A DNA stretch of 64,000 bases from Lachnospiraceae bacterium (GCA_031555615.1 JAVBUF010000009.1:26102-90101), one strand, 5' to 3'; counted from the stretch's first letter, positions 1-64,000 are shown. Notes: generated from the sequence alone by a model not told the origin. Translations and numbers: made by a program.

Positions 1-596
1 ACAAAGGGAGTTACCATTTCCCGGTATTGCCGAAATGTTTCAAGCAGTTCCGCCTCCTGCAGCAAAGGCTTGTGATATAAGTGCTCCATCAGCACATTTT
101 TTAATTCACAGACCCGGCTGATTTTTTCCTTCAGTAAATCCTCATCAAATAATTCACTGACCTGAAAACCAATCTTAGCATATTTATCGGAATAAAAAGG
201 GGCAATTCCCGATTTCGTGGAACCGAACGATTTGCCTCCTAACCGCTCTTCTTCATACTGATCCAGAAGAATATGATAGGGCATCACGACCTGTGCCCGG
301 TCCGAAACCAAAACCCTGGGCATCGGCACTCCTTTATCGATTAACGACTTCATTTCGGCAAAAAAAACAGGAATATTCAATGCCACACCGTTACCGATAA
401 CACTGGTGGTGTGCTCATAAAATACCCCTGAGGGCAGGGTGTGCAGCGCGAACTTTCCATAGGGATTTACGATGGTATGTCCGGCATTTGCCCCTCCCTG
501 AAAACGTACAATGATATCGGCTGTCTTAGCCAGCATATCGGTTATTTTTCCCTTTCCTTCATCGCCCCAATTGGCGCCTACTACTGCTTTTACCAT
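1..596 (-). CDS. purA: adenylosuccinate synthetase, N-terminal part (gene runs off the left edge)
   Basis: Absent from the ORF track because it is truncated. Reverse translation from ATG 596..594 gives MVKAVVGANWGDEGKGKITDMLAKTADIIVRFQGGANAGHTIV..., with the PurA GDEGKGK and GGxNAGHT motifs. RBS is aaGGGAGaatcaatATG. Confidence 0.9.
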   Translation of the reverse strand, partial: MVKAVVGANWGDEGKGKITDMLAKTADIIVRFQGGANAGHTIVNPYGKFALHTLPSGVFYEHTTSVIGNGVALNIPVFFAEMKSLIDKGVPMPRVLVSDRAQVVMPYHILLDQYEEERLGGKSFGSTKSGIAPFYSDKYAKIGFQVSELFDEDLLKEKISRVCELKNVLMEHLYHKPLLQEAELLETFRQYREMVTPF

Positions 597-685
597 ATTG
601 ATTCTCCCTTCTGTCACTTTCAAAGTTCCTAACCTTTACAGTTATAGTATACCCTCATTTGTGATATAAGAAAAATCAATATTAT

Positions 686-1579
686 TTATGAATCATATAA
701 GTTATCGTTATGATTCTCCTGGGATGGCTTTTTAACTGATTTTTCTACCAGTACCAGACCTGCTGCTGTAACTCCCATTGCTGCCAGCAATACCAATCCA
801 TCCACCCAGAGTCGTTTCGGCAGCTGATCCAAAAGCTGACCCAGCCAAAAAGTCGTGGAGAAGTTCAAGACAAAGTGAATCACCATGGGTATCAGAAGCG
901 AATCATATTTGTAGCGTAACCAGCCTAATACCAGCCCAATCAGAAATGCATAGAATCCCTGCACCAGATTGCCATGCATGATACCGAACATCAGCGCCTG
1001 AATGATATTTACAATCCAAAACCGCCGTGAAACCTTGCCTGCATAATATTGGATCACGCCTCTGCACAGCAGTTCCTCACCAATCGGTGCCAGCAATACT
1101 GTCGCTACAATTAACAACCCCGAAGAGCCAATACCAACCTGTTCCATCAACCGATAAAAATCATTAATTATTTGCGGAACAAGGTAAGAAGCAACCTGTA
1201 CCAGCTGGGTCGTAAACACACACATACTGATTCCCAGCAGCACTGCCAGTCCTGTTGCCTTACCATTCAATACGGCTGTCCATTTCTGCCGAAACTGCTT
1301 TTTACGGTAACAAAGCAGATAGTACCACAGCCCAAAAATACCGACGCCCACCACATGATAGGCAAATACACCGGTTCCGGCTCCTTGCAGCATATTTTTC
1401 ATAAAAGCTTCCATAAATTCCTGCTGGGCGTATATCTCTCCGGCCTGTTCCTTTATGGTCAGCACGATACCATACACCGCCATAACCACGCCTCCCAGTA
1501 ACAACTGTAATACCAGAGACAACACCATGGGCAATACACTCATCCAAAACCAGCCAAAACTCTTCCAAAATTTTTTCAT
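686..1579 (-). CDS. CPBP-family (CAAX/Abi-like) intramembrane protease
   Basis: 297-aa multi-TM ORF with EELLCRG (EExxxR) and FGIMHGN (FxxxH) motifs. GGAGAGGGATAAGGGG lies upstream of the ATG. The start is 4 nt after the stop of the upstream gene. Confidence 0.8.
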   Translation of the reverse strand: MKKFWKSFGWFWMSVLPMVLSLVLQLLLGGVVMAVYGIVLTIKEQAGEIYAQQEFMEAFMKNMLQGAGTGVFAYHVVGVGIFGLWYYLLCYRKKQFRQKWTAVLNGKATGLAVLLGISMCVFTTQLVQVASYLVPQIINDFYRLMEQVGIGSSGLLIVATVLLAPIGEELLCRGVIQYYAGKVSRRFWIVNIIQALMFGIMHGNLVQGFYAFLIGLVLGWLRYKYDSLLIPMVIHFVLNFSTTFWLGQLLDQLPKRLWVDGLVLLAAMGVTAAGLVLVEKSVKKPSQENHNDNLYDS

Positions 1580-1583
1580 CCCC

Positions 1584-2990
1584 TTATCCCTCTCCGTTCC
1601 AGCAATAAGTACATAATTTATCCCGATCTAAGCCCACCGCTTCAATCATATCATCCAGACGATGATAGCGCAGAGAGGTAAAGTTAAGCTGTTGGCCAAT
1701 CCGTTTTACCATGGCCTGATACTCCAGTGTCTCCGGGTCGGAATAAGCCGACAGGTTGACATATTTATTATCCCCCTCAATTTCCTTGATCACTCGTCTG
1801 GTGATCAAATCCATTTCCGAACTGGAGCGGGAGAAATTCAAATACTTACAGCCATATAAAAGAGGCGGACATGCCGGCCGGATATGTACTTCCCTGGCTC
1901 CGCTGCTGTAAAGGAACTCTGTGGTTTCCCGCAGCTGCGTCCCCCGGACAATAGAATCATCGATTATCAAAAGGCTTTTATCATAAATCAGGTCATGCAC
2001 CGGAATCAGCTTCATCTTGGCAATCAGATCCCGCTGGGTCTGAATAGTAGGCATAAAAGATCTGGGCCAGGTGGGTGTATATTTAATAAAGGGACGGGAA
2101 AATGGAATTCCGGAAGCATTGGAATAGCCGATGGCATGAGCCACTCCCGAGTCCGGCACTCCCGCTACGGTATCAGGCGATACATCATCCCGCTTAGCCA
2201 GCAGGGAACCGCACCGATAACGCATTTTCTCCACACTGATACCTTCGTAGGAGGATGAGGAATATCCGTAATAAATCCATAAAAAGGTGCAAATCTTCAT
2301 CTCGGTTCCCGGTTTAGCCAGGACCTGCACCCCTTCCGGTGTCACCACCACGATTTCTCCGGGCCCTAACTCCCGCTCCTCGGTATATCCCAGATTGAGA
2401 TATGCAAAGCTTTCAAAAGAAATACAAAAAGAGCCTTCCTTCTTACCGATGGATACCGGTGTCCGGCCCATTCGGTCTCTGGCGGCGTAAATCCCCTTGG
2501 AGGTCATCACCAGAATGGTCATGGAACCTTCGATGATCTCCTGGGCATATTGGATGCCTTCCACCAGATGATCCTTCTCGTTGATAATGGCGGCTACCAG
2601 TTCGGTAGCGTTAATATCCCCGCCGCTCATTTCCAGGAAATGAGAATGCCCTTTTTTAAAAAGTTCATCGGTAATGGCTTCCATGTTATTGATCTTGCCT
2701 ACCGTTTCAATGGCATAAGTGCCATGATGGGAACGGACGATCAGAGGCTGGGGTTCATAATCGGAGATACAGCCAATGCCCACATTTCCCTTCATTTCAT
2801 TAAGATCTTTATCAAATTTGGTACGAAAGGGCGCATTTTCAATATTATGAATGGCCCGGTCATACCCCTTTTCTTTACTGTAAACTGCCATTCCGGCACG
2901 TCTTGTCCCTAAATGGGAATGATAGTCGGTTCCAAAAAACAAATCAAATAAACAATCCTCTTTTGATGCCACACCAAAAAATCCGCCCAT
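1584..2990 (-). CDS. amidophosphoribosyltransferase (PurF) homologue lacking the N-terminal Cys nucleophile
   Basis: 468-aa ORF. By eye it is collinear with PurF. It has the PRTase loop LLIIDDSIVRGTQL and Cys residues at Fe-S-ligand-like positions (KICTF, RPACPP, CTYC). The N-terminus is MGGFFGV where PurF has (M)CG(I/V)xGI. RBS is ctGGAGGacaatATG. Confidence 0.8.
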   Translation of the reverse strand: MGGFFGVASKEDCLFDLFFGTDYHSHLGTRRAGMAVYSKEKGYDRAIHNIENAPFRTKFDKDLNEMKGNVGIGCISDYEPQPLIVRSHHGTYAIETVGKINNMEAITDELFKKGHSHFLEMSGGDINATELVAAIINEKDHLVEGIQYAQEIIEGSMTILVMTSKGIYAARDRMGRTPVSIGKKEGSFCISFESFAYLNLGYTEERELGPGEIVVVTPEGVQVLAKPGTEMKICTFLWIYYGYSSSSYEGISVEKMRYRCGSLLAKRDDVSPDTVAGVPDSGVAHAIGYSNASGIPFSRPFIKYTPTWPRSFMPTIQTQRDLIAKMKLIPVHDLIYDKSLLIIDDSIVRGTQLRETTEFLYSSGAREVHIRPACPPLLYGCKYLNFSRSSSEMDLITRRVIKEIEGDNKYVNLSAYSDPETLEYQAMVKRIGQQLNFTSLRYHRLDDMIEAVGLDRDKLCTYCWNGEG

Positions 2991-3013
2991 ATTGTCCTCC
3001 AGTCTAAGTTTAT

Positions 3014-4465
3014 TTATACATTAATTTCCGCTTTCATGCCAAGCAAATCAGCATTCTTATCCAAAACAGGTCTGATGACCTCCCTTACATAGCTGATGGT
3101 CTGCTCTGCTGCACAGCCCACATAACGGGAAGGCTCCATGGCTGCTTCCAGTTCTTCCAGGCACATGGGAAATGCCTCATCCCGGGCAATCAGCTCTAAA
3201 AGATTGTTGGGTAAGCCTTCGGCCTTCACAGTCTTTCCGGCTTCCATGGACAGCTCCCGGATATGTTCATGAAGTTCCTGCCGGTTACCGCCTTTTTTTA
3301 CCGCGTCCATCATAATATTTTCAGTGGCCATAAAGGGCAGCTCACTTTTTAGCCGCTGTGCGATTACTTTGGGATAAACAACCAGTCCATCCACCACATT
3401 TAAACACAAATCCAATATTCCATCAACCGCCAGAAAGCCTTCCGGAATGGACAGCCGCTTGTTGGCTGAATCATCCAGGGTCCGCTCAAACCATTGGGTT
3501 GCCGAGGTGATGGCCGGATTCAGGGCATCAACCATTACAAAACGGGCCAATGAAGCAATCCGCTCACTGCGCATGGGATTTCGCTTATAAGCCATAGCCG
3601 AAGAACCGATCTGGCTTTTCTCAAAGGGTTCCTCCACTTCCTTCAAATGCTGCAGCAGACGGATATCATTGGACATCTTATGGGCACTGGCAGCAATGCC
3701 GGCCAGCACATTCAAAACCCGGGTATCCACTTTCCGGGAATAGGTCTGACCTGATACCGGATAACAGTTTTTAAATCCCATCTTTCCGGCAATCATCGGA
3801 TCGATCTTTTTGATTTTTTCCATATCTCCATCAAACAGTTCCAGAAAGGAGGCTTGGGTCCCCGTGGTGCCTTTACATCCCAATAGCTGCAGACCCGCAA
3901 GGACATATTCCAAATCCTCCAGATCCAGGTAGAACTCCTGCAGCCAGAGGGTTGCTCGCTTTCCTACTGTAGTGGGCTGGGCCGGCTGGAAATGAGTAAA
4001 AGCCAATGTCGGCAGCTCAGCATGAGCCTGCGCAAAATCAGCCAATTCCCGGATCACATTTACCAGCTTCTTTTTCACCAGTTCTAATCCCTGCTTCATT
4101 ACAATAATATCGGTATTATCACCCACATAACAAGAAGTTGCGCCTAAATGGATGATGCCTGCCGCCTTCGGACATTGCTGTCCGTAGGCGTATACATGGC
4201 TCATCACATCATGGCGCACTTCTTTTTCTCTTTTTTCTGCCACATCATAGTTGATATCCTCTGCATGCAGCTTTAATTCTTCAATCTGCTCTATGGTGAT
4301 CACAGGCTTGCCGTTCCGGCTAAGTCCCAGCTCCTGCTCCGTTTCCGCAAGGGCAATCCACAGTTTCCGCCAGGTCCTAAACTTCATATCGGGGGAAAAA
4401 ATATATTGCATCTCTTTACTTGCGTATCTTTCAGATAATGGACTTTGATATCTGTCTTTCCTCAT
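3014..4465 (-). CDS. purB: adenylosuccinate lyase
   Basis: The ORF-track frame 3014..4657 was trimmed to ATG 4465, which has AAGGAG 9 nt upstream. The longer form would overlap purC. Fumarate-lyase signature GSSAMAYKRNP is present. N-terminus is MRKDRYQSPLSERYASKEM. Confidence 0.92.
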   Translation of the reverse strand: MRKDRYQSPLSERYASKEMQYIFSPDMKFRTWRKLWIALAETEQELGLSRNGKPVITIEQIEELKLHAEDINYDVAEKREKEVRHDVMSHVYAYGQQCPKAAGIIHLGATSCYVGDNTDIIVMKQGLELVKKKLVNVIRELADFAQAHAELPTLAFTHFQPAQPTTVGKRATLWLQEFYLDLEDLEYVLAGLQLLGCKGTTGTQASFLELFDGDMEKIKKIDPMIAGKMGFKNCYPVSGQTYSRKVDTRVLNVLAGIAASAHKMSNDIRLLQHLKEVEEPFEKSQIGSSAMAYKRNPMRSERIASLARFVMVDALNPAITSATQWFERTLDDSANKRLSIPEGFLAVDGILDLCLNVVDGLVVYPKVIAQRLKSELPFMATENIMMDAVKKGGNRQELHEHIRELSMEAGKTVKAEGLPNNLLELIARDEAFPMCLEELEAAMEPSRYVGCAAEQTISYVREVIRPVLDKNADLLGMKAEINV

Positions 4466-4478
4466 TTTATCCTGCTCC

Positions 4479-5195
4479 TTATAATCCCAAACGCGCCATG
4501 ACTTCCTGATAAGCTTCCTCAACATTGCCCAAATCCCGGCGGAAACGGTCCTTGTCCAGTTTCTCATCGGTATGAACATCCCACAGCCGGCAGGTATCGG
4601 GAGACACTTCGTCAGCCAGAATAATCCGGCTTTCCCCGTCACCGTAGTAACGGCCAAACTCTATCTTAAAGTCAATCAGCTTCATATTAGCCTGCAAAAA
4701 ATATGCTTTCAAAACCTCATTTACCTGAAATGCATATCTCTTTATAATTTCAATTTCTTCCCATGTAGCCAATTCCAGGGCCACCGCAAAATAATCGTTG
4801 ATCAGGGGATCACCCAGACTATCGTTTTTATAGCTGAACTCGATGGTGGGCTGGCTGAAAACTTTGCCCTCCGGTACCCCCAGCCGCTTGGAAAAACTGC
4901 CGGCGGCCACATTCCTGACAATGACCTCCAAAGGAACAATCTCCACTTTTTTAACAGCCGTTTCCCGGGCACTGAGTTCTTCAATCAGGTGGGTGGGAAC
5001 TCCTTTTTCCTCCAGAATGCGGAAGATGTGGTTGGTCATCCGGTTATTGATCTCTCCTTTACCGGTAATGGTTCCTTTTTTCTCACCATTAAATGCCGTA
5101 GCATCATCCTTGTAGTCCACAATCAGGACGAATGGGTCTTCCGTTGCATAAACCTTTTTTGCCTTGCCTTCATAAAGCTGATTCAGTTTTTTCAT
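4479..5195 (-). CDS. purC: phosphoribosylaminoimidazole-succinocarboxamide (SAICAR) synthase
   Basis: Trimmed to ATG 5195 (GAGGAGAG RBS). Sequence reads [21 protein letters not shown]..., with LIDFKIEFG and [13 protein letters not shown], typical of PurC. Confidence 0.92.
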
Positions 5196-5241
5196 GATAC
5201 TCTCCTCTTTTTGCTGAAAACCGTTAACTTTTCCACCAAAA

Positions 5242-5270
5242 AGTATATACCATGAAAAAACAGAAATCAA
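5242..5270 (-). promoter_or_regulatory. candidate sigma-A promoter for purC-purB-purF-like genes
   Basis: The minus strand reads TTGATT-17 nt-TATACT about 45 nt upstream of the purC ATG. The -35 overlaps the stop codon of the ABC ATPase gene. Confidence 0.35.
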
Positions 5271-6019
5271 TAAAATTTTCCGATAAATTCTTTAACCCGG
5301 TCATTTTCGGAATGGAAAATTTCCTCCGGAGGGCCTTCTGCCTGTATCAATCCCTGTTCCATAAAAATAATCCGGTCGGAAAGTTCTTTGGCAAACTGCA
5401 TCTCATGGGTTACGATAATCATGGTCATATGTTCCTTTGCCAGCTCCTTGATAACCTTCAATACCTCCCCGGTTAATTCCGGATCGAGAGCCGATGTAGG
5501 CTCATCAAAAAAGAGGATCTTGGGCTGTAAAGCCAGTGCTCTGGCGATGGATACCCGCTGCTGCTGACCGCCGGAAAGCTGGTAAGGGTAGGCATGGGCC
5601 TTTTCCGCCAGTCCCAATTGCTCCAAAAGCTTCTCCGCCCGCTCCTGAGCTTCCTTCTTCGGCACCTTATCCACACTGACAGGGGCATCCATTATATTTT
5701 TCAGCACACTGTAATGGGGAAACAAATTAAAGTTTTGAAAAACCAGCCCGAAATGCTTCTGAATTTCTTTCAGCTTGGGTTTGGGAGCATAAACACATCT
5801 GCCCTCTTCTTCCCAGGCCGCCTTTTCACCCAGATAGCAAAGCTCGCCGCCATCCATCTTTTCCAAAAGCGTGGCGCAGCGCAGCAGCGTGGATTTCCCC
5901 GAACCCGAAGGACCGATAATGGACAACACTTCCCCTTCCTTCACCGTCAACGAGATATCGTTAATAACATCCAACTCATCAAACCCTTTTTTCATATGAG
6001 AAATTTCCAGTAAATTCAT
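5267..6019 (-). CDS. polar amino-acid ABC transporter, ATP-binding protein
   Basis: Walker [13 protein letters not shown] signature LSGGQQQRV, Walker [13 protein letters not shown]. Confidence 0.92.
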
Positions 6020-6041
6020 CGTCTTCTCCCTTTTCGTCTTG

Positions 6042-6689
6042 CTAGCGGTAATAGTTCAAGGCCTTTTCCAGCCGTTCCATGGCAACTGCCACTACCAGAT
6101 TAAAAATATAATAGAACACTCCGGCTACCATCAGCGGCACGATATTGGCCTCCTTGGCCGCAATCTGCTTGGCAATGGTAAACATCTCTGCTTGAGCCAG
6201 TACAAATGCCAGAGAGGTATCCTTTACCAGGGTAATGGTCTCATTGGTAACCGGCGGCAGAATCCGCTTGATCACCTGGGGCAGAATAATCTTAAAGAAC
6301 GTCTGTCCCTTATTATACCCCAGTACCTTGGCCGCTTCATACTGCCCCACCGGCATGGATTCGATGCCCGACCGGTAGATCTCCGCAAAATAAGCGGCAT
6401 AGTTCAATGCGAAAGCTAAAATAATCGCCGGAAAACGAAATCCCGACAAGTTCATTTTAAACAGGTAGAAGGGCGCGAAATAAATCACTATCAGCTGCAG
6501 CATCAAAGGCGTCCCCCGCATAATCGAAATATACACCTTCGTCAGATTCCTGACAAACCCATTCTTCGACATTCTCCCAAAAGAAAATAAAAGCCCCAGC
6601 GGCAGCGAAAATATCAACGTCAGAAAAAAGATTTCCACCGACGAAATCATACCCTTTCCCAATTGCAGCAACATCGTAGTTATACTCAT
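6042..6689 (-). CDS. polar amino-acid ABC transporter permease
   Basis: Multi-TM ORF trimmed to ATG 6689 (AGGAGGAAGG RBS). His/Glu/Gln-type permease loop [22 protein letters not shown]. Confidence 0.85.
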
Positions 6690-6786
6690 TTTCCGTTCCT
6701 TCCTCCTGCTCACATTACAGAAAGCCTTCCACAACCAGAAGGCTTTTTATTCTCTGTACGTAAATCACTTAATGTAAATCATTTAA

Positions 6787-6867
6787 GAAGAATGCTCTGC
6801 ATTCTTCCAGACAAGATTTTAGATACACTTAGGTACGGTATTTTCGTACCTTAGTGTATCTTCTTGT
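6787..6867 (-). promoter_or_regulatory. two consecutive stem-loops between the binding-protein and permease genes (partial terminator or mRNA stabiliser)
   Basis: Stem-loop 1 has arms 6821..6837 and 6845..6861 (17 bp, 1 mismatch), extended by ACAAGA/TCTTGT. Stem-loop 2 is GAAGAATGC-tct-GCATTCTTC at 6787..6807, followed by a U/A-rich stretch on the minus strand. Confidence 0.45.
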
Positions 6868-6883
6868 CTTAATTTATGCCTAA

Positions 6884-7690
6884 TCAAACACTATCCTGTA
6901 AACCATATTTCTCGGCGATCTTCATGAAAGTTCCGTCTTCTGCCATTTCCAGAACCGTTTTTTCCACCTGATCCTTAAGCTGGGTATTGCCCTTCAGGAA
7001 GCCAATGCCGTATTGTTCGGTAGCCAGTTTATCGGCCAGCATTACATACCCTTCTCCACGTGCCGCAATCTGCTTCTCAGCCACACCGATATCAATGGCT
7101 ACGGCCTCTGTTGCGCCTGCTTCCAAATCCATAAATGCGGTATTATAATCGGCATATTGAACCAGCTCTTTAAAGCTGTTTACCAGTGCCTCATCATCTT
7201 CCAGTGCGTGCAGCGCGGATGAATCCTTCTGTGTGCCTACGGCCTTGCCGGCCAGATCGGCAAAGGTGGTAATTCCTGCATCAGCCTTAACCACAAATAC
7301 CTGTGAACTGTCCACATAAGGCACTGACCATGTATAGCTGTCTTCTCTGCCGTTAATGGTAAATCCATTCCAGATACAGTCGATGCTGCCGGAAGAAAGT
7401 TCCATGTCCTTGGCATCCCAGTCAATAGGCTGCTTTACCAGTTCCCAGCCATTACGGGTGCAGACCTCAGCCGCAAGATCAAGGTCAAAACCGGTATACT
7501 CACCGTTGGCGTCCATATAACCGTAAGGCTCGAACTCTGCATCAAATCCTACCGTAAAAGTGGTTCTTTCAGCACCTTCTGTTGTTGTACTTTCTGCTGT
7601 TTCTGCGGTCTTAGAACCACAGCCGGTAAATAATGTGAACGCAAAAGCTGCCACCATCACTACCGATATCCAATTCTTTAAATTTTTCAT
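6884..7690 (-). CDS. amino-acid ABC transporter substrate-binding lipoprotein
   Basis: Trimmed to ATG 7690 (GGAGGAG RBS). Signal peptide with lipobox LFTGC. Body resembles a family-3 solute-binding protein. Confidence 0.85.
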   Translation of the reverse strand: MKNLKNWISVVMVAAFAFTLFTGCGSKTAETAESTTTEGAERTTFTVGFDAEFEPYGYMDANGEYTGFDLDLAAEVCTRNGWELVKQPIDWDAKDMELSSGSIDCIWNGFTINGREDSYTWSVPYVDSSQVFVVKADAGITTFADLAGKAVGTQKDSSALHALEDDEALVNSFKELVQYADYNTAFMDLEAGATEAVAIDIGVAEKQIAARGEGYVMLADKLATEQYGIGFLKGNTQLKDQVEKTVLEMAEDGTFMKIAEKYGLQDSV

Positions 7691-7731
7691 AATGCTTCTC
7701 CTCCTGACACTTTGTTTCATTAGCAAACTAA

Positions 7732-7760
7732 AGTGTAACAGAACAAGAGGTTTCTGTCAA
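7732..7760 (-). promoter_or_regulatory. sigma-A promoter of the amino-acid ABC operon
   Basis: The minus strand reads TTGACA-17 nt-TACACT, starting directly after the stop of the upstream gene. Confidence 0.55.
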
Positions 7761-8948
7761 TTATCCGTTAAATTTTTTCTCATAGTTTGCCACCATCTGT
7801 AAAATCTCACTGGCATATTGGGGATACTTTTCTACCAAATCCTTGATTTCTTCCTGTGCATTATGAGCCACAACTTCCTTGTTATAATCAATTCTGCGGC
7901 GCAGGGACTGTCTGCGGATAATCAGATCATGTCTGATTTCCACCATTTCTTTTTTGTCCAGTATCGCCGCTGTCTGATGCAGCCAAACCGCCGGGTCCTT
8001 CACCTGGTACCGGCGCAAAATATGCAGCAGATCCTTCTGGCAGATATCCAGTTCCCGTTCCGCCTGCCGGTAGCTGTCCCGCTGTGCTTTTTCTTCCTGA
8101 TACTTAACCCATATCTTATCTAACTCCTGGGCATTGGATACCGCATACTTCAGCTGCAGGTACTCCAGCAGATTGGTATTATTGATGTACCTGATCTTAA
8201 CCGTATTATGCAGCAAAATAATTTTATTGATGCTTTTTTCCACTCGCTTCAGTTCTTTAACAGAATCGCTGTGCTTGATGTAAATCAGGGTAATTGCCAA
8301 TGCTGCTCCGCCAATGGTCAGCAGATAGCCCAGCCTGGTGTTCATTCCAAATCCCATCTGCAGCACCAAAAGCAGTATGATACATAAAGCCGCCGCCGTA
8401 ATACAAATCACAAGCATGCCCTTTAAATCTTCAATAATGCGCTGCAGCTCATGCTTTCGGAACAAATAGGCCTGCTTTTCATTATCCAGATGCCGCATAT
8501 CTGATTTGATCAGTCCCTGATAGTCTTCTGCTTCCTTTAATTTAACGTATCCTTCCTGTACCTCTTCGGCAAGTGATTCCATTTTTCGGTACTGGGCCTC
8601 ACTCATTCGGTTGGTGCGTTCCAAATAACCGTTTTTTTCGCCCTCCAACTGATTGATTTTTTTTGCTGCCTCTTCCAGCACCAGCCGTTCTTCTTCAGGC
8701 AATGCTTCCACTTCTTCCATATCTTTAAGATAGGAAGTAACCATATTATACTCAAACTGCAGATTTTCCACCTCTTTGGTGGCTTCGACGATTTGCTCCA
8801 GACAATTTTTTACATAATCCTGCCGTTGTTCCTTGTCATGAATTTCTAAATCGTCCCTGTCGTATACAACTTCATTCCATTCTTCAAATTCGTATTCCGT
8901 CTCATATTCTTTTCGGATCCGCTGCCATATCTTTTTTATAAAACCCAT
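7761..8948 (-). CDS. hypothetical membrane protein: cytoplasmic coiled-coil arms flanking a TM hairpin (gene D of the four-gene operon)
   Basis: 395-aa ORF with ATG start and GCGGAGcagaaca RBS. Heptad-like E/K/Q-rich regions lie on both sides of two hydrophobic segments (MLVICITAAALCIILLLVLQMGF and LGYLLTIGGAALAITLIYI). Confidence 0.7.
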   Translation of the reverse strand: MGFIKKIWQRIRKEYETEYEFEEWNEVVYDRDDLEIHDKEQRQDYVKNCLEQIVEATKEVENLQFEYNMVTSYLKDMEEVEALPEEERLVLEEAAKKINQLEGEKNGYLERTNRMSEAQYRKMESLAEEVQEGYVKLKEAEDYQGLIKSDMRHLDNEKQAYLFRKHELQRIIEDLKGMLVICITAAALCIILLLVLQMGFGMNTRLGYLLTIGGAALAITLIYIKHSDSVKELKRVEKSINKIILLHNTVKIRYINNTNLLEYLQLKYAVSNAQELDKIWVKYQEEKAQRDSYRQAERELDICQKDLLHILRRYQVKDPAVWLHQTAAILDKKEMVEIRHDLIIRRQSLRRRIDYNKEVVAHNAQEEIKDLVEKYPQYASEILQMVANYEKKFNG

Positions 8949-8962
8949 TGTTCTGCTCCGCT

Positions 8963-9796
8963 TTATTCCGTCACATTGTCCCTGTATTGTTGCTTGATCT
9001 CTGCTGTTAATTTATCAATCTCTTCATAATAGGAATTGACGTTTCCTTCTTCTTTATACACCTTTAATGCAAATAGCATCCGGTTTTCTCTGGTTTCTTC
9101 AAAATGACCGGCGGCCTGCTCCACCAAATGCTCCACTTCCAAAGAAAGGTTGTAGAACTGCGGCCGTTTCGCAATAAACCGAATATATTCCTCATCCGTC
9201 AGCATCTGCCGGACTGCCGCCAGATACTGGATGCCCGATTCTTCATTACCGGTAATCTCGTAAGCTTTCAGAAAGCTTTCCGCTGCCCTGTCAAATAAAA
9301 ACAGTTTTGCAAAAACCACCCCCCGGTTATGATAGATGGGCCCGCTGATGACCATTTCCCCCTGGGGTATGATATCCAAAATACTGTCATATTCCTGCAA
9401 AGCCATGAAATATTTCCCATTCCTGACCAAAAAGTCGGCCCGCTTTTTTTTCTTTTCATTATCATTAAGCCCTACATTACTTTGTAAAATCTCTGCTATC
9501 TGCTTCTGTTCATCCGGAGTACAATAATTTACATACTCTAAAATAGTCATCACAAACAGGCTGACCGAATTGGCCTTATGAAATAAATTATGTAATTTTA
9601 TTCCCAGCTCGTCAAGGGCGCATTCTGTCTCCAGCCATTCCGCCAGATTTTTATCGACAATATCCCGGTCTAAGATAAACGGATTGGTTTTAAATAAATA
9701 GCATAGTTCTTCTACCGACCAAATGCTGATGCATAACTTTTGAAAATAATAGGGATTTTGCGCACTTCTCCCCACACATAACAATGGCTGCTTCAC
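8963..9796 (-). CDS. hypothetical helical (TPR-like) protein (gene C)
   Basis: 277-aa ORF with a GTG start (plus-strand cac at 9794..9796) and AAAGGAG 8 nt upstream. TPR-like helix pairs, for example FLVRNGKYFMALQEYDSIL and HNRGVVFAKLFLFDRAAESFLKAYEI. Confidence 0.7.
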   Translation of the reverse strand: MKQPLLCVGRSAQNPYYFQKLCISIWSVEELCYLFKTNPFILDRDIVDKNLAEWLETECALDELGIKLHNLFHKANSVSLFVMTILEYVNYCTPDEQKQIAEILQSNVGLNDNEKKKKRADFLVRNGKYFMALQEYDSILDIIPQGEMVISGPIYHNRGVVFAKLFLFDRAAESFLKAYEITGNEESGIQYLAAVRQMLTDEEYIRFIAKRPQFYNLSLEVEHLVEQAAGHFEETRENRMLFALKVYKEEGNVNSYYEEIDKLTAEIKQQYRDNVTE

Positions 9797-9812
9797 TGGT
9801 TTTCTCCTTTGC

Positions 9813-11108
9813 CTATGATACCGTAAACTCCTGTACCCATTTCTTACCGCTGGCCGGAAACAGCTCTCCGAACCCCATATCCGTTACCGTAAACTGCACC
9901 TGTCTGGCGGAGATCATCCGAATCTGGATAAGCAGCCGGGTGGTCCGCTCCGGTCTCTCCGGCAAGCCTTCCAAAAATATGGTTTCTTCTGTAACTACGC
10001 CACCGGTCAAGGATGTCACAATAAAAGACAACTGTTTTCCTTCATTAATGATTACTTCAAATTGGCTGCGAACCTCATACCAGTTGATTCCGGCATCCAA
10101 AACCGCATAATAAGATTCCACTCCCTGCCGCAATATTTTCATACCGATATTGGCTTTCAGTTTGTCCTCTCCCAGAAAAACCTGCATTGCATTAATGTCC
10201 GTGGGATTCTGCTTTTCCAGCGCACCATAGCAGGCACCTTTGCTATACAGATTATTCCCCTGAAAGACCCGCCGTCCACGGCATAAAAACTTCAGCGATT
10301 GATCCGCCCAATTATCCTTAAATCCATCCCCCAATAAGTAAACCGTGGTAACAATCCGGTCACGGCACATCTGCTCCGCAACTTCCAAAAAACGAAGATC
10401 CTGTTCTCTCTTCTGTTCTTCTGACCGCTCCATTCTCGTCAGATGGGAAAATTCCTGCTTCTCCACAAACACCACTTTCGGAGTGGTTCGGTTATTGCTT
10501 TCCAAAAGATAAGCCTTCAATTTCTCATGATAATCAAAAACCAATACCTGATGAACCCACAACTCCTTTGGCTGATGAATCACATACTGATAGATACTTT
10601 CCCGGTAGCTCTGAAAGAAAACACATTCCGGTGCAATCTGCAATCCTGCGGCTACTGTGCTCAGGACCTCCACCGTCCGCATGTCCAGATTTTCCACGGT
10701 AAACATAAAGGCCCGGATATCTGCCGGCTTTACTTCCATGGATAACAGCGACAGGCTCCGCTTGACGAACAAGGTAAGTAAGGCCGCCGGGTCAAAGCTC
10801 TCGTTATCAATCTGAACCGGTTCTCCGCTTAGTGCCAATTGATAGATGTTTTCCAGCAGAATCCCATCCTCCTGACCGGCATATTTAAGCGCTTCCTTCC
10901 CATAAAACCACTGCCCCACTCCTCTTCGTTTGCAAAGAGCTGTGGGAATATTATATTGTTCCGTACCCATTACCGCCGATGCCGTCTCGGGCTCATTGCC
11001 GTTCACGCCGCAATAACTGATCTGAGAATACAAATTACCCAGATCATATCCGATAATCGCGGCACCCAAACCTTTTTTTCCAATGTTTAAAACATTATTC
11101 ATAACCAT
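9813..11108 (-). CDS. divergent Hsp70/actin-fold protein with degenerate nucleotide-binding motifs (gene B)
   Basis: 431-aa ORF. By-eye matches to DnaK: AAIIGYDLGNLYSQISY vs KIIGIDLGTTNSCVAV, VYLLGDGF vs VILVGGQT, NLYSKGACYGAL vs NPDEAVAIGAA. The C-terminal LLIQIRMISARQVQFTVTDMGFGE resembles the SBD-beta segment [23 protein letters not shown]. Confidence 0.7.
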   Translation of the reverse strand: MVMNNVLNIGKKGLGAAIIGYDLGNLYSQISYCGVNGNEPETASAVMGTEQYNIPTALCKRRGVGQWFYGKEALKYAGQEDGILLENIYQLALSGEPVQIDNESFDPAALLTLFVKRSLSLLSMEVKPADIRAFMFTVENLDMRTVEVLSTVAAGLQIAPECVFFQSYRESIYQYVIHQPKELWVHQVLVFDYHEKLKAYLLESNNRTTPKVVFVEKQEFSHLTRMERSEEQKREQDLRFLEVAEQMCRDRIVTTVYLLGDGFKDNWADQSLKFLCRGRRVFQGNNLYSKGACYGALEKQNPTDINAMQVFLGEDKLKANIGMKILRQGVESYYAVLDAGINWYEVRSQFEVIINEGKQLSFIVTSLTGGVVTEETIFLEGLPERPERTTRLLIQIRMISARQVQFTVTDMGFGELFPASGKKWVQEFTVS

Positions 11109-11117
11109 ATGCCCCGC

Positions 11118-14100
11118 CTAGGTCTGGAGATGGAACAATTGCTCCACTACAAACTCCTGTCTGTAAAAATCATACAATAAACTGTTTACCGTTTCATAAT
11201 CCTGCAGCATCTTGGCAATTGCAATATCATTGATCTGATTAAACTTGCATTCCCGCTGCTCGCCGATAATATCGCTCTTGCTGATACTGGCACTTTCGGT
11301 AAGATGTTCCTTATCCTCTTCCTTTTCGGCTATATAATACAATAACTGCTCTCCGAAAAAGAGAACAAATTGCTTGGCACATACACCGCCGTACATATCA
11401 CGCATCTCTTCTTTTGTGTATTCGCTTTTCCCCACACCATCCCGTTCGATGAGATAATGGATGATGGCCGTGTTTCCGGATTTGGCCCGGTATTCAATAA
11501 TCGTCTTATCCAAAAACTGTTCCATAAACGGAAAAGTTTCCACATACTCTTTATAAAAAGAAAAATAAATATTTTGTTTGATAAGCTGTTTTAAAAACGG
11601 CTGCAGGATGGCCTTTACCCCTTCGTCAATTTCCCCGGAATTTTCCGCAAAATATTTTACAAAAGCCAGTTTACAGATCAGATCCAATTCTTCCCTGCGT
11701 TCTAAGGCCCGAACCATCTGATTAATCACAAAAACATCGGTCACTTTATCGTGGACAAAATAATTATAAGCACATTGTGCCAAAAAAGCTGCTTCGACCC
11801 GGTTCTTTCCGCCTCCGACCACATAATCCTTGAAGATTGCTATCTGCTCTCCCACGAAAGATCCGGAATAGAGCATTTGTATCAGCAGTCTTTCACTAAG
11901 CTCATAAGTATCCAGGGTAAAATCTTTAGCCGCCTTCCATATATTCCGCATCTGCCTGATAGTCCCTTTGTAAAACCGGTTCAGATACTGCAAAAGCCTT
12001 TCATCATACTTACCTGCGGCAAATGCCGTATAGGCCAGCACTGTCATCTTTTTATCTGCCGAGACCTTTTCTTCGGCAAGCACCGCTCTCAGTACCCTTA
12101 ACATTTGTTTGGCATCCATTCCGGCGGTACCGATAATTGTCATCCATTCATAAGCTCGGGAATACATATAGCGCACAATCATCAATTTGAGGATCTCCGC
12201 ATAGTTTCTGCTTGCCACCTGTGTTACCTCAATTGTATTCAGAATTTTATCCAGCTGTTCAATAAGGTCCTGCTCATATAAATATCGAATCAGTTTGATC
12301 CTGATCTCTTTTTGATAACTGTCGGCCAAATAGTCCGTCTCCAGAACCCGTACCATAGCCTCCCGATTGGCATCCGTCACAAGAGCTATATCATCTCCCT
12401 GTTCACACATCCATAGATCAAAACCGATCAGATCCCGTACCATGGGGGCAGCCATTTTGGCCAGCTTATCCGGCCAGATCAGTTTTTCGATAGTATAATT
12501 TTCTTCCCCTGCATAGCGGTTTCCCTCATAATCCTCCAGAAATACGTGAAAACCGTTTCCGTATAAGGGGATATAATTTTGTCTGCCTCCCACCGGATAG
12601 GTAATTTCTGTTTTACCTTTATCATAAATTACAATAATTTCCCGAATATCTTTCCGCTGCACCGTTACCTGCATCGTAAATAATGCTTCTGCCAGTCCGG
12701 CGGCATTATCAGGCGTAATCATGCCGGGTGAAATAATATTTTTATATAAATAAGCCAGCCACTTATTCATATGTCCTTTGGCCATCTGCTGAACCACAAA
12801 ACGTTCAATGGATTCCTGATAGCTTTCATACAATTCCGGAAAATCTTCCCGATATTTATGAACATTGGCATATAAATAGGCATTGTATCGATAATCCATG
12901 TCACTATTGTAGGCAAAATACATCAAAACCATTTTAGGCAGTTTTTCATCCGTTTCCAAATCTACAGACATCAGATAATATTCATATAACCGGGTCACCC
13001 GGAGTTCCCTCTCGATTCCCAGCTTGTACCATTGCAGATATTCCGTTCCCCGGCAATTTCCCTTGATCAATAATCCGCAGATAACCTTTACCACCTCGTC
13101 TGAAGGCGCAACCCTATAGCAGGCTTTCAGAATCTGGAACAGAAAACCGGAATATTCTTTGCTTTTGGAAATCAAATAGACAATCTGACTGATCAGTTCA
13201 GGCGTCAATAATTCCTTCTTGGCCGCATACAAAAGAATATGTCTTTCAAACCCTTCCATTTTCATTAACAGCGTTGGGTTTTGCTGCAGCAGATGAAGGG
13301 CCTCGATATAAATAACCGGACTGGAGCAGTTACGCTTAAACTGTTCTTCCAGGATCATCCATTTTTTAGAAGGACTTTTGTTGTAATCCTCCATCAGGTA
13401 AGTCAAAAGCCATGCAACCCGCCAATTATCACTATTTTGGGTGAAAATACGCTCTACCTGCGCCGCTACGGCATCTATGTATTCTTCTTCCCCGCTATGA
13501 AGGGTAGTCAGATACTGATAGTAACACCACAGCGCCGGTTCCCACTCTTCATTGCTTTGCAGCAGAGCATCTGCATGGTCAAGCATCCAGTTTGCTTCAT
13601 TATACCGTTCTTCGGTAATCAAAAGCTGGGCCTTAAATAATTTGGCGGAAACATCCTGATCGTTGAATGCAACCATTTTATCTACCAGCTTTGCTGTTTC
13701 CTTCCGCCATGTGGCGGCACTAATCTTTTTGGTTCGGAATGCCGCATAATATTCCATTAATTCCAAGATATGATGCTTCTGCTCCCGGCGAAGGCTTTTT
13801 CGTTTGGGCAGGCCGGTTTGCTTGGAAACCGTAATGGGAATGATCATCTCCATGTGGGCATTATATATTCTTATTTTGCCCATATTATATCCGGCATGGA
13901 GCTTTTCGGCCGAAATATAGTAAGGAAGACGATAGAAATTCCCCAAAAAATCTTCCTCTCTGATATATTCCTTATCAATCCGCAAAAAGTCCCCTTCTGC
14001 CTGGACTCTTAGCCAGGTATATCCCCATCCGTTTCGATTTATGGTCAGTGTATATTCTGTTGGTTCTTCCGGAGCATCTATGCGGATTTGTGTTTCAGAT

Positions 14101-14690
14101 ACCAGATATTCGATTCTTTGCTTCTTTTTCACAACCTGCAGGAATTCTTCAACGTTTTGCTCGTTTTTTTTGTCTTTACCGCCGGAAAGTCCCCGGTATA
14201 GGGGATAATACTGCCGGTCCGTTCCCTGAAAAACCCGGTAAAAGTCTTCACTGTAAAATAAATTTACCGCTTCCTCCCAATTGGTTTTGGCCAGGTTTGT
14301 AAAATGAAAAAGATTTTTGACCGCTCCCAGGCTGGACATGATTTCTCCTGGGACTATTACTATTTTATAAGGAATCGTGTACTCACCATGATTGGATATG
14401 ATCACAAATTCCCCTTCACGACTGCTTCCTTCTTCAATGTTTTGAGCATGAAAAGAAAAAGCTATTTCTGACACAGCCCCGGCAAATTCATCCGTAAAAC
14501 ACTCCATCTCCAGACCATTGGTAAATACATACCCCTCGGTCAGTTGATTGACAGGCCCGTATATCTCAAAAGCTCCTTCATAATCCTCTCCCGCGGTTAG
14601 TTCTATTTCAATCTTAGAGCAGGAGAAGTCCAATGCTCCCGTGTCCGGCTGAAATTTCCCATCTAATATGCGGTCAATGATATCCCTCAT
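11118..14690 (-). CDS. giant hypothetical cytoplasmic protein: two N-terminal beta-sandwich-like modules plus about 850 aa of helical repeats (gene A)
   Basis: 1190-aa uninterrupted ORF with no signal peptide or TM segment. The first ~290 aa are beta-rich (EFVIISNHGEYTIPYKIVIV; GKIRIYNAHMEMIIPITV). The remainder is Y/F/W/L-rich and helical. Confidence 0.8.
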   Translation of the reverse strand: MRDIIDRILDGKFQPDTGALDFSCSKIEIELTAGEDYEGAFEIYGPVNQLTEGYVFTNGLEMECFTDEFAGAVSEIAFSFHAQNIEEGSSREGEFVIISNHGEYTIPYKIVIVPGEIMSSLGAVKNLFHFTNLAKTNWEEAVNLFYSEDFYRVFQGTDRQYYPLYRGLSGGKDKKNEQNVEEFLQVVKKKQRIEYLVSETQIRIDAPEEPTEYTLTINRNGWGYTWLRVQAEGDFLRIDKEYIREEDFLGNFYRLPYYISAEKLHAGYNMGKIRIYNAHMEMIIPITVSKQTGLPKRKSLRREQKHHILELMEYYAAFRTKKISAATWRKETAKLVDKMVAFNDQDVSAKLFKAQLLITEERYNEANWMLDHADALLQSNEEWEPALWCYYQYLTTLHSGEEEYIDAVAAQVERIFTQNSDNWRVAWLLTYLMEDYNKSPSKKWMILEEQFKRNCSSPVIYIEALHLLQQNPTLLMKMEGFERHILLYAAKKELLTPELISQIVYLISKSKEYSGFLFQILKACYRVAPSDEVVKVICGLLIKGNCRGTEYLQWYKLGIERELRVTRLYEYYLMSVDLETDEKLPKMVLMYFAYNSDMDYRYNAYLYANVHKYREDFPELYESYQESIERFVVQQMAKGHMNKWLAYLYKNIISPGMITPDNAAGLAEALFTMQVTVQRKDIREIIVIYDKGKTEITYPVGGRQNYIPLYGNGFHVFLEDYEGNRYAGEENYTIEKLIWPDKLAKMAAPMVRDLIGFDLWMCEQGDDIALVTDANREAMVRVLETDYLADSYQKEIRIKLIRYLYEQDLIEQLDKILNTIEVTQVASRNYAEILKLMIVRYMYSRAYEWMTIIGTAGMDAKQMLRVLRAVLAEEKVSADKKMTVLAYTAFAAGKYDERLLQYLNRFYKGTIRQMRNIWKAAKDFTLDTYELSERLLIQMLYSGSFVGEQIAIFKDYVVGGGKNRVEAAFLAQCAYNYFVHDKVTDVFVINQMVRALERREELDLICKLAFVKYFAENSGEIDEGVKAILQPFLKQLIKQNIYFSFYKEYVETFPFMEQFLDKTIIEYRAKSGNTAIIHYLIERDGVGKSEYTKEEMRDMYGGVCAKQFVLFFGEQLLYYIAEKEEDKEHLTESASISKSDIIGEQRECKFNQINDIAIAKMLQDYETVNSLLYDFYRQEFVVEQLFHLQT

Positions 14691-14735
14691 GTCATCTCAC
14701 CATCCAAAACATTTTTGTAAAATATGACTAACATA

Positions 14736-14765
14736 AGTATACCATTTTTTTCCCCTGGTGCGCAA
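14736..14765 (-). promoter_or_regulatory. candidate extended -10 promoter of the four-gene operon
   Basis: The minus strand reads TTGCGC-18 nt (ending in TGg)-TATACT, about 45 nt upstream of the ATG at 14690. Confidence 0.45.
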
Positions 14766-14785
14766 GGCAGACAGATATTTTATAA

Positions 14786-14965
14786 TTACTGTTTACCGGC
14801 AGTCCAGTGAGCCGCAGCTCCTTCCCCGGTGAAAAGTGCACTTTCTTCTTTTGTCTGCCGGTAGCCCTTCACTTCTTCTCCTTCAAAAGTACTGCCCAGA
14901 GGATGTTTCATGAACATTTCCTGCATCGTCAGACCAGATCGGACGGGTTGTTCTTTATGTTTCAT
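14786..14965 (-). CDS. small hypothetical protein (about 59 aa)
   Basis: ORF-track frame 14786..14971. The second ATG (14965) has GAAAGG 8 nt upstream. The sequence MKHKEQPVRSGLTMQEMFMKHPLGSTFEGEEVKGYRQTKEESALFTGEGAAAHWTAGKQ has normal protein-like composition but I recognise no family. Confidence 0.35.
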   Translation of the reverse strand: MKHKEQPVRSGLTMQEMFMKHPLGSTFEGEEVKGYRQTKEESALFTGEGAAAHWTAGKQ

Positions 14966-15101
14966 AAGCATGCCTTTCTGATAATATTTTCTTATTCTGA
15001 CTATGCCCGGACTTGTCCTTCTTTATACTGGCAGCAATAAAAATCCCCCTGCAAACAGCCGCTGTCCGCGGAATCGTTATTACAGGAGGGTTTTCTTATA
15101 G

Positions 15102-16331
15102 CTAAACTGCCAGTCGGGCAACCGCAGTATAGATGTAGGATATTTTATACCAGGTGGCATAATCCACTACTCCGGTCTGCGGTAAATCAAAGATTCTTTG
15201 AAAGGTCTTTACCGCTTCCGATGTTCGGGGCCCGTAGATACCATCCGCCACCAATGTCGGGATCAACGGATAGGATTTGGAGATACGGTTCAATTGCTGC
15301 TGGATAATTCGGACGCTTTCGCCGGTTGAGCCAATATAAAGATCATATCCCGGCCAGGAAGTCGGCACCCCGGCAACTCGTTCGGCGGTATTTATGAACA
15401 TATCATTGCCATAATAGTTACGGATAATCTCAATTGCCGAATATCCCTGATCCCCCAGTGTCTTAGATCCCCACTGGCTCAATCCGTTACAGGTTACCCG
15501 GTCACCGTCACAGTAGGCGGTCAAAATCGGCTGCCGTACACCTGGCCTTGACAGGTAATTGGCGAATACGCTGTCTACCAGATAATCAATGTTGCTGAAA
15601 ATATTTCGTCCGTAAGAAAATTTCTGATCAAAAGCTGTGGAACTGGTAATGGTAAAGTTATATCCCTGCCCTCTGTACCATTCCGTAAAAACCCGGTTCA
15701 ATGTGAAAGACATTATCGCCAATATGTTCGCATAAATAGCATTCTCCGGCCAGGTTGCATAAATTTCACAGGATGCCACATTCTTTACATAATCCTGATA
15801 CCGTACATAATAGTTATTTGCCGACGTGTCCTGTGGCGGGCCATCATGAACCACAATATATTCAGGAATTACCACTTGCGGCAGGACGATTTCCCCGCTT
15901 TCGTCCATAGGTTTGATCTCAGCTTCCGGGATCTTAGGGGGATATTCATAAAACAGAGTATGGGGCGGAACTGCCACATCCCGGCCTTCCTCATCCACTT
16001 CCAGAGGACGCATGGCGATGGGTTGAATGGCCTTCACATCCGGCAGTATCTGCGCTCCCGATATCAATACCGGTTCATAGCCGGGAGCACTGACTTCAAT
16101 ATTGTATTCACTGTAAGGCTGCTCTACGGAAGGCTCCAGACTGTAATCAATGGGGGGGGCCGGTACTTCGATTGTTTCGGTCTGGCCGGAAGAATCCGTC
16201 GCAAGACTTTCCAAAGTACGATCCGGATTCCCGGTAAAGGAAATGGTGATGGTTGCATCTTCGATTGGTATTAAGCCTACTGAGGATGTGACATTGATCT
16301 GCAAGCTGCCTCTGGCATTATTTTCAGGCAT
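15102..16331 (-). CDS. peptidoglycan-binding spore cortex-lytic enzyme-like protein (SleC-like)
   Basis: 409 aa. N-terminal carboxypeptidase-regulatory-like beta domain (LQINVTSSVGLIPIEDATITISF). Central conserved region YIVVHDGPP...WPENAIYANILAIMSFTLNR. C-terminal PG_binding_1-type repeat (GSTGESVRIIQQQLN...DGIYGPRTSEAVKTFQRIFDLPQTGVVDYATW). Confidence 0.65.
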   Translation of the reverse strand: MPENNARGSLQINVTSSVGLIPIEDATITISFTGNPDRTLESLATDSSGQTETIEVPAPPIDYSLEPSVEQPYSEYNIEVSAPGYEPVLISGAQILPDVKAIQPIAMRPLEVDEEGRDVAVPPHTLFYEYPPKIPEAEIKPMDESGEIVLPQVVIPEYIVVHDGPPQDTSANNYYVRYQDYVKNVASCEIYATWPENAIYANILAIMSFTLNRVFTEWYRGQGYNFTITSSTAFDQKFSYGRNIFSNIDYLVDSVFANYLSRPGVRQPILTAYCDGDRVTCNGLSQWGSKTLGDQGYSAIEIIRNYYGNDMFINTAERVAGVPTSWPGYDLYIGSTGESVRIIQQQLNRISKSYPLIPTLVADGIYGPRTSEAVKTFQRIFDLPQTGVVDYATWYKISYIYTAVARLAV

Positions 16332-16333
16332 AA

Positions 16334-16380
16334 AAATACCTCTGCATAATATGTTTAACTTATATTATGCAAAGGTATTT
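16334..16380 (-). terminator. rho-independent terminator of htpG
   Basis: 19-bp stem (arms 16334..16352 and 16362..16380, 1 mismatch) with a 9-nt loop. On the minus strand it is followed by UUUUUAUG. The U-tract runs into the start codon of the next gene. Confidence 0.7.
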
Positions 16381-16404
16381 ATTTTGATAAAGAATACGGT
16401 TAAT

Positions 16405-18471
16405 TTATTTAGTCAGCAGCAGCATAATATCGTTGCTTCTGGCAATAAATTTGCTCATGGCTTCGGCATCAAGAGGTGCATGCTGAATCAGTGCCAAATC
16501 ATATAACTGCTGGCAGATCATATCTACATTATCACCGCTCTTATTATCCAGAACATACTGTACCAGCGGATGATTGGCATTCAATACCAGTGTTTCACCT
16601 TCTTTACCAAACATCCCCATATCCATTCCCGGCATGGAGTACATCTTCATCATATCCTGCATCCGGCGGCTTTCTTCCGACAGGGTAATCATGGAAGAGA
16701 TCTTCTTATTTTTAAGCTTTTCAACTTTAATGGTAATCTTGTCTTTTTTCAAAACCTTCTTCATGATCTTGGCTACTTCTTCGGCCTGTTCTTCCATTTC
16801 CTTTTCAGCCTTCTTGGAGGTCTTGGCTTTAAAAGTATCAGTCAGATCCGCATCGATCCGCTGGAACTTGACACCCTCATTCTTGGACTCCAGCTGGGTC
16901 ACAAAAGGCTGATCGATATTGTGGGTCAGAATGACAGCTTCCATCTTGGCGGTTTTGAACATATTAATGTATTGGCTCTGCTGCAGTTCATCGGTTACAT
17001 AGTAAATAATCTTTTCTTTTTTCTCATTTTCCTCGTCTTCTGCTTCATCGATGGGATTTCCGTCGGCATCCACTACTTCCGCTTCCACCACTGAAGAATC
17101 AGTCGGCTCATCGTTTCCTTCCCCTACTTCATCCGGATCAGTCTTATTTACTTCCAGGCATTCCGGCAGGGTCAGATATTGTCCGTCCAGATTCTTAAAC
17201 AGAATATAATCATTCATTTTCTCACAGAACTTATCATCCTTTAAGCAGCCGAACTTGATAAAGGGACTGATATCATCCCAGTATTTTTCATATTCTTCCT
17301 TTTCGGTTTTGCACATGCCGGATAATTTATCGGCAACCTTCTTGGAAATATAATCCGATATCTTCTTCACGAATCCATCATTCTGCAATGCACTTCTGGA
17401 CACATTCAAAGGCAGATCAGGACAATCGATCACCCCTTTCAGCAATAACAGGAATTCCGGAATAACTTCTTTGATATTGTCGGCAATAAATACCTGATTA
17501 TTATAAAGCTTGATCACCCCTTCAATAGATTCATATTCCATGTTGATCTTGGGGAAATACAAAATACCCTTAAGGTTAAAAGGATAGTCCATATTTAAAT
17601 GGATCCAGAATAAAGGTTCCTTATAATCCTGAAATACCTTGCGGTAAAATTCCAGATATTCCTCCTTTTCACACTCATTAGGATGTCTCATCCAAAGCGG
17701 GTTGGTATCATTTAAAAGCTCCGGACGCTTAATGATTTTATATTTAAGCTCATCTTCTTCTTTTTCCGGTTTGATTTCCTCAACCACGGTATCGGTATCC
17801 AGCTTTTCCTCTGCCGTTACGGTTTGGGTATCGGTAGTATCCTGCTTGGAAAGATAAATTTCGGTGGGCATGAAGGAACAGTATTTTCCAATGACTTCTT
17901 TGGCTTTATACTCATTGCAAAACTCCAGACAGTCTTCATTTAAAAACAGCGTAATGGTGGTTCCTACTTCGGCCTTATCACCATCCTCCATTTCAAATTC
18001 GGTACCGCCGTCGCATTCCCAGTGGACCGCCTGTGCTCCCTCCTGATAGGAGAGAGAATCAATATGCACTTCATCTGCCACCATAAATGCAGAATAAAAA
18101 CCAAGTCCGAAGTGACCGATAATCTGATCCTCATTGGTCTTGTCCTTATATTTTTCAATAAAATCCGTCGCTCCGGAAAAGGCGATCTGATTAATGTATT
18201 CTTCTACCTCCTGAGCGGTCATACCAATACCGTTGTCTGTAAATGTCAATGTCTTCTTTTCCGGATTTACAACTACCGAAATCTTGGGTTTATACCCTTC
18301 AGGCAGGGTATATTCACCCATCATATCCAGTTTTTTCAGCTTGGTAATGGCGTCACAGCCGTTGGAGATCAGTTCCCTGAAAAAAATGTCATGATCCGAA
18401 TACAGCCATTTTTTGATAATGGGAAAAATATTTTCACTGTTAATTGATAAACTTCCGTGTGTCTTAGCCAT
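16405..18471 (-). CDS. htpG: molecular chaperone HtpG (Hsp90)
   Basis: Trimmed to ATG 18471 (AAAGGAG RBS). Sequence reads MAKTHGSLSINSENIFPIIKKWLYSDHDIFFRELISNGCDA...GQFGLGFYSAF-type motifs (IIGHFGLGFYSAFMVAD). Confidence 0.95.
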   Translation of the reverse strand: MAKTHGSLSINSENIFPIIKKWLYSDHDIFFRELISNGCDAITKLKKLDMMGEYTLPEGYKPKISVVVNPEKKTLTFTDNGIGMTAQEVEEYINQIAFSGATDFIEKYKDKTNEDQIIGHFGLGFYSAFMVADEVHIDSLSYQEGAQAVHWECDGGTEFEMEDGDKAEVGTTITLFLNEDCLEFCNEYKAKEVIGKYCSFMPTEIYLSKQDTTDTQTVTAEEKLDTDTVVEEIKPEKEEDELKYKIIKRPELLNDTNPLWMRHPNECEKEEYLEFYRKVFQDYKEPLFWIHLNMDYPFNLKGILYFPKINMEYESIEGVIKLYNNQVFIADNIKEVIPEFLLLLKGVIDCPDLPLNVSRSALQNDGFVKKISDYISKKVADKLSGMCKTEKEEYEKYWDDISPFIKFGCLKDDKFCEKMNDYILFKNLDGQYLTLPECLEVNKTDPDEVGEGNDEPTDSSVVEAEVVDADGNPIDEAEDEENEKKEKIIYYVTDELQQSQYINMFKTAKMEAVILTHNIDQPFVTQLESKNEGVKFQRIDADLTDTFKAKTSKKAEKEMEEQAEEVAKIMKKVLKKDKITIKVEKLKNKKISSMITLSEESRRMQDMMKMYSMPGMDMGMFGKEGETLVLNANHPLVQYVLDNKSGDNVDMICQQLYDLALIQHAPLDAEAMSKFIARSNDIMLLLTK

Positions 18472-18505
18472 AATAATCACTCCTTTATTATTATTCTTGT
18501 AATGA

Positions 18506-18534
18506 ATTGTAATTCGCTCTTTACAAAAAGTCAA
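18506..18534 (-). promoter_or_regulatory. sigma-A promoter of htpG
   Basis: The minus strand reads TTGACT-17 nt-TACAAT, about 35 nt upstream of the htpG ATG. Confidence 0.55.
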
Positions 18535-18541
18535 GACTAAA

Positions 18542-18568
18542 TTAGCACTCATTTGTCATGAGTGCTAA
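18542..18568. promoter_or_regulatory. CIRCE element (HrcA operator)
   Basis: TTAGCACTC-atttgtcat-GAGTGCTAA is a perfect match to the CIRCE consensus TTAGCACTC-N9-GAGTGCTAA. Confidence 0.88.
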
Positions 18569-18630
18569 TAATTTCTTTGAAACCCTTTATTTATGCGGCT
18601 TTGCGCATTTCTAAATTTTTTATTAAAAGT

Positions 18631-19686
18631 CTAAAAAAATTGTTGATACACATCAAAGAAATCTTTGGTGGTTATCTCACTGTTATGAATAAAAGAGACC
18701 TGCTCCCAAAGCATATCATTCAGATTCTTGGTTAAAGAAGCTACAAAAGCATTGTATTCCTGTCCAAATACTTCTTCCCGCCGTTCTTCCACAATCTTCA
18801 CCTTATTGGCATCGGTCTCCTCACGGTTAAAGGTATTGATACACTTAATAATATGATAACCAAAGCTGGTTTCCACAATATCACTGATTTCTCCTGTTTC
18901 CAGTTGAAAAGCCGCTTTCTCAAAAGATTCCTCCATATCCCCTTTGCCAAAGGAATACACCGCCTGATCAGCTTCACTGTAAAGCATGATCAGCTTTTCA
19001 AAATCTTCACCGGCTTTAACCTGACTTAAAATATCACTGATCTGGTCATATGCTTTCCGTTTGGTCTGTTGGGTATATTCAATCTTTTTACCGGTACCGT
19101 CCAAAGCATAGGTTTTGATCAAAATATGCTGCACCGTAATGGTCCTTGCTTCATCATCACTGATTTCGGGATTGATATCCTTGATAATATAGCGGTAGAC
19201 CTTATCTGCCAGGGCATACTCCGTATAAAGCTTTTCAATCGTATCCTGGGTTACCCCCATACATTCCTTTTCGGTTTCATTTAAAGAACTATAGTAAGCC
19301 GCCGCTGCCTCACGGGCTTTTTCCAGTTCTTCCTTTTCCAAGGCAATTCCATGCTTTTCCCCTAAAAGGTTCATGGTCTTGATCTGGGCAATCTGGGCCA
19401 AAGCAGTATCCTTGATATTTTGTTCCAGGGTTACTCCATTCAAATCAGTCTCCCATATCTGACTGCTGTATACACTTTCGTACTGGTTTTGGGCATTGGT
19501 CAGATAAACCCGTATCTCCGGCAGGGTACAGGACATGCTTTCAATGCGGAAAATCTCATCTTTTCCGAAACCGGTGGTGAGAACCACCTTCATGTCCGCT
19601 GACTTTTTTCCGCAGCCGGCAGATATCAAAACCACTAATATGGTTAACAATATTACAATAAAACGCTTCATCTTTTCTTTATACAT
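18631..19686 (-). CDS. PrsA-like peptidyl-prolyl isomerase lipoprotein
   Basis: Lipobox ISAGC. Parvulin-type domain (TVQHILIK...SFGYHIIKC). Alternative start at ATG 19671 (MKRFIV...). With the 19686 start it overlaps the upstream gene by 8 nt. Confidence 0.8.
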   Translation of the reverse strand: MYKEKMKRFIVILLTILVVLISAGCGKKSADMKVVLTTGFGKDEIFRIESMSCTLPEIRVYLTNAQNQYESVYSSQIWETDLNGVTLEQNIKDTALAQIAQIKTMNLLGEKHGIALEKEELEKAREAAAAYYSSLNETEKECMGVTQDTIEKLYTEYALADKVYRYIIKDINPEISDDEARTITVQHILIKTYALDGTGKKIEYTQQTKRKAYDQISDILSQVKAGEDFEKLIMLYSEADQAVYSFGKGDMEESFEKAAFQLETGEISDIVETSFGYHIIKCINTFNREETDANKVKIVEERREEVFGQEYNAFVASLTKNLNDMLWEQVSFIHNSEITTKDFFDVYQQFF

Positions 19687-21082
19687 TTATTTCCATCTTC
19701 TTTAATATGCTTCTTGCTACACTGATGCCATTGGCGGATGCCTGCTGCAGGCCACGGGTAACTCCGGCGCCGTCGCCGATTGCACGAAGTCCCTTGATAC
19801 TGGTTTCAAATTCTTTGTCAACTACCACTTTATTGGAATAAAACTTAACCTCCACACCGTAAAGCAGGGTCTCATCGCCAGCAATACCAGGTGTTATTTT
19901 ATCCAGTGCCAGAAGCATCTCCTCAATATCTACCATAATTCTATGGGGAAATACCAATGACAAATCACCGGGTACCGCATCCTTTAAGGTGGGGATCAAA
20001 TTGTTCCGGCAAAGACGCTCTTCCGTAGTCCTGCGGCCTCTGCGGAAATCACCGAAGGTCTGTACCAGAATTCTGCCTCCGCATAACATATTGGATAATT
20101 GGGCAATCTGCTTGCCGTATTCAATAGGTGTTTTAAAGGGTTTGGTAAAATTCTTGCTGACCAGTATGGCAAAATTCGTATTATTGGTCTTATATTCGCT
20201 GGACTTATATGCATGACCGTTAACTACCGCCAGTCCGCCTTCATAATACTCCGTCGCCACTTCCCCGGAGGGATTAGTACAGAAGGTCCGCACCTTATCA
20301 TCAAACGTTGGTGTATGGTAAACCAGTTTGGCTTCATAAAGATTTTCATTAAGGAACTGCATGACCTCATCCCGGACTTCCACCCGAACACCCACGTCCA
20401 CTGTTCCGGGAGTGGTTTCAATACCGATTTCTTCGCATTTATCCTTAAACCAGTCGGCACCTTCCCGGCCCACGGCCGAAACAATTTCCCCGGCATAATA
20501 GGTTTCACCCTTGTTGGTTACTACTCCCACTGCCTGACCATCTTCAACTAAAATCTGTTCCACCATGGTATTGAACAGAATGTTTACCCCTGCTTCTTCC
20601 AGATGATGCTGGAGCTTGCCGTATATTTTATAGCCTTCCTCTGTTCCCAAATGCCTGATGGGGCATTCCACCAATTTCAGGTTGGCATTAATGGCTTTTT
20701 TACGGATATCACGGATTTCAGCTTCCTTATCTACCCCATATACATTGGTATCCGCTCCAAATTTCAGATAAATATCATCGGATTCATGAATCAGGCGGAG
20801 TGTTTCATCATATCCCAAAATAGCCGGCAGATTCCCGCCTACATCAGGAGATAATGACAGCTTGCCATCTGAAAAGGCTCCCGCTCCCGCAAATCCCGTG
20901 GTAATCGAACAGGGCTTACATCCGATACACTGTTTGGTTGTCCGTTTCGGACACAGCCTTTTCTCAATGGAACGCCCCTTCTCGATCATCAGAACCTTCA
21001 GATCCTTATTTTTATCCTTTAATTCATACGCACAAAAAATCCCCCCGGGGCCCGCCCCGATTATAATTACATCATACTTCAT
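19679..21082 (-). CDS. FAD-dependent oxidoreductase (uncharacterised FAD-dehydrogenase family)
   Basis: N-terminal dinucleotide fold MKYDVIIIGAGPGGIFCAYEL. 467 aa. GAGG RBS. Confidence 0.75.
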   Translation of the reverse strand: MKYDVIIIGAGPGGIFCAYELKDKNKDLKVLMIEKGRSIEKRLCPKRTTKQCIGCKPCSITTGFAGAGAFSDGKLSLSPDVGGNLPAILGYDETLRLIHESDDIYLKFGADTNVYGVDKEAEIRDIRKKAINANLKLVECPIRHLGTEEGYKIYGKLQHHLEEAGVNILFNTMVEQILVEDGQAVGVVTNKGETYYAGEIVSAVGREGADWFKDKCEEIGIETTPGTVDVGVRVEVRDEVMQFLNENLYEAKLVYHTPTFDDKVRTFCTNPSGEVATEYYEGGLAVVNGHAYKSSEYKTNNTNFAILVSKNFTKPFKTPIEYGKQIAQLSNMLCGGRILVQTFGDFRRGRRTTEERLCRNNLIPTLKDAVPGDLSLVFPHRIMVDIEEMLLALDKITPGIAGDETLLYGVEVKFYSNKVVVDKEFETSIKGLRAIGDGAGVTRGLQQASANGISVARSILKKMEINV

Positions 21083-21247
21083 TACTGTACCTCGCTATTT
21101 CCTATATTTCAAGAGAACGCAACAAATCCAGCTGCACTTGGGCAGGGATGCCCTTGTGTAACTTCTTGTCTTCTTGGCCTTCTTATTGTAGCATAACTTT
21201 CCCGGTCCTACCACTATTTGTTGAAATTGATTACGGAAATTAATCAG

Positions 21248-22048
21248 CTATTCCCATCTGACTGCACCTATGGATTCCCCATTTCTGGTATACCAGTTCA
21301 CTCCATCGGTAAGCAAATATTGCTGGTCTGACAAAACCTTTTGACAAAAATGCCTGATATCCTTTAATTTTTCCGAAAATGCCATGCCTCCGCCAAATAA
21401 TTCTGTTTTATGCATATCCGAACCGGCTGTCAGGGGCAACTGCTGCTCTTTGGCATAAGCAATAGCTTTTTGATTATATTGGCCGTTATTCTTGATAAAC
21501 CGGTTATAGTGAGTGGCATTAATACCTTCAATGGCATCCACAAAGCCAGGGAAAAAGCGAATTCTGGGAATATAGCTTGCCTCTCTGTAAGGGTGGGCAT
21601 GAACCACCATACCACCTGCTTTTTTGACTATTTCATATTGTTCTTCTACTGATGCATCTTTTATCCGGGGATGATCCTGCAAAAAAGCCGGAGAAAGTCC
21701 ATAAATAAGAAACTCATTGCCATCATAGCAAGACTCATATCCCCAAAATACTGCCAGATCATTCTGCTCTCCCCATGCCGCTGCTTCTTCATACCCCAAA
21801 GCTAATCGGGCAATCCACTCCCGCCAGGGCAAATCCCCTTTTATTACCGTGTTCCCATACCAGTTATGATCCGTAATAATAATCCCGGTATAACCGGCAT
21901 CCCTGTATGCCCGGGCAATTTCAGCTCCGGTACAGGAGGCACAGGCACTGCCCTGAGAAGTATGCATATGGGTTTCATAAAAATAGGGGTATTCCGGGGG
22001 CAATAAGATTCTGGACATCGGGACTCTCTTTCGTTTTTTTGTTTTCAT
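21248..22048 (-). CDS. PHP-domain metal-dependent phosphoesterase
   Basis: ETHMHTSQGS and VVHAHPYRE His-rich motifs typical of the PHP fold. The start is uncertain (22048 or ATG 22018); neither has a strong RBS. Confidence 0.65.
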   Translation of the reverse strand: MKTKKRKRVPMSRILLPPEYPYFYETHMHTSQGSACASCTGAEIARAYRDAGYTGIIITDHNWYGNTVIKGDLPWREWIARLALGYEEAAAWGEQNDLAVFWGYESCYDGNEFLIYGLSPAFLQDHPRIKDASVEEQYEIVKKAGGMVVHAHPYREASYIPRIRFFPGFVDAIEGINATHYNRFIKNNGQYNQKAIAYAKEQQLPLTAGSDMHKTELFGGGMAFSEKLKDIRHFCQKVLSDQQYLLTDGVNWYTRNGESIGAVRWE

Positions 22049-22071
22049 TATACGTCAATTTATTTTCCTTA

Positions 22072-22788
22072 TCAACCGGTGACTTTTTTCCGCATGGACA
22101 ATAAAATACGTTTTTCCATACGGCTTACCTGCACCTGAGAGATGCCCAGCCGGCCCGCCACCTCAGTCTGGGTCTTTTCCTGAAAATACCGTAACCGGAT
22201 CAATTCTCTTTCATTTTCCTCCAATTCGGAAAGCAACTGTTCTAACATGATATTGTTGATAACGTGCTCGGACTTATCCGCATCCGCCAGCTTGTCCACT
22301 AAGTAAATTTCGTTTCCATCGGTCTGATAAACCGTTTTATGAATGGATTCCACTTCCGCTCCGGCTTCCATGGCCATCACAATATCTTCCGGCAGGAACC
22401 CGGTTTCCTCAGCCAACTGGGATAGGGTCGGTTCCTGTCCTGTCTGCTGCCGCAGCCGTTCCGCTGCCTGTTTAACTTTATAGCCGTTTTCCTTGATGGA
22501 ACGGCTTACCTTTATCATCCCGTCATCTCTTAAAAAACGCTTGATTTCACCACTGATCATGGGTACCGCGTAAGTGGAAAATTTCACCTCGTAAGAAATA
22601 TCAAATTTATCGATAGCCTTCATTAATCCAATGGTTCCTATCTGCAATAAGTCTTCCACTTCACATCCTCTGCCGATAAACCGCTTGACGATGTGGTGAA
22701 CCAATCCCAAGTTTTTCTCTACCAGTACTTCTCGTGCTTCTTTTTCTCCTGCATGTGAACGTTCAATCAGTACGGTGAGTTCATCCAT
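22072..22788 (-). CDS. sigF: sporulation sigma factor SigF
   Basis: Sigma-70 regions 2-4 (LQIGTIGLMKAIDKFD, YAVPMISGEIKRFLRDD, QTEVAGRLGISQVQVSRMEKR). It lies downstream of spoIIAA and spoIIAB. Confidence 0.9.
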   Translation of the reverse strand: MDELTVLIERSHAGEKEAREVLVEKNLGLVHHIVKRFIGRGCEVEDLLQIGTIGLMKAIDKFDISYEVKFSTYAVPMISGEIKRFLRDDGMIKVSRSIKENGYKVKQAAERLRQQTGQEPTLSQLAEETGFLPEDIVMAMEAGAEVESIHKTVYQTDGNEIYLVDKLADADKSEHVINNIMLEQLLSELEENERELIRLRYFQEKTQTEVAGRLGISQVQVSRMEKRILLSMRKKVTG

Positions 22789-22791
22789 AAG

Positions 22792-23355
22792 CTATTCCTC
22801 ATGACCGATCCATGGACTGATTCCTATTTTTTTCTTCATCAATATAGTGGTGCCGTAGCCCGGCTCGGAAATCACTTCCAGATCATCCATAAAGGCTTCC
22901 ATAAAGGCAAATCCCATTCCTGAACGGTCCAGTTCCGGCTTGGATGTATAAAGAGGTTCCATGGCCAGTTCAATATTGGCAATCCCTTTGCCTTTGTCCC
23001 ATACTTCAACATGAAGAACATCCCCCTCCTGAACGCAATGGATATATATCTTGGGTTTTTCCGCAAGTTTTTCGTTTCTCTGGAAATATTCTTCATCATA
23101 TCCATGAATAACCGCATTGGTAACTGCTTCCGAAACTGCCGTCTTTACATCCGAAATCTCTTCTAACGTGGGATTCAGTGGGGACAGGAATGCTGCCACA
23201 GCCATTCTGGCAAAGGATTCATTAATGGAAACCGCATCAAATTCCAATTGCATTTCATTATAGTCCTTATTAAACCCTTCCCTTTCTTCCCCTTCTTCTC
23301 TTTTCATTCTCCTGATTAAATATTGTTCCTCTGTTTTACCGGTCATTGTTTTCAT
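22792..23355 (-). CDS. spoIIAB: anti-sigma F factor (serine kinase) SpoIIAB
   Basis: MQLEFDAVSINESFARMAVAAFL...VSEAVTNAVIHGY matches the B. subtilis SpoIIAB N-terminus (MHLEFSALSQNESFARVTVASFI..SEAVTNAIIHGY). The frame stays open 34 codons upstream to ATG 23355 (AGGAGGgaaATG). The alternative start 23253 would give a typical 153 aa. Confidence 0.9.
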   Translation of the reverse strand: MKTMTGKTEEQYLIRRMKREEGEEREGFNKDYNEMQLEFDAVSINESFARMAVAAFLSPLNPTLEEISDVKTAVSEAVTNAVIHGYDEEYFQRNEKLAEKPKIYIHCVQEGDVLHVEVWDKGKGIANIELAMEPLYTSKPELDRSGMGFAFMEAFMDDLEVISEPGYGTTILMKKKIGISPWIGHEE

Positions 23356-23362
23356 TTCCCTC

Positions 23363-23668
23363 CTATTCCATAATATCTACTATTTTATGTAAACCTGATA
23401 TCATTAATGTCCTTTTAATCCGTGAATCGGTATTGATGATATATACCTTTCCTCCAAAACAGGCAATTTTCTTATACCTCCCCATAATAATTCCGATCCC
23501 GGAACTATCCATAAAGCGTGTTTCTTCAAAATCAAAGACAATGTTCCCTACTCTCTTTTGCAAAATAAAATTATCTGCTGTTTTACTTATGTAAACTGAT
23601 TTGTGATGATCGATCTCTTCCGGCATTTTTACCATCAGATAATTATCAATTACTTTAAAGTCATCCAT
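23363..23668 (-). CDS. spoIIAA: anti-sigma F factor antagonist SpoIIAA (STAS domain)
   Basis: 101 aa with the STAS phospho-serine motif FMDSSGIGIIMGRY. It is the first gene of the spoIIA operon. Confidence 0.9.
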   Translation of the reverse strand: MDDFKVIDNYLMVKMPEEIDHHKSVYISKTADNFILQKRVGNIVFDFEETRFMDSSGIGIIMGRYKKIACFGGKVYIINTDSRIKRTLMISGLHKIVDIME

Positions 23669-23720
23669 TTTAAGTCTCCTTATTTTATTTTTGAAAATAG
23701 AATCTCACTTCCTGTTACAC

Positions 23721-23749
23721 AAAAAAGAACATAGCGGTAGCTATGTTCT
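23721..23749 (-). terminator. rho-independent terminator of the valS-to-TPR operon
   Basis: Perfect 10-bp stem AGAACATAGC-ggta-GCTATGTTCT (23726..23749), followed on the minus strand by UUUUUU. Confidence 0.8.
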
Positions 23750-23775
23750 CTTTCGTATTTTATATTTCATTTATC

Positions 23776-25191
23776 TTAGGTTTGTCCTGCTGTATTAATT
23801 TCCACCAGGGAGGTTTCCGACCTATTGGCCTTCTCCGTACCGGGGAAAAGCTCGATCACCCTGGCATAAGCTTCCTTGGCCTTATCATTCTCCCCATTCT
23901 TTTTATAGGAATTGGCCAGATGGAACAGTGCTTCGCCATTAGTCTGATCATATTGAAATGCTTTCAGAAGATTGGGAATAGCCTTGGTAAAATCTTCTGC
24001 CTTATAGTCGGCATACCCTGCCTCGTAGCAAATGGTACCCAGCTGTTTTCCTACCACATTCAGCATGCTTTCATACAAATCACCAAAAGCTGCTGAAGAT
24101 TCCTCTATCTCCTCCTGGGTAATGGCATCCATATAGGTTGCGATCTTTTCGATTTCAGCCGGCTCATTAAGATACACACTGGCTGCCATCAGTAAATTAT
24201 CAATGGCCTGTACACTCACATCACTGCCCGCGTATCCTGCCAGTTCTTCCGACAAACGGCTGTTTTCTTCAGCCAGTTTATTAGCCTTCTGCTCTAACTC
24301 ATCAATGGTGGCTGTTTTCACATCCAATTGCTCGCTCACCACCCGCACTTCATCTTTGGTAGTTGCCCGCTCCCGCTGAATCTGGGCCGGCAAAATAAGA
24401 AAACAGGCGATGGCAATTCCAACTACGATTCCGATACCCAGGTTAAACAGGGAGGAGGCACCTTTGGAATTTTTTATTTTACCCGGCTGGATAATGGTTT
24501 CATTACCGCTTTGATATCTGATAACATCATCGGAACTTTTCTTCTTCGTACTATTTCCCTTTACATTTTCTTCAGGCGTCATCATATGATTGACTTCCTG
24601 CAGATATCGTAATGTAATGGTATTATTGGTATCTATTTCCATGCATTTCAACAATTCGTTTTTGGCATTTTCCCATTCTTCGGTGCTAATATATAACAGT
24701 GCCAGCAATTGATGTGCACGAACATACTTGGGATTATAAGATAATACCTTTTTCAACTGAATAATCGCCAGATCCATACTATCCTGGTAACAGTAAGCCA
24801 ACGCCTGATTGTATTTCTTGATGGTTTGGTTAATGGTGTCCAGGCGGGTCTGATTGGTCTGGATCATATCGATATAATCATCGGCAATATTTTTTTTGGA
24901 ACGGATATTTTTGCTGATGACCCACTCACTTAATGCCGCCACTACCTCACCCAGTTCAAAATACACCAACCCCAGTAAGTTTCTGGCTTCAATATTGTTT
25001 TTATTAAATTTTAAGCTCTGTCTTAAAACTGTTGCCGCACCGGTTAAGTCACGTACTGTGGCTTTTTCCAGTCCTTCATTATACAAACGGTTGGAAGTGG
25101 ATATGATCTTTTTAAACAGGGAAACATCCGCTCCGCAGCCGGTACAAAAATCATGCCCTGACAAACGGCATCCGCATTGATAGCATACCAT
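23776..25191 (-). CDS. zinc-ribbon / TPR-repeat membrane protein
   Basis: N-terminal CxxC...CxxC (MVCYQCGCRLSGHDFCTGCG). TPR repeats on both sides of one TM segment (LFNLGIGIVVGIAIACFLIL), plus a coiled-coil stretch. Confidence 0.75.
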   Translation of the reverse strand: MVCYQCGCRLSGHDFCTGCGADVSLFKKIISTSNRLYNEGLEKATVRDLTGAATVLRQSLKFNKNNIEARNLLGLVYFELGEVVAALSEWVISKNIRSKKNIADDYIDMIQTNQTRLDTINQTIKKYNQALAYCYQDSMDLAIIQLKKVLSYNPKYVRAHQLLALLYISTEEWENAKNELLKCMEIDTNNTITLRYLQEVNHMMTPEENVKGNSTKKKSSDDVIRYQSGNETIIQPGKIKNSKGASSLFNLGIGIVVGIAIACFLILPAQIQRERATTKDEVRVVSEQLDVKTATIDELEQKANKLAEENSRLSEELAGYAGSDVSVQAIDNLLMAASVYLNEPAEIEKIATYMDAITQEEIEESSAAFGDLYESMLNVVGKQLGTICYEAGYADYKAEDFTKAIPNLLKAFQYDQTNGEALFHLANSYKKNGENDKAKEAYARVIELFPGTEKANRSETSLVEINTAGQT

Positions 25192-25201
25192 GACGTTTCT
25201 C

Positions 25202-25360
25202 CTATTCTTCGTTTAACTCCACATCGTCATTCACTTTCTTTACCATTTTAATCAATATATCTGTCATATCTGTAAGGTCCTGATTGTATATGGCTTCTTC
25301 AGCATCCTCAACCTCCAGGCTGGGATGAAATTTTTTTAATTCATCTTCAAAATTAATCAT
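25202..25360 (-). CDS. small acidic hypothetical protein (52 aa), translationally coupled to folC
   Basis: Below the ORF-track size cutoff. Its ATG (25360..25358) overlaps the folC TGA stop as ATGA. It encodes MINFEDELKKFHPSLEVEDAEEAIYNQDLTDMTDILIKMVKKVNDDVELNEE and ends 10 nt before the next start codon. Confidence 0.45.
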   Translation of the reverse strand: MINFEDELKKFHPSLEVEDAEEAIYNQDLTDMTDILIKMVKKVNDDVELNEE

Positions 25361-26643
25361 CCGGCACTCTCCTCACCGCTTTTTATCTGCCCCGCCAAAT
25401 ATAAGGAGCCGGCAATATAGATGATATCATCCGCCTGCTTCTTCTGTTTCAGCAATCTCAACGCCTCCTGAGCATCCCTACACACTGTACAAGGCAAATC
25501 CGTATATTGTAAAAAAGTTTCTTTCAAGTCATAAACCGACAGACTTCTTATCGTTTCAAGAGGTACTGCTGCTGCCTCGGCAAATAGTCCCGACCCGGCA
25601 AGCATACCGATGATCCTCTGATATTGTTTTTCTTTGATGCCGCCGAATAACAGATATCTTTTTCCCTGACATTCGTCCTGACGTACGGTATCCAGCAAGG
25701 CTTGTATTCCATCTTCGTTATGAGCACCGTCGAGAAAAACTCCTTCGGCAATTTCTTCCATCCGTCCGGGCCAATAAGTTTTTCTTAATCCGGTCCGGAT
25801 ATGCTCTTCCGTAATACGTGCGTCTCTCAGCAATTCCACTGCCTGGACCGCCATGGCCGCATTTTCTGCCTGATATAACGCTTTCGTAGATAAAAGAAGT
25901 CTAACATACATATAATAACGAGAATGAAAGGAAAAATCAATGGTTTTATTTTCTATTTCATTAATTTTTATATCTTCCGGCTGTATCACAAAAATCGGAC
26001 ACCCGCTTAAGCTGGCTGTTTCCCGGAGTTTTTCCGTAACCCCATCCTTTTTACCGATGGTCACCACCGGTACTCCCGGCTTCATGATCCCAGCCTTCTC
26101 CCCGGCAATTTCGGCCAGCGAATTTCCCAAATACTCCATATGGTCATAACCGATCTCAGTTATTACACAAACCTCCGGATGACTGATCACATTAGTGGCA
26201 TCTAATCGCCCTCCCAGTCCGGTTTCCAAAATAATATACTCTATATCCTTACTTTCAAACACCACCATGGCCATTAAAAACAAAAATTCAAAAAAAGAAG
26301 GGTGAAAGTTATCTTTTCTTTTACGTGCAAACTGTTCCACACCATCTCTGACTTTATGGAAGGCGGCGGCAAACTCCTCTTCCGATATCACTTTACCGGA
26401 AATCGAAATCCGCTCCCGCATGGTAACCAGGTGAGGGGAGGTGAACACTCCCGCCGCAATTCCTGATTCTGTCAAAACAGACTGTAAATAAGCACAAACG
26501 CTCCCCTTTCCGTTTGTGCCTGCTACATGAATCATCTTTTTTCTCATTCCGGGATTTCCCATAAACTGCAAAAATTCCCGAATGTCCACTAATGTGTGTT
26601 TACTGCTTATTTGGGGAATGCCCAAAATATATTCTTCAACCAT
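25357..26643 (-). CDS. folC: bifunctional folylpolyglutamate synthase / dihydrofolate synthase
   Basis: Mur-ligase P-loop HVAGTNGKGS. The ORF-track start is a TTG; the adjacent ATG 26643 has GAGG 7 nt upstream. Confidence 0.9.
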   Translation of the reverse strand: MVEEYILGIPQISSKHTLVDIREFLQFMGNPGMRKKMIHVAGTNGKGSVCAYLQSVLTESGIAAGVFTSPHLVTMRERISISGKVISEEEFAAAFHKVRDGVEQFARKRKDNFHPSFFEFLFLMAMVVFESKDIEYIILETGLGGRLDATNVISHPEVCVITEIGYDHMEYLGNSLAEIAGEKAGIMKPGVPVVTIGKKDGVTEKLRETASLSGCPIFVIQPEDIKINEIENKTIDFSFHSRYYMYVRLLLSTKALYQAENAAMAVQAVELLRDARITEEHIRTGLRKTYWPGRMEEIAEGVFLDGAHNEDGIQALLDTVRQDECQGKRYLLFGGIKEKQYQRIIGMLAGSGLFAEAAAVPLETIRSLSVYDLKETFLQYTDLPCTVCRDAQEALRLLKQKKQADDIIYIAGSLYLAGQIKSGEESAG

Positions 26644-26652
26644 CAAATAACC

Positions 26653-28137
26653 TCAATGCACAATTACATTTCCCACAATCATACCGCCCTGCGTCGTATA
26701 GTTCATATAGCAGGTATTGTTTTCTATAGGCATCTGCAGTTGGGCAATACAAATTACGCTTCCCCGGTAAATATTCCCGTCCACCCGGATCTGTGCCCCT
26801 TTTCCCTTCTGCATCTGAGTAAAGATGTCCTGCTGTTCTTCAATTAATGCGTTTAACTCTTCTATAACTTCTTTTTCCTGCTGCTTTAATTTGGCCATCG
26901 GCGCACCTATTACTGACAGGTATTTATCTCCTAACGTTACCGCCTTCTTTTTTAATGCCTCGACCTCTTCCTGCAGTTCTTCCAACTTCCTTTTGGCCTG
27001 TGTTTCGGCTTTTTTCAGATTGATACCCTTGTAATAAATATCTGCGTCATAACCGGCATGAACTACCGTTCTGGTTTCCGCCTCATTACCCACGGCTACT
27101 GCCTCGATTCCCTGCAATGCATGGGTATAACCACCAACCAGGGTACCTCGTTTTCCTGAAAGAACCACTTTTTCTTCGGCTTGTACACGGGAATTCATAA
27201 TACTGTCCGCAAATACATTGCCTCCGGCAGTTACAATGGTCTGCTCAATAAATTTAGCAAAAACACTGCCTCTTGCCGATGCCTTGGCCCGCTGTTGCCC
27301 CTGTATCCCCCGTTGTAAGATAATATCACCGCCGGCAAATAAAGATGCTGCCTCAACCGAACCTCTGATTTCGATATTCCGCCCGGCGCGGATGATAACC
27401 CCTGATTCCACATTGCCGTTAATGACCACATCACCGAAAAATTCAATCTTCCCAATGGTCTGATCTACATCACCATATATCTCATGGGTACTCTGAATAT
27501 CCAGTTTGCCGTCCCGCAGTTCGACCTTGCCCTCTTTTTCTGCAAAATAAGTATCCTCGGTATCCCGCTTGCTGATGGCGGCTCCCCGAAGCGGCGGAAG
27601 GTCCCTGACAGGCCTGGCCGGAATGATATTTCCCAAAACATCCATTCCGTCTTTTCCCGGCTTTGCGGGATAATACTTGGCCAGCTTATCACCAATATGA
27701 ACATTGACTATTTGGTTAACCGCCGTATAATCTGCCGTACCGTCCTCAAGGATCTTGGGGGTTTTCTCTGCCGTGGCATCAAAAGTGTACTCAAAATATC
27801 CATCTTTACCGGCAATGGGTGGGCGGCCTTCTGCTATCTTAATTTCGCGAAAATAGACTTGCTTTTTAATCATTGCTGAAATGTTAGATTCGTGAAACCC
27901 GATAATCACTTCTCCGCGCCGCAGATAGTCTTTAATTTCCGCTTTCGTATATTCTCCCTGGTCAACCTCAGGCGTCACTAAAGACAACCATGCTGTCATC
28001 TTGTCTTCCGCAATCTTGATATAAGATTGATTAAGTTCAAGCCTTAACTGCAGGGGATCAAATATTCCTTCATCACCTTTTCTTTCAGCAGCAGCGATGA
28101 CACCTACAGCTTCTGCAATTGTTGCATCATTACCCAT
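26653..28137 (-). CDS. DUF342 / FapA-like protein
   Basis: About 494 aa. Repetitive beta-helix-like core (GDVVINGNVESGVIIRAGRNIEIRGSVEAASLFAGGDIILQRGIQG) followed by a C-terminal coiled coil, as in FapA-family proteins. ATG 28137 has GGAG 7 nt upstream. Confidence 0.7.
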   Translation of the reverse strand: MGNDATIAEAVGVIAAAERKGDEGIFDPLQLRLELNQSYIKIAEDKMTAWLSLVTPEVDQGEYTKAEIKDYLRRGEVIIGFHESNISAMIKKQVYFREIKIAEGRPPIAGKDGYFEYTFDATAEKTPKILEDGTADYTAVNQIVNVHIGDKLAKYYPAKPGKDGMDVLGNIIPARPVRDLPPLRGAAISKRDTEDTYFAEKEGKVELRDGKLDIQSTHEIYGDVDQTIGKIEFFGDVVINGNVESGVIIRAGRNIEIRGSVEAASLFAGGDIILQRGIQGQQRAKASARGSVFAKFIEQTIVTAGGNVFADSIMNSRVQAEEKVVLSGKRGTLVGGYTHALQGIEAVAVGNEAETRTVVHAGYDADIYYKGINLKKAETQAKRKLEELQEEVEALKKKAVTLGDKYLSVIGAPMAKLKQQEKEVIEELNALIEEQQDIFTQMQKGKGAQIRVDGNIYRGSVICIAQLQMPIENNTCYMNYTTQGGMIVGNVIVH

Positions 28138-28168
28138 CACTGTTCTCCAAACGAAATATTAAATTCTT

Positions 28169-30835
28169 TTATTCTATTTTACCTAACTTCTGCAATTGTT
28201 GCAAGCGTATCTTAATCTGTTCCTGCATCTGTTCATACTTTCGCAATTTTTCCGTTTCTTCGGCAATTTTTGCCGCCGGTGCTTTGGAAATGAAACGCTC
28301 ATTGTCAAGCATTCCGTTTACCCTTGCCAACTCGCCTTCCAGGCGCTTTTCTTCCTTTTGCAAGCGCTCGATTTCCTGCCCCACATCGACTAGTTCAGCA
28401 AATGGAATATAAAGATTGGCATTGGCGATAACAACGGAAACAGCATCTTCCGGAATGTTGCTTTTATCTGTTTGAATGTTTACTTCAGAGGCATTCGCCA
28501 AAGAAGCAAAAAACAATTTTCCTTGGGTAAAAGTATCCATGATATCGGCCTTCTCGCTGACTACAAAGATACCCGCTTTGCGGCTGGGGGGAACATTCAT
28601 TTCGGTACGGATATTACGGATTCCCCGGACTGCTTCTTTGATCACCTCAATGTCCTTTTCTTCTTTGCCAAAGTTTCGTTCTTCCCGATATTCCGGCCAT
28701 CTGGAAACCATTATCGATTCTTCTGACGACTGTAAGGTACAGAAAATCTCTTCCGTCACAAAGGGCATATAGGGATGCAAAAGCTTTAAGGCATCGATCA
28801 GGACGGTTTTTAAGGTCCATAACGCTGCACTTTTGCTTTCCAGATCGTCGGAATTATACAGTCTGGGTTTTACCATTTCAATATACCAGTCACAAAACTC
28901 ATCCCAGATAAAATCGTAAATCTTCTGTACGGCAATGCCCAGATCAAAGTTTTCCATATGCTCCGTTACTTCTTTGATCAACTGATTCAATTTGGACAAA
29001 ATCCACTTGTCCACCGGCTGAAGGACAGGCTTTTCGGCATCTGTACTGCCGTTCATCATGATAAATCTTGAGGCATTCCATATTTTATTGGCAAAATTAC
29101 GGCTGGCTTCCACTCTTTCATAATAAAAACGCATATCATTGCCCGGTGCATTACCGGTAATCAGCGAATAGCGCAGGGCATCGGCACCGTATTTCTCGAT
29201 GATCTCCAGCGGGTCGATCCCGTTCCCCAGGGATTTGCTCATTTTACGGCCCTGGGAATCCCTTACCAGACCATGGAACAAGACGGTATCAAAAGGTTTT
29301 TCACCCATCTGCTCATAACCCGAAAAAATCATCCGGATAACCCAGAAGAAAATGATATCATAACCGGTTACCAATACGTTGGTGGGATAAAAATATTTCA
29401 GATCCTCAGTCTGATCCGGCCAGCCCAGGGTGGAAAAAGGCCAGAGTGCCGAAGAAAACCAGGTATCCAGGGTATCGGGATCCTGTTCCATATGGTCATG
29501 TCCGCATTTGGGACATTTTTCCACAGCCTCACGGCTGACTATGACTTCCCCGCATTTATCGCAGTAATAGGCCGGAATCCGGTGTCCCCACCAAAGCTGC
29601 CGGCTGATACACCAGTCACGGATATTATCGGTCCAGTTATAATACAATTTATCCATCCGCTCCGGCACCAGTTTGATTTCACCGGTCTTAACGGCTTTTA
29701 CCGCCGGCCGGATCAGCTCATCCATCTTCACGAACCATTGCTGCTTGATCAGCGGTTCGATGGTGGTCTTGCAGCGGTCATGAGTTCCTACATTGTGAGC
29801 GTAATCTTCTACCTTTGTCAGCAGCCCCATCTCCTCCAGTTCCTTTACGATGGCTTTTCTGGCATCATCCCGGGTCATACCGGCAAACTTCCCGCCTGCC
29901 CCATTAATAGTGGCATCATCATTCATAATGTTGATTTCCGGAAGATTGTGCCGTTTTCCCACCTCGAAATCGTTGGGGTCGTGAGCCGGCGTTATTTTTA
30001 CCACACCGGTTCCGAATTCCATATCTACATAACCATCCGCAACAATGGGGATCTCTCTGTTCATCAGCGGCAGCATCAGCTTCCTGCCGATGAGATGCTG
30101 ATACCGCTCATCTTCGGGATTAACTGCTACCGCGGTATCGCCTAACATGGTTTCGGGACGGGTAGTGGCAAAAGTCAGGAAGGTACTTGTGCTGACAGCA
30201 CCATCCTCTTCAATCAACGGATAATTAATATGCCACAAATGTCCCTGCTGCTCTTCGTATTCCACTTCCGCATCAGAAATGGACGTATTACAAACCGGAC
30301 ACCAGTTGATAATCCGGCTGCCCTTATAAATCCATCCTTTTTCATGCATCTTACAGAATACCTCGGTTACTGCCTTGTTGCAGCCTTCATCCATGGTAAA
30401 ACGCTCTCTGTCCCAGTCACAGGAAGAACCTAACTTCTTCAGCTGTCCGATAATCCGGCCGCCATATTCCTTTTTCCATTCCCAGGCCCGCTCTAAAAAG
30501 CCTTCCCGGCCAAGATCATTCTTATCAATTCCTTCTTCCCGCAATTTTTCGATAATCTTCACTTCAGTGGCTATACTGGCGTGATCAGTCCCCGGCTGCC
30601 AAAGGGCATTGTACCCCTGCATCCGCTTAAACCGAATAATAATATCCTGCATAGTATTGTCCAAAGCATGACCCATATGCAGCTGACCCGTAATATTGGG
30701 CGGCGGAATCACAATCGTAAACGGCTTCCTGCTCTCATCCACCTCCGCATGAAAATACTTCTTATCCATCCATCTCTGATACAACTTCTCCTCAATTCCC
30801 TGAGGGTCATAAGTTTTAGCTAATTCTTTACTCAT
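28169..30835 (-). CDS. valS: valine--tRNA ligase
   Basis: 888 aa. HIGH motif ([14 protein letters not shown]), KMSKS motif (RKMSKSLGN) and a C-terminal coiled coil. A T-box leader lies upstream. Confidence 0.97.
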
Positions 30836-30857
30836 AATATTCTCCTTGTTTACTATC

Positions 30858-30927
30858 TTTTCTTTTGCTCTTTTGTTCTTTTTTAGCTCTTTTGCTCTTT
30901 AGTTCTTTTGCTCTTTTGCTCTTTTCG
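30858..30927 (-). repeat. degenerate tandem 8-mer repeat in the valS 5' UTR
   Basis: The mRNA sense reads GAGCAAAA GAGCAAAA GAACUAAA GAGCAAAA GAGCUAAAAAA GAACAAAA GAGCAAAA GAAAAGA. It ends about 20 nt before the AAGGAGA RBS of valS. Confidence 0.8.
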
Positions 30928-31023
30928 CAACTGACATTTGCGAAACTCGTACCTGTCAATGGTGCACGGGATAAACCACGCTGCACCTCGCCACCTTCCC
31001 GTTTCGCACTCACTACCTCGGTA

Positions 31024-31308
31024 ACAAAAAGCCCCTTGCCATTACTGGCAAAGGGCGTGTTTAACGCGGTACCACCTTTGTTCGCCGGTCCGGACGGACG
31101 GCATCTTAAACGAATCCCTGAGGATTCTTATCCGGTAACGGGGATAAGACGTGAAGACTTACTGGGAACAGATCAAACTGTCGGTTAGGTCCTCCGGTTC
31201 AGAAGCTACCTTCCACATCTCCTGCCTAAAATGACCTCGCAGCCGGTGGGTCATCCTCTCTGTTAAGGGTAAATGTGTACTCCTCTTCATCACTACCTTT
31301 GTATTGTT
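31024..31308 (-). promoter_or_regulatory. T-box riboswitch leader (tRNA-Val responsive) with terminator
   Basis: The minus strand carries the T-box sequence AAAGGUGGUACCGCG (31079..31065). It is followed by the terminator GCCCUUUGCC-aguaau-GGCAAGGGGC-UUUUU (31056..31025). Stem I has a GA motif (UGAUGA), AGAGA and AGUA/GAA elements. The candidate specifier is GUA (Val) in gaaGGUAGCUUC. Confidence 0.85.
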
Positions 31309-31314
31309 AATCTA

Positions 31315-31343
31315 AATATAGACAAGATAAAACTGTTTGTCAA
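31315..31343 (-). promoter_or_regulatory. sigma-A promoter of the valS operon
   Basis: The minus strand reads TTGACA-17 nt-TATATT. Confidence 0.7.
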
Positions 31344-31359
31344 GTAGGGCATTCCTATT

Positions 31360-32451
31360 TTAACTCATCTGTTTCAAGTCATCTTCCAAAACGGTTATAT
31401 TTAATGTGGTGGATAAATCAATTTCCTTTCCGGGGATGTCTTTTCCATCCTTTTTTTCAATCAAACGTACCACCGGCCGGAACGGAAATCCCGGTACCTG
31501 CTCCTTTACAACGGCCTGATTGCCATCTGACAGAAGCAGCATATTGCCGTTGGGATAAATGGCAATACTTTGAAAAAATTGGGCTACCAGTTGGGCATCC
31601 AGCTTTTCAACCGCATCTGCCGTTAATATTTCAGCAGCCTTGCTGGGGGTAAAGCTTTTCCGATAGCAGCGGGGGGATGTCAAAGCTTCATAAACATCCA
31701 CAATCGATGCAATCCTGATCAGCGTGTTTAATTCCCCTCCTTCCGAACCGTAAGCATATCCCGAACCATCCAGGCGCTCATGATGATACAGCGCTATTTG
31801 TCTGGACGCTTCTGTCAGAAGCGGATCTTTTTTCAATATATCATATCCCAAAATCGGATGCTGCTTGATATGCTCAAATTCTTCTTCGGACAAAACAGTC
31901 GGTTTATAAAGAATGTTTTGATCCAATGCAATTTTTCCGATATCATGGAGCAGGAGCCCTTGTGCCAGATCACGCAGGGAAACTTCATTCATCCCCACCC
32001 TGTGTGCTAATATCAGTCCGTAAACTGCCACATTTACACAATGGATCAGGGTCTCATCTTTCGTGCTGCCGATATCATTTAAACTGATTATAATATTAGG
32101 CTGGCTCATCACATCGTTCAGCAGTATGGTTACCATTCCTGATATCCCCTGACTGTCAAAGCTTCCGCTTTCTCTGAACCGGGTAAAAGTATCTGCCAAA
32201 ACCGACTTACAGCGAGTTCTGGTTTCTTCGGAAATCACATCTGCAATCTCAATACCTTCACTGACCTCATCTTCAATATAAAGATTATAGATACCCAACT
32301 CATTTAGTTTATTGGCATAACGATTTAGATTAGACGTTCCCTTCCTAATCAGCATCACTGTATCCGAATATATGCTTCTTCCCAATTTCATCTCGGGAGT
32401 TACCATTGCTAATGAAACTTTTCTCATAAATATTCTCTCTTTTATCCGCAT
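31360..32451 (-). CDS. HD-GYP domain protein (putative cyclic-di-GMP phosphodiesterase)
   Basis: LLHDIGKIAL and HHERLDGSGYAYG motifs. The likely start is ATG 32427 (MRKVSLAMV...), preceded by a weak AGAGAGAA RBS. Confidence 0.8.
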   Translation of the reverse strand: MRIKERIFMRKVSLAMVTPEMKLGRSIYSDTVMLIRKGTSNLNRYANKLNELGIYNLYIEDEVSEGIEIADVISEETRTRCKSVLADTFTRFRESGSFDSQGISGMVTILLNDVMSQPNIIISLNDIGSTKDETLIHCVNVAVYGLILAHRVGMNEVSLRDLAQGLLLHDIGKIALDQNILYKPTVLSEEEFEHIKQHPILGYDILKKDPLLTEASRQIALYHHERLDGSGYAYGSEGGELNTLIRIASIVDVYEALTSPRCYRKSFTPSKAAEILTADAVEKLDAQLVAQFFQSIAIYPNGNMLLLSDGNQAVVKEQVPGFPFRPVVRLIEKKDGKDIPGKEIDLSTTLNITVLEDDLKQMS

Positions 32452-32560
32452 TTAAATAATTCATTTTACAATAATAGCATACTTTTCGTTTTTTAATTAT
32501 GTTTTTCAGAATTCATTGGGAAAATTGTTATAATTGCACAAAATCCATTTCTTTCAAGTC

Positions 32561-35200
32561 CTAGTTTATATCAATTCCGGTCACTTCATATCCGGCTTCC
32601 ACTACTGCACCTGCCAAAATTTCATTTTCTACATCGCCCTCCAGTATGACTGCTGCGTTCTTTTCTTCCAGGCTCATGGTTACCGTTTTTACACCGGCCA
32701 CCCCGGCCAATGCCTTTCCCACTCTGGCCGTACAATGACCGCAAGACATCCCTTCAATATGAATTGTTTTCTTCACAATGATTTCCTCCGTTTTCTTTGA
32801 TTTGATTTTAAAATTTTTCAGACGCAAAGCATTTCCCACCACAAACAGGCTGCTAAGGCTCATGGCTGCCGCACCATACATGGGACTTAACTTCACCCCC
32901 CAAAGCGGATACAGCAATCCGGCTGCCAGAGGAATCCCGATGCTATTATAGAAAAATGCCCAAAATAAATTTTCTTTAATATTGATAATGACTCTGCGGC
33001 TTAACCTTATGGCTGTGACCACATCGGTTAATTCACTTTTCATCAAAACGATATCTGCACTTTCCAATGCCACATCGGTGCCTGCACCGATGGCGACCCC
33101 CACATCCGCAGCCGCCAGTGCCGGTGCATCATTGATACCGTCACCCACCATGGCCACCTTTTTACCTTCGTCCTGCAGTCTGCGGATTTCTTTTTCCTTG
33201 TCCTCCGGCACAACTCCCGCTACCACCTTGCTGATCTTCAGTTTATCTTTGACGGCATTGGCTGTGATCTGATTATCACCGGTTAACATCATAACCTCAA
33301 TGCCCATATTCTGCAATTCCCTGATGGCCGTGCCGGAAGATTCCTTGATGATATCCGCTACGGCAATTGCTGCCAATAGCTGCTGTTCACAGGCAAACAG
33401 AAGGATGGTCTTTCCCTGCGCTGCAAGTTTATTGACCTTTTCTTTTTGCTCCTTTGTTAAGGCGATATTATTTTCTTCCAGCAGGCGCTCATTACCGGCC
33501 AAATATCTTGCACGTTTCCCGCCCTGTTCTATATACCCTTTGACGCCCTTGCCAAAAACAGCCTCGAAATCTTCTACTAGTATTGCCTCATTTAGTATTG
33601 CCTCATTGGATGAATCCAGCTCACTGGATTTGGTTACAACCGCTTCCGCCAGGGGGTGTTCACTGGCCTTCTCCAGGGCCCCCGCCAGCCGGATCATCTG
33701 CTCACTGCTGATGTTCTTATCAAACATCAGGATATCGGTTACTGCCGGCTTTCCTGCGGTAATGGTTCCGGTTTTATCCAAAACTACCGTATCCACTGCC
33801 CCAGCCGTTTGTAAAGCCTCCCCCGATTTAATCAAAATACCGTTCCGTGCCCCTACACCAGTTCCCACCATGATAGCCACCGGTGTGGCCAATCCCAGGG
33901 CACACGGACAGGAAATCACCAGCACCGCTGTAGCTGCCGACACAGCAAAGGAGAGACCTGCACCGGCCAATAACCAGCCTCCCAGTGTCAATGCCGCAAT
34001 CCCGATTACAATCGGAACAAAAACGCCGGCTATCTGATCCGCCATCCTGGCAATGGGTGCTTTGGATGCCGAGGCCTCCTCCACCAGACGGATAATTTGC
34101 GAAAGGGTGGTATCCTCCCCTACTCTGGTGGCTTTACAGGTTAAAACGCCTGCTTTATTTATAGTTGCCGATATCACTTTATCACCCGGTACCTTTTCCA
34201 CCGGTATGCTTTCCCCGGTAATGGCTGACTCATCCATACTGGAATTTCCTTTTATGATCACACCATCTACCGGCACTGCACTTCCCGGACGCAGCAGAAA
34301 ACAGTCCCCCACCATAACCTGCTCTACCGGAATCTCACTTTCTTCTCCCATTTCACTGATAATCGTGGCGGTCTTGGGTGACAGATCCATCAAGGCCGTT
34401 ATGGCTTCTTTGGTCTTCCCCTTGGAACGGGCCTCCAGATATTTTCCGACAGTAATCAGAGTCAATATGGTTCCCGCCGACTCAAAATACAACTCTTCCG
34501 CATACTGCTCCACCAGGGCAATCTCCCCGTGTCCAAGACCGTATCCGATACAAAACACCGCAACTATCCCATACAAGACCGAGGCCGTTGCGCCAATGGC
34601 TATCAAGCTGTCCATATTGGGGTGGCCGCGAAACAGTGTTTTCCAGCCAGTCTGAAAGAAGCTTCTGTTAACATATATAATGGGCAGTACCAGCAAAAAC
34701 TGGGTAAAAGCAAAGGTCAGGGCATTCTCATGGCCATGGAAAAGCCGGATCATCAACTCCGGTACCGGCAGTCCAAACCACATCTGAAACATATGATGCA
34801 TCGCCAGATACATCAGTATCACCCAAAAAACAAGGGATACCATCAGCCGTTTAGCCATACTTTGATCATTAGACATATTTTGACCATTGGGCATGCTATG
34901 ACCATATTTACTTGCAGCCTTTCCTCTTGACTTATTGGGTCGATCTTCTGCTGCATAAATTTCGTTTTTATCTGCTGTATTTCTTTCCTTCACCGCCGGC
35001 TGTGCCCCATATCCCGCCTTTTCCACAGCATCCACAATATGATCGACAGCGCAGACGCTTTCGTCATATTTTACCTGCATGCTGTTGGTCAAAAGATTCA
35101 CCGTAACCTTTTCCATTCCCGGTAACTTACTCACACTTTTTTCTACATGAGCCGAGCACGCCGAGCAGGTCATTCCTGTCACCTCAAACTTTTGCTGCAT
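32561..35200 (-). CDS. copA: copper-translocating P1B-type ATPase with N- and C-terminal HMA domains
   Basis: N-terminal GMTCSACSAHVE. Core motifs CPCALGLATP, DKTGTIT, SEHPLAEAV, GDGINDAP. A C-terminal second HMA (IEGMSCGHCTARVGKAL). It overlaps the upstream ATPase gene by 17 nt. Confidence 0.9.
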   Translation of the reverse strand: MQQKFEVTGMTCSACSAHVEKSVSKLPGMEKVTVNLLTNSMQVKYDESVCAVDHIVDAVEKAGYGAQPAVKERNTADKNEIYAAEDRPNKSRGKAASKYGHSMPNGQNMSNDQSMAKRLMVSLVFWVILMYLAMHHMFQMWFGLPVPELMIRLFHGHENALTFAFTQFLLVLPIIYVNRSFFQTGWKTLFRGHPNMDSLIAIGATASVLYGIVAVFCIGYGLGHGEIALVEQYAEELYFESAGTILTLITVGKYLEARSKGKTKEAITALMDLSPKTATIISEMGEESEIPVEQVMVGDCFLLRPGSAVPVDGVIIKGNSSMDESAITGESIPVEKVPGDKVISATINKAGVLTCKATRVGEDTTLSQIIRLVEEASASKAPIARMADQIAGVFVPIVIGIAALTLGGWLLAGAGLSFAVSAATAVLVISCPCALGLATPVAIMVGTGVGARNGILIKSGEALQTAGAVDTVVLDKTGTITAGKPAVTDILMFDKNISSEQMIRLAGALEKASEHPLAEAVVTKSSELDSSNEAILNEAILVEDFEAVFGKGVKGYIEQGGKRARYLAGNERLLEENNIALTKEQKEKVNKLAAQGKTILLFACEQQLLAAIAVADIIKESSGTAIRELQNMGIEVMMLTGDNQITANAVKDKLKISKVVAGVVPEDKEKEIRRLQDEGKKVAMVGDGINDAPALAAADVGVAIGAGTDVALESADIVLMKSELTDVVTAIRLSRRVIINIKENLFWAFFYNSIGIPLAAGLLYPLWGVKLSPMYGAAAMSLSSLFVVGNALRLKNFKIKSKKTEEIIVKKTIHIEGMSCGHCTARVGKALAGVAGVKTVTMSLEEKNAAVILEGDVENEILAGAVVEAGYEVTGIDIN

Positions 35201-37076
35201 AATTATCCTTTCTGTCCGAAATATACATCACCCGCATCGCATTCAATATCGCTATTACAGCCACACCCACATCGGCAAATACCGCTGCCCACATGGAAGC
35301 TGCACCTAGTGCTGCCATTAATAATACCAAAACTTTTATGCCGATTGCAAATATGATATTTTGCTTTACGATTGCCAAAGTCTTGTGAGAAATCTGAATT
35401 GCTTTGGCAATTTTAGAAGGTTCGTCGGTCATGATTACAATATCGGCAGCCTCAATGGCCGCATCCGATCCCATGCCTCCCATGGCGATGCCAATATCCG
35501 CTCTGGCCAAAACCGGTGCATCATTGATGCCGTCACCAACAAAAACCAATTTACTTCCTGCCTTCTTAACAGCTAAAAGTTCTTCTACCCGGTCTACTTT
35601 ATCGCCGGGAAGCAATTCTGCATATACCTGCTCAATTCCCAGTTCTGCCGCCACATGCTCCGCCACCGGACGGCTGTCTCCGGTGAGCATAACGATCTGT
35701 CTGATACCGGCCGTTTTTAACTGCCGGACTGCTGCCGGGGCATCTTCTTTGACCGCATCGGCAATGACGATATATCCCTGATACTCCGTCTTTCTTGCCA
35801 CATATACAATAGTGCCGATTTCCTTAGCTGCCGTAAAAGAAATTCCTCGCCTGTGCATCAGCTTATCGTTGCCGGCATAAACAGGATTCCCATCCAGTTG
35901 GGCTGTTATCCCGTGACCGGCAATTTCCTCTACAGCCGTCAGTCTGGTCTGGTCAATCTTTTGTCCATAAGCTGACAGCAATGACTTTGAAATCGGGTGA
36001 TTGGAATAGCTTTCGGCATAAGCTGCAATTTCCAGCAGTTCTTCTGCATTTGACAGGTCTGTCGGTACGATTTTGCTGACCACAAAATTACCTTTGGTCA
36101 GGGTTCCTGTTTTGTCCATTACGATTATTTCTGCCTCTGCCAGGGCTTCCAGATAATTGCTTCCTTTTACCAGAATTCCGGCTTTACTGGCTCCCCCCAG
36201 GCCACCAAAAAAACTAAGGGGAATACTGATGACCAGCGCACAGGGACATGAGATGACCAAAAAGGTCAATGCACGGTAAATCCATGTTTGAAATCCTCCT
36301 CCCATCACTATCGGCGGTATTACCGCCAGTAATGCTGCGCATACCACCACAATGGGCGTATAATATTTGGCAAATTTGGTTATGAAGTTCTCCGCTTCCG
36401 CCTTTTTACTTCCGGCATTCTCTACCAGATCCAATATCTTCGCTACCGTAGACTGGCCAAATTCCTTTTCCACCCGAATCTCCAGCACCCCGCTTTGATT
36501 CACACAGCCGCTGATGACCGGTTCCCCTTCCCACACTTCCCGGGGAACACTTTCACCGGTCAGGGCCACTGTATCCAAAAAGGAACTTCCTTTTGCTACA
36601 ACTCCATCCAGGGGAATCTTTTCTCCCGGTTTCACCAGGATGATTTCACCGATGGTCACTTCCTCCGGATCAACCGTCTGAAAAGTGCCTTCCCGCAGCA
36701 CATTGGCATAATCCGGCCGGATATCCATCAGCTCGGTTATGGATTTGCGGGATTTATTGACCGCATAGGATTGGAAGCATTCACCAACCTGATAAAAAAG
36801 CATAACCGCTACCGCTTCGGAATAATCACCCACGAAAAAGGCTCCCACCGTGGCAATCATCATTAAGAAGTTTTCATCAAACACCTGGCCCTTACTGATG
36901 TTCATAACCGCTCTTTTGACCACATCACCGCCGATAATGATATAAGCCGCAACGAACAGCAGGGAACTGATCAGCAGGATATTTTCCGGCAGGCAGCGGG
37001 CAGAAATAATCGCACTGATATAAACTGCCGCGCCAGCAGCAATTCTTTGAATTCTTTTCTTTAATTTTCCGGTCAT
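35184..37076 (-). CDS. cadA: Cd/Zn/Co-type heavy-metal P1B ATPase lacking its own HMA domain
   Basis: CPCALVISIP, DKTGTLT, SNHPISKSL, GDGINDAP. The protein starts directly with TM helices. The start is 1 nt after the stop of the HMA gene. Confidence 0.85.
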   Translation of the reverse strand: MTGKLKKRIQRIAAGAAVYISAIISARCLPENILLISSLLFVAAYIIIGGDVVKRAVMNISKGQVFDENFLMMIATVGAFFVGDYSEAVAVMLFYQVGECFQSYAVNKSRKSITELMDIRPDYANVLREGTFQTVDPEEVTIGEIILVKPGEKIPLDGVVAKGSSFLDTVALTGESVPREVWEGEPVISGCVNQSGVLEIRVEKEFGQSTVAKILDLVENAGSKKAEAENFITKFAKYYTPIVVVCAALLAVIPPIVMGGGFQTWIYRALTFLVISCPCALVISIPLSFFGGLGGASKAGILVKGSNYLEALAEAEIIVMDKTGTLTKGNFVVSKIVPTDLSNAEELLEIAAYAESYSNHPISKSLLSAYGQKIDQTRLTAVEEIAGHGITAQLDGNPVYAGNDKLMHRRGISFTAAKEIGTIVYVARKTEYQGYIVIADAVKEDAPAAVRQLKTAGIRQIVMLTGDSRPVAEHVAAELGIEQVYAELLPGDKVDRVEELLAVKKAGSKLVFVGDGINDAPVLARADIGIAMGGMGSDAAIEAADIVIMTDEPSKIAKAIQISHKTLAIVKQNIIFAIGIKVLVLLMAALGAASMWAAVFADVGVAVIAILNAMRVMYISDRKDNYAAKV

Positions 37077-37077
37077 A

Positions 37078-37299
37078 TTATTTCTCCAAAACCGCTACAT
37101 CCGGTTCAAATTTCTTAACAATTTTCTTAATATCTGCGGTAATTCCTTGGGCTTTATCATTTTCTACTTCCACGATCAGCTTCTGGGTCAGCAGCGTAAC
37201 CGTGCTTTTCAAAACCCCCTCCAGATTTCCTACTGCCTCTTCAATCTTGGCTGCACAGTGGGCACAGTCCAAATCCTCTAAAATATATACTTTTTTCAT
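37078..37299 (-). CDS. stand-alone heavy-metal-associated (HMA) domain protein
   Basis: 73 aa. KVYILEDLDCAHCAAKIEEAV resembles the CxxC metal-binding domain normally fused to CadA-type pumps. Confidence 0.8.
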   Translation of the reverse strand: MKKVYILEDLDCAHCAAKIEEAVGNLEGVLKSTVTLLTQKLIVEVENDKAQGITADIKKIVKKFEPDVAVLEK

Positions 37300-37328
37300 T
37301 TGCTTTTCTCCTGTTCTGTTTTTTGTTC

Positions 37329-37694
37329 TTACTCTTCGATATGATCCATTCCCTGGTTCAAAATTGACTTAATATGGTCATCGGCCAGAGAATAAAAAAC
37401 AGTTTTTCCTTCCCGCCGGTACCTCACCAGATTCATCTGTTTCAAGGTCCGCAGCTGATGAGATATGGCTGACTGGGTCATGCTCAGCATATCCGCCATA
37501 TCGCATACACACATTTCCGAATACAGTAATACGTACAGCATCTTAATCCGGGTGGAATCAGCAAATACTTTAAAGAAATCGGCCAGATCGTATAATACAT
37601 CTTCTTCCGGCATTTGTTTTTTAATCTGATCCACCACATCTTCGTGAACGTGGATACATTCACATTTTTCAATATGTTCCTCCGCTTTTATCAC
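37329..37694 (-). CDS. ArsR/SmtB-family metalloregulator (CadC-like)
   Basis: EMCVCDMADML (the alpha-3 CVC site), N-terminal CEC, and a winged-helix region ISHQLRTLKQMNLVRYRREGKTVFYSL. I placed the start at GTG 37694 because AAAGGAGG lies 5 nt upstream. The ORF-track ATG 37736 has no RBS. Confidence 0.8.
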   Translation of the reverse strand: MIKAEEHIEKCECIHVHEDVVDQIKKQMPEEDVLYDLADFFKVFADSTRIKMLYVLLYSEMCVCDMADMLSMTQSAISHQLRTLKQMNLVRYRREGKTVFYSLADDHIKSILNQGMDHIEE

Positions 37695-37714
37695 ATTGAC
37701 CTCCTTTAACACTT

Positions 37715-37770
37715 GTTCATATGAGCAATCGTTCATATGAACATTATATCACTATATTTCCGCTTGTCAA
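37715..37770 (-). promoter_or_regulatory. promoter plus twin palindromic operators of the metal operon
   Basis: The minus strand reads TTGACA-16 nt-TATAAT (37770..37743). It is followed immediately by GTTCATATGAAC (37731..37742, a perfect 12-bp palindrome) and GCTCATATGAAC (37715..37726), with centres 16 bp apart. Confidence 0.6.
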
Positions 37771-37796
37771 TAATCATTTCTAAAATTTTTTAACAT

Positions 37797-37817
37797 AAAA
37801 AAACGCCCCTTATGAGC
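37797..37817 (-). terminator. weak terminator after the discoidin-protein gene
   Basis: The minus strand reads GCUC-auaag-GGGC followed by GUUUUUUU. The stem is short, so confidence is low. Confidence 0.35.
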
Positions 37818-37850
37818 ATTTTTTTAGTTAGCTTAATTATTCGCTTACCA

Positions 37851-38474
37851 TCAGGAATCAGCATATACTTCCAGCTCTGCCACCTGTCCCCCGCCGGCAC
37901 CGGTATTACCGGTAAAGGACAATCGGATATATTGTGTTTCCACCGCTGCAAATTCAATTACTGCTTCATTGCCGCGATCCGGATCAAAAACATAGGTTTT
38001 TTCCGGCACCAGTTCAATGAACGCTTCACCATCACTGCTGATCTGTACCGAAAAGGTCTGTTCCCTTCTCCCCCAGATGTTCTGCGGACATAAACATACT
38101 CTGACAGCATGTATACTCTTTTCTTCTTTTAAATTCAGGGTCAGCAGATTGGGATAGGTGTCTTTTTTTCCTTCCCAATAGGATACACCCGTGGCTTGAC
38201 CGTCAATGGCCTTCCTGGGAGTTAAACTCCCTTCAAAGCTGCTGGCATCTATTTTCCCTTCCGGCGCAACATTAATCCCCTGAGGAATCTGGGGAATATA
38301 TTCTTCTTTGATAAAATCGGGATGGGCCATACTTTCTGTCTGCTCCGGCACTTCCACGATAGTCAGATTTTCTTCTTTCATTACCTGTTCCGGGGGTGTG
38401 GGATTGATAAAAATGCTGATTAAAATAAGCAATATCAGGATCACTCCCAGCCCTATATTTATTTTTCTTTTCAC
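37851..38474 (-). CDS. membrane-anchored discoidin (F5/8 type C) domain protein
   Basis: N-terminal TM anchor (IGLGVILILLILISIFI). The C-terminal ~140 aa carry discoidin hallmarks (AIDGQATGVSYWEG...YIRLSFTGNTGAGGGQVAELEVY). Confidence 0.7.
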   Translation of the reverse strand: MKRKINIGLGVILILLILISIFINPTPPEQVMKEENLTIVEVPEQTESMAHPDFIKEEYIPQIPQGINVAPEGKIDASSFEGSLTPRKAIDGQATGVSYWEGKKDTYPNLLTLNLKEEKSIHAVRVCLCPQNIWGRREQTFSVQISSDGEAFIELVPEKTYVFDPDRGNEAVIEFAAVETQYIRLSFTGNTGAGGGQVAELEVYADS

Positions 38475-38486
38475 TGATGCCCTCTC

Positions 38487-40025
38487 CTATTGAATGGTTA
38501 AACTGCCTGTAGTGCTTTCCTCTATTTCAAAGTGTCCATCCTCAAAACCGGTTATTTTTTTGCCTAAGATTGTCAGGTTCTTAATAGATACCCTTTCAAT
38601 TTTGTGTTCACCATCAAATCCTTTGATGCGGGAAGGAGCATCATTTCCCTCTAAAAGCGTGACATTTTCGATTGCAATATCTTGAATCGTACCTCTTTCC
38701 CTGGTGGTGGACCAATTGGTGCTCTGGGCAATGTTCAAATCTATCAGATAGGGCATTTCACTGCCGTCACCGCTGCCCATCCGGCCATTTTCCACGATAA
38801 TATTGCGGAAAGCAATGTCCGATACTGCTGCATCATCGGCATTGTGTACCGAAATTACCGGTTTGTGAAAATTATTCAAAACAATAATATCTTCAAACAA
38901 AATGTCATTGATGGCCGCACCCGGTTTATCACCTTTGTTGGTTTCATATCCCACTTCCATAGATTGAGCCAGATCAGTCCAAAGCTGCATATTCTGAAAG
39001 GTAATATGTCTGGAATTTCCCTCATAATTTTTGACAACCAGGGAATCGTCCCAGGTTCGGACAAAGCAGTTCCTGACCGTAAAATCCTGGCAGGACTGCA
39101 GGGTAATTCCATCGCCGTTGGGACGGGGAGAAATAATCTTAATTCCGTCAATCAGACCGTTTTTACTCTCAAAGCCCTGGCACACCCAGGCATTGGCATT
39201 TAAAACAATAACATCCTTAACGGTAATATCATCACAATAATCAAATTTTAAAGGAATATATGCACTTGTGCCTTTCCAGCCGGCCAAATGGGACCCATCA
39301 ATAATCCCCCGGCCCATTACGGTAATGTCTTTGGCATAATTGGCATTGACGATTCCATGTACTACCGCACCACCGGCCAGATACAGGGTCTGCCCGTCAG
39401 CCAGGGTGATACTCTCGATATCCCATTCCCCGGGTCCGATGTAAATCACCTTTTCATCATTAAAATCCGGCAGTTCCGTTTCCAGCGGATTGGCAAAAAT
39501 GTGTACTGCCCGCTCCGGTGAATCATTCCAGGTAACGGTATAAACATCGGGGGTGTCGATCATAAAGGATATGGTCCGGTTTTCCTTATCAATCTCCGGA
39601 ATGATTCCATAACTCACAGGACTGATCTTTACTGTCTCAATTTCTCTTTCCGTCAGGGTTACCGTAATTTCAGCCCCTTCTTCAAAATCAAAATAAGCCA
39701 CCGGAGTCCGGGAAATGGGCGGTACATAACCATCCACCCATTTTCTGGTGTGGTTCACATTGGTATCATAGACATAACAGTCATAACCATTTACTTTGAT
39801 GAAAGTATCGGTGCAATGCATCAGCGACAGATCCCGTTGATTTTCCGACACTGATTTCCGGTCTTCGGCAGATGCATCCTTAAGGCTGACCGGTCCTTCA
39901 TACAATACCAGCTTGGCTTCTTCCAGCATATTTTCACTTCCCTCACTCATTATTTTCCTGCTCATTATAACAGCACTGACGCCGATGGCTGCCAGCAGAA
40001 CAATCATAATGATATTATTTTTCAT
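38487..40025 (-). CDS. membrane-anchored right-handed beta-helix glycosidase (clan GH-N, GH28/GH49-like)
   Basis: N-terminal TM anchor. Repetitive I/V-x-N beta-helix coils. SPRPNGDGITLQSC and TWDDSLVVKNY resemble the GH28 NTDG and DD motifs. RIKG is present near the C-terminus, but there is no GHG motif. It overlaps pgmB by 11 nt. Confidence 0.6.
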   Translation of the reverse strand: MKNNIIMIVLLAAIGVSAVIMSRKIMSEGSENMLEEAKLVLYEGPVSLKDASAEDRKSVSENQRDLSLMHCTDTFIKVNGYDCYVYDTNVNHTRKWVDGYVPPISRTPVAYFDFEEGAEITVTLTEREIETVKISPVSYGIIPEIDKENRTISFMIDTPDVYTVTWNDSPERAVHIFANPLETELPDFNDEKVIYIGPGEWDIESITLADGQTLYLAGGAVVHGIVNANYAKDITVMGRGIIDGSHLAGWKGTSAYIPLKFDYCDDITVKDVIVLNANAWVCQGFESKNGLIDGIKIISPRPNGDGITLQSCQDFTVRNCFVRTWDDSLVVKNYEGNSRHITFQNMQLWTDLAQSMEVGYETNKGDKPGAAINDILFEDIIVLNNFHKPVISVHNADDAAVSDIAFRNIIVENGRMGSGDGSEMPYLIDLNIAQSTNWSTTRERGTIQDIAIENVTLLEGNDAPSRIKGFDGEHKIERVSIKNLTILGKKITGFEDGHFEIEESTTGSLTIQ

Positions 40026-40665
40026 TTAAAATTGCCTCCCAGTCAATATTTGCCGTTAAGGTTCGAGCTGCATAATCCGCTCCCAAAGAAGTATAATAAG
40101 GGCCTACTCCCAGAGATTTCATAGCGGCCGCCTTTGCGGCTGTAATACCTGCTGCCGAATCCTCTACCACCACACAGTCTTCCGGCGCTGCCTTTAATTT
40201 TTCTGCCGCTACCAGGAACACCTCCGGGTCCGGCTTGGAACGTGTGATATCCAAGCCGCAGCTGACCTGATCAATATAAATATCCAACCCGGTTTTCTGT
40301 AAGATCATGGGGGTATTCTTGCTGGCTGAGCCTACCGCTATCTTGACGCCTTTGCCCCGCAGCATGGTGAGGGTCTGTATTGCTCCTTCCAGCACCGCAC
40401 TGTGGTCCAATTCCGCCAGCATTTCTTTATAATATTCATTCTTTCGGTCAGCCAATTTCGTCTTTTCCGTTTCGCTGAAGTTTTTCGCTGATTTTTCCAA
40501 AACCACCTCCAGAGATTCCATGCGGCTGACCCCTCTTTGCCGTTCATTATCCGCTCTGGAAAAATCAGGTATTTCCAACTCCTCCGCTAACTTTTTCCAT
40601 GCCCGATAATGTAGCTCATCGGTGGAAACCAGTACTCCATCTAAATCAAAAATAACATTTTTCAT
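40015..40665 (-). CDS. pgmB: beta-phosphoglucomutase
   Basis: HAD motif I VIFDLDGVLVSTD, GSASKN and VVVEDSAAGI. 216 aa. Adjacent to two GH65 genes. Confidence 0.85.
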   Translation of the reverse strand: MKNVIFDLDGVLVSTDELHYRAWKKLAEELEIPDFSRADNERQRGVSRMESLEVVLEKSAKNFSETEKTKLADRKNEYYKEMLAELDHSAVLEGAIQTLTMLRGKGVKIAVGSASKNTPMILQKTGLDIYIDQVSCGLDITRSKPDPEVFLVAAEKLKAAPEDCVVVEDSAAGITAAKAAAMKSLGVGPYYTSLGADYAARTLTANIDWEAILNEK

Positions 40666-40732
40666 TATACTTCTCCTCTAATATGATTTTCATTGAAAAA
40701 CTTTTTTAATAATGATACAATGTATGTGGTCA

Positions 40733-40746
40733 GTTAAACGTTAAAC
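40733..40746. promoter_or_regulatory. LacI-type operator (third copy, 1 mismatch) in the pgmB / lacI divergent region
   Basis: GTTAAACGTTAAAC (reverse complement GTTTAACGTTTAAC) differs at one position from the palindrome at 49605 and 49667. It lies 33 nt upstream of the regulator ATG. Confidence 0.55.
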
Positions 40747-40778
40747 GTTTTAATTTCCGTACCAGAAAGGGTTTTCAT

Positions 40779-41789
40779 ATGGTAACCATAAAAGATATTG
40801 CCCAGATAACGGGTGTCAGCTGCACAACCGTGTCTAACGTAATCAATGGTAAAGATCATCGGGTTTCGGCCGAAACCATCGAAAGAATCAATGAGGCCAT
40901 CCAAAAGCTTGGCTATGTTCCCAATATGTCAGCCCGTTCTCTTGTCTCCAATTCCTCTAAGGTGATTGGTTTTATTAATCATGTGGTTACCAAGGATGAT
41001 TCTAATTTTATGGAAGATCCCTTTCATTCGGTCTTTATCGGTGTTTTGGAAAGAGTTCTGCGGGAAAACGGATATTATCTGATGCTGCGGACTGTTGCCA
41101 CGGCCGAAGAGCTGATGGCTTTTCTTCGAAACTGGAATGTGGATGGCCTGTTTTTTACGGGTATTTTTAAAGATGCTTTTTTTGATGCCCTGGCCCCCCT
41201 TACCATCCCCATTGTTCTGGTTGACAGTTATGTTTCTGATACCCATATATGCAACATCGGACTGGAAGATTTTAAAGGCAGTCACATGGCCACTTCCCAC
41301 CTGATTGAAAAGGGACATCGAAAAATTGCTTTTGCCTCTCCCTCTTTCCGGGAAGGCGGCGTTGTTCATGCCCGCTTCAGTGGTTATCAAAAAGCATTGG
41401 AGGACAACCATATTCCTTTTGATCCGTCATTGATTCTGGAAGCGGAAATGGACTTTTCTTCCTGCCAGCAATTATGCGATGAACTCATTCGGATTCCCGA
41501 ACTGACTGCCCTGGTGGTTTCAGCCGATATTATGGCCGCCAATCTGATGACTTGTCTGCGGGAAAAAGGGATTGCCATTCCCCGGGATATTTCTGTTATC
41601 GGGTTTGATGACATCAGCTTAAGCCGGGTGGTTACGCCGCCCCTCACCACCATTCACCAGGATATGAACCTGAAGGGTTCCATGGCGGTGGAAATGATGC
41701 TGGAACGGCTGGAGGGCAATACCCCGAAGAAATCCAATATTACCCTGCCGGTACAGCTGATTCAGCGGGAAAGTGTCCGAACGCTGTAA
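40779..41789 (+). CDS. LacI-family transcriptional regulator
   Basis: HTH MVTIKDIAQITGVSCTTVSNVINGK followed by a periplasmic-binding-fold effector domain. GAAAGGG RBS. Confidence 0.9.
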   Translation: MVTIKDIAQITGVSCTTVSNVINGKDHRVSAETIERINEAIQKLGYVPNMSARSLVSNSSKVIGFINHVVTKDDSNFMEDPFHSVFIGVLERVLRENGYYLMLRTVATAEELMAFLRNWNVDGLFFTGIFKDAFFDALAPLTIPIVLVDSYVSDTHICNIGLEDFKGSHMATSHLIEKGHRKIAFASPSFREGGVVHARFSGYQKALEDNHIPFDPSLILEAEMDFSSCQQLCDELIRIPELTALVVSADIMAANLMTCLREKGIAIPRDISVIGFDDISLSRVVTPPLTTIHQDMNLKGSMAVEMMLERLEGNTPKKSNITLPVQLIQRESVRTL

Positions 41790-43936
41790 TCCTTCTTTTC
41801 TTTGATAATTTCAATATCATATATTTTTTGTAAAAAACGAATGGTAAATTTCATTTTGGTCCAATGTTCCGGGAATTTGGGGTTTATTTTGATTTCACCG
41901 TTCTCAAAAGATACCCCCGCAAATCCGTGGATTGCAGTCATATATGCCCCTCCTGCTGCTGCCGGATGGGAACCGCCGATATATACCAGACCGGCCCATT
42001 GTTTACCGCCCCCCTGCCAATCTGCCATTGCTGATTTCATAAAAAAGGGATAAGCTTTATCCTGCATATCGCACAGACAGGCCAGCCAGGCATACATACA
42101 GGCACTGAGGGACGATCCATGCTCGGTCCGGGGTTCGTAGTAATTCCAGTTGTTTTTCAATACTTCCATAGGATATTCTCCGGCAAAAAGAGTCAGATAA
42201 GTTACCACATCGGCCTGCTTGATTATTTTGGTTTCCGAGGCCACTCCATAAGCCCCGCCCCAATACTCCTTTTCATGAAGCAGCCGGCTCCTTACGGTTT
42301 CCACCGACACATCTTCCAATGCACTATATCCGTCAAACTGTTCCATAATTCCATCCTGATCCGGGCTCTGCAGATACAGATTGGCAGCCCCCTCCAGAAA
42401 GTTATGTTTTAGCTTTGCCACGTCATAGCGGCCTTTTATCCGGCGGACCGTTTCCTGATCAAACTGTTCCAGACGTTCTAATAATTCACCGGCTGCTTCA
42501 AAAGTATACTTGGCCATACGGTTGGTATAACCGTTATTATTGACCCGTTCATGATATTCATCCGGTCCGATCACATCCCGCAATTCATAATAGTCCCCGG
42601 CCACCCGCTTAACCAGCAGGCCATAATAAAACCGGGCACATTCAATCACCGTTTCCAAACCGCCCTCATTCCAGATACTGTTGTCTCCGCTGACTTCTGC
42701 ATAACGCACGATCCCGTAAACAATGGCCGCGGAAATATGGATTTGTTTGTCCCGGAAATAAGTCCGCATGGGACGCCCGGTAAACACATCGGTAACGTTA
42801 TAATCCGAGCAGGCATCAAACCCCTCCTCCTGGCTTTCCCATGCGTAAAAAGCTCCTTCATATCCATATTCTTTAGCCTTTTTCAAAGCCCCCGGCAGAG
42901 TGTCGATGCGATATCGCAGCAAGGTTTTGGCCACTTCCGGTCTGGTATACAGAAAAAAGGGGAGCATAAACATTTCCGTATCCCAAAATACCGCTCCCTT
43001 ATAAGTCTGACCGGACAGTCCTCTGGCGGGAATAGACAGGCTCTTCCTGTGCCTGGGTGCAATGGAATACAAATGGTATAAGGAATAATTCAATACTTCC
43101 ATGGCTTCCTCATCACCTTCAATGACCACCATTGCCTCTTCCCAATGTCTGGCCCAATGCGCTATATGTTCTTCCTTTTTTCTGATAAAGGTATCAAAAG
43201 CAAACCCTTCTTCCTGTCCGGAATCATGATCCTTACTGGTATGTACATTGACCCTTTTAGTCATTTTAAATGAATTGCCGGCACTCAGGGGACAACTAAT
43301 CCTGCGAAAAATCTTTTTATCCTCCTGCTTAATCTCCTCTTTTCCTCCTGACTTCCACAGCTCTTCCCTGACCCATACAGTCTCACGTTTTTCCTGAATA
43401 GAGGCTTCCGCAGATAACGCTTCTGCTTCCTGTGCCAGTCTGTATTCCTGATAATGAGGCCCATAAATATCCCAGACATCTCCATCAATTCCGGTTGTGA
43501 CACACAGGTCACATTCGTAATCTGCCTTTACTTCATAGTACTGATACAGATAATGGGGATTATCCATATCTGCAAACCGCTGGGTTTCCAGGGTTATCCT
43601 TCCTTTAGCGGTTGCCCATACAGTCTTCCGGTATAAAACAGCTTCCCGATAATCTAAGCGTAACTCGTGTTCCGCCGGAACACGGTCCATGATATGAAAA
43701 ACTTCTCCATCCGCCTGCAGCAATGCGTACAGCGCATTGGGGGCATTCAGCGGTTCCCGCCAGCCGTCCCCCACTTTGTCGTAAATACCAGACAAATTAA
43801 TTGCCACAAGCTGTTCCTTGGTAAACTCTTCCAGGGTACCCCTGACCCCCATATAGCCGTTGCCAATCAAAAAGCGATTGCCGTTATCTTCGTTTCGCCG
43901 GGGATCAAAACCGGTTTCTTTTATTTGCCATTCCAT
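41762..43936 (-). CDS. GH65 alpha-glucoside phosphorylase (kojibiose/trehalose-phosphorylase-like paralogue)
   Basis: 724 aa. NGYMGVRGTLEEF, FWDTEMFMLPF, general-acid motif IGPDEYHE, and GSSLS at the phosphate-site position. The start is 1 nt after the stop of the upstream GH65 gene. Confidence 0.85.
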   Translation of the reverse strand: MEWQIKETGFDPRRNEDNGNRFLIGNGYMGVRGTLEEFTKEQLVAINLSGIYDKVGDGWREPLNAPNALYALLQADGEVFHIMDRVPAEHELRLDYREAVLYRKTVWATAKGRITLETQRFADMDNPHYLYQYYEVKADYECDLCVTTGIDGDVWDIYGPHYQEYRLAQEAEALSAEASIQEKRETVWVREELWKSGGKEEIKQEDKKIFRRISCPLSAGNSFKMTKRVNVHTSKDHDSGQEEGFAFDTFIRKKEEHIAHWARHWEEAMVVIEGDEEAMEVLNYSLYHLYSIAPRHRKSLSIPARGLSGQTYKGAVFWDTEMFMLPFFLYTRPEVAKTLLRYRIDTLPGALKKAKEYGYEGAFYAWESQEEGFDACSDYNVTDVFTGRPMRTYFRDKQIHISAAIVYGIVRYAEVSGDNSIWNEGGLETVIECARFYYGLLVKRVAGDYYELRDVIGPDEYHERVNNNGYTNRMAKYTFEAAGELLERLEQFDQETVRRIKGRYDVAKLKHNFLEGAANLYLQSPDQDGIMEQFDGYSALEDVSVETVRSRLLHEKEYWGGAYGVASETKIIKQADVVTYLTLFAGEYPMEVLKNNWNYYEPRTEHGSSLSACMYAWLACLCDMQDKAYPFFMKSAMADWQGGGKQWAGLVYIGGSHPAAAGGAYMTAIHGFAGVSFENGEIKINPKFPEHWTKMKFTIRFLQKIYDIEIIKEKKDYSVRTLSR

Positions 43937-43937
43937 A

Positions 43938-46238
43938 TTAACCTTTCCACTCCTGAGGGATTGTAATTAGTGTTTCCACACCTCCGATGAGATAAGACCG
44001 GGCGTAGATCATCAATTCAATTTCTTTTCCGTTTTTTGTCCGGAAGCTGACTTCCTCTTTCCCCACTTTTACCAGCAGCACCTCTTCCTGATAAGTAATG
44101 CGGAAAGAATAGCTGTTCCACCGGGCCGGGATGGACGGATTAAAACTGAGTAGTTCTCCATCTGAACGCATCCCCCCAAAGCCGTAAACAATATTGATCC
44201 AGGCGGCGGCAATAGATGTGGTATGTAATCCCTCCTGGGTATTCCGATTGTAGTTATCCAAATCCATCCTTGTTGCAAAGGCAAAAAAATCATAGGCCGC
44301 TTCATGCTTTTTTAACTGTGCTGCCAGAACCGAATGCACCGAGGGAGACAGGGAACTTTCATGAATACAGCGGGGTTCATAAAACTCATAGTTCTTTTGT
44401 ATCTGTTCTTCCGTATAGTCAGAATTAAACAGGAACATCAGCATCAATACATCCGGCTGTTTGATCATATCATTGCGATAGATACGGTCATAGGACCAAT
44501 GATGATATAAGGGGAAATCTTCTACCGGTATTGCATGAATATCCACATGAGGCAGACTGAAGTAGCCTTCATGCTGTTCAAATAACCCGGTAGTTTCCTG
44601 GTAAAGCAGAACCATCTTCCCGGCAATCCGTTCAAACTGCCTCCGTTCTGCCGATGTTATTCCCGTTTCCGCAACAAGCCTCCGAAAAGCTTCCGGATGG
44701 GTCAGCTCAATCTGATTCAATACCGCAGCCGTATATTCTAACGTAAATTTCCCCATATAATTGGTATAGTAATTATGATTAACCATCATTTGGAATTCAT
44801 CCGGCCCCATAACGCAATAATAGCCATATCTGCTGCCATCGGCACTGAAATCGCCCCTGGTAGCCAGCATTCTGCTGATTTCCACCAGCATTTTGGCACC
44901 ATATTCTCTGACAAACTCATTATCGCCGGTCTGTTTTTGATAAAACCAGATACCATATGCAACTGCCGTGGATGCCTGGAGCTGCAGGCTGGCATGCTGC
45001 CACAGATTACAGCATTCTTTGCCACTGATGGTGGCTATGGGATAAAAGGCCCCTGCACAGTCCAGTTCCCTGGCCCGCTCCACTGCTTCCTGTAACGTCA
45101 GGTAACGGAATAGCAGCAGATTTCTGGCTGCTCTGGGATCATTGAAAACATAAAAGGGCAGGCAGTAGGTCTCGGTATCCCAGAAGGCATTCCCGTTATA
45201 AGCCTCACCGGTAAGTCCTTTGGCTCCAATATTGGTACCGGGCTGGGTGCCGTGATAGGTTTGGAACATCTGAAATATGCAAAAACGAATCCCTTGCTGA
45301 TTTCCTGCATCCCCATTAATCTGAATATCCGATCTTTCCCAGATCCGCTGCCACCAGCAGCGATTTTCTTCTTTTAAACTTTGATATGTATGGGCAGCTA
45401 ATTGTGCCGCTCCTTCTGCTTTTTGCCGTTCGAAACGCTTTTCCTCCTGACTGTTTTTACAAACCAGGTTTCTGACTATCCTTCCCACCGCAGCCACTTC
45501 CCCCTGGGTTAAGAAAACCCGGCCGGTAATGCCTGTCTGCTTTTCCTTTTCCCAATATACGGCATCCTTTAATTGTCCGAAGAGCTTGGCCTGGGAGGTT
45601 ACCTTCTGTCCGGTATTCCGGGTGGTGCCGGTAATGCTTAAATAATTCTCGGCGGTTGTTTGCTCAGAACATACCCATAAATTATCCTGGGCGGAAACAT
45701 GTAAGGCCGAAAAATCCAGAATCATCTCCAGCTTTATTTCACCACTGAAATTAAGCGGTTCAATCTCAATCTTCTGCGCCCCGATCTGCGACTTATCCAT
45801 ACATAAAAAGCGCTCAAACCTCACTTCCACTTCTTTGCCGCTTAAGGTTTCCCAGATAAATGTACGGGTCAAAATACCTGTTTGTAAATCCAGTTCCCTG
45901 CGAAATCCACGAAAGCGGCTTTGATGCAGATCCAAAACTTCACCATCCATTTCCAGCCGGCAGGCAAAGTAATCCACACTGTTGACCATGTACTCGGTAA
46001 TATCCGAAACCCCCTTATAACCGCTGGTGGATTGTTTTAATTTTTCATAGATACCGTTGAAATAACTGCCCCGCAGGCTATCACCGGAATACCCCTCTTC
46101 AAAACATCCCCGGATTCCCATATACTCATTTCCCAGGGAAAAAACCGATTCTGCCACCTGCCCGTAAGCCGGGTTAAACCCCTCTTCAATGATCTTAAAT
46201 TCATCTTCCACAAAATATTTATCAGCTACTTTCGCCAT
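43938..46238 (-). CDS. GH65 alpha-glucoside phosphorylase (maltose/nigerose-phosphorylase-like paralogue)
   Basis: 766 aa. It appears collinear with my recollection of Lactobacillus brevis maltose phosphorylase: GNEYMGIRGCFEEGYSGDS, FWDTETY, MGPDEFQ, YEPRCIHESSLSPSVHSVLAA, DLDNYNRNTQEGLHTTS. Confidence 0.9.
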   Translation of the reverse strand: MAKVADKYFVEDEFKIIEEGFNPAYGQVAESVFSLGNEYMGIRGCFEEGYSGDSLRGSYFNGIYEKLKQSTSGYKGVSDITEYMVNSVDYFACRLEMDGEVLDLHQSRFRGFRRELDLQTGILTRTFIWETLSGKEVEVRFERFLCMDKSQIGAQKIEIEPLNFSGEIKLEMILDFSALHVSAQDNLWVCSEQTTAENYLSITGTTRNTGQKVTSQAKLFGQLKDAVYWEKEKQTGITGRVFLTQGEVAAVGRIVRNLVCKNSQEEKRFERQKAEGAAQLAAHTYQSLKEENRCWWQRIWERSDIQINGDAGNQQGIRFCIFQMFQTYHGTQPGTNIGAKGLTGEAYNGNAFWDTETYCLPFYVFNDPRAARNLLLFRYLTLQEAVERARELDCAGAFYPIATISGKECCNLWQHASLQLQASTAVAYGIWFYQKQTGDNEFVREYGAKMLVEISRMLATRGDFSADGSRYGYYCVMGPDEFQMMVNHNYYTNYMGKFTLEYTAAVLNQIELTHPEAFRRLVAETGITSAERRQFERIAGKMVLLYQETTGLFEQHEGYFSLPHVDIHAIPVEDFPLYHHWSYDRIYRNDMIKQPDVLMLMFLFNSDYTEEQIQKNYEFYEPRCIHESSLSPSVHSVLAAQLKKHEAAYDFFAFATRMDLDNYNRNTQEGLHTTSIAAAWINIVYGFGGMRSDGELLSFNPSIPARWNSYSFRITYQEEVLLVKVGKEEVSFRTKNGKEIELMIYARSYLIGGVETLITIPQEWKG

Positions 46239-46252
46239 GATGCTTTCCTCTT

Positions 46253-47131
46253 TTATCCTTTAATTGCTCCTGCCGCTGCGCCATCGGTAATCTGTCTTTG
46301 GAAAACAGCAAAAATAATGGTGGGCGGAATAATGGAGAACAATACTGCCCGCAGCACACTGACTGCATCAGTGGGGGTGTCCTTGAAGGCAAACAATTTT
46401 ACCATAACGGTTTCTTTACCGGAGCCGTTCAGCACCAGATACGGCATCAGGAAATCCGACCAGGCGGCTGTAATGGCAAAAATTGTGACAACCATAATAA
46501 TCGGCTTTGACAACGGCATAATAATGGTGGTAAATATTTTCAATACCCCACACCCATCCAACCGGGCGGCTTCCAGCAATTCCTGGGGTATTCCTTCAAA
46601 AAACTGCTTGAACAGAACAACATAAAATGCATTTGCACCAAAGGCCAGCCAAATGGGAACAAAAGACCGGTTCAGGCCAACCATATTAATATTCCGAAAT
46701 ACTGCCACGATACTGGTGGTGGCGGGAATCAAAAGACTCCACATTACCAGTCCAAAAGCAATCTTATATCCTCTGGGGCGCAGTACACTTAATCCATAGG
46801 CCAGTAAGCCATTGAAAATTACTGCCGCAATAGCACATCCCACAACACTGATGAGGGAATTCAAATAGTACTTTTGAAATTTCAACGCACTCCATGTCTC
46901 TTTTAATTTATTCAGGTCAAAGGTCTTGGGAAAAATTGATACATCATTTCGGAATTCTTTGATATCCTTAAAGCCTGCCAGCAAAACCCAAATTGCCGGA
47001 AATATGCATATGATCACTACCACAAAACAGATCAGCATAATAATAATGCTCAGTGTTCTTACCGAAGGGGAGTGCATGTCATAACTTCTGATCGCTCCAT
47101 CTTTTTTATCACGATATTTGTCAAAAAACAT
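46253..47131 (-). CDS. carbohydrate ABC transporter permease
   Basis: 6-TM MalG-like protein. EAA loop LLEAARLDGCGVLKIFTTIIMPLSKP. AAGGAGGAG RBS. Confidence 0.85.
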   Translation of the reverse strand: MFFDKYRDKKDGAIRSYDMHSPSVRTLSIIIMLICFVVVIICIFPAIWVLLAGFKDIKEFRNDVSIFPKTFDLNKLKETWSALKFQKYYLNSLISVVGCAIAAVIFNGLLAYGLSVLRPRGYKIAFGLVMWSLLIPATTSIVAVFRNINMVGLNRSFVPIWLAFGANAFYVVLFKQFFEGIPQELLEAARLDGCGVLKIFTTIIMPLSKPIIMVVTIFAITAAWSDFLMPYLVLNGSGKETVMVKLFAFKDTPTDAVSVLRAVLFSIIPPTIIFAVFQRQITDGAAAGAIKG

Positions 47132-47143
47132 ATTCTCTCCTCC

Positions 47144-48034
47144 TTACTCTTCTCTGGCCGCCGTCAGCTTCATATAGATGCCGCTGAGGATCACCAGCAC
47201 GATGCAGATCATCACTGACAAGGCTGCTGCTGCCGGGAAATTATAGTCACGGAACGCATAACGGTATACCAGCATCATAATGGAAATACTTGCATTGTTG
47301 GGTCCGCCATTGGTCATCACCATGGGTTCGTACATAATCTGGAATACGGATATAATCTGCAGGATCAACATGGTTTTGGCAAGACCAAAAACACTGGGCA
47401 GGGTAATGTGCCTGATTCGCTGCCAGATACCTGCTCCATCAATGGTGGCGGCTTCATATAAGTCCGGGCTGATCCCGCTGATATTGGCCATATAGATCAG
47501 CGCCGTGGCACCGGCACTTTTCCAGGTCATGGTGACAACAATCAGGGGAATGGTCCAATGGGGGTTGGTGAGCCACATCAAAGGCTCGATCCCCAGCTTG
47601 CCTAACAGGATGTTCAGCACCCCAGTCTGACCCGGTGTGAAAAAGTAACTCCAGATCCACACGGTTGCAAGCCCTGGCATAATGTTGGGAAAATAAATTC
47701 CCACCCGGAACAATCCTTTAAAACGCACTGTTTCCGAAATCAGAATACCCATCACGATGGGAATCAGAAACCCGATCAACAATGACCAGAAAATATAAGC
47801 AAAGGTATTACCGAAGGCGGCTGAAAAATCCGGATTACGCATGACCAGTTTATAGTTATCCAATCCCACAAAGTCCAGAATCTCATATCGCTTGGCTGTA
47901 AATAAGGATAGTCTGACATTTTCCAAAAGAGGTTCCCACACAAAAAATGCAAACAAAGCAAGTGTAGGCAGCATGACCAGCCAGCCAATCATATCTCTCT
48001 TTTTAAATTTCTTTTTTGTTTTTTGTGGGTTCAT
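47144..48034 (-). CDS. carbohydrate ABC transporter permease
   Basis: MalF-like protein. EAA loop LYEAATIDGAGIWQRIRHITLPSV. Confidence 0.85.
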   Translation of the reverse strand: MNPQKTKKKFKKRDMIGWLVMLPTLALFAFFVWEPLLENVRLSLFTAKRYEILDFVGLDNYKLVMRNPDFSAAFGNTFAYIFWSLLIGFLIPIVMGILISETVRFKGLFRVGIYFPNIMPGLATVWIWSYFFTPGQTGVLNILLGKLGIEPLMWLTNPHWTIPLIVVTMTWKSAGATALIYMANISGISPDLYEAATIDGAGIWQRIRHITLPSVFGLAKTMLILQIISVFQIMYEPMVMTNGGPNNASISIMMLVYRYAFRDYNFPAAAALSVMICIVLVILSGIYMKLTAAREE

Positions 48035-48103
48035 TCACATTTACCTCTCTTCTGAAAACTACTGGGGTTTCTTTTTCAAAAAACCCCAGCCCATTTCTAT
48101 TAT

Positions 48104-49570
48104 TTATTGTGCATCTAAAATTGCCTGATAGTTATTATTAGCCGTTTCCATTAATTTAGCAACATCTGCATTTTTATCAGTCAACACTGCCTGCAATACT
48201 TTGGTTAATTCACCATACATATCCTGGGTCATACCAGGTTCTTCAGTCCGAAGACCTTTGGAAGAAGTTGCATCAAAGTAAGGCTGGAACATCTTTGTAT
48301 CAACATTGCCATACTCTTCAATTACTTTTGCTTCGGCATCCAGAATTTCTTTATTTACCCAACAAGGGAAACGAGGAATAACCGGAACACCGTTTGCCGA
48401 TTTGTTGGCATTATCCGCTCTCATACCTTCCATGGAAGCATCACTTGCGACGGGAGATTTGCCCATAATTTCAATATAGTCCAGAGCCGCATTAATTTCA
48501 GCAGGGGTTGCATCCTTGGAGAACATATAAGGCGTACCGCCTGACAGGGAATACTGTCCGCCGGGGCCGGCCGGGATTGCACACATTGCCAGTTTGTCAA
48601 GAGGCAGACCGTTTACCTGGGTAGGCTGATTTACAGCATCATTGGCACCGATATACATAGCTGCCGCGCCGGTTCCCAGGGCAGTAAAGCCGGTTCCCCA
48701 ATCTTCATTGGTGGGATCTGCTGTCAGTACATCATAATTCCATTTCAGGGATTTTACATATTCCATGGCGGCAATTGCTTCTGCCGATGCCAGGTTGGAG
48801 GTAAAGGTACCATCACCGTTATCTGTACACAGTGTTGCACCGAATGCCCAGGCAATATTGGAGAAGTGCCATCCGCCAGCGTTATCCTTTGCCAATAAGC
48901 AAAGTCCTGCGGCACCGGTTTTCTCTTTGATGGTTTTGGCGGTTTCAGCCAATTCCTCCCATGTCTTTGGATACAGCGGATATCCATCTGCATCCACCAG
49001 ACCGGCTTCTTCAAATAATTCTACATTCAGCATCATTCCCAAAGCATAACCATCACGGGGAATACCGTATATTCTTCCATCTTTATCCGAAAGTAATTCT
49101 CTGATGGAAGGATTGATATCCTCCAGCCATCCTCTTGCCTGCAGTTCATCGGTAATATCTGCTACCGCACCGTTTCTGATGAGTTTCTGGGGTTCTGTGA
49201 ACCAGGATTCAAATACCGTGGGGCAATTGCCTGATTCTACCAGGGGCATAAAGGTTTCTGTGGCATATTTGTAATATGCCGGCACCACTGTTACATTGGG
49301 ATAATACTCATTCATGGTTTTGACGTATCCTTCATGTACTGCGATATCGTCTGTCAAAGTGTCTTCAGGCCAGATACCCAGCGTAATGGTTACCGCCTCA
49401 TCGGCTGCTTCTGCCTGTGCTGCTTCATTATTATCAGTTGCTGCCGCTTCTGTTTTTGGTTCCGCCTTAGTCTCTGCCGCCGGTTCTTCTGCTCCCTTGG
49501 CACCACAGCCGGACAATGCTGCCATTACCATTGCCGCTGTTAATAAAGTTGCTAATAACTTTTTCTTCAT
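48104..49570 (-). CDS. sugar ABC transporter substrate-binding lipoprotein
   Basis: Trimmed to ATG 49570 (GAAAGGAGAGG RBS). Lipobox LSGCG followed by an Ala/Glu/Thr-rich linker. Confidence 0.85.
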   Translation of the reverse strand: MKKKLLATLLTAAMVMAALSGCGAKGAEEPAAETKAEPKTEAAATDNNEAAQAEAADEAVTITLGIWPEDTLTDDIAVHEGYVKTMNEYYPNVTVVPAYYKYATETFMPLVESGNCPTVFESWFTEPQKLIRNGAVADITDELQARGWLEDINPSIRELLSDKDGRIYGIPRDGYALGMMLNVELFEEAGLVDADGYPLYPKTWEELAETAKTIKEKTGAAGLCLLAKDNAGGWHFSNIAWAFGATLCTDNGDGTFTSNLASAEAIAAMEYVKSLKWNYDVLTADPTNEDWGTGFTALGTGAAAMYIGANDAVNQPTQVNGLPLDKLAMCAIPAGPGGQYSLSGGTPYMFSKDATPAEINAALDYIEIMGKSPVASDASMEGMRADNANKSANGVPVIPRFPCWVNKEILDAEAKVIEEYGNVDTKMFQPYFDATSSKGLRTEEPGMTQDMYGELTKVLQAVLTDKNADVAKLMETANNNYQAILDAQ

Positions 49571-49604
49571 TTTACCTCTCCTTTCAAATATGTACAACTT
49601 GTTG

Positions 49605-49618
49605 GTTTAACGTTAAAC
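49605..49618. promoter_or_regulatory. LacI-type operator O1 (perfect 14-bp palindrome) in the leader of the sugar ABC/GH65 operon
   Basis: GTTTAACGTTAAAC, embedded in the 21-nt direct repeat TTGTTGGTTTAACGTTAAACT (49599..49619 and 49661..49681). Confidence 0.7.
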
Positions 49619-49666
49619 TTGCTATCCGCTTTTTGATTCACTCACACATCTTCCTTGTTTTTGTTG

Positions 49667-49680
49667 GTTTAACGTTAAAC
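49667..49680. promoter_or_regulatory. LacI-type operator O2 (perfect 14-bp palindrome) abutting the -10 box
   Basis: GTTTAACGTTAAAC lies 2 nt downstream of the TATTAT -10 on the minus strand. The centre-to-centre distance to O1 is 62 bp. Confidence 0.7.
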
Positions 49681-49682
49681 TA

Positions 49683-49711
49683 ATAATATCATTTATCCTT
49701 TTTATTGTCAA
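49683..49711 (-). promoter_or_regulatory. sigma-A promoter of the sugar ABC/GH65 operon
   Basis: The minus strand reads TTGACA-17 nt-TATTAT. Confidence 0.65.
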
Positions 49712-49778
49712 TATGTATTTTAATAAAAATATTTTTTTTATTTTTTAGGCAAAAAGCACAAGGTTACACATAGAAATA

Positions 49779-49809
49779 CGCCTGTCGTAACCAAAAGTTA
49801 CAACAGGCG
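49779..49809 (-). terminator. stem-loop downstream of the MCP gene
   Basis: CGCCTGTCGTAAC-caaaa-GTTACAACAGGCG (13 bp, 1 mismatch). On the minus strand it is followed by UAUUUCU, a poor U-tract. Confidence 0.45.
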
Positions 49810-49822
49810 CTTATTTATCTCT

Positions 49823-51550
49823 TTATGATAATTTAAATCTATCTACCAGACTAATCAATCCTTCCGATGTACGCTGGGTATGCTTCATATTCTCTACTAT
49901 GGTAGCCGCATTAGTGGAAATATCACTGGTCTGCTGGGCTACTGCACTGGTCTTTCTGGCACCTTCCTGAGCCGCCTGGGCAACCTCATTGATGGCTGTC
50001 ATAACCAGATTAACTCCGGCATTTAACTCTTCCGATGTTGCATTCAGATCACTGGTCATATCACTGACATATACCGCATCTGTCGTATAGGACTCGGCTG
50101 CTGCCAGCATATCCGCATAATCCTTATTAACATCGCTGGCAACAAAGTTCAACAGATTATTGGAATTCTTTGCCAGATTATTTACCGCACTCATTACTAC
50201 CTTGGTGATGGCCTGAATCTGGTTAACCGTATTTTTGGAGTTATCCGCCAATGCACTGATTTCATTGGCAACAACTGCAAAACCTTTACCCGCCTCACCG
50301 GCCCTGGCTGCTTCGATGGAAGCATTTAATGCCAGAAGTGTTGTCTGACTGGTAATACTTAAAATTGCATCGGCCAGGGCATTGATTTCGTCGACAGCCT
50401 TGGAATCCTTCAGGGCCTGTTCCAAAGCGCCCTTAATTTCATTAAATATCTGATTGGATTTCTCAATGGACTGATTTACATTTTGCCCCAGTTCTGTCGC
50501 ACGTACATGTATTTCATTTGATTTACCGGCACCCTCTTCGGCTTTATCAGCTACCGAATCAACTGCTCGTTCAATCTCAGATGCTGTTGTATTCATTTCC
50601 TCCGCTGCTGCACCTGTCTCTTCCATAGCCGCACTCAAGGCTTCCGTAGCCGCTGATGTTTCAATAATATGGTCGTTCAGCATGGCCAGGGTTTTATTGG
50701 TAGCCTTTACCTGATCCCCCAGAATATTGGCTGACTGCTTAATGCCGGATACTGTTTCGATCAGTCCCTTTTTCATTTCTTCAATATTTCTGGCCAGCAT
50801 ACCGATCTCATCTTTTTGTTTCAGATATCGTTGTTCGAAGCGAATGCTCAAATCACCATCGGCTATTTTTTTGGACATGGCCCGTACTACATTTAAGGGG
50901 CGGGTAATAACACTGGACATAATCAGTCCGATTATTATGGATACGAAAAAGGCCACTATCAGGATGAGATAAGTAATATTGGCACTTTGTTTATACTCCT
51001 CCATGGCTGCATCCACACTTTGCTGCGCATCTTCCAGATTATAATCCACTGCCTGGTTAATATATTCCTGAACAGCCTGACTGGCCGGGTCAACAAACTC
51101 AGTATTAAATTTATTCGCCTCTATGTATTTCCCATTACCAATATACTCAAAAAGTTCCGCACGGTATTGCAAATATTCATTCATGGCACTTTCCAGCTTG
51201 GTAAATATAGCGCGGTCTTCCTCTTCTACTATGGAATTCCTATAGGTTTCCATAGCCTGCTCATTAATTGCGTCATAGTTGGCAATTTCTTCTAAAATAG
51301 TCTCAGCCGCCGATACATTGGATCGATTTACCAGCTTCTGTGTCCCCATTCTCACATCACTTAGGCCGGCGTTAATAATTTCTACCTGAACAGTGGATTT
51401 ATAATTGTTCTCATAAACATATTCATTAGCCTCGCTAATCTCCCCCATTCCTTTGACGCCTACCATACCTACTATAATCATCGTAATAATCAGCAAAGCA
51501 AACGAACCCAAAAACTTAACCCTAATCTTCATATTATACAGTAATCTCAT
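49823..51550 (-). CDS. methyl-accepting chemotaxis protein
   Basis: N-terminal TM, periplasmic sensor, second TM, HAMP domain, and the highly conserved signalling hairpin [36 protein letters not shown]. Confidence 0.92.
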
Positions 51551-51580
51551 GACTGTTCCTCCCTATGATGTGATACTCCT

Positions 51581-51609
51581 ATCATATCTAAAATAGCAAG
51601 ATTAGTCAA
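51581..51609 (-). promoter_or_regulatory. candidate sigma-A promoter of the MCP gene
   Basis: The minus strand reads TTGACT-17 nt-TATGAT, about 30 nt upstream of the ATG. Confidence 0.5.
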
Positions 51610-51691
51610 TATTCATCAAATAGATGCAACCACCAAAAAAAGGCCGGATTGTTTGTGCAATATTTTATATTTTACGAACAACTGTCCCCTC

Positions 51692-51720
51692 TTGTACAAT
51701 GCTTTCAGTCATGTTATAAT
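51692..51720 (+). promoter_or_regulatory. extended -10 promoter of the tRNA gene
   Basis: TTGTAC-17 nt (ending TGt)-TATAAT. The -10 ends 10 nt before tRNA position 1. Confidence 0.6.
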
Positions 51721-51730
51721 CTCATGGTAC

Positions 51731-51803
51731 GGAGGCATAGCTCAGTTGGGAGAGCACCTGCTCGACAAGCAGGTTGTCGCTGGTTCGAGTCCAGTTGTCT
51801 CCA
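51731..51803 (+). tRNA. tRNA-Val (anticodon GAC), no encoded CCA
   Basis: Manual cloverleaf: acceptor GGAGGCA/TGTCTCC, D arm GCTC-AGTTGGGA-GAGC, anticodon arm CCTGC-TCGACAA-GCAGG, variable TTGTC, T arm GCTGG-TTCGAGT-CCAGT, discriminator A. U8, A14, G18G19, T54T55C56 and A58 are present. Position 33 is C. Confidence 0.88.
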
Positions 51804-51812
51804 TTTTATTAT

Positions 51813-53198
51813 TTAATACATCTCCAGATATATCCGCGTATTTCCGATCATCTCAGCAAACAATTCTTTGGCCTCCGGCTGGGAAAGTCCCATATTAGGA
51901 TCCATCATAAAAGCCCTGAAGGCCATATCCAAATCACGTTTCATCGCCGCTTCCACGATTATTTCCTGAATCCCGCATACCTTACTGATCAAAGGATAAA
52001 TTTCCGCCGGAACCGCTCCCGCAAAAACCGGCCGCAGCGTCCCCCCCGCAAAATGCGCATTGGTTTCCACCACCGCGCCCAGGGGCAGGTTGGGAATCTG
52101 TCCCACATTGGGAATATTGACATTGGTTACCAGTTCACGCAAGCCCAATAAAGCACGCATCTGCTGCACCCCTTCTTCTCCCGTTTTATTAATGGTAAAT
52201 TCTTCTTCCCCACTGTAAAGCCGCTCACTTCTGGCCAAACGATTCTCCAGGTCCTCCCGCCGGTAGCTTAAGGGAGTGAGTTCAAATGCCCACTGCCGCA
52301 CCGTTTCACGGTCCTTCAGATACCAGCTTCCCGGGCAGAATTCGGCCAGATGCCGGTCACCGGCCGCAGCAATATATCCAAATTTCAAAAACAGATCCAT
52401 TTTTACCTTTTCCCTGCTTTCAAAAACTTTATTCATCCAATTTTCATCTGACTTCCGGTAATAGCCATCTTCTTTATACTTACGGGCAAACTCCCGGTAA
52501 ACCGGAAATAAATCCATATCTTTATACTTGGCTTCGGTAAGCCAGGTAAAATGATTCACACCCACTACATTGACCTTAATCTCTTCTCTCCCGGCATCTT
52601 TGATGTCTAATTCTTCTTCTAATACCATGGTCAGCAGCTTCTGGGTCCCGAACACTTCATGGCAGCAGCCAAAAGCCTTGATTTCCGGAAATGCCTTGTA
52701 TAAGCTTCTGACACAGACCGTCATGGGATTAGTATAATTGATTACCCAGGCCTTGGGACAATATTCTTTGATAGCGGCCGCAAATTCTTCAAACATCGGA
52801 ATGGTCCGCAGGGCCCTGACTAAGCCGCCCGGTCCGGCGGTATCCCCCACCGACTGATAGATTCCGTATTTTTCAGGCACATGGACATCGCTTTCCATTT
52901 CATCAAAGGTTCCCGGCAAGATGGAAATCACCACGAAATCAGCCCCTTCCAGACTTTCCGCCAGGGTATCTTTTGCTTCATATTGCCAGGGTGACCGGCA
53001 TTCCTTAAGTTCCTTGATTTTATTGCCGATACTGGCATTTTTTTTGGCCGCTTCCTTATCAATATCGTATAAGGTAACGGTACCGCACATATCCTCTACA
53101 GCTGCCAGATCACTCATCAGCCCCCAGGCCCAACCCCGGGAACCACCGCCGATATAGGCGATTTTAATGCCTTCTACCTTATTCTCATTGTATTTCAT
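51813..53198 (-). CDS. GH4 NAD/Mn-dependent glycosidase (LplD-like, possibly alpha-galacturonidase)
   Basis: N-terminal IAYIGGGSRGWAW dinucleotide fold and FGCCHEVFG (the GH4 Cys-His metal site). Pectin/RG-type neighbours. Confidence 0.8.
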   Translation of the reverse strand: MKYNENKVEGIKIAYIGGGSRGWAWGLMSDLAAVEDMCGTVTLYDIDKEAAKKNASIGNKIKELKECRSPWQYEAKDTLAESLEGADFVVISILPGTFDEMESDVHVPEKYGIYQSVGDTAGPGGLVRALRTIPMFEEFAAAIKEYCPKAWVINYTNPMTVCVRSLYKAFPEIKAFGCCHEVFGTQKLLTMVLEEELDIKDAGREEIKVNVVGVNHFTWLTEAKYKDMDLFPVYREFARKYKEDGYYRKSDENWMNKVFESREKVKMDLFLKFGYIAAAGDRHLAEFCPGSWYLKDRETVRQWAFELTPLSYRREDLENRLARSERLYSGEEEFTINKTGEEGVQQMRALLGLRELVTNVNIPNVGQIPNLPLGAVVETNAHFAGGTLRPVFAGAVPAEIYPLISKVCGIQEIIVEAAMKRDLDMAFRAFMMDPNMGLSQPEAKELFAEMIGNTRIYLEMY

Positions 53199-53433
53199 TC
53201 TTCTTTCCCTCCTGCTGATTTTATTCTTTGATTTTACTCTTATTAAACTGATAAACTGATTTTAACATGCAACATATGATAAAAACAGTTAAATTAATGC
53301 TCTTTTCTTTTAAAAACCGTTCAAATATTGCTATGCGAATTTCCTTTTAGATGATAAAATAAAGCAACACCTGAAAAAGGAGGCTAATGTGAAAAATAAA
53401 ATTTCACACTAGCCGGCAAGAATGGAGATTTCT

Positions 53434-54279
53434 ATGGAAAAAACCGCCTTTGCCCCTTATGGAAATTTTTTTATTAATTATACCCGGGCAAGCTATCAAA
53501 ATGATATGAAAGTCCAGCATTACCATGATACTTATGAAATATATCTGCAGATTTCCGGTACCCGCAAGCTGTTCCTGAATGATCTTTCCTATCAGCTGGG
53601 GGAAGGGGACCTGTATCTGCTGAACCCCTTTGAAATTCATTATACCGAAAGTCTCACCACAGATCCCTACGAACGTTTCGTAATGAATTTTCCCGGCGAT
53701 AAACTTTCCTGCATCCTCACCCAACAGGAAAAACAAATGCTGTTTACCAAAATGGATTCTCGAGTCATTCACCTGGATAATGCACAGGCGGCAGCGGCTC
53801 TGGGGCATTTTAAAAAAGCCGATGCCTTTTCGGGCAAAACCGGCTTTCTTGCAGAAAAATTATTATATTCAGAAATTTTTCAGTTCTTAATGGAACTGGA
53901 TGCTCTGCCTGCTGCCGAAGAAGAAATTCTCAGCCAAAGCATCCAGTCCGAAGTGGCCAAAGCGATTCACTATGTAAACCGATATTATGCGGAAACAATC
54001 GACTTGAACACCCTGGCCGATATGATCCATATGAGCAAATACCATTTCTGCCGGCAGTTCCACGCCGCAACCGGAGCCACCTTTCTGGAATATCTCTATA
54101 ATATCCGGCTGGCCAAGGTTCACCAGATGCTGCTGGAAACCTCCTTACCGCTCCATGACATTGCCCGCCGGACAGGCTTTTCCTCCACCGCCCACCTTTC
54201 CCGGATCTTCCGGCAGCGGTACGGGCAGTCCCCCAGAGACTTCCGGTCCTTCTGCAGCTACCAGGTCAAAAAGAAATGA
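53434..54279 (+). CDS. AraC-family transcriptional regulator (cupin + HTH)
   Basis: C-terminal AraC HTH (SKYHFCRQFHAATGATFLEYLYNIRLAKV...IARRTGFSSTAHLSRIFRQRYGQSPRDF). ATG 53434 has GGAG 6 nt upstream. The ORF-track start is 53422. Confidence 0.85.
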   Translation: MEKTAFAPYGNFFINYTRASYQNDMKVQHYHDTYEIYLQISGTRKLFLNDLSYQLGEGDLYLLNPFEIHYTESLTTDPYERFVMNFPGDKLSCILTQQEKQMLFTKMDSRVIHLDNAQAAAALGHFKKADAFSGKTGFLAEKLLYSEIFQFLMELDALPAAEEEILSQSIQSEVAKAIHYVNRYYAETIDLNTLADMIHMSKYHFCRQFHAATGATFLEYLYNIRLAKVHQMLLETSLPLHDIARRTGFSSTAHLSRIFRQRYGQSPRDFRSFCSYQVKKK

Positions 54280-56419
54280 AAACCGTATCATAGGCATTTA
54301 TATTTACGGTTTGAGCTCCTTTTGGGGTTTGAATGGATGTGGTCTGTTCCGTGTCACTGTTATTGATAACCACCAGTTTATTTTCCTGGGGATACCAGGC
54401 ACATTCCGTATGCAGATTATCCGTCATATAGTCTCCATATACACCTTCACCGCCGGCAAAGCGGATCAATTGATACAGCAAACGGGTATTGGCGGCACTG
54501 ATGTTAAAAGATGCCAGATAAATTCCCTTGCCCTGGCCGAAGCCGTTGATGGTCAATACCGGTGTATCGCCCTCAGCCATCAGCACCTTGGCTTTGCCAT
54601 CCGTTAAAAATACTTTTTCTTTCTTCTCAATATGACTGCCGTTGGGAAGCAATTGCTGTTCCGATTGTACTTCAAATCCCCATTTTCCATGACACACTCG
54701 GGCTCCCGTATCTTTGTCGATACCCAGAACATGAGCCATTCTGAAATAAGTGTCATAGTCTGCTACAGCCGACGGCTCATTAACACCGATTAATGTCCCA
54801 CCTTTATAGACCCATTCGGTCAACAAACTCACCACCGCTTCATCCCGCCAGGCTTCGCCGCCGCTCCAGGCGCTGCCAGCTTCCCCGGCATTAATAACCA
54901 CATCCACACCAGCCAGTGCGCCGTTTTTGATATCTTCAAAAGAAAGGAACGATACCTCCACCGGAAGCCCCGACAAGGCTTCATTGATGTGAATCAAATC
55001 ATGCATATAGGTCTCATGGAAATGTCCTGATAAGGTCCATGAGCGTAATTTTCCCCAGCTATGCAGCACTGCCACCCGGGTTTTAATGGTATAAGGCTTG
55101 CCGTTTTGATGAAAGGATCTCAGCAGCCGGAACTCATCCGCTACTTTTTCGATATAATCACAAAAATCAGGATATTCCTCCACCAGGTGCAGATATCCGC
55201 CCAATCCGATTCTTTCGATGGGGGCAAACAGCAATGCTCTTCTGACGCTGTTCCAGTACTTCTTGGCTTCTAATGTGGGATCGCCGCCTTCCATGAATGT
55301 AGGGGCACCCCCCAAGCCCACCGGAAACAGGTAGGGATGCAGCCGCAGCTCATGCACCGGAATATCCACTCCGGCACAAAGCCTTGCTTCGTATCCTGAG
55401 AAAACACATTTGATCAGACCGTCAAAACCAAATTCCGCAAACCGGTCTCCGTAAGGTTCCACTCCAATCCAACTGTCATCATAAAAAACATAGGCTTTCT
55501 TCCCATAGCTGTGGACGATATCCACCAGCTCCTTGCCGAAATCCACCACAAAATTATGGACAAAGGTCATCCAGTCTTTCTTTCGGGGACTGGGCGGCAT
55601 ATGGGTCACCTGCAGTTTGCCCTGATTAATAAAATCTTCAGCCGTGAGCCGATACCCATACTCCTGGGCAAACAGATCCAGTGCCAGATCACTGACTGCA
55701 AAATCATAGGATCCCCAATCGGAGAACAAATTGCGGTTTCGGGCATCACTCCCCCAAATCCAGACAAAATTATAAAACATCGAAGTAAACCGTACCACCG
55801 TCGTGTCAGGATGGCTTTCACACCATTCTTTCATCATTTCCCGCAAGTAGTCCTGGGTTTCGGGATAACGGGGATCGATCTGCATCAAATGCTCTTTATT
55901 CCAATTATTGGTGGTGTGATTGTACATGGAAATTTCTTCCCAGATCCGATAAGCCAGAAAACTTACCGTATACTTATGCCAGGGAATGGCATTATGAATA
56001 ATCACACTCCCGCCTTCTTTATCATATTCCCATGACGTGGCCGGAACTGCCTCATTGATGGTTCGGTCATAAACCTCCCAGTATTTCATCGCCCTTTCGG
56101 AATCATTAATGGCAAACTGTTCCGCAAAAAAGCTTTCCATCAACGAAATGGTAAGTGACCCTTCACACGCCACCACAGGGGGGGTGCCAAGAAAGGTCTG
56201 CTGTAATTTATCCCGGTTTTGCTTTGCCCATTCATTATGTTCTCTGATAATACAAACAGTCGAATAAATGCCGTATCCTGCATGTACGATTTCATCGGAA
56301 AGTGTAGTTCCGTCGCTGTCCCTGATAATATCTGCGCCCCATTTTGATGCCAATTTCAGTGTCAGTTCCTCATATCCCGCTTCTCCGGGCAATGTAAAAC
56401 CGCCTCTGTCTGCGTTCAT
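54266..56419 (-). CDS. GH112 beta-galactoside phosphorylase (lacto-N-biose / galactosyl-rhamnose phosphorylase family)
   Basis: 717 aa. The N-terminus GGFTLPGEAGYEELTLKLASKWGADIIRDSDGT is typical of GH112. No signal peptide. GGAGG RBS. Confidence 0.8.
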   Translation of the reverse strand: MNADRGGFTLPGEAGYEELTLKLASKWGADIIRDSDGTTLSDEIVHAGYGIYSTVCIIREHNEWAKQNRDKLQQTFLGTPPVVACEGSLTISLMESFFAEQFAINDSERAMKYWEVYDRTINEAVPATSWEYDKEGGSVIIHNAIPWHKYTVSFLAYRIWEEISMYNHTTNNWNKEHLMQIDPRYPETQDYLREMMKEWCESHPDTTVVRFTSMFYNFVWIWGSDARNRNLFSDWGSYDFAVSDLALDLFAQEYGYRLTAEDFINQGKLQVTHMPPSPRKKDWMTFVHNFVVDFGKELVDIVHSYGKKAYVFYDDSWIGVEPYGDRFAEFGFDGLIKCVFSGYEARLCAGVDIPVHELRLHPYLFPVGLGGAPTFMEGGDPTLEAKKYWNSVRRALLFAPIERIGLGGYLHLVEEYPDFCDYIEKVADEFRLLRSFHQNGKPYTIKTRVAVLHSWGKLRSWTLSGHFHETYMHDLIHINEALSGLPVEVSFLSFEDIKNGALAGVDVVINAGEAGSAWSGGEAWRDEAVVSLLTEWVYKGGTLIGVNEPSAVADYDTYFRMAHVLGIDKDTGARVCHGKWGFEVQSEQQLLPNGSHIEKKEKVFLTDGKAKVLMAEGDTPVLTINGFGQGKGIYLASFNISAANTRLLYQLIRFAGGEGVYGDYMTDNLHTECAWYPQENKLVVINNSDTEQTTSIQTPKGAQTVNINAYDTVFISF

Positions 56420-56434
56420 ACCTTATCCTCCAAA

Positions 56435-58186
56435 TCAAATTTTAAAATTTTTACAAATATCAGCCGCTTCCCCGCGGCTTATGATCCGATTTAAATTTAC
56501 CTTTTCCCCTTTGGGAAGCAATCCCAGGGAACAGGCCGCACGGATAAAAACCTGCCCATACGCAGGAACACTTCCATCATATTGGCAAGGTTCTTCCGCC
56601 GGCAACTGCTTACGGCTTTTATAACCGTTCAGAGCCAAAACCAGAAACTCCCAAAGCTTTACCTCCTGTTCCGGGTAAAATCGGTTATTGCTGCATAGTT
56701 CAGGAGGAATGATGCCATTTTGATAAGCACACTCCACGCCCCCCGCATACCATTCGTGGCCAACCACATCCACAAACATATCATTATATACATTAGACCG
56801 GAAGAATCTTGCGGTCTGAATAATCATATCCAAAGCCTCCGCCCGGGTCAGGGCTGCTGACCGCCGTTCCAGATCAACAAATAAGTCCTGGGCTGCATCC
56901 GGATCTACCATTTCGGCATAGGCCTCCGGTTTCTCCGGTAATTTAATTACCAAAGGCGGTGTCCATTCGCCAAACCCTTCCGTCACATGATCCGCCAACC
57001 AGGCATAAGCATTGACTGGGTGGTTCCGACATACCCTGAGAATCTCCTCAGTCACAAATCGGGCCATCTGATAGGCTCCGTAATCATTGCTGTGGGTAAA
57101 GTCGCCGGGATAATAAAACCGCTTTGCCGCTTCCAGACCCAGTGCAGTTACAAACTCCATACTACGCTGGTGGAGGTCAATTACCGGCACATCCATTTCC
57201 CTTCCCAGGGCCAGACAGCAGTCCGCATATTCTTTTAACAGGTCATTATAAGAACCGTCATTGCCCCGCCAGCTATTCCGGGCCACCGGTGTGACCATCA
57301 ATGGATGCATCCTGTTATCACGGCATTCATTGATGTAGCGAAGCAGATTCTCGCGATACCCTTCGGCTGCTTTCAAGCTATCCAGCTTCTGGTCATTATG
57401 GCCAAACTGAATCAGCAAAAAATCACCCGGCTTGCAGTACTGCCTGACGATTGCATAATGCCCTTCCTTCCGGAAGCTTTCTGTGGTGAGGCCGGAATGC
57501 GCATGATTGGATACAACAATATCGTTATCCAGAAAGGCTCCCAGCATCTGTCCCCAACCGGCATAACTGGCCTCCGGAAAATAGGGATAGTCGGTATTCT
57601 GATCGGTCAGTGTAGAATCTCCGGCGATATACAAGGTGGGACAATTCACTTCTTCGATCTGCATCCGGGTTATCCGCAGTGCATCGGCAATTATCGCCAC
57701 ATCAATACTCTTATCTTCATAAATGCACTCTTTTCCCCGGGGAATGATGTCACATACATTGGTCAAAAAGGTGCCGGTAAAGCTTTCACCGGCAGCCAGG
57801 CTGCCCTTGTAAGCCAGTCTGCGTCTACCGGAAAACAAAAGCATATTCTCCATTCCGCCAGCCGGTGCCTGTACCGTAACCGTTACCCGATAATTCCCCT
57901 GACGGGGGACATCTGCTTTAAAAATCAAGGGAATTCCGGCGGCCGGAGCTTCCATGAAACATCCCTGATCATCATTCCTGATCTGCGTCAGTTCCTCATT
58001 CCGATACCAATATACGGTATCAAATCCGGCATTAATCTCCGGTATCTTTAAAAGTTCCTGTTTTCTCCTGTTTTGTTCAACCACAAATCCATAGCCCGCT
58101 GACGGCTGATACAGATCATCAGCCGTCACGGTAATGCCATCGTATTTTTCTGAATGAATTCCAAACCGGAATTTTTTTAAATACAT
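56435..58186 (-). CDS. SGNH/GDSL esterase (rhamnogalacturonan acetylesterase-like, CE12) with extra N- and C-terminal domains
   Basis: Block I LYIAGDSTLTDQ, FGHND (block III-like) and HSN near the end of the catalytic module. The C-terminal ~170 aa resemble SLH repeats (FVDVVGHEWYAGGVECAYQNGII...NRFYPEQEV). Confidence 0.65.
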   Translation of the reverse strand: MYLKKFRFGIHSEKYDGITVTADDLYQPSAGYGFVVEQNRRKQELLKIPEINAGFDTVYWYRNEELTQIRNDDQGCFMEAPAAGIPLIFKADVPRQGNYRVTVTVQAPAGGMENMLLFSGRRRLAYKGSLAAGESFTGTFLTNVCDIIPRGKECIYEDKSIDVAIIADALRITRMQIEEVNCPTLYIAGDSTLTDQNTDYPYFPEASYAGWGQMLGAFLDNDIVVSNHAHSGLTTESFRKEGHYAIVRQYCKPGDFLLIQFGHNDQKLDSLKAAEGYRENLLRYINECRDNRMHPLMVTPVARNSWRGNDGSYNDLLKEYADCCLALGREMDVPVIDLHQRSMEFVTALGLEAAKRFYYPGDFTHSNDYGAYQMARFVTEEILRVCRNHPVNAYAWLADHVTEGFGEWTPPLVIKLPEKPEAYAEMVDPDAAQDLFVDLERRSAALTRAEALDMIIQTARFFRSNVYNDMFVDVVGHEWYAGGVECAYQNGIIPPELCSNNRFYPEQEVKLWEFLVLALNGYKSRKQLPAEEPCQYDGSVPAYGQVFIRAACSLGLLPKGEKVNLNRIISRGEAADICKNFKI

Positions 58187-58188
58187 AT

Positions 58189-59244
58189 TTATAGCGCCCC
58201 ATCCTTTGCACTTTCATCGGCTACCAACAGTTCTGACAAAAAGGCCAGTGCCAGTCCCTGTCCCCATCCCTGGATCCAGTCTTTGGATATTTCACAATAG
58301 CCCTTCACGTCCTTCATCACTGCCGTTCCGCCGGATACATTACATACTTTACCGTCTTCGCTGATATTTGCCAACAAGCCCTTAATGGCCAGATTGATAT
58401 ATCTGGAATGAAGGGGATTTCCTCTTGTCAGCATGGCGGCAGCGATTCCGGCCGATGCCGAAACCTCCTCATAAGAGGATGTATCGTTCAGCACTGTCCG
58501 CCACAGGCCATTTTCGGTCTGAACGGTTTTCAATGCTGCCAGCTGCTCATTCAGAGAACCGGCAACATCCATATATTTGGGATACAAATAACATTCCGGC
58601 AGCCGGCCTCCCACCTGAGACATGGTGTATGCTGCCCAGGCATTGGCTCTTCCCCAGTAAATCCCGGACATATGATCGCCGGCGATATTATTGTAACCAT
58701 GATAATAAAATCCGGTTGAAGAATCCTGTAAATATTTGATATGCCAGTACCATTGATTCAGGGCATCTTCGATCAGAGCTTCCTCTTTGTTGATGACCCC
58801 TACCCGCAGCAGAAAAAAGGCAGCCATAAATAACGTATCCGCCCAGGCCTGCTCCGGAAAATCATTATTGGCCGACACCGTATGCTGTAAGACGTGATCA
58901 CCAAACCGCAGTGCATCCTTACGGATATATGCGATCTTACTCATCACAATCTCCCAGTACCGCTCTTCTCCGGTGGCCTGATATAACGTGATCAGGCAAT
59001 GTCCCATGGCACAGGCATTTACCGTCCATACCCGGGGAAGCCCCAGTTCAATCAGCTCGTCGATCCGGTTCTTTAACAACGTCAGATATTCTTCCTTCCC
59101 GGTTTTTTCATAGGCTTCGCAAATGCCATAATAAGCCACTCCGCAAGGCCAATCCCAGGTAAGATCCATATTCATGGTCTTTTTTACAACCCTGTCAATT
59201 ACTTGTTCTATTTGCTTTTTATCATAATCCAGCTTTAACATCAT
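58189..59244 (-). CDS. GH105 unsaturated rhamnogalacturonyl hydrolase (YteR/YesR-like)
   Basis: 351 aa, (alpha/alpha)6-type. WDWPCGVAYYGICEAY, ADTLFMAAFFL, and NGLWRTVLND-like motifs. No signal peptide. Confidence 0.75.
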   Translation of the reverse strand: MMLKLDYDKKQIEQVIDRVVKKTMNMDLTWDWPCGVAYYGICEAYEKTGKEEYLTLLKNRIDELIELGLPRVWTVNACAMGHCLITLYQATGEERYWEIVMSKIAYIRKDALRFGDHVLQHTVSANNDFPEQAWADTLFMAAFFLLRVGVINKEEALIEDALNQWYWHIKYLQDSSTGFYYHGYNNIAGDHMSGIYWGRANAWAAYTMSQVGGRLPECYLYPKYMDVAGSLNEQLAALKTVQTENGLWRTVLNDTSSYEEVSASAGIAAAMLTRGNPLHSRYINLAIKGLLANISEDGKVCNVSGGTAVMKDVKGYCEISKDWIQGWGQGLALAFLSELLVADESAKDGAL

Positions 59245-59316
59245 AACCTCCTATTATAGGATAGCTCCCCAGCAAGAAGCAGTTGGGGAGCTATTACATT
59301 TTAGCTTATGAGCTTA

Positions 59317-60984
59317 TTATTTCAATGCACCTGTATTGATCAGTTCCTGTTTTTCATCCAGGATTGCCTGATATCCGGCATCCAGATATTCCTCGCAGGC
59401 GGCTTTGTAGTTTGCATCAAAGTCTGCTTCACTGCCGGTAGCAACTTTTACATACAACTGCTTCCAAAGTTCTCTTAAGTCTGCTGCTGATTCTGAGGAA
59501 GTTTCCACTACTGCGGTGAAAATCGGGTTAATCAATCCGTAGGGTTCCTGATCCTGGAAGTACTTATAATTGTCTTCAATCAGATACTCATATCCTTCCG
59601 GAGCCCAGTTCTTGATATTGGATTTGTAAGTAAGAGCATCATCTTCATAAACGATGGCTTCTACTACCAGACACCAGTAATCTTTGTTATTGTTATTGGA
59701 AACCTTCCAGTCTCCGGCATAATCCGGTGTACGCACTGCCAGGCCATCAGCATCCATGGTATAGCTTTCGCCTTCAACACCATACTGGTACTGGAACAGA
59801 TTCTCCGGCTGGCTCAGCCATTCCAGATACATCCATACTGCTGCACGCTGCTCATCGGTACAGGTAGAGTTCATACCCATGATCATACCATAAGCAGGAT
59901 ACTCATAGTAATAAGGATTATTTCCGGCGGGTACTTTTGCACGGATCGGCAGAGTTGCTAATTTAGCACCCGGATCGTTGGCCAGCAAACTGGTAATTAC
60001 ATCTGTTGAACTGGACAGATATAAGCCATAGGTTCCAGTCTTTCCAGCGATAAAATCAGCTTTAGTTTTGGCATCCTCGTCTTTTAAGTAAAACTCAGGA
60101 TCAACCAATCCATTGTTGTACTGATAGTTCAGGTTCTTCAGGTATGCTTCCGATGCACTCCAGGGAAGGGATGCTACTGCCAGATCGGAATACAGGTTGA
60201 TATCATTTTGATCTACGGAATTGCCGATATAGCCATAGTGATAAGTAAAGTTATTGAACAATAAGGTTTCGCCTAATTTGCCAAGGCCGGCATCTTTCCA
60301 TGACTGTGCTACAGCATTCAGTTCTTCTACACTGGTAGGCATAGCAGCACCTACTTTATCCAGCCAGTCCTGTCTAACCAGAGTAACCCACTGATAGTAC
60401 ATGGTAGGTCTTTCAGCAAAGAAGAACATGGTCTGACCGTCCATTTCACCATAGGTATCGATGGTGGAACCAAGGTTTGCATAATAGGTGGGTGCATAGT
60501 TGGCAATTTCATTTACATCCAAAGGCTGCATTGCACCTTCGTTGAAATAGTTAACTGCCTGAGGCATATCATAGTGCATGATAATGCTGGGAGCGGTTCC
60601 GGCAGCGATCATCTGCATATAGTCGGCCACTTCGGTACCACGGCCGATGGCTACATATTCAACATTGATATTGTACTTGTCACCGAATTCGGACTGTACC
60701 CATTTGGTATAAGTATTATCGGTTACATTCCAGCCTTCAAATGCTCTGTCATAAACAGGTATCTGGATAGTTACTTTGTCGGAAAATCCGCCTGAGTAGT
60801 CCGGATATGCAGCTTCTGCGGTTTCTGCCGGTGCTTCCTCTTTGGTTTCAGTGGCAGTAGTTGTTTCTGCCGGTTTTTCTGCAGTTTGGGTGGTTTCTTC
60901 TTTGGCACCACAGCCTGCTAAAGTTCCCATTACCATAACACTTGCTAACGCCATGGCAATCACTTTTTGAAGATTCTTCTTCAT
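59317..60984 (-). CDS. large extracellular solute-binding lipoprotein (LplA-like)
   Basis: 555 aa. Lipobox LAGCG followed by a Thr/Glu/Ala linker. AAGGAGG RBS. Confidence 0.85.
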   Translation of the reverse strand: MKKNLQKVIAMALASVMVMGTLAGCGAKEETTQTAEKPAETTTATETKEEAPAETAEAAYPDYSGGFSDKVTIQIPVYDRAFEGWNVTDNTYTKWVQSEFGDKYNINVEYVAIGRGTEVADYMQMIAAGTAPSIIMHYDMPQAVNYFNEGAMQPLDVNEIANYAPTYYANLGSTIDTYGEMDGQTMFFFAERPTMYYQWVTLVRQDWLDKVGAAMPTSVEELNAVAQSWKDAGLGKLGETLLFNNFTYHYGYIGNSVDQNDINLYSDLAVASLPWSASEAYLKNLNYQYNNGLVDPEFYLKDEDAKTKADFIAGKTGTYGLYLSSSTDVITSLLANDPGAKLATLPIRAKVPAGNNPYYYEYPAYGMIMGMNSTCTDEQRAAVWMYLEWLSQPENLFQYQYGVEGESYTMDADGLAVRTPDYAGDWKVSNNNNKDYWCLVVEAIVYEDDALTYKSNIKNWAPEGYEYLIEDNYKYFQDQEPYGLINPIFTAVVETSSESAADLRELWKQLYVKVATGSEADFDANYKAACEEYLDAGYQAILDEKQELINTGALK

Positions 60985-61024
60985 AATGATCCTCCTTAAA
61001 ATTGTGAAGTTTTTAGTTTTTTCC

Positions 61025-61057
61025 GTGCGATTAGTCGCACTTGCGATTTAGTCGCAC
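61025..61057 (-). promoter_or_regulatory. tandem stem-loops between the permease and binding-protein genes
   Basis: GTGCGA-ttag-TCGCAC is followed by TGCGA-tttag-TCGCA. The unit TGCGATT(T)AGTCGCACT is directly repeated, and alternative pairing between the two copies is possible. Confidence 0.45.
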
Positions 61058-61059
61058 TT

Positions 61060-61935
61060 TTATCCTTTAACAGCTCCGATCATGGTACCCTGTACAAAGT
61101 ACTTCTGAAGGAACGGATAAACAATGATAATAGGTACAGTGGCAAACATAACACATGCTGCCGTTAATACTTCCGGATTGGTGATAACTCCGGTAACACC
61201 GCCTTCCGACTGAATCGATTCTGTAGCTGAAATAACCAGATAATACAGCTTCAACTGCAGCGGCCGCAGGGAAGTCCTTTGTTTGATATAAAACAAAGCA
61301 TCCTGATAGGCGTTCCATCTGCCCACTGCAAAGAACAGGGCGATGGTTGCCAGAATCGGTTTGGACAGCGGCAGGACGATCCTGGTGAGGATGGTCACAT
61401 GATTGGCACCGTCGATAAACGCCGATTCCACCAAACTGTCCGGTATGGATGACTGAAAGGAATTCTTCATAATCAAAAAGTTATAAGCACTGAATGCCAG
61501 CGGTAAAATCAGGCAGCTCCAGGTATCCAGCATTTTCAGATTACTCATCAGCAGATAATCCGGGATAATACCGGCGGTAAAGTACATGGTAAACATAAAC
61601 ATTACAGTGAAAAATTTGCGGCCCTTCAACTGCGGTCTGGATAACACATATGCTGAACATACGGTGAGGAACATCCCCACTGCCGTAAAGGCTGCGGTCA
61701 TAATCACGGTTACATATAAGGAACGGATGATGGAACTGTCACCGAATACTTTCTTGTAAGCCTCCAGGCTGAATCCTTTGGGAAGCAGAAAAACCTTATT
61801 GGCAATTACAAATGCATCCGTACTGATGGACTTGGCAAACACATGAATAAAAGGCAGCAGACAGGTTAAACTGAACGTCAGGATGATCAAATAGAACAAT
61901 CCGTCAAAAAACATATTTTTATATTTTGTATTCAT
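61060..61935 (-). CDS. carbohydrate ABC transporter permease (LplC-like)
   Basis: 6-TM protein. EAA loop LVESAFIDGANHVTILTRIVLPLSKP. AGGAGG RBS. Confidence 0.85.
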   Translation of the reverse strand: MNTKYKNMFFDGLFYLIILTFSLTCLLPFIHVFAKSISTDAFVIANKVFLLPKGFSLEAYKKVFGDSSIIRSLYVTVIMTAAFTAVGMFLTVCSAYVLSRPQLKGRKFFTVMFMFTMYFTAGIIPDYLLMSNLKMLDTWSCLILPLAFSAYNFLIMKNSFQSSIPDSLVESAFIDGANHVTILTRIVLPLSKPILATIALFFAVGRWNAYQDALFYIKQRTSLRPLQLKLYYLVISATESIQSEGGVTGVITNPEVLTAACVMFATVPIIIVYPFLQKYFVQGTMIGAVKG

Positions 61936-61946
61936 ATGCGCTCCTC

Positions 61947-62885
61947 CTATATTAATCCGTCTTCGCCAAGTTTCTTGGCAACAAAGTCCGCCAACAGTAC
62001 CAATACCAAGCCAATCACTGACTGGAACAGTCCCAGTGCGGTAGAATCACTGAACTTACCGCTGCCGATTCCCCACCGGTAGATCAATACCGGAATGGTG
62101 GTGGTATACTCCGTTACTTTCACATTGGTCAGGGCCATAATCCGTTCAAAAGAACCGCCCATTACTTTACCCAGATTCATGATCAGCAAAATAACTATGG
62201 TACTGCGGATACAGGGAAGGGTCACATGCAAACATTGCTTCCACCGTCCGGCCCCGTCTACTGTGGCCGCCTCATATAGTTCCGAATTTACGCTGGTGAT
62301 GGCCGCCAGATAAATGATGGTTCCCCATCCCATGGTTTGCCAGACACCGATCAATACATATGTAATCAGCCACCAGGTGTCTTCCTGTAAAAAGGGAATT
62401 CGGCTGCTGCCGGCATTTTCAATCAGGTTGTTGATGACACCGCTGTTGAGACCGAATAACTGATATCCCAACGCACCGATAATAATCCATGATAAAAAGT
62501 GGGGCAGATATAATAATGTCTGTGTTGCTTTCTTAAAATATTTGTTTTTTACTTCATTAAGCAGTAATGCTAAAATAATCGGCATGGGGAATCCAAAGAT
62601 CAGATCCAGGATATTCAGAAACAGGGTGTTTTTTACTGCCTTGCCGAAGTCCCGGTGGGCAAATACTTTTTGGAAGACATCAAAGCCAACCCACTTGCTG
62701 TCGAAGAACCCTTTAGCCGCCTTGTAATCCTTAAAAGCGATTATCAATCCACTGTAAGCCGCATATTTGAATATCAGTACAAAAATCACAGGAATCAAAA
62801 GAAGTGCATATAACTGCCAATCCCGTTTAAAAAAGTATACAACATTTTTTCTGTTTGCTTGTTTTGCTGCTTTGGTTTTCGCCAT
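61947..62885 (-). CDS. carbohydrate ABC transporter permease (LplB-like)
   Basis: Trimmed to ATG 62885 (GGGAGG RBS). EAA loop LYEAATVDGAGRWKQCLHVTLPCI. Confidence 0.85.
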   Translation of the reverse strand: MAKTKAAKQANRKNVVYFFKRDWQLYALLLIPVIFVLIFKYAAYSGLIIAFKDYKAAKGFFDSKWVGFDVFQKVFAHRDFGKAVKNTLFLNILDLIFGFPMPIILALLLNEVKNKYFKKATQTLLYLPHFLSWIIIGALGYQLFGLNSGVINNLIENAGSSRIPFLQEDTWWLITYVLIGVWQTMGWGTIIYLAAITSVNSELYEAATVDGAGRWKQCLHVTLPCIRSTIVILLIMNLGKVMGGSFERIMALTNVKVTEYTTTIPVLIYRWGIGSGKFSDSTALGLFQSVIGLVLVLLADFVAKKLGEDGLI

Positions 62886-63183
62886 ACTTGCCTCCCAATC
62901 GTTTGATAACCTCATTCCTTGTATCTATTATCATATAAATCTCCGGCTCTTTCTAATCATTTTCATAAAAATACTATGCAATTTCAACCATTTATGATAT
63001 AATTTTTCCAAGTTACATATATGCAACTTTTATAATCATCGGTTTCTTGACATTTGTTTTATGGTCATATTGTCTATTCATTTTAAATTATTTATTAATT
63101 TTATTAAATTTCTGGTTTATTTATCGCAAATATTCATCTTGTCAAATCGAAAAATGGTTGTTTTTGAATGGAGTATCTGTCTT

Positions 63184-64000
63184 ATGGCTAAAAGTAAACG
63201 TACTGTTATTGAATACCGTAACTATTATCTGCCCCTGCAGTTTCCCGTCCTGCTGCTATCCGGCGATTACTGGAAAATATCGGATAAACCCAGCGGCCGG
63301 CTGCATTTTCATAACTGTCTGGAAATCGGCATCTGCCACTCCCACGGCGGAATTATGGAGTTTCAGGATACCGCCCTTTCCTTTGCGGCCGGTGATATCA
63401 CCTGTATTCCCCGGAACATTCCCCACACAACTTACAGTTGGACCGGAACCGAAAGCCACTGGTCTTATCTTTTCATTGACCCGGAGAATCTGTTTCACAA
63501 TCTCCTGCCCAGCTCCTGGCAAAACTACGACCTGTCCCTGTCGCCGCTGCATGATTATACTCATATTTTCAGCCAGCGGGAATATCCGGCCATTCAGGCC
63601 CTGACCCAGGCCATTATCACCGAGCTGGAAGAGCAAAAGCCCGGTTACCAGATCAGTGCCAAAGGCTTGCTTTTGTCCCTGTATATCATGCTGTACCGGA
63701 TTCAGACCATGAATGTGCACAAAAAAAGTGCCGATGACACCGCCTTGCCGCCTGACAATGCGCTGGTGATCACACCGGCCCTTGATTATATTGACTTAAA
63801 CTATATGCAGCCCTTTTCCGTTGACTTTCTGGCCGGGCTGTGCCACTGGAGCCCTACCCATTTCCGCCGGATCTTCCACGAGATCATGGGGGTTTCCCCG
63901 CTGGAATACACTAACAATGTCCGTATCCTGAAGGCCTGCGTACTGCTGCGCAGTACCGAAGAATCCATTTTGGACATCTCCGAAACCGTTGGCTTCCATT
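63184..64000 (+). CDS. AraC-family transcriptional regulator, N-terminal ~270 aa (runs off the right edge)
   Basis: Not in the ORF track. Frame 1 from ATG 63184 (GGAG 10 nt upstream) reads MAKSKRTVIEYRNYYLPLQFPVLLLSGDYW...GRLHFHNCLEIGICH (cupin), then ...FLAGLCHWSPTHFRRIFHEIMGVSPLEYTNNVRILKACVLLRSTEESILDISETVGFH (AraC HTH). Confidence 0.8.
   Translation, partial: MAKSKRTVIEYRNYYLPLQFPVLLLSGDYWKISDKPSGRLHFHNCLEIGICHSHGGIMEFQDTALSFAAGDITCIPRNIPHTTYSWTGTESHWSYLFIDPENLFHNLLPSSWQNYDLSLSPLHDYTHIFSQREYPAIQALTQAIITELEEQKPGYQISAKGLLLSLYIMLYRIQTMNVHKKSADDTALPPDNALVITPALDYIDLNYMQPFSVDFLAGLCHWSPTHFRRIFHEIMGVSPLEYTNNVRILKACVLLRSTEESILDISETVGFH

Follow-up and report, generated by a model that had tools for sequence, protein, structure and literature searches.

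A conserved four-gene operon of Lachnospiraceae encodes a protein of predicted Hsp70 fold together with a scaffold-like, a TPR-like and a membrane-hairpin protein

The window analysed here, a stretch of 64,000 nucleotides from a Lachnospiraceae bacterium (GCA_031555615.1, JAVBUF010000009.1:26102-90101), contains a compact operon of four open reading frames, A to D, all on the minus strand. Gene A (11118..14690, 1190 aa) is followed by gene B (9813..11108, 431 aa), gene C (8963..9796, 277 aa) and gene D (7761..8948, 395 aa), with intergenic gaps of 9 nt (A-B), 16 nt (B-C) and 14 nt (C-D). A, B and D start with ATG and C with GTG. An initial annotation made from the sequence alone had given the same lengths and gaps and one GTG start. 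It had also credited each gene with its own Shine-Dalgarno sequence; clear ribosome-binding sites are present at C (AAGGAG) and D (GGAG), and that of A reads GGTGAG, but the claim was slightly generous for B, which is preceded only by a weak G-rich run (GGCGGGG) touching the stop codon of A. The operon has its own promoter at 14736..14765 (minus strand), as previously annotated and as read directly from the DNA: a -35 element TTGCGC (14765..14760), an 18-nt spacer ending in TGG and a TGn-extended -10 element TATACT (14741..14736). A generic sigma-70 scan did not list this promoter. It is supported by phylogenetic footprinting, which finds the same architecture in relatives: in 51 of the 72 loci from related species, TTGCGA-N18-TATACT precedes A with at most two mismatches, nearly always with ATGG directly before TATACT. 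Judged by these motifs, the promoter is of the sigma-A type with an extended -10 element and not of the sigma-E, F, G or K type. No CIRCE element, CtsR box or Spo0A box was found in the region before A. The promoter of the next operon, TTGACA-17-TACACT with TG extension, follows directly after the stop of D (7760..7732), where the initial annotation had placed it.

The order A-B-C-D and the tight spacing (median gaps of 14-19 nt) are kept in all 80 species-level loci, A being absent from one species-level locus at a contig end; because order and spacing are constant (80/80), the grouping goes beyond chance. The operon occurs in gut Lachnospiraceae, its hosts being, among others, Lachnospira eligens, Roseburia inulinivorans and [Bacteroides] pectinophilus. 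Two further bacterial contigs share the gene order, and so do 51 of 52 distant metagenome loci, which had been picked around D homologues 23-31% identical to the D protein of the window; the exception, locus L130, carries D without A-C upstream. Co-occurrence of the four genes, which the initial annotation had proposed to examine, is thus essentially absolute. The surroundings are a different matter. The gene htpG, a peptidoglycan-binding gene and an ABC transporter adjoin the operon only in close relatives, whereas the distant loci are flanked by housekeeping genes (rarA, pheST, queA, valS, gltX), and the comparison of near with far loci revealed no flanking gene family in common. The functional link that the initial annotation drew to the folding and sporulation genes nearby is therefore not upheld. 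We propose instead that the operon belongs to the core cell biology of Lachnospiraceae and is vegetative in character, as indicated by its housekeeping flanks and its sigma-A-type promoter.

A sporulation-specific function, in a morphogenetic or spore-envelope assembly complex, might be suspected from the window itself, in which the four genes lie near a SleC-like peptidoglycan-binding gene and near the spoIIA operon, whose sigF and spoIIAB genes are at 22072-23355, and from the near loci, 52 of 80 of which have a peptidoglycan-binding gene upstream. We regard such a function as very unlikely: the conserved promoter is not of a sporulation sigma type, a Spo0A box is missing before A, and the distant loci have no sporulation neighbours. 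The operon is moreover retained in L. eligens and R. inulinivorans, both of which are described as non-spore-forming.

Multi-gene modules of uncharacterised proteins in which repeat proteins accompany an Hsp70-like NTPase fold, as found here, also call to mind anti-phage or other conflict systems. The candidates are the GTPase-tubulin-Hsp70 and GAP1-N2 GTPase-Hsp70-GrpE systems, in which a TRAFAC GTPase core is accompanied either by tubulin or by Hsp70, GrpE and DnaJ/TPR-FNIII proteins, along with variable effectors (Kaur et al. 2020, PMC7159879); we set these apart from the operon by comparing their description with its domain content, from which GTPase, tubulin, GrpE, DnaJ and effector domains are all absent. 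A tblastn search with B did return five records labelled 'Bacteriophage sp.', but two of them, the unverified virome contigs H1 and H2, carry valS, gltX, feoB, rarA and MCP and hence represent bacterial chromosome. None of the four proteins matched PADLOC (E<=1) or PHROGs (E<=0.01), and a plasmid search for the operon gave no match. The locus is single, strongly conserved, fixed in order and embedded in housekeeping genes, contrary to a variable island, and a role in conflict appears extremely improbable.

Proteins A and B are named 'DUF5717 family protein' and 'DUF5716 family protein' in the source records, and the suggestion in the initial annotation that both were catalogued only as domains of unknown function is correct. 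The two Pfam families are on record without a function; in the papers covered by our literature search we found no description of the operon, of DUF5716 proteins as Hsp70s or of C and D as obligatory partners. The search for homology to a characterised system yielded no match either, which leaves the earlier reading as a membrane-tethered scaffold, chaperone-like or cytoskeletal assembly unrefuted.

Protein A belongs to the DUF5717 family by a significant full-length match to PF18984 (DUF5717_N, residues 1-875, E=0, 1013 bits) and PF18983 (DUF5717 C-terminal, residues 879-1186, E 8.4e-100). According to the AlphaFold model (pLDDT 82.7), it begins with a pair of Ig-like beta-sandwiches between which a helical segment is inserted (residues 20-289, 13824..14633); in Foldseek, this part matched Ig pairs of titin and beta-sandwich proteins of the ciliary central pair. 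The sandwiches are followed by two TPR-like alpha-solenoids (300-670 and 742-1059, together 11514..13793) with a small beta-domain between them (672-736), and by a C-terminal beta-domain and two helices (1062-1185, 11136..11507). The model thus agrees with the two N-terminal beta-sandwiches and the helical repeats of the initial annotation, which had overlooked the other two beta-domains. Foldseek with A returned only generic TPR superhelix scaffolds (Ski3, IFT-A, Ctr9, Naa15) and Ig/ASH-like beta-sandwiches, all at low TM-scores. A cluster of family-wide invariant residues is located at 457-649 and includes T566-R-L-Y-E-x-Y572. No transmembrane segment was detected in A by a hydropathy scan, and as modelled it is a large, probably cytoplasmic scaffold of TPR-like and Ig-like parts.

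Protein B carries DUF5716_C (PF18980, residues 134-429), for which it scores 362 bits (gathering cut-off 34.7, E 2e-108). The Hsp70-type fold that the initial annotation had suspected is borne out by the model (pLDDT 84.3, pTM 0.73): the top 50 Foldseek matches in the PDB are all DnaK, Hsc70, BiP, Hsp110 or Ssz1, with E-values down to 9e-19 and a query-normalised TM-score of up to 0.58 at only 11-13% identity, and the match to DnaK/Hsp70 spans the nucleotide-binding domain and the beta substrate-binding domain. At the level of sequence the relationship is invisible, as B has no match to Pfam HSP70 (PF00012) at E<=1, its profile found no Hsp70 in the PDB at E<=10, and the hhalign comparison with DnaK gave a probability of 0.2%. 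B therefore differs from DnaK in that profile comparisons are non-significant, but resembles it in the two-domain fold and in several motifs, whose equivalence follows from their order along the fold and not from a residue-level structural superposition. The shortened actin/Hsp70-type nucleotide-binding domain predicted by the model (residues 17-300, 10209..11060) retains a phosphate-1 motif of the GxDLG type (GYDLG, 20-24), a catalytic-type glutamate (E170) and the G-x-G adenosine motif in LLG[DE]GFK (258-264). D22 (the phosphate-1 aspartate), E170 and G260/G262 are invariant family-wide. On the other hand, the phosphate-2 GGG-T loop is lost, with FDYHEK in place of DLGGGT, and lobe IIB is reduced in the model to a single helix (230-248). 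The beta substrate-binding domain is modelled with the eight strands of the Hsp70 type (309-429, 9822..10184), and B stops at residue 431, right after the last strand (423-429), so that the alpha-helical lid is absent. The domain shares the L-x-G-[IL]-P...beta6-beta7 pattern of DnaK; a weak hhalign alignment places LEGLPERPxRTTRL... of B in register with DnaK LDGINPAPRGMPQIEV.... By its predicted fold B is thus a stripped-down Hsp70 relative. That its ATP-binding motifs are degraded, as annotated initially, applies to the phosphate-2 loop, together with the loss of lobe IIB and lid, but not to the invariant D22, E170 and G-x-G, on account of which B may have kept the ability to bind nucleotide and even to hydrolyse it. 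N342, W343, Y344, P383, R385, R391, D410, G412, F413 and G414 of the substrate-binding domain are likewise invariant family-wide, and the sharp conservation of the loops NWYE, LPERPxRTTRL and DMGFG suggests a specific ligand.

The TPR-like character assigned initially to C is recovered in weak form. A central TPR pair (residues ~110-182, 9251-9469, minus strand) matches Pfam TPR_2 below the gathering cut-off (3.5e-4), and the profile of C finds Tah1, designed CTPR proteins and PilF in the PDB at E-values of 0.002-0.01, with Tah1 as the best match (0.0024). We take C to be possibly a small soluble TPR protein. Its invariant residues are E114, D121, H156 and N157. K117 and N157 align with the clamp residues K8 and N43 of Tah1, but the position of N12 is occupied by the invariant D121. 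A carboxylate-clamp co-chaperone of the Hop/Tah1 type was considered for C and rejected, as the K-N-N-K-R clamp is incomplete (N12 to Asp) and a partner with a C-terminal EEVD was sought in A, B and D and not found.

The retained residues of B leave room for another explanation, in which B is a genuine ATP-driven, specialised Hsp70 that cycles on clients at the membrane and A, C and D replace the J-domain and exchange-factor co-chaperones. Such an arrangement would have parallels in HscC with its membrane-anchored partners DjlB and DjlC and in the docking of Hsp70 on TPR receptors (Tom70, Sec72). D22, E170, G260 and G262 stand at the positions of the Hsp70 phosphate-1 aspartate, the catalytic glutamate and the adenosine glycines, the beta substrate-binding domain is complete, TPR proteins are encoded beside B, and htpG with a perfect CIRCE element adjoins the operon in the window and in 38 of the 80 near loci. 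However, B has neither the phosphate-2 glycine/Thr loop nor lobe IIB nor a lid, and neither a J-domain/DnaJ nor GrpE was detected in A, C and D or in those neighbouring genes that were checked, though such partners may be encoded elsewhere in the genome. A CIRCE or CtsR element before A is lacking, htpG is no longer adjacent in the distant loci, and the Tah1 N12 equivalent in C is an aspartate while A, B and D do not end in EEVD. We consider an ATP-driven B rather unlikely.

Searches with protein D in Pfam, NCBIfam, PADLOC and PHROGs gave no match. Of the four proteins, D shows the strongest conservation in close relatives, with 54-89% identity over 80 species, and its family comprises 884 clusters at 50% identity. 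The hydropathy scan and the alignment identify a transmembrane hairpin of two helices with a loop of about six residues (177-224, 8277..8420), flanked on either side by soluble regions, which the initial annotation had read as long coiled-coil arms. Since the loop is short and the flanks are basic, both long soluble parts should lie on the same side of the membrane, presumably in the cytoplasm. The first 12 residues (8913..8948) form a conserved peptide, MG-hydrophobic-hydrophobic-x-x-hydrophobic-K, which distant homologues carry on a low-complexity tether 25 to 230 residues long; on this pattern the peptide behaves like a docking motif. Its amphipathicity is no higher than that of shuffled controls. 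A relationship to PspA, Vipp1 or ESCRT-III, to which the MGLF-type N-terminal helix gave a lead, was not supported at the level of sequence (hhalign probability of 0.4% against E. coli PspA; no match to Pfam PspA_IM30 or Snf7).

The extreme conservation of D is what would be expected of a protein with many fixed contacts, and A is a very large repeat protein in a core, constitutive and family-wide gene set. Both properties would also suit a purely structural scaffold of the cytoskeleton, of division or of cell shape, with B as a non-chaperone module that binds no client. The sharply conserved loop motifs in the beta-domain of B argue against this explanation, as they point to a specific ligand, and neither Pfam nor the comparison of D with PspA revealed a homologue among the known bacterial proteins of the cytoskeleton or of division; we judge it unlikely.

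Our preferred, though tentative, reading is that A to D are subunits of one constitutive membrane-tethered complex, with B as a peptide clamp similar to Ssz1 and free of an ATPase cycle. The hairpin of D would anchor this complex in the cytoplasmic membrane and D would present two highly conserved, predicted cytoplasmic helical regions as well as its tethered N-terminal peptide. A would provide the large platform of TPR-like and Ig-like domains, and C might act as a small TPR adaptor. By analogy with Ssz1, B most likely operates without a J-protein/GrpE-driven ATPase cycle, as a stable clamping subunit that would grip a partner or client by an extended segment in its beta substrate-binding domain; the N-terminal peptide of D is a candidate for this segment. 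Processes possibly served by the complex are membrane-proximal protein assembly or targeting, or the organisation of the envelope or of division. A bolder version, unlikely as it stands, is that the operon encodes an unrecognised core machine of Lachnospiraceae, in which a largely ATP-independent, Hsp70-derived clamp within a giant, hairpin-anchored scaffold built from beta-sandwich and alpha-solenoid domains organises or remodels the cytoplasmic membrane or forms a membrane receptor or assembly platform for particular proteins. If true, this would be a bacterial counterpart, in principle and not by ancestry, of the Hsp70/TPR membrane receptors or the coat-like scaffolds of eukaryotes, and some of the most abundant commensals of the human gut might depend on it for viability.

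Ssz1 is a hydrolysis-inactive, stable subunit of the yeast ribosome-associated complex (RAC, Ssz1-Zuo1), and its substrate-binding domain holds a segment of its partner. Like B, it consists of a nucleotide-binding domain and a beta substrate-binding domain without helical lid, and Ssz1 structures are among the Foldseek matches of B, including 6sr6 ('pseudo substrate bound to Ssz1 SBD'). Ssz1 nevertheless keeps lobe IIB and is recognisable as an Hsp70 from its sequence, neither of which applies to B (identity ~11-13%). Ssz1 pairs with a J-protein in a complex that resides on ribosomes, while the neighbours of B are TPR/Ig scaffolds and a membrane protein, none with a J-domain. B also differs from DnaK in being encoded without DnaJ, GrpE or a heat-shock operator. 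C resembles the TPR proteins on which Hsp70 or Hsp90 docks (Tah1, Hop, Tom70, Sec72) as a TPR protein encoded beside an Hsp70-like one, but its match is marginal and it has additional N- and C-terminal regions. A further parallel is HscC of E. coli, a specialised Hsp70 paralogue in an operon with the membrane-anchored J-domain partners DjlB/DjlC. B likewise shares its operon with a predicted membrane-anchored partner; HscC, however, is ATPase-active and sequence-recognisable as an Hsp70, and its partners carry the J-domain that A, C and D lack.

The four genes lie on the minus strand in the order A (11118..14690, 1190 aa), B (9813..11108, 431 aa), C (8963..9796, 277 aa) and D (7761..8948, 395 aa); C starts with GTG, the others with ATG. 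Gaps of only 9 (A/B), 16 (B/C) and 14 nt (C/D) separate them, as the initial annotation had stated. Its assignment of a Shine-Dalgarno sequence to each gene holds for C (AAGGAG) and D (GGAG), where the signal is clear, and for A (GGTGAG), but in front of B there is no more than a weak G-rich run adjoining the stop codon of A. The promoter suspected upstream of A was located on the same strand as TTGCGC (14765..14760) and TATACT (14741..14736), separated by an 18-nt spacer ending in TGG. It is absent from the output of a generic sigma-70 scan. A TTGCGA-18-TGnTATACT arrangement precedes A in 51 of 72 loci of related species, which argues for a footprinted promoter and against a chance match; by its sequence it is predicted to be sigma-A-like. 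The promoter of the next operon was likewise found where it had been expected: a near-consensus TTGACA-17-TGnTACACT (7732-7760, minus strand) begins directly past the stop codon of D and serves an amino-acid ABC transporter operon. No terminator is present between D and this promoter, so that read-through from the four-gene operon into the transporter operon is possible.

Two minor features lie upstream of the operon. A 61-aa ORF (MLMKHKEQPV..., 14786-14971, minus strand) with a GAAAGG ribosome-binding site is situated between a peptidoglycan-binding gene and the operon promoter. Conservation of the encoded sequence extends to two related loci only (L002 and L003), not to the closest relative (L001), and the ORF was rejected as a part of the module. 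A GC-rich hairpin (CCCTCCTG...CAGGGGG) with a T-run at about 15036-15090 (minus strand) was spotted by eye directly 3' of the stop codon of the PG_binding_1 gene (15102-16331), and the terminator scan does not contain it. Such a hairpin would shield the operon from transcription entering from upstream.

Conserved co-occurrence of the four genes, on which the initial annotation had made its reading depend, is found among close and distant relatives alike. When one genome per species was scanned by pattern, 477 species proved to encode a relative of B; the 80 best loci (49-81% identity) share the order A-B-C-D with median intergenic gaps of 14-19 nt, apart from a single case, at a contig end, in which A is absent. 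Among close relatives D shows the strongest conservation of the four proteins (54-89% identity), and a search with its profile yielded 884 clusters at 50% identity. With the most divergent D homologues (23-31% identical to D of the window) as metagenome bait, 80 distant loci were collected, and A-B-C-D is intact in 51 of the 52 that have enough upstream DNA. In the lone exception, L130, the genes upstream of a D homologue of 611 aa (4584-6419) are not A-B-C but a radical SAM gene of YgiQ type and an ORF of 191 aa without family; pheS and pheT follow as in the other distant loci. Exact look-up identified Lachnospira eligens, Lachnospira rogosae, [Bacteroides] pectinophilus ATCC 43243 and Roseburia inulinivorans as hosts of the distant loci. 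The flanks of the two sets have zero gene families in common: close loci are often bordered by htpG, a peptidoglycan-binding gene and an ABC transporter, distant loci by rarA/mgsA, pheS/pheT, queA, valS and gltX. The module is a self-contained unit of the core chromosome, set amid housekeeping genes and inherited en bloc by very divergent family members. It appears to be constitutively expressed, with the profile of a core machine. We consider it very probable that A, B, C and D act together.

Protein B matches DUF5716_C (2e-108) in Pfam. Neither phmmer and profile searches against the PDB nor hhalign against DnaK gave a significant result, and fold comparison is the sole route that links B to Hsp70. 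The top 50 Foldseek matches of the structure model (pLDDT 84.3, pTM 0.73) are all Hsp70-family chains (DnaK, Hsc70, BiP, Hsp110, Ssz1); they span both the nucleotide-binding and the beta substrate-binding domain with E-values down to 9e-19 and 11-13% identity. The Hsp70-type fold that had been suspected is thus borne out, for a descendant that has diverged beyond recognition by sequence methods, and on the basis of the model DUF5716 proteins may be recognised for the first time as minimal Hsp70s. Compared with the established topology of DnaK, B terminates right past strand eight of its substrate-binding domain and therefore lacks the helical lid. A single helix (230-248) occupies the expected position of lobe IIB, and FDYHEK stands at the place of the glycine-rich phosphate-2 loop of Hsp70, motif equivalences being taken from the order along the fold and not from residue-level superposition. 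At least 95% conserved, in figures that take in the family from close to very distant members, are G20, D22 (GYDLG), E170, G260 and G262 (LLG[DE]GFK), and N286...G291-A292 of the nucleotide site, and the substrate-binding-domain loops N342-W-Y344, P383/R385/R391 and D410-x-G-F-G414. The description of the ATP-binding motifs as degraded is hence half right: it applies to the phosphate-2 loop and lobe IIB, but GYDLG, E170 and LLG[DE]GFK are kept. Since these other features survive, the nucleotide site is, as far as the model can tell, reduced and not erased. The invariant D22, E170 and G-x-G keep alive the main rival explanation, in which B is a true, specialised Hsp70 that runs on ATP and uses non-canonical cofactors. 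B has lost what makes Hsp70 a regulated chaperone driven by ATP, and we regard this explanation as doubtful.

Protein A is a full-length DUF5717 protein (Pfam PF18984, E=0; PF18983, 8e-100) without any hydrophobic segment. An AlphaFold model with 38 homologues as input (pLDDT 82.7, pTM 0.53) agrees with the two N-terminal beta-sandwiches and helical repeats of the initial annotation and provides a first, predicted domain anatomy of DUF5717: an Ig-like beta-sandwich (20-124) and, after a helical insert, another beta-sandwich (195-289); two alpha-solenoids (300-670 and 742-1059) parted by a small beta-domain (672-736); and a further beta-domain (1062-1136) with two terminal helices. In Foldseek comparisons with the PDB the N-terminus resembles tandem Ig/ASH-like sandwiches, and the solenoids match only generic TPR/HAT superhelical scaffolds that come from large complexes (Ski3, IFT-A subunits, Ctr9, Naa15, nucleoporins). 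All TM-scores are low, so that no specific relative was found. A profile of A gave MCP matches in the PDB at chance level only, and the model contains no enzymatic fold. A purely structural scaffold in cytoskeleton or division would accord with such an architecture and overlaps with the model favoured below; we deem it rather improbable.

Protein C was described as a small TPR-like protein, and its matches are of this kind, if weak: TPR_2 stays below the Pfam threshold, and a profile built from 17 sequences finds Tah1 (E 0.0024), designed consensus TPRs and PilF as its best PDB matches. Tah1 is an Hsp90/Hsp70-binding TPR protein. K117 and N157 of C align with its clamp residues, but an invariant Asp takes the position of Tah1 N12, and none of A, B and D bears an EEVD C-terminus. 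Judged from these residues, C is not a canonical carboxylate-clamp co-chaperone. The idea that C derives from A, whether as a fragment or as a paralogue, found no support and was rejected.

Protein D has no match in Pfam, NCBIfam, PADLOC, PHROGs or the PDB. Two neighbouring hydrophobic helices (about 177-199 and 206-224) with a connection of ~6 residues account for the transmembrane hairpin between long arms that had been proposed, and the short loop places both long soluble parts on the same side of the membrane, presumably the cytoplasmic one. The 'MGLF..' N-terminus had suggested a PspA/ESCRT-III relative, which was rejected at the sequence level (the profile is unlike PspA). This N-terminal peptide (8913-8948, minus strand) follows the pattern MG-hydrophobic-hydrophobic-x-x-hydrophobic-K and is retained in the D family (homologues in L081-L160), for example as MGLFDAFKKK, MGIFKFIKK or MGFIKKIWQR. 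In distant homologues 90-230 low-complexity K/E/D-rich residues are inserted behind it, and the linker grows from 25 residues in the window to ~230 in Lachnospira-type homologues. These extensions were rejected as informative fusions, being low-complexity linkers without a domain. Short, conserved and carried on a freely variable linker, the peptide behaves like a docking motif. The specificity of DnaK shows the classical signature of Hsp70 clients to be hydrophobic residues with basic residues on either side, which makes the peptide a candidate ligand for the substrate-binding domain of B. Alternatively, it could form an amphipathic membrane helix; its hydrophobic moment is not above that of shuffled controls.

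We propose that the operon encodes an Hsp70-based assembly in which A, B, C and D would form one membrane-tethered complex, with D as anchor, A as platform and C as adaptor. The lid-less B would be used as a fixed peptide clamp without an ATPase cycle, a mechanism that we put forward tentatively. The analysis establishes the gene set and its synteny, the folds of A and B, the hairpin and the promoter, whereas the complex as a physical entity, its topology, the missing ATPase cycle and the ligand are inferred. Its closest precedent is Ssz1 of the yeast ribosome-associated complex, structures of which are among the fold matches of B. Stripped of the parts named before, B offers a natural test of a minimal Hsp70 clamp within a fixed complex. 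The earlier description of the parts was largely right, including the remark that A and B are catalogued only as domains of unknown function; no family exists for C or D, and homology to an already characterised system was not found. Literature searches for DUF5716, DUF5717 and BACPEC locus tags returned nothing relevant, and no papers dealing with A, B, C or D were found. A fold and a working hypothesis are now given for two Pfam DUFs and two family-less proteins, and an obligatory four-gene module with a conserved promoter and a tethered D peptide is newly described across divergent Lachnospiraceae, major human gut species included. Lachnospiraceae such as Lachnospira eligens and Roseburia belong to the most abundant colonic bacteria in humans; to our knowledge their cell biology is almost unstudied.

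A defence role could be suspected from five 'Bacteriophage sp.' records matched by B, all of them unverified virome contigs. The two examined (L161, MT835486.1; L162, MT835719.1; 'UNVERIFIED: Bacteriophage sp.', faecal virome) carry valS, gltX, feoB, rarA and a chemoreceptor (MCP) gene. Aminoacyl-tRNA synthetases, feoB, rarA and a chemoreceptor identify bacterial DNA, and D of L162 has an identical counterpart in Roseburia inulinivorans; both GenBank records are mislabelled chromosome fragments of bacteria in a phage collection. PADLOC, PHROGs and plasmid searches gave no match, and a defence or mobile element was rejected. Published Hsp70-containing conflict systems require GTPases, tubulin, GrpE or DnaJ (PMC7159879); all are absent from the operon, and this assignment was rejected too. 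We consider a role in defence very unlikely.

The folding and sporulation genes in the neighbourhood of the operon had been taken as a hint to its function. This link did not hold up, as the flanks differ in distant loci and the htpG (with CIRCE), PrsA-like PPIase, sigF and spoIIAB of the window are not carried along with the operon elsewhere. CIRCE, CtsR and Spo0A boxes were absent upstream of A in 113 loci, and with a sigma-A-like promoter and neighbours that do not travel with the operon, membership in a heat-shock or sporulation regulon was rejected; a sporulation-specific role is very unlikely. The CIRCE element at the start of htpG (18542-18568, TTAGCACTC-N9-GAGTGCTAA) is perfect, with 0 mismatches against 0.01 such elements expected by chance. 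The longest htpG ORF overlaps it at its 5' end, and the true htpG start is therefore probably downstream of 18552. A sigma factor of the sigma-70 family (238 aa) and, next to it, an anti-sigma kinase with HATPase_c_2 (187 aa) are encoded at 22072-23355 (minus strand). The pair fits sigF and spoIIAB of a spoIIA operon, and on account of it the source organism probably sporulates. A single tRNA gene (51731-51803, plus strand) is the sole Rfam match across the 64-kb window.
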